Of a stretch of 13,718 bases of DNA, positions 1 to 13,718 are shown piece after piece. Below the pieces are notes generated by a model that was not told where the DNA came from, made no database searches, and was given only the letters and a program-made list of their open reading frames with translations. The stretch comes from a bacterium (GTDB lineage Bacteria; UBA10199; 2-02-FULL-44-16; DYJF01): positions 1-13,718 of the forward strand of contig JBGSNL010000085.1 in assembly GCA_041739675.1 (NCBI GenBank). Direction: 5' to 3'. The number at the start of each line of letters is the position of its first letter. Position 1 is the first letter of the stretch. Both the position numbers and the translations under genes were made by a program.

Positions 1-1521
1 CGCCTTGGCAAGCTCCATCAGATAAAACGAGATCCTGTGCGGCTCCAAAGTCTCCGCGCAGTCGGCGATCACGCGCGGATATTCGCTCAAAAGCTTGGCG
101 ATCGTGAGCTCCTCGGGCAGGTCGAGCGCGGTTAAATCAACCGACTTGAAGTTCATTTTTGCCCCTGCATCTTTGGCTTTTCTGAAGACCGAGGCGATGC
201 GCGCGTGGGCATACTGGATATAGAAAACCGGATTCTCCGGCGTATCCTTCTTTGCAAGTTCAAGGTCGAAATCCAGCTGCGAGTTGTGGGAGCGCATGAG
301 GAAGAAGTAACGGCAGACGTCTTTGCCCACTTCCTTTCTCACGTCTTCCAGAGTTTCGTAGGTGGCGGAGCGCGTGGACATCGAAACCACTTCGCCCGCA
401 CGCACAAGGTTCACAAGCTGGATCAGAACGACGTCGAAATTTTCCTTGGGATAGCCCATCGCGCCGATGGCGGCCCTCATCCTGTCCACGTAGCCCGCGT
501 GATCCGCGCCCCAAATATCGATGACTTTGTCAAAACCGCGGTCGAACTTGTTCTTGTGATAGGCGATATCGGCGGCGAAATAGGTGAGCTCGCCGTCTCT
601 CTTTTTCAAAACGCGGTCCTTGTCGTCCTTGAAGGCGGTGGATTTGAACCACAGAGCGCCCTCATGCTCGAAGATGTATCCGTGATTTTTGAGCTCGGCG
701 ATCGCGCGATCTATTGCCGCGTCGGTATGGAGGCGGTTTTCATGGAAATACAGGTCGTGGATGACGCCCGTCTCCGCCAGATCGCGCTTGATCTCCTCAA
801 GGATCTTTGTCGCAGCATATTCGCCGCAGAGATCGATGGCGTCCTCCTGCGACATGGCAAGGAGCTTTGCGCGCGATTGTGCAGAAACTTCGCGCGCAAG
901 TTGAACGATGTATGCACCCTGATAACACTGTTCCGGGTAACAGACCGATTGCCCTTCCGTTTCCAGGAAACGCAAATATATAGAGCGGCCAAGGGTCTTT
1001 ATCTGCCCGCCGGCGTCGTTGACGTAATACTCCTTTGTCACCTCGTAGCCCGCGGCCTTCATCACATTGCCAAGGACGTCGCCGTAGACCGCCCCCCTGC
1101 CATGGCCGATGTGCAAAGGACCTGTGGGATTGGCGGAGACGAATTCGACCTGAAGTTTTTTCCCGGCGCCGATCTTGAGAGTGCCGTATTTTTCCCCCAT
1201 CGTCTCTATTTCACGGAGCTGTTCGAGATAGAGGCGCGGATCGACGACGATGTTGATGAATCCCGGAGGAGCCACGCTCACTTTTTCGACCAGCCCCTCC
1301 TCTTTAGGCAGATGGGCCATGATGGCCTGGGCAATCAGGATAGGTTTTTTCCTGGTCTTGGAGGCGATGATCATCGCCACATTCGTAGCGAGGTCCCCAT
1401 GCTCGGCCCGCTTCGGCGTTCTAAGCTCAATTTCAGGAATATTATCAAGCTCAAACACGCCATCTTTAATGCATTTCTTTATGGATTGGGTGAGCAGTTT
1501 TTGAAGCCGAACATCGATCAT
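1..1521 (-). CDS. argS: Arginine--tRNA ligase, 3'-truncated by the window edge
   Basis: Manual translation from ATG at 1521: MIDVRLQKLL...HGDLATNVAM...APPGFINI...VEFVSANPTGPLHIGHGRGAVYGD...EYYVNDAGGQ...YFAADIAYH...WGADHAGY...SMSTR...NPVFYIQYAHARIASV. It carries the HIGH and ArgRS-specific motifs and is open to position 1. Not in the ORF track because no stop codon lies in the window. Confidence 0.98.
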   Translation of the reverse strand, partial: MIDVRLQKLLTQSIKKCIKDGVFELDNIPEIELRTPKRAEHGDLATNVAMIIASKTRKKPILIAQAIMAHLPKEEGLVEKVSVAPPGFINIVVDPRLYLEQLREIETMGEKYGTLKIGAGKKLQVEFVSANPTGPLHIGHGRGAVYGDVLGNVMKAAGYEVTKEYYVNDAGGQIKTLGRSIYLRFLETEGQSVCYPEQCYQGAYIVQLAREVSAQSRAKLLAMSQEDAIDLCGEYAATKILEEIKRDLAETGVIHDLYFHENRLHTDAAIDRAIAELKNHGYIFEHEGALWFKSTAFKDDKDRVLKKRDGELTYFAADIAYHKNKFDRGFDKVIDIWGADHAGYVDRMRAAIGAMGYPKENFDVVLIQLVNLVRAGEVVSMSTRSATYETLEDVRKEVGKDVCRYFFLMRSHNSQLDFDLELAKKDTPENPVFYIQYAHARIASVFRKAKDAGAKMNFKSVDLTALDLPEELTIAKLLSEYPRVIADCAETLEPHRISFYLMELAKA

Positions 1522-1563
1522 GGGCACACCTTATATGCTTCCCTTAAAAAATCAAGAATTACG

Positions 1564-1590
1564 GCAACTTTTTGGGGAGATTGACGATAA
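1564..1590 (+). promoter_or_regulatory. Putative sigma28 (FliA/SigD)-like promoter for the orphan gene
   Basis: GCAACTTT-N11-GACGATAA versus consensus TAAAGTTT-N11-GCCGATAA (5/8 and 7/8 matches, exact spacing), ending 46 nt before ATG 1637. Confidence 0.4.
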
Positions 1591-1636
1591 GATCGTTGGT
1601 TGGGGCGATCTCAATAATTTTGCCCCAAATACTTAT

Positions 1637-3640
1637 ATGGCTGACGATATACGAATCAGACGGGACGGCCCTTCTGCCGGCGGCATTGTTGACAATGAGC
1701 CTGCGGAGGCGGAGCAGACTGCTCAAGGCACGGCACAGAATCAGCCGCAGCAAATATCTGCTGTCCCAAAAGATGAATATCTGCCTCCGATGACGCCTCC
1801 CGTGAGCAGGGTTTCACAAATTGGACTCTTTGAAAGAGTCGATCCCAGGCTGGCCGACCAAATGCGAGCAGATATATTGCATTTGTCTGCGGCTAATCCT
1901 TGGTTACTTCGAACATTGGAAGGAACATGCAACTTTCAAGTTCTTGCCGAACGCATCAGTGCAGGCAAACACATCCCGACTTTCGTCTTGCACAATACAG
2001 GTGGCACCCCGGACGGCATCATGGCTTTGTTTACAAACAATCCGTGGTCTGGAGACTTCCCTTTTTCCTATTTGACCTTCTGGGATTATACAGACGTCCT
2101 GCCGACCTCTCTGCTGGCGTTTGCCGTCCGCCGTCGATACCCAAACTTGAGTCTTGAAATTCATTTGTCGCTTCCCGACCTTCTGCATTGGGCCGTCCAA
2201 AATCCAGATGCGTTCCGATCTCCCGGAACACTTTATGTAAGAAACACGTATCTGACACAATTTATTGCATTCGCATTGGATCGGGGCTCGGTGCGAATCA
2301 TAACGTTGCCTCAAGAACGCTACGGAAACGCATGGTATGCTCTTCGGGCACAAACCATGGAGACAGGGGTTGAAATGGTCGTGGCCAAAGGGCGACCGTT
2401 TTATTCCGTCCGCATAGCGCATGAAAGTGGAGTCCCTGTGGATGAAGACCTCCAACTTTGGACAGACTCGGTATTGGACTCGCAACGCTCTGAGAAATAC
2501 GAATTCACCTTTAAAGCGGAAGAACTAGTGGCACGGCTGGAGAAGCAAGGACTGTCACGCTATGCAATTGTCGATGCCCTGAAAATGGCATTCGATTTGC
2601 CCGGCCGGGAAGCGGAGATACTCTTTGTTTTGAGCAAAGAGATCACTCATGATGTAGCTGTCGCCATGCGCAATTCTAGCTATATTACCGAAGATCGCCC
2701 GTTTGGCGACAGGCATGGGGGGATGAGCGTGATCGATCCAGAGCCGCAGAGAGATACACTGACGAATGTGAGCAGGACGAGTCTGCCGGCGGACCGCGAG
2801 CCTCCACAAGCCTTTCTTCAAACCGACAGCGGCCGGTATAAAGCCATCGTCGAGGGTTCGCGTATTCCAAAAGACTTCGTCGGCTTCCTCGCCTACGAGA
2901 GTGTTCTATACAGGATCAGCGGCGGCCGTGTAGAGTCACCCATCGACGGCATGCTTATGACTCCCGGAGAGGGCCAGCAGGTACGTATTTTCAAAATGGA
3001 AAATGGAGAGCTGATATTCTCCCCCTCCACGATGATACGCGAACTGCAGCCGGGAGACGTCGTCGATATTCCGGACGGTCAGAGCGTCAGACGCCTCGTC
3101 CGCGAAGATGAGTTTGAGTTCGCAAGCCGCGGAGGCGAAATAATGGCTGCCAGAGTGATCGGCGGCGAGCCCGGCCAGACGATGCCGCTTGATCAACTGG
3201 GCTTTGGGAGACTCGTCATCGCTGCGAAGCCGGATGGAACCGGAATACAGGTGACAGCGCGAACCGCTGTTTCCTTTGCGCGCATTGATCTCGCCACGCG
3301 CACTCGCGGCCGCACTGTGTACGATATGGTCGCGTCGCCTCAGGAATGGCTTGCTGACAAGGCGGCCGAGCGCGCGGCGGCGGCAGGCAGCGGCGCGGAA
3401 AACGCGGCGCAAGACTCGACTGTAACCGGGATCGTGGATAACACGGGCGAAACGTCGGGCGGCGCTTTTGCCTCTGGTGCAGCGCACCTGTATCCTGCCG
3501 CGCAACATGCAAGGTCACGACAGGCGCAAAGAACGACCGGCTATACTCAACTCGCCGGCGCGCAAAGAGCAATTCGGGCTGGATATGCGGTAACGAACGC
3601 GGCACTACCCGCCGCGCGGCCCATCGTGACGAAATTCTGA
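1637..3640 (+). CDS. Hypothetical protein (~667 aa), no recognised family
   Basis: Long ORF filling the gap between argS and the M16 gene, with no competing long ORF on the other strand. The track start at 1520 overlaps the argS start codon, so ATG 1637 (MADDIRIRRDG) is preferred. Low-complexity N-terminus, globular-looking middle, Ala-rich C-terminus. Confidence 0.8.
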   Translation: MADDIRIRRDGPSAGGIVDNEPAEAEQTAQGTAQNQPQQISAVPKDEYLPPMTPPVSRVSQIGLFERVDPRLADQMRADILHLSAANPWLLRTLEGTCNFQVLAERISAGKHIPTFVLHNTGGTPDGIMALFTNNPWSGDFPFSYLTFWDYTDVLPTSLLAFAVRRRYPNLSLEIHLSLPDLLHWAVQNPDAFRSPGTLYVRNTYLTQFIAFALDRGSVRIITLPQERYGNAWYALRAQTMETGVEMVVAKGRPFYSVRIAHESGVPVDEDLQLWTDSVLDSQRSEKYEFTFKAEELVARLEKQGLSRYAIVDALKMAFDLPGREAEILFVLSKEITHDVAVAMRNSSYITEDRPFGDRHGGMSVIDPEPQRDTLTNVSRTSLPADREPPQAFLQTDSGRYKAIVEGSRIPKDFVGFLAYESVLYRISGGRVESPIDGMLMTPGEGQQVRIFKMENGELIFSPSTMIRELQPGDVVDIPDGQSVRRLVREDEFEFASRGGEIMAARVIGGEPGQTMPLDQLGFGRLVIAAKPDGTGIQVTARTAVSFARIDLATRTRGRTVYDMVASPQEWLADKAAERAAAAGSGAENAAQDSTVTGIVDNTGETSGGAFASGAAHLYPAAQHARSRQAQRTTGYTQLAGAQRAIRAGYAVTNAALPAARPIVTKF

Positions 3641-3641
3641 G

Positions 3642-5003
3642 TCACGAAGCCGGGCCGACGATGGCAATCGATAATCCATCTGGGTGCAAGTATTCGCGGG
3701 CGACGCGTTTGACGTCGTCGATCGTCACTTTCTCGATCGCGTCGCGGTAGATGTGCCAATAATCGTCGGGATAGCCGAAGAAACGGTAACGCGCGCGCTG
3801 GGTGACGATCTTGAACGAGTTGTCGAACTCGAAGATGAGGCGGTTCAAGACCGATCTTTTCGCAAAATCGAGCTCGGAGGCCGTCACATCGCCCTTCTCT
3901 TTCATCCTCTCCAGATGCCCACGTATGAGATTTATCACTTCCGCCCCCGACTTTGCCTTGGTGGCGACATAGACGTCGAATAGCCCGTAGTCGGTCCCCC
4001 AGCCGAAATCGCTGCTGATCGTGTAGGCAAGTCCGCGGTCGCTTCTTATATCCGACATCAGCCTGCTTTTGAAATCAGCGGCGCCAAGAATCGTGTCCAT
4101 GATTTCAAGCGCATATTTGTCAGGATTGTGGCGCTTGATGCCCAGATGGCCCGCTTCAATATATGACTGGGTCAGCGGCCTTGCGATTTTTCTCTCCTGA
4201 TTTACAAAATTGAGATCGACCGGCGCCACTTCCGGGAATTGAACGTCATGGTTGGCGACATTGCCGGTGAATTTTTTGAGAAGTTCTATGAAGGCAGCCT
4301 TATCGAAATCTCCCGCCGCCGCGACGATCATATTCGACGGCACAAAATACTTCTCATGAAACTTTTTGAGATCGTCAATTTTCAGCGCCTTGACCGATTC
4401 GTTTGAAGGCCTTCTGGCCCACGGGCTCGCATCGCCGTAGACAAGCTTTCTGAACTCCCTCACTACAACTTGCTCAGGGTAGTCGTTCTCCCTCTTCAAG
4501 GCCTCTATGATCTTGATCTTTCCAAGATCCACCCTCTTGGGCTCAAAACGCGGCGCAAACAGAAGATCGAAGAAGAGAGAAAAAGCCTTCTCTTTATCCT
4601 TCGAAAGAATCTTGATGGAGCCGTCCCCCATCTCCTGCCCGATGCCGACGCCCACCGCCGCAGCCATGTTGTCGAATGCGCGGTCCACATCCTCAGGTGC
4701 GAGATTTTTCGTGCCGCCTGTGCGAAGGGCCGTGCCCAAAAGCCAGGCCAGCCCCACTTTGTCCGCCGGCTCGTATATGCTGCCAGTCTTTGTTATGATA
4801 TTTAGCTGGATGACGGGGAGCTGGTGATCCTCCAGAAGATAGTAGCGAAGCCCGTTTTCAAGAACGCCGGTGTCCACCGTCGGTTCCGTGAACTTTGGCA
4901 TCGGAACTTTTTCCATGCGCTCTATCTCTGCCTTGGGGGAACGATCACTCTGACAGCAGGTCAGAAGCAGAGCGATCGCAAGTGTGATGAGCCTCTTGGT
5001 CAT
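3642..5003 (-). CDS. M16 family (pitrilysin/insulinase-like) peptidase, non-catalytic subunit, probable lipoprotein
   Basis: LENGLRYYLLEDHQLP and EPADKVGLA, but HXXEH is replaced by WLLGT. C-terminal SRLMSDIRSDRGLAY retains the R/Y pair. N-terminus MTKRLITLAIALLLTCC resembles a lipoprotein signal with an atypical lipobox. ATGA overlap with the upstream gene. Confidence 0.92.
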   Translation of the reverse strand: MTKRLITLAIALLLTCCQSDRSPKAEIERMEKVPMPKFTEPTVDTGVLENGLRYYLLEDHQLPVIQLNIITKTGSIYEPADKVGLAWLLGTALRTGGTKNLAPEDVDRAFDNMAAAVGVGIGQEMGDGSIKILSKDKEKAFSLFFDLLFAPRFEPKRVDLGKIKIIEALKRENDYPEQVVVREFRKLVYGDASPWARRPSNESVKALKIDDLKKFHEKYFVPSNMIVAAAGDFDKAAFIELLKKFTGNVANHDVQFPEVAPVDLNFVNQERKIARPLTQSYIEAGHLGIKRHNPDKYALEIMDTILGAADFKSRLMSDIRSDRGLAYTISSDFGWGTDYGLFDVYVATKAKSGAEVINLIRGHLERMKEKGDVTASELDFAKRSVLNRLIFEFDNSFKIVTQRARYRFFGYPDDYWHIYRDAIEKVTIDDVKRVAREYLHPDGLSIAIVGPAS

Positions 5004-6493
5004 TTCCCGTTGCTCCTAGTGCGGACAACCTTAACCGCGGCGTCTTTTGGAAAATACTCTTTGGCGATGCGCATGATATCTTCTTTTGTTACTTCATCCA
5101 CAAGTTTCGGATATTTTGCGATCAGGCGCCAGTCATTGAATATCGCTTCAAACTCCGCCAGCGACATTGCGAGCCCCATATTCTTTTCAAGTGAATAGAG
5201 GATGGAGGCCATGACCTTCGTCCTCACCCTTAAGAGCTCCTCGTCGGTGACGGGTTCGCGCTTGATGCGCTCCAGCTCCTCTTGCACCTTTGAAACCAGT
5301 TCGTCAGGGCTATGCGGCCTGTTGGGTTCCATCCAGACGAGCAGGAGGTTCGAAAGGCGCGATCCCGGATAATCGTCGGCGCAGGAGACGTCTCTTGCGG
5401 CCTTCTCGTCGTAGACGAGACGCTTCTCAAGCCGCGAGGTGGGCCCGCTGCACAAAAGGACCTCTATCACGTCGAAGACAAATTCTGCGGGATCGGGAAG
5501 CGTGGGCTTATGATAGGCAAGAACGGAGGCGGGCTCCGCGTCGAAGCCGAATCTCTTCTCGGCGCCCCCTTTGTTCGCAAACTCTTCTTTTGCAACCGGA
5601 GGCTTCGTGGAAGGGAGTTTTCCGAAATATTTTTCAATCAAACGCTTGGCTTCATCTATTTTGAAATCGCCCACAAGGACGCCCACCATGTTAGGCCCGA
5701 CGTAGAACTCGTTGTGAAAAGCGCGGGCGTCTGCGATCGTGAGACCTGCGACGTCTTTTCCCTGGCCGATGACGGGCCAGCGGTACGGGCCCTCCTGGAA
5801 GGCCGTCTCTCCTATGAGCTCTGCCATCTTGCCGTCCGGGTCGTTGTCGATTCCGCTGCGGCGCTCTTCCAAAATCACGCTGCGTTCCGTATAAAATTCC
5901 CTGTAGACGGGGTCGGCCACCATCTGAGAGATGACGTCCATCCAGAGCTCAAGCCGGTTTATGGGCATGCTTGCGTGATAGGCCGTCACGTCCTTGCTCG
6001 TGTAGGCGTTGAGGTCCGCCGCGCCGTTTCTGCCCATCACCTCCCACACCTCGTTTTTGATCTGATACTTCGACGCATCGTCCTGCAACGACTTGAGATG
6101 GGCGGCAAGCTCGGCGACCTTTTTTTCGTCCGGTTTTTCTTTTTGTGTTTCGGCGGTCAGCTCCTCACCGACGCGCTCTATCTCATCAAGAATTGGTTTC
6201 TCTTTTGCGAAATCAGTTGTGCCGAGCTTTGATGAACCCTTGAAGGCCATGTGCTCGAACATATGAGCAAGACCTGTTTTTCCCGGCTTCTCGTCGGCCC
6301 CGCCGGCGCGTATCATGACGACGCCCGAGAAAACGGGGGCCTGATGGCGCAAGACCAGAAGCCAGCGCATGCCGTTGGGGAGCTTGAACTCCGTGACGTC
6401 TTTTTCGAGATCGTAGGCGTATGCCGCCCCGGCAGAGACAAGGATTAGAATAATGACTATATAATGAAGGAGGCGTTTACCTGATATTTTCAT
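5000..6493 (-). CDS. M16 family zinc peptidase, catalytic (HXXEH) subunit with signal peptide
   Basis: LPNGMRWL, GLAHMFEHMAFKG (inverted zinc motif), LNAYTSKDVTAY, ERSVILEERR. Sec signal peptide ending AYA|YD. Confidence 0.95.
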   Translation of the reverse strand: MKISGKRLLHYIVIILILVSAGAAYAYDLEKDVTEFKLPNGMRWLLVLRHQAPVFSGVVMIRAGGADEKPGKTGLAHMFEHMAFKGSSKLGTTDFAKEKPILDEIERVGEELTAETQKEKPDEKKVAELAAHLKSLQDDASKYQIKNEVWEVMGRNGAADLNAYTSKDVTAYHASMPINRLELWMDVISQMVADPVYREFYTERSVILEERRSGIDNDPDGKMAELIGETAFQEGPYRWPVIGQGKDVAGLTIADARAFHNEFYVGPNMVGVLVGDFKIDEAKRLIEKYFGKLPSTKPPVAKEEFANKGGAEKRFGFDAEPASVLAYHKPTLPDPAEFVFDVIEVLLCSGPTSRLEKRLVYDEKAARDVSCADDYPGSRLSNLLLVWMEPNRPHSPDELVSKVQEELERIKREPVTDEELLRVRTKVMASILYSLEKNMGLAMSLAEFEAIFNDWRLIAKYPKLVDEVTKEDIMRIAKEYFPKDAAVKVVRTRSNGK

Positions 6494-6514
6494 AAATTTG
6501 AGGTTTTTCTTCAG

Positions 6515-7381
6515 TTATTTCCGCGCTTTAGCCCAATAACCTATCGACTTGTAGATAAGTTTTGCCACCATGAAGTCCGACGCATGATGGCCCTTTTGCG
6601 GGCAAAGCTCAACAAAATCAAATGCAACGATGTTTTTTCGCATCGCCACTTCCCTCAAAAGACCCACCACATCGTACCAGCTGAGCCCGCCCGGCTCCGG
6701 CGTTCCCGTGTCAGGCATGATCGATTGGTCAAAGGCATCCACGTCGACCGTCACATAGACGTTTTTTGTCTTTATGGCGGCCAGCGCCTTTTTCATCCAG
6801 CCTTTGTCTTCATGTATTTTATGGGCGAAAAAGACGGGGAGCTTTTCCCTTGAGACCCTTATTGCCTCATCTTTTGAAAGATTCCTGATCCCCACCTGAA
6901 CCGCGGGGCAGATCTCAAGGCAGCGAGCCATTGCAGAGGCGTGCGACCACTTTGTTCCGCCGTACTCGCTACGCAGATCGGCGTGGGCATCGAATTGCAA
7001 AACCGTGAGGTCGGGATAAATCTTGGCCGCCGCGCGAACCGCCGGCGGCGTGATAGAATGCTCGCCCCCTATGATCACCGGAAGTTTTCCATCGCGGATT
7101 ATGCGGGAGACCGAGGCGCTTATCCTGTCCAAAACATTTTCAATGGAGCCCGCCCCCACTTTCACGGCGGGAAGGGTCGCTATGCCGATATCGCAAGTCT
7201 CCGATTCAAGCTCTTCGTCGTAGAGCTCAACTTGCGCCGATGCTTCAAGGATTGCCTTCGGTGCTTTTGCCGTGCCTTTGACGTAACTCGTGGTCCTGTC
7301 GAACGGCACGGGAAGACAGGCGACCCGTGCCGGAGCGTAGCTTGAAAGCTTGGGAGGAAGATCAAAGTATGTGCGAGCCAT
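6515..7381 (-). CDS. speB: Agmatinase (ureohydrolase family)
   Basis: Motifs VPFDRTTSY, GGEHSIT, DAHADLR, SHAS, DVDAFD, TGTPEPGG and VELCP. Lies 2 nt downstream of an arginine decarboxylase. Confidence 0.93.
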   Translation of the reverse strand: MARTYFDLPPKLSSYAPARVACLPVPFDRTTSYVKGTAKAPKAILEASAQVELYDEELESETCDIGIATLPAVKVGAGSIENVLDRISASVSRIIRDGKLPVIIGGEHSITPPAVRAAAKIYPDLTVLQFDAHADLRSEYGGTKWSHASAMARCLEICPAVQVGIRNLSKDEAIRVSREKLPVFFAHKIHEDKGWMKKALAAIKTKNVYVTVDVDAFDQSIMPDTGTPEPGGLSWYDVVGLLREVAMRKNIVAFDFVELCPQKGHHASDFMVAKLIYKSIGYWAKARK

Positions 7382-7383
7382 TT

Positions 7384-7935
7384 TTATGGAACAAATATCG
7401 CGCCGGCGACGACAGTCGTCCAGTTACCGTGCTTGTCGCCTATGGCCGACTGCGTAACGTTCATCGTCTTGACGATCTCCTCAGAAATCGTCCACTGACC
7501 CTTCCTTTCGTTCCACGACTTATCGGGATCGAACTTGACGCCAAGGATGGTCGCCAGCATTTCGGCCGAAAGATCTTCGGCGTAATCGCCGGTGTGCTGA
7601 TCGGTCTGGCCGAAACTGTGGTGCTCGGAGATGTATCCGTAATATTCAGGATTTTTCGGTATCGAAAGACCGACGGAGGCGGCGACCAGACGATGCGCCT
7701 CGTTGGTTGCGTTGTCCGAGAGCACGCAATGGACGATCTGGCCGGGCCGGAGCTGCAAAATTCCGCGCGAAAGCTGGACAAGCTTGCATCCCGGCGGAAA
7801 AATCGACGACACCCTGACCAGGTTGAACTGCGCGATGCCTGCGCGCCTGAGCGCAAGCTCGAAGCTCTGCAGCTTTTCGCGGTGTACTCCAACTCCTTTT
7901 GTGAAGAAGACCTGCGACGGAACGTAACCTATCAC
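7384..7935 (-). CDS. pdaD: Pyruvoyl-dependent arginine decarboxylase (183 aa)
   Basis: FFTKGVG...SFELALRRAGIAQFNLVRVSSIFPP contains the Ser-Ser autocleavage site, plus GYISEHH and WTTVVAGAIF. The start is reassigned to GTG 7935 because AAGGAGG (7941-7947) lies 5 nt upstream. The track start at 8028 lies within the terminator. Confidence 0.93.
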   Translation of the reverse strand: MIGYVPSQVFFTKGVGVHREKLQSFELALRRAGIAQFNLVRVSSIFPPGCKLVQLSRGILQLRPGQIVHCVLSDNATNEAHRLVAASVGLSIPKNPEYYGYISEHHSFGQTDQHTGDYAEDLSAEMLATILGVKFDPDKSWNERKGQWTISEEIVKTMNVTQSAIGDKHGNWTTVVAGAIFVP

Positions 7936-8018
7936 TTTCGCCTCCTTTTTTCTTTCAGTTGAAGCGCCGGCTAACATATTTAGGCCGCCTTCACAAGATA
8001 AAATTGGGGTATTCCCCC

Positions 8019-8055
8019 AAAAAAACAAAGGGCCCGGGGTTTAACCCTGGCCCTT
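8019..8055 (-). terminator. Rho-independent terminator downstream of the basic micropeptide gene
   Basis: Minus-strand RNA AAGGGCCAGGG-UUAAAC-CCCGGGCCCUU followed by UGUUUUUUU: 11-bp GC-rich stem with one A-G mismatch plus a U tract. Confidence 0.85.
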
Positions 8056-8077
8056 CTTCACATCAGTATCGTCTATA

Positions 8078-8176
8078 CTATCTTCTTTTTTTCCTCTTCA
8101 CTCTTTTTACTTTCTTTGCTCTCTTCTTCGTCTTCTTTACTTTCTTCACCTTCTTCACTTTTCTCTTCTTCGGCAT
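8078..8176 (-). CDS. 32-aa Lys/Arg-rich micropeptide (protamine/histone H1-like or leader peptide): MPKKRKVKKVKKVKKTKKRAKKVKRVKRKKRR
   Basis: ATG 8176 to TAG 8078. Shine-Dalgarno AAGGAGG at 8182-8188 with 5-nt spacing, its own sigma70 promoter upstream and a terminator 22 nt downstream. 17 K + 6 R of 32 residues, none acidic. Confidence 0.85.
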   Translation of the reverse strand: MPKKRKVKKVKKVKKTKKRAKKVKRVKRKKRR

Positions 8177-8222
8177 CTCGTCCTCCTTTTATAAAAAGGT
8201 TTGTTATTTCGTAACTGATTGA

Positions 8223-8251
8223 ATTTTACGCAATTATGCCATCATAGTCAA
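8223..8251 (-). promoter_or_regulatory. sigma70-type promoter for the micropeptide gene
   Basis: -35 TTGACT (8251-8246), 17-nt spacer, -10 TAAAAT (8228-8223), preceded by a very AT-rich UP-element-like tract (8252-8295). Confidence 0.8.
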
Positions 8252-8296
8252 ATTATTTTTATAAAATTTTACTAAATTATGTAAAAATATTTCAAC

Positions 8297-9220
8297 TTAG
8301 AGAGTGACCGGTTGGGAGATAGGCAGACAAGTTTTCGCGCGATGAGCTCTCACGTGAGAGAAGACCGCGACAAAAACTCCCGCGAGAAGAAATGCGCCGC
8401 CCGCAAATGCGCGGCTGCCCATCGTTTCCCCAAGCGTGACAACGGCGATGACGGGACCGACAATGGGCTGAACAAAAATTGTGTAGCACATCACGTTGAC
8501 GGGAAGCTTTCTCATCGTCTTGATCCACAGAACGTAACCGACGACAGTGCACGGGATCGAAAGATAGAGTATCGCAGCTATCTCGGTCGAAGTTTTGGGG
8601 AAGGCGAACTCTCCCGACAGCGCAAGCGGAACCGCGGTGATGAGATCTGTGACGATGAGAGCGCCGGCGATGGCGACAGCCGCCGATGTCTTGTCGGCAA
8701 GGGGTTTGGCGACGATCGAAAACGAGGATTCGCAGAAAAGCCCCACGACTATGAGCATGTTGCCGAACGCCACCGAGGCGCCGAAAAGCTGGTCGATCGT
8801 AGAAAACGACACGCGGGAGAGGATGACAAGCCCCGTGAACGACAAGAGGAGCCCGACACCCATCACCGGCCTGAAGCGCTCCTTGAGAACTATTGAAGCG
8901 AGCGCGATGGCCCAGATCGGCTCAAAGGTGTAGAGAAGCGCCGCATCGGAGGCGTTTGTGTATTTGAGCCCCGTCACCCAGAGTATGTGTGAAATTGCGG
9001 TCATGGTGCCCAACGCGGCGACCCGGACGAGAACTCTTTTCGGCAGCTTGAAGGGAATACGTTTCACAAAGACCCAGACGCACAGGATAATCGCAGAGAC
9101 TCCCATCCGCCAAAAAATGAGGGCCAGGGGCGGCATCGTCTCGAGGCCGATCTTCACGGCAACGTAGGAGCCGGACCAGACGACGTTCATGAGGATGAGG
9201 ATGATGAAGGGCTTGAGCAT
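8297..9220 (-). CDS. EamA/DMT family transporter
   Basis: 307 aa, about 10 hydrophobic segments in two repeats, with WSGSYVAVKIGL, GLKYTNASDAALLYTFEPIW, LKER and QPIVGPVIAVVTLGE signatures. Confidence 0.92.
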   Translation of the reverse strand: MLKPFIILILMNVVWSGSYVAVKIGLETMPPLALIFWRMGVSAIILCVWVFVKRIPFKLPKRVLVRVAALGTMTAISHILWVTGLKYTNASDAALLYTFEPIWAIALASIVLKERFRPVMGVGLLLSFTGLVILSRVSFSTIDQLFGASVAFGNMLIVVGLFCESSFSIVAKPLADKTSAAVAIAGALIVTDLITAVPLALSGEFAFPKTSTEIAAILYLSIPCTVVGYVLWIKTMRKLPVNVMCYTIFVQPIVGPVIAVVTLGETMGSRAFAGGAFLLAGVFVAVFSHVRAHRAKTCLPISQPVTL

Positions 9221-9225
9221 AGTTG

Positions 9226-9253
9226 GTGATCAGTGAACAGTGATCAGCGATCA
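9226..9253. repeat. Four tandem degenerate heptamers (GTGATCA GTGAACA GTGATCA GCGATCA)
   Basis: Read directly from sequence. Spans the larB stop codon and most of the larB-EamA spacer. Confidence 0.7.
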
Positions 9254-9996
9254 GCTTTGCCTATTCTGCGGAGTATTCTTATGGCGGCGCAGGCGGCGCC
9301 GAAGCCGTTGTCGATGTTGACCACGCTTATCCCCTCCGAGCAGCTGGAGAGCATGGCCAGAAGTGCGGTGAAGCCTTTAAGGTTGGCCCCGTAGCCTACG
9401 CTTGTGGGACAAGCGACTATGGGCGACGAGATGAGGCCTCCCACCACGCTGGGGAGAGCCCCTTCCATCCCCGCGGCGACGACCGCGCAGTCGGCCTGCC
9501 TTAAATCCTCCAGGCAGGAGACAAGACGATGAAGGCCCGCGACACCGACGTCGTAGAATTTCTGCGCCTCAAAACCGAAATACGAAGCGGTCCTTCTGGC
9601 CTCTTCGGCAACAAAAAGATCGGCGGTGCCGGCGCAGACGATCGCAAGACGCCCCGGCATCGGTTTGATCTCGCGGCTTATGATGGAAAATGTCCTGCTC
9701 ACGGGATCGTAATCAGCCTTGGGTATGGCCCTTCCGATCTCCTCTGACGCCCTTGTTCCGAAAACGTTGATGCCGCGCCTCACCAGCGAATCGACGATGG
9801 TCAGGAGATGGCCTTTGTCCTTGCCCTCGCAGAGTATCACTTCCGAAAATTCGTTTCGGAGCGCGCGGTGTCCGTCGTGCTTGCCCACACCCATGTCGGC
9901 GTACGGGATGTGGCGAAGTTTTTCAAGGGCATCGCCCGACTTCAGAGAGCCCTTCTCAACCTCTTCCAAAATTTGTCTTATCGTTTCTATGTCCAT
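9244..9996 (-). CDS. larB: Nickel pincer cofactor biosynthesis protein LarB (PurE/NCAIR mutase-like)
   Basis: EVILCEGK, CAGTADLFVAEEA, DVGVAGLHRL, AGMEGALPSVVGGL, PTSVGYGA, AMLSSCSEGISVVNIDNGFGAA. Start ATG 9996 (MDIETIRQILEEV) preferred over TTG 10029. Confidence 0.93.
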   Translation of the reverse strand: MDIETIRQILEEVEKGSLKSGDALEKLRHIPYADMGVGKHDGHRALRNEFSEVILCEGKDKGHLLTIVDSLVRRGINVFGTRASEEIGRAIPKADYDPVSRTFSIISREIKPMPGRLAIVCAGTADLFVAEEARRTASYFGFEAQKFYDVGVAGLHRLVSCLEDLRQADCAVVAAGMEGALPSVVGGLISSPIVACPTSVGYGANLKGFTALLAMLSSCSEGISVVNIDNGFGAACAAIRILRRIGKADR

Positions 9997-10723
9997 GACT
10001 TTGTGTTTTTCCGGCCAGGGCTTTTTCAAGATTGAAAATTTCCTTCTGGCTCAAAAACCTCCACTCGCCCGCCTTCATCTCGCCTAACCTTATGGGGCCT
10101 ATCGAAACCCGTTTCAGCTTGAGCACCGGATGGCCCACCGCCTCACACATCCTTCTGATCTGGCGGTATTTCCCCTCGCGGATCCCCACCTGAAGCCAGG
10201 TGTTGCTTTCGGCGACTCTCACCACCTTTATCTCGGCCGGGAGAGTTTTTCCCTCTTCAAGCTTGATCCCGCTTTTCAACTTTTCAATCGTCTCGGATGT
10301 CGGCTCACCCTTCACTTTCGCGACATATACTTTCAAAATTTCATGACGCGGATGCGTGAGCGAATTGAGCATCTCGCCGTCGTTCGTCAACAAGATGAGG
10401 CCCTCCGATTCGTAATCGAGCCTACCTACGGAGTTGACCTTCTCTTTCCAGTTATCAAGATAATCCCAGATGGTTTTTCTTCCTTCGGGATCTTTTTTCG
10501 TCACGACGATGCGCCGGGGTTTGTAAAACGCAAGATACAGGAACCGCTCCGGAGCCTTGACTGGCTTTCCCTTGAGACAAACCTTGTCAATTGCCGGGTC
10601 GACGGTGGTGCCCATGACCTTAGCCACGGCGCCGTTTACCGTCACCTCACCCCTGGTCATGGCCTCTTCCGCCGCGCGTCTTGAAAGGTCAGTCGCCAGC
10701 GCTATCAGCTTTTGGAGGCGCAT
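9956..10723 (-). CDS. rluB: rRNA pseudouridine synthase, RsuA/RluB family
   Basis: S4 domain MRLQKLIA...SRRAAEE...GEVTVNG, catalytic VGRLDYESEGLILLTNDG, LTHPRH and EGKYRQIRRM. Position after scpB is typical of rluB. Alternative start at 10807. Confidence 0.9.
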   Translation of the reverse strand: MRLQKLIALATDLSRRAAEEAMTRGEVTVNGAVAKVMGTTVDPAIDKVCLKGKPVKAPERFLYLAFYKPRRIVVTKKDPEGRKTIWDYLDNWKEKVNSVGRLDYESEGLILLTNDGEMLNSLTHPRHEILKVYVAKVKGEPTSETIEKLKSGIKLEEGKTLPAEIKVVRVAESNTWLQVGIREGKYRQIRRMCEAVGHPVLKLKRVSIGPIRLGEMKAGEWRFLSQKEIFNLEKALAGKTQSHGHRNDKTNFGRG

Positions 10724-11582
10724 CCTTCCCAGTTGCACCTTCTTCGGTGGGTGACCCTGCGGGCGAGCCTTCTGAAAGGGCCGCTTGTGCTTGAATGTCC
10801 GCTGCATTTTGCTCTTCCGCCTGAGGCGGTTTCGGGAATATATCCCTCTCAAGACGCCTCAAATCCTTGAGACCCTTTTCAAGACGAACAAGGGCTTCGT
10901 CTTCCTCTTCGTCTTCATCTTCACGCTTTATGACTTCGGTCTCTTCATCTTCGTCGTCTTCGTCATCGTTTTCCACGATTTCCGTCGGCTCTTCGTCATC
11001 GCTCTTCACGATTATGAGCGGCGTCTGACTTTCGGTCTCTACCTTTTGTCTTACCAGATCCTCTATGTCGGCCAAGGTCGGGAGCTCGTGCAGATTTTTC
11101 AGATTGAACGTCTCCAAAAATTCGCGCGTCGTTCCGTAGATGAGGGGCTGGCCCGCCTCGTCTCTCCGCCCGATGATGCGGATGAGATTTCTTTCAAGCA
11201 GAGTTTTCAGGACCGCGCCGACGTCCACACCCCTGATCTGCTCGATCTCGGAACGCACGAGCGGCTGGCGGTAGGCGACGATAGCGAGAGTTTCAAGCGC
11301 CGGCTGGGAGAGCCTCATGGGTTTGGGAACGTTGAGTTTCTGGATCCAGCACGCGTTCGACTCTTTCGTGCGGAACTGGTAGCCGCCGGCGATCTCAGCG
11401 AGTTTGAGCCCGCGCGCGGCGTTGTCGTTTAAATCGCTTCTTATCGAATCTATCGCGGCCGAAAGTTCTGCCTGAGTGACGCCGGCCTCCGCCAAGACCT
11501 CAAGCAGCTGGCGGTCGGTGATCGGCTCATCCGCGACAAAGATAAGCGACTCGATTATCGATTTGATTTCCTGAACTTCCAT
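10689..11582 (-). CDS. scpB: SMC-Scp complex subunit ScpB with acidic C-terminal extension
   Basis: IESLIFVADEP, IAGGYQFRT, LSQPALETLAIVAYRQP, IEQIRGVD, YGTTREFLETFNL...ELP. TGATG coupling to scpA with GGAGG upstream. Confidence 0.96.
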   Translation of the reverse strand: MEVQEIKSIIESLIFVADEPITDRQLLEVLAEAGVTQAELSAAIDSIRSDLNDNAARGLKLAEIAGGYQFRTKESNACWIQKLNVPKPMRLSQPALETLAIVAYRQPLVRSEIEQIRGVDVGAVLKTLLERNLIRIIGRRDEAGQPLIYGTTREFLETFNLKNLHELPTLADIEDLVRQKVETESQTPLIIVKSDDEEPTEIVENDDEDDEDEETEVIKREDEDEEEDEALVRLEKGLKDLRRLERDIFPKPPQAEEQNAADIQAQAALSEGSPAGSPTEEGATGKDAPPKADSAGD

Positions 11583-12412
11583 CACGCCTCCCCGCCCGCC
11601 GGAGTTTCAGTGGCGGGCTTGACGTCCGGACCCTTTGCAGGATCCAGATCCGTTTTCACAAGTCTTAGGACATCCTCTTGGCGCACCTCTTCCATTATCC
11701 CCTTGAGCACAAGCTGGCCGCCCTTTTCGGACTGATAAAGGCGGATCATCTTGAGGCGCGCCATCTCAAGCAGCGCCAGAAACGTGACGACAACGCCGTG
11801 GCGCATGATCGGTTTCTCAAAAAGCTCTTCGATCCGCACCGTAACATCCTTTTTGATTCTCTCCACAAGCTGCATGATGCGTTCGTTGACGCTGATGCGG
11901 TCGACCGCCACGTCGTGGTAGCGATCCTTCGGAAGCTTTATGAGTATGCGCGCAAAGGCGTCGACCAGCTCGTAGACGTCCGCCTCTATAAGCCCCTCCA
12001 CCGGGAGGCTGCCTTCGACATCTCCTCTCTTCGTATTCAAAGGCACGAACACGTCGCGGTAAAGCTGCGAGCGGCCGGCAAGGCTTGCCGCCGCATCTTT
12101 GTAGCGCTGATATTCCAGAAGGCGCCTGACCAGATCTTCCCTGGGATCACCCTCTTCCTCATCCTCTTTGACCCCCTCTTCGGGCAGGAGCATTTTTGAT
12201 TTGATGTAGGCAAGCTCTGCGGCCATAAGAAGAAACTCGCCGGCGACGTCGATATTCATCTCCTTGAGCGAATCAAGATATCTTACATACTCCTCAAGGA
12301 TGAAGGCGATGGGTATGTCTGTGATCGCAAGATCGTTCTTCTTGATCAGATACAAGAGAAGATCCAGCGGCCCCTCGAACGCCTCCACGTTTATGCGGTA
12401 ATCGTCATTCAT
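11582..12412 (-). CDS. scpA: Segregation and condensation protein ScpA (kleisin)
   Basis: FEGPLDLLLYLIKK, EFLLMAAELAYIKSKMLLP, DPREDLVRRLLEYQRYK, VVTFLALLEMAR. Confidence 0.97.
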   Translation of the reverse strand: MNDDYRINVEAFEGPLDLLLYLIKKNDLAITDIPIAFILEEYVRYLDSLKEMNIDVAGEFLLMAAELAYIKSKMLLPEEGVKEDEEEGDPREDLVRRLLEYQRYKDAAASLAGRSQLYRDVFVPLNTKRGDVEGSLPVEGLIEADVYELVDAFARILIKLPKDRYHDVAVDRISVNERIMQLVERIKKDVTVRIEELFEKPIMRHGVVVTFLALLEMARLKMIRLYQSEKGGQLVLKGIMEEVRQEDVLRLVKTDLDPAKGPDVKPATETPAGGEA

Positions 12413-13397
12413 AGATCAGCCCCATGGCCTCGCGCACGCGGACCATATTTTTTTCCGCTTCCGCGCGAGCCTTTTTCGAATCCTCTTCGACGATCTTCAA
12501 AATTTCCTTCGGTTTCGAAACGAGTTCGGATCGCTTTTCCCTGAACGGCTTCCAGTATTCGATTGCGTATTTGATGCAAAGCTTTTTGCAATCCACGCAG
12601 CCGATCTTCGCGGCGCGGCACTCGCCGTCAATTCTTTTCACTTCATCATTCGTCGCGAAGAGCTTGTGATACGCATGGATGTTGCACACCTCCGGATGGC
12701 CGGGATCGGTTTTGAATTTACGCGCCGGATCGGTGATCGTCTGCATCATCTTTTCGGTGATCGTCTTTTCATCATCGGCCAGATAGATCGCGTTGCCAAA
12801 GCTCTTGCTCATCTTGCGGCCGTCCGTTCCCGGAATCTTGGGAGTCTTGGTGAGAAGAGGCTGCGGCTCGGCGAATATCTCCTTCTTCATTATAAAGTGG
12901 AACCTTCTCACTATTTCGCGCGCGAACTCAAGATGGGCCACCTGATCCTCGCCCACGGGAACCTTTGCCGCGTTGTATATAATGATGTCGGCGGTTTGCA
13001 GAAGCGGATAGCCCAGAAAGCCGTAAGTGGAAAGATCGCGGTCGGAGAGCTGCAGCTGCATATCTTTATATGAAGGAACGCGCTCCAGCCAGCCCAGAGG
13101 CGCTATCATTGAAAGAAGAAGATGGAGCTCTGCATGCTCGGGTACGTGAGATTGTATGAAGGTCGTGGATTTTTTCGGATCGATGCCGGCAGCCAGAAGA
13201 TCGGCGAGCACTTCGATTGTAGAGGGCGCGATAATGCCCACATTCGCGTATTCGCTCGTGAGCGCGTGCCAGTCGGCGATGAAATAGAAACAATCGTAAT
13301 CCTTTTGAAGCTCCACCCAGTTCTGCATGACGCCGAAAAAGTGGCCCCAGTGGAGCTTGCCAGTCGGTCTGATTCCTGAAACGACTCTTTGTTTCAT
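12405..13397 (-). CDS. trpS: Tryptophan--tRNA ligase
   Basis: SGIRPTGKLHWGH (HIGH variant), ADWHALT, YPLLQTADI, VPVGEDQ, GTDGRKMSKS. Four-Cys motif near the C-terminus. Confidence 0.98.
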   Translation of the reverse strand: MKQRVVSGIRPTGKLHWGHFFGVMQNWVELQKDYDCFYFIADWHALTSEYANVGIIAPSTIEVLADLLAAGIDPKKSTTFIQSHVPEHAELHLLLSMIAPLGWLERVPSYKDMQLQLSDRDLSTYGFLGYPLLQTADIIIYNAAKVPVGEDQVAHLEFAREIVRRFHFIMKKEIFAEPQPLLTKTPKIPGTDGRKMSKSFGNAIYLADDEKTITEKMMQTITDPARKFKTDPGHPEVCNIHAYHKLFATNDEVKRIDGECRAAKIGCVDCKKLCIKYAIEYWKPFREKRSELVSKPKEILKIVEEDSKKARAEAEKNMVRVREAMGLIYE

Positions 13398-13401
13398 ATC
13401 C

Positions 13402-13718
13402 TCACCATGACAAGAGATAGTTCGCCAAAAACATCACGGGAACGAAAAGATATTTTAGCATCCCGCTTGCAAATAACAACAGCAAGATGATGAGCCCGTA
13501 GCGCGAAATGCGGTCGAACGCATCCAGACTCGCTTCCGGCAGAAGACCCCGGAGCACCGTTCCGCCGTCAAGCGGAGGCATCGGCAACAGATTGAAAAAG
13601 CCCAGCATCAGGTTCAGAATCACTCCCATCTGGAAGATGGTCATGAGCCCGCCCAAAGCCGTGGCGCTGAATGTACCCGGTTGAAGCATCGTTCCCGGTG
13701 CGCTGGGGAGCAAATAAA
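13402..13718 (-). CDS. Site-2 protease (M50) family membrane metalloprotease, 5'-truncated
   Basis: NLMLGFFNLLPMPPLDGG motif and hydrophobic C-terminus. The frame is open to the window edge. The HEXXH motif would lie outside the window. Confidence 0.9.
   Translation of the reverse strand, partial: YLLPSAPGTMLQPGTFSATALGGLMTIFQMGVILNLMLGFFNLLPMPPLDGGTVLRGLLPEASLDAFDRISRYGLIILLLLFASGMLKYLFVPVMFLANYLLSW

Follow-up and report, generated by a model that had tools for sequence, protein, structure and literature searches.

A 13,718-nucleotide stretch of bacterial DNA (the window) carries a gene for a 32-residue mini-protein rich in lysine and arginine, and comparison with related genomes indicates that this is a real stand-alone protein-coding gene under selection. 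We put the probability at about 0.6 that its product is an abundant, minimal polycation of the nucleoid that resembles the tail of histone H1. Such a tiny lysine-rich peptide would bind phosphate backbones by charge, independently of sequence, and would neutralise and compact DNA, and probably RNA too, like an H1 tail without the globular domain; the chromosome would be its main target. Strong expression of the mini-protein is predicted from its expression signals, and disorder from its composition.

The mini-protein gene and its expression signals

The reading frame runs from an ATG start to a TAG stop (Table 1) and encodes 17 K, 6 R, 5 V and one each of M, P, T and A, confirming the 23 basic residues, with no D or E, that the original prediction had counted. 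The K+R fraction ranked 4th among the 91,418 start-to-stop frames of 15-150 aa in the source genome (G000; 1.91 Mb, 94.6% complete, 53% GC), outranked only by two sub-frames internal to it and by one sub-frame of a K-rich gene on contig C15.

The promoter motif, Shine-Dalgarno (SD) sequence and terminator that had been predicted to flank the frame were all located, with the AAGGAGG 5 nt 5' of the ATG and a folding energy of -18 kcal/mol for the terminator hairpin. Promoter-like matches were no commoner in the window than expected by chance (9 vs 6.9 +/- 2.7 in shuffles). The combined promoter and SD pattern, derived from the relatives' loci, had a single match in the whole G000 genome, at the mini-protein gene. 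The 25 nt 5' of the -35 box had the highest A/T content among the 141 near-consensus promoter sites of the genome, and the promoter boxes were unchanged among G000, G001 and G002.

A pyrimidine hairpin covering the SD was predicted in most members of the family and was more stable than in shuffles (mean 5'UTR fold -5.07 vs -4.01 +/- 0.3 kcal/mol, 52 members); it could be a site of translational control or mere compositional pairing. A second K-rich mini-gene, of 29 aa, lies at G000:C15:17433-17522 (minus strand), with an N-terminal C-G-x-C motif, an AGGAGG SD and a TTGTCA-17-TATTAT promoter motif. Its 27-aa counterpart occupies the same site in the same-genus genome G001 (L184:1501, plus strand), and the other 91 genomes of the phylum gave no true pattern match to it.

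Table 1. Positions of the mini-protein gene, its signals and the adjoining polyamine genes in the window.
Feature	Positions	Strand	Basis
Lysine/arginine-rich mini-protein gene, 32 aa	8078..8176	-	Counterparts in 37/41 genomes; purifying-selection signatures
UP-element-like A/T-rich tract, 5' of -35 box	8252..8276	-	24/25 A/T; putative function
Sigma70-type promoter motif TTGACT-17-TAAAAT	8223..8251	-	Motif search
Shine-Dalgarno AAGGAGG (8188-8182) and weak pyrimidine hairpin predicted over it	8182..8199	-	Folding
Intrinsic terminator hairpin and U tract	8019..8055	-	Folding
Separate pdaD promoter-like motif TTG[T/A]-16..18-TGnTA	7972..7996	-	Conserved between terminator and pdaD
Pyruvoyl-dependent arginine decarboxylase pdaD	7384..7935	-	PF01862 E=9e-58; likely GTG start with own SD
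Agmatinase-family ureohydrolase (speB-like)	6515..7381	-	PF00491 and TIGR01230 above cut-off

Conservation and distribution

Within the uncultured GTDB phylum of the source (93 genomes, one class), 37 of the 41 genomes compared had an equivalent stand-alone gene; among the 35 with a completeness of at least 90%, the number was 33. No copy was found in G010 (81% complete), G021 (78%), G028 (100%) and G035 (98%). A lack of conservation of the ORF, the SD and the frame in relatives had been set beforehand as what would refute the gene, and all three proved to be conserved.

In the 41 genomes, an SD-led K-rich ORF lay 71-275 nt 5' of pdaD at 20 of 30 pdaD loci, that of G000 included. The other ten comprised three loci cut by contig ends, five without such an ORF, one with 578 nt in which it was absent, and the second pdaD of G000. 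Pattern searches for unlinked copies, in which the patterns were adjusted step by step, added 8 further genomes, then 6, then 3, to reach the 37, and the remaining genomes of the phylum supplied three additional members. A profile HMM built from 27 members matched only 1 of the 41 genomes, so unlinked copies were taken as orthologues by their composition and signals together with partial synteny. A loose pattern matched 92 of the 93 phylum genomes and was left out of the counts; strict patterns matched 23/93 and 28/93 genomes with unrelated genes included, and therefore our count of genomes with the gene is confined to the 41.

Members from the source's own phylum (n=40) were 15-153 aa long, with a median of 30.5 and 27 of them at 35 aa or less. 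A promoter motif was present 5' of 34 of 37 own-phylum members, and a terminator-like element was present 3' of all 49 members analyzed, compared with a mean of 3.3 (max 7) in shuffles. The layout of promoter, SD, ORF and terminator is thus conserved in relatives, as expected from the original prediction of a stand-alone gene.

Two further features were seen at these loci. Terminal cysteines, which could serve in cross-linking or metal binding, occurred in 5 of the 52 members of the statistics set and also in L188 (L007, L010, L013, L018, L066, L188). Another type of K-rich mini-gene, of 27-33 aa and ending in LRYRG, was convergent to the main peptide gene at L128:2197-2277 (plus strand) and L123:2110-2208 (minus strand); in L128, a single bidirectional terminator seems to serve both mini-genes.

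Of the 32 pdaD loci compared from more distant GTDB genomes, one, a Krumholzibacteriia record, had the same layout. Around that Krumholzibacteria genome, 16 of 18 loci had the layout 5' of pdaD (one positive with a stretch of N), the other two being a truncated locus and a distant paralogue; twelve Krumholzibacteria members entered the statistics. The Krumholzibacteria members (L087-L097) have a longer 5' UTR of ~110 nt with conserved paired blocks 5' of the SD that may form a structured RNA. Metagenomes yielded 80 pdaD loci, 69 of which had at least 400 nt upstream, and two of these 69 had the mini-protein gene, both with a pdaD at least 70% identical to that of G000; a third match was dropped because it had no SD. 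Adjacency in 1/32 GTDB and 2/69 metagenome loci indicates that the arrangement is lineage-limited. A fusion of the lysine tract to pdaD in distant phyla was not seen in the 32 loci. A convergent origin of the adjacency seemed likely from a FastTree tree, but an AU test did not reject a single clade (p-AU 0.84, the quick free tree search being suboptimal), and the adjacency may have arisen once or twice.

Selection at the protein level

Across 52 members (2,146 codons), the family consists of 56% K, 16% A, 9% V, 8% R, 5% T and 3% P; about 65% of the residues are basic, Leu makes up 0.3%, and D, E, N, Q, F, W and Y do not occur. From positional base frequencies, ~284 GAN codons were expected in the 1,956 codons of the 49-member set. 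Members had been filtered for at least 45-50% K+R, and an acid-free composition was not required.

The members are related, so the codon and frame figures are descriptions and not p-values: the other two frames contain 117 and 51 stops, the ATG frame being stop-free by definition; AAA-AAA occurs at 0.66 of the within-gene expectation in the mini-protein genes and at 1.36 in 698 long ORFs of the genome; and AAA-AAA-AAA occurs 0 times vs 28.1 expected in the former and 3 vs 15.5 in the latter. The ATG frame was the highest in K+R in only 31 of 49 members, because frame +1 reads Arg-rich. The same avoidance of AAA runs has been reported and linked to ribosome sliding (PMC4363877), and it could come from DNA slippage instead. 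The spacing between SD and ATG is conserved among the members.

The tripeptide periodicity noted in the original prediction is present in the window peptide, as an x-K-K period of 3, but it is not a trait of the family: period 3 is dominant in 2 of 37 own-phylum members and periods 5-7 in 33, the overall range being 2-7. Only two alignment columns are invariant. The span of 15-153 aa and the varying period suggest that charge, not fold, is kept, and the comparison indicates that selection is for basic residues with short A/V/T/P spacers at any length or period. Poor visibility to tryptic proteomics had also been foreseen, and the longest tryptic fragment indeed has 3 residues in the G000 peptide and at most 5 across the members.

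SWIB-like relatives and a proposed role in the nucleoid

That only charge and small spacers are kept, with length and period drifting, points to sequence-independent binding of polyanions. Polycations bind polyanions of every kind, so the composition does not tell whether the target is DNA, RNA, ribosomes or polyphosphate. The best clue is that the same lysine tract also forms the N-terminal head of a SWIB-like domain of ~45 residues; 14 of the 30 loci examined had a K-rich head of 20 residues or more. The SWIB-like protein was found in 34 of the 93 phylum genomes, its N-terminal tail being K-rich and 5-94 residues long (L140, L142-L146, L152-L181), and no match to the tailed protein was obtained in G000. 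Three of six full SWIB-like proteins gave weak matches to PF02201 (E 9e-5 to 7e-3) that lie below the Pfam cut-off, and the domain aligns to no more than positions 6-38 of the 74 in the profile; its ESM Atlas neighbours include SWIB-named ones, the nearest clusters coming from Nitrososphaerota. The length of the head tracked that of the free peptide (rho 0.77, n=21; 0.86, n=10 within one family), a correlation that may come from genome-wide repeat-expansion rates, gene conversion or kinship. The presence of the same tract on a SWIB-like protein, with co-varying length, favours a chromatin role.

Related proteins are reported to act on DNA: SWIB-4, which carries an H1 motif, compacts nucleoids (PMC4154389), the Waddlia SWIB protein Wcw_0377 binds genome-wide (PMC6426960), Hc1 and Hc2 condense DNA or nucleoids, Hc2 with a preference for RNA (PMC2848022), and KPAA peptides bind DNA (PMC9239181). 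Archaeal nucleoid-associated proteins (NAPs) are described as being encoded mostly in single-gene operons (PMC7613761). As a working class we took NAPs to be small, basic and encoded in single-gene operons; the mini-protein has 32 aa, 23 of them basic, and promoter and terminator motifs of its own flank the gene. It speaks against the nucleoid reading that ordinary NAPs are already present in G000, in the form of four HU/IHF genes and a tail-less SWIB; the peptide would supplement these and not replace them. No SET methyltransferase match was obtained in G000. Long K-rich N-terminal tails were also seen on DUF4912 proteins (L141, L149, L150).

Of the original prediction of a protamine-like condensing peptide, the condensing role can be kept and the likeness to protamines cannot. 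We infer a condensing role from the same tract on the SWIB-like proteins, but the composition is that of a lysine-rich peptide and not of a protamine; with the family's proportions of K and R, H1-tail-like fits better than protamine-like.

The main rival, which we regard as rather unlikely, is that the peptide mainly binds RNA or ribosomes, as a tiny ribosomal protein (of the bS22, bTHX or eL41 type), an rRNA or mRNA chaperone or a damper of translation. The median length, the charge and the strong expression motifs would all fit. Moreover, Hc2 is reported to bind RNA better than Hc1 and to repress translation (PMC2848022), and a Toxoplasma H1-like protein to associate with ribosomal proteins (PMC9769792). 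A ten-fold range of length, a variable period and two invariant columns are nevertheless ill-suited to a fixed ribosomal pocket, neither a ribosomal-protein family nor a PDB sequence was matched, and no ribosomal-protein gene was recognised among the annotated neighbours. Thus, of the marks by which we tested for the ribosomal-protein class, namely fixed length, position-specific conservation and a family or structure match, none was found. Non-specific RNA binding by the peptide may nonetheless occur.

The neighbouring polyamine genes

The mini-protein gene had been predicted to lie beside polyamine genes. The genes for pdaD and the ureohydrolase do adjoin it, but the linkage is not obligate and pdaD has a promoter motif of its own. 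This motif, which was read off the same loci on which it was counted, was present in 18 of 20 linked loci, compared with a mean of 0.43 (max 3) in shuffles, and in 12/12 further linked loci. The polyamine operon 3' of the mini-protein gene appears, from these motifs, to be separately promoted, and pdaD is a frequent but not obligate neighbour that lies outside the mini-protein unit. Ten peptide-bearing genomes gave no pdaD match, and five of them re-searched with the Pfam family again gave none (0/5). In G025, the peptide gene is directly 5' of the ureohydrolase gene. G000 has a second pdaD paralogue (C31:2775-3311, L030), 60% identical and without an upstream peptide gene, which groups beside Krumholzibacteria enzymes in a quick tree.

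Three wider Krumholzibacteria loci have the order peptide, pdaD, ureohydrolase and deoxyhypusine-synthase (DHS) homologue, and a DHS homologue was present in 6/6 peptide-bearing genomes searched, in G000 on another contig. Both findings, together with the position of the gene directly 5' of pdaD in two phyla, speak for a place of the peptide in the polyamine pathway, either as a substrate for lysine modification by the DHS homologue (SpeY) or as a stand-in or activator balanced against homospermidine. We consider this improbable. Bacterial SpeY is described as coupling two agmatines to homospermidine (PMC13625781), a route that explains the Krumholzibacteria operon without the peptide. In addition, there are the peptide-bearing genomes without a pdaD match, the rarity of the adjacency elsewhere, the single inherited origin that the AU test did not reject, and the separate contig of the G000 DHS gene. 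The adjacency of mini-protein gene and pdaD is best read, from the loci compared, as an old gene order, kept perhaps because both the peptide and the operon supply polycations. Given the DHS homologue in all six genomes, the mini-protein may still be linked to polyamine chemistry.

Upstream of the mini-protein gene lie eamA, larB, rluB, scpB, scpA and trpS, where the names rluB, trpS and scpA/B are interpretations of Pfam matches. The predicted proximity to scpAB is correct as to position, the start of scpB being 2.5 kb upstream. But scpB was inside the short loci in only 5 of 40 cases and inside the wider loci of G001, G002 and G037, and was not found in those of G007, G009 and G026 (the G026 contig ends 1.7 kb upstream), suggesting an inherited gene order with no functional evidence in it. 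Elsewhere in the window, an ORF of 706 aa at 1520-3640 (plus strand) had no Pfam or NCBIfam match. In three relatives, an unannotated acidic ORF of ~55-60 aa is conserved on the opposite strand between the ureohydrolase gene and an M16 peptidase pair (L133:10900-11300, L134:10720-11000, L135:3830-4020, minus strand).

Other readings of the peptide

Binding to polyphosphate or another storage polyanion, in the manner of the AlgP and PhaF tails, is a still less probable function. The KPAA tail of AlgP is reported to organise polyP granules (PMC9239181). The mini-protein, however, has no granule-targeting domain, and a search of G000 (94.6% complete) that covered PPK1, not PPK2, gave no PF02503 (PPK1) match.

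Polylysine-type peptides are membrane-active, and on this ground the product could be an exported cationic antimicrobial or cell-penetrating peptide. This is very improbable, as the family shows neither a leader nor a hydrophobic face, aromatic residues are absent and Leu is scarce, and there is no conserved transporter, protease-leader or immunity partner (an EamA neighbour was present in 11 of 40 short loci).

There is little more than a slight chance that the ORF is an Arg/Lys-sensing leader peptide that controls pdaD by attenuation. A short Arg/Lys-rich ORF followed by a terminator directly 5' of an arginine decarboxylase gene is what such a leader would look like, and all six Arg codons are AGR; but AGR already makes up 38% of the Arg codons genome-wide, and 10 of 49 members have no Arg. 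We used an equilibrium folding model to compare naked RNA, a stalled ribosome and a ribosome at the stop, counting a change of >0.3 as a switch: the terminator probability was independent of ribosome position (mean 0.96-0.97) in 49/49 loci, with 0/49 switching. Since the terminator did not switch, pdaD has its own promoter motif 3' of the terminator, and the mini-protein gene is kept where pdaD was not found, the gene is very probably not an attenuator leader, a reading that the folding model and these counts largely refute in silico.

It is hardly credible that the ORF is incidental to a purine-rich non-coding repeat or a small RNA, for although the region is made up of a low-complexity 9/18/21-nt repeat, the SD-ATG spacing is conserved, acidic codons number zero against the hundreds expected, stops are confined to the other frames, and no Rfam match was obtained (best E=0.59, far below cut-off).

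Database searches

Neither the peptide nor any of 11 relatives came near a cut-off in the Pfam and NCBIfam scans, and the PDB sequences gave 0 matches at E<=10. The window peptide was absent from the ESM Atlas, where only unnamed clusters of 25-37 aa were returned, at 0.88-0.90 and with low recognition; the Atlas does hold a SWIB-fused relative. A phmmer search with a 78-aa member gave six matches at E 0.3-0.8, three of which (P0003-P0005) seem to be calls of similar K-rich genes that were extended too far at the N terminus. By exact sequence, 0/10 members were found in a collection of 15 billion proteins (a look-up without positive control), and a literature search, with most subscription journals outside its scope, listed no published account of the family.

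Discussion

Bacterial H1-like proteins are known as proteins of 150-350 residues or as tails of larger ones; here, the tail alone is the gene. Such a tail-only gene, usually of ~30 residues, is near-universal in one phylum and recurs in a second. As judged from composition and context, the mini-protein would be a new minimal form of the bacterial H1-like proteins. Three standard methods miss the family: family HMMs, look-up in a large protein collection, and trypsin digestion. If the peptides are abundant, one of the major components of bacterial chromatin is missing from its inventories, and the proposal that lysine-rich peptides of bacteria gave rise to linker histones (cited in PMC9769792) would gain a minimal, synthesisable example.

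A joint reading, which we hold to be doubtful, would combine several of these observations. The chromosome would be packed throughout the phylum by a poly-lysine peptide of 20-40 residues, expressed from among the strongest promoters, together with a lysine-tailed half-SWIB whose tail co-evolves in length; the peptide would be tied to the homospermidine operon so as to balance protein and small-molecule polycations, with the DHS homologue possibly modifying its lysines. If this were true, a minimal chromatin system of the linker-histone-tail kind would have escaped annotation, HMM search and tryptic proteomics.

Among known systems, chlamydial Hc2 (HctB) and the Hc2-like BpH1 of Bordetella/Burkholderia share with the family Lys/Ala/Val/Thr/Pro repeats, a repeat region without globular domain and, as a test of membership, length variation by intragenic gain and loss of repeats (PMC2848022). 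Hc2 is described there as consisting of consecutive pentamers with two basic residues each, with 165-237 aa and a distinct C-terminal domain, and we took 150-240 aa as the length of a member (PMC2848022). In contrast, the mini-proteins have a median of 30.5 aa, ~65% basic residues, periods of 2-7, a range of 15-153 aa and no further domain. The window peptide gave no match to PF07382, and the best member, of 91 aa, reached E=0.17 and 12.4 bits vs the 40 required, another reaching E=7.1. Protamines, which have ~30 aa, are ~70% basic and are arginine-rich, resemble the window peptide in size and basic share, but the window peptide has 6 R vs 17 K and the family 8% R vs 56% K. By these comparisons, the mini-protein is outside Hc2, the protamines and any Pfam or NCBIfam family.

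The C-terminal tail of H1 and the tail-only H1-like proteins of kinetoplastids and Toxoplasma are, like the family, lysine-rich, acid-free and domain-less (PMC9769792). The likeness is compositional: unlike the TgH1-like protein (91 aa), the family is bacterial, mostly about one third as long and denser in charge, with no known nucleosome partner. Plastid SWIB-4, chlamydial CT460 and Wcw_0377 join an H1-like motif to a SWIB domain, much as the tract is joined to a SWIB-like domain in the relatives, whereas the window gene is the tail alone and the half-domain of the relatives is below the Pfam cut-off. The KPAA tails of Pseudomonas AlgP and PhaF likewise consist of disordered repeats rich in Lys, which bind other polyanions as well as DNA (PMC9239181), but they are C-terminal on large proteins (AlgP, 352 aa) and have one Lys per four residues. 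Finally, E. coli Tpr, which is encoded in the tyrT transcript, has been listed as small and protamine-like (PMC3141248); it lies inside a tRNA transcript, whereas the mini-protein gene is flanked by promoter and terminator motifs of its own.
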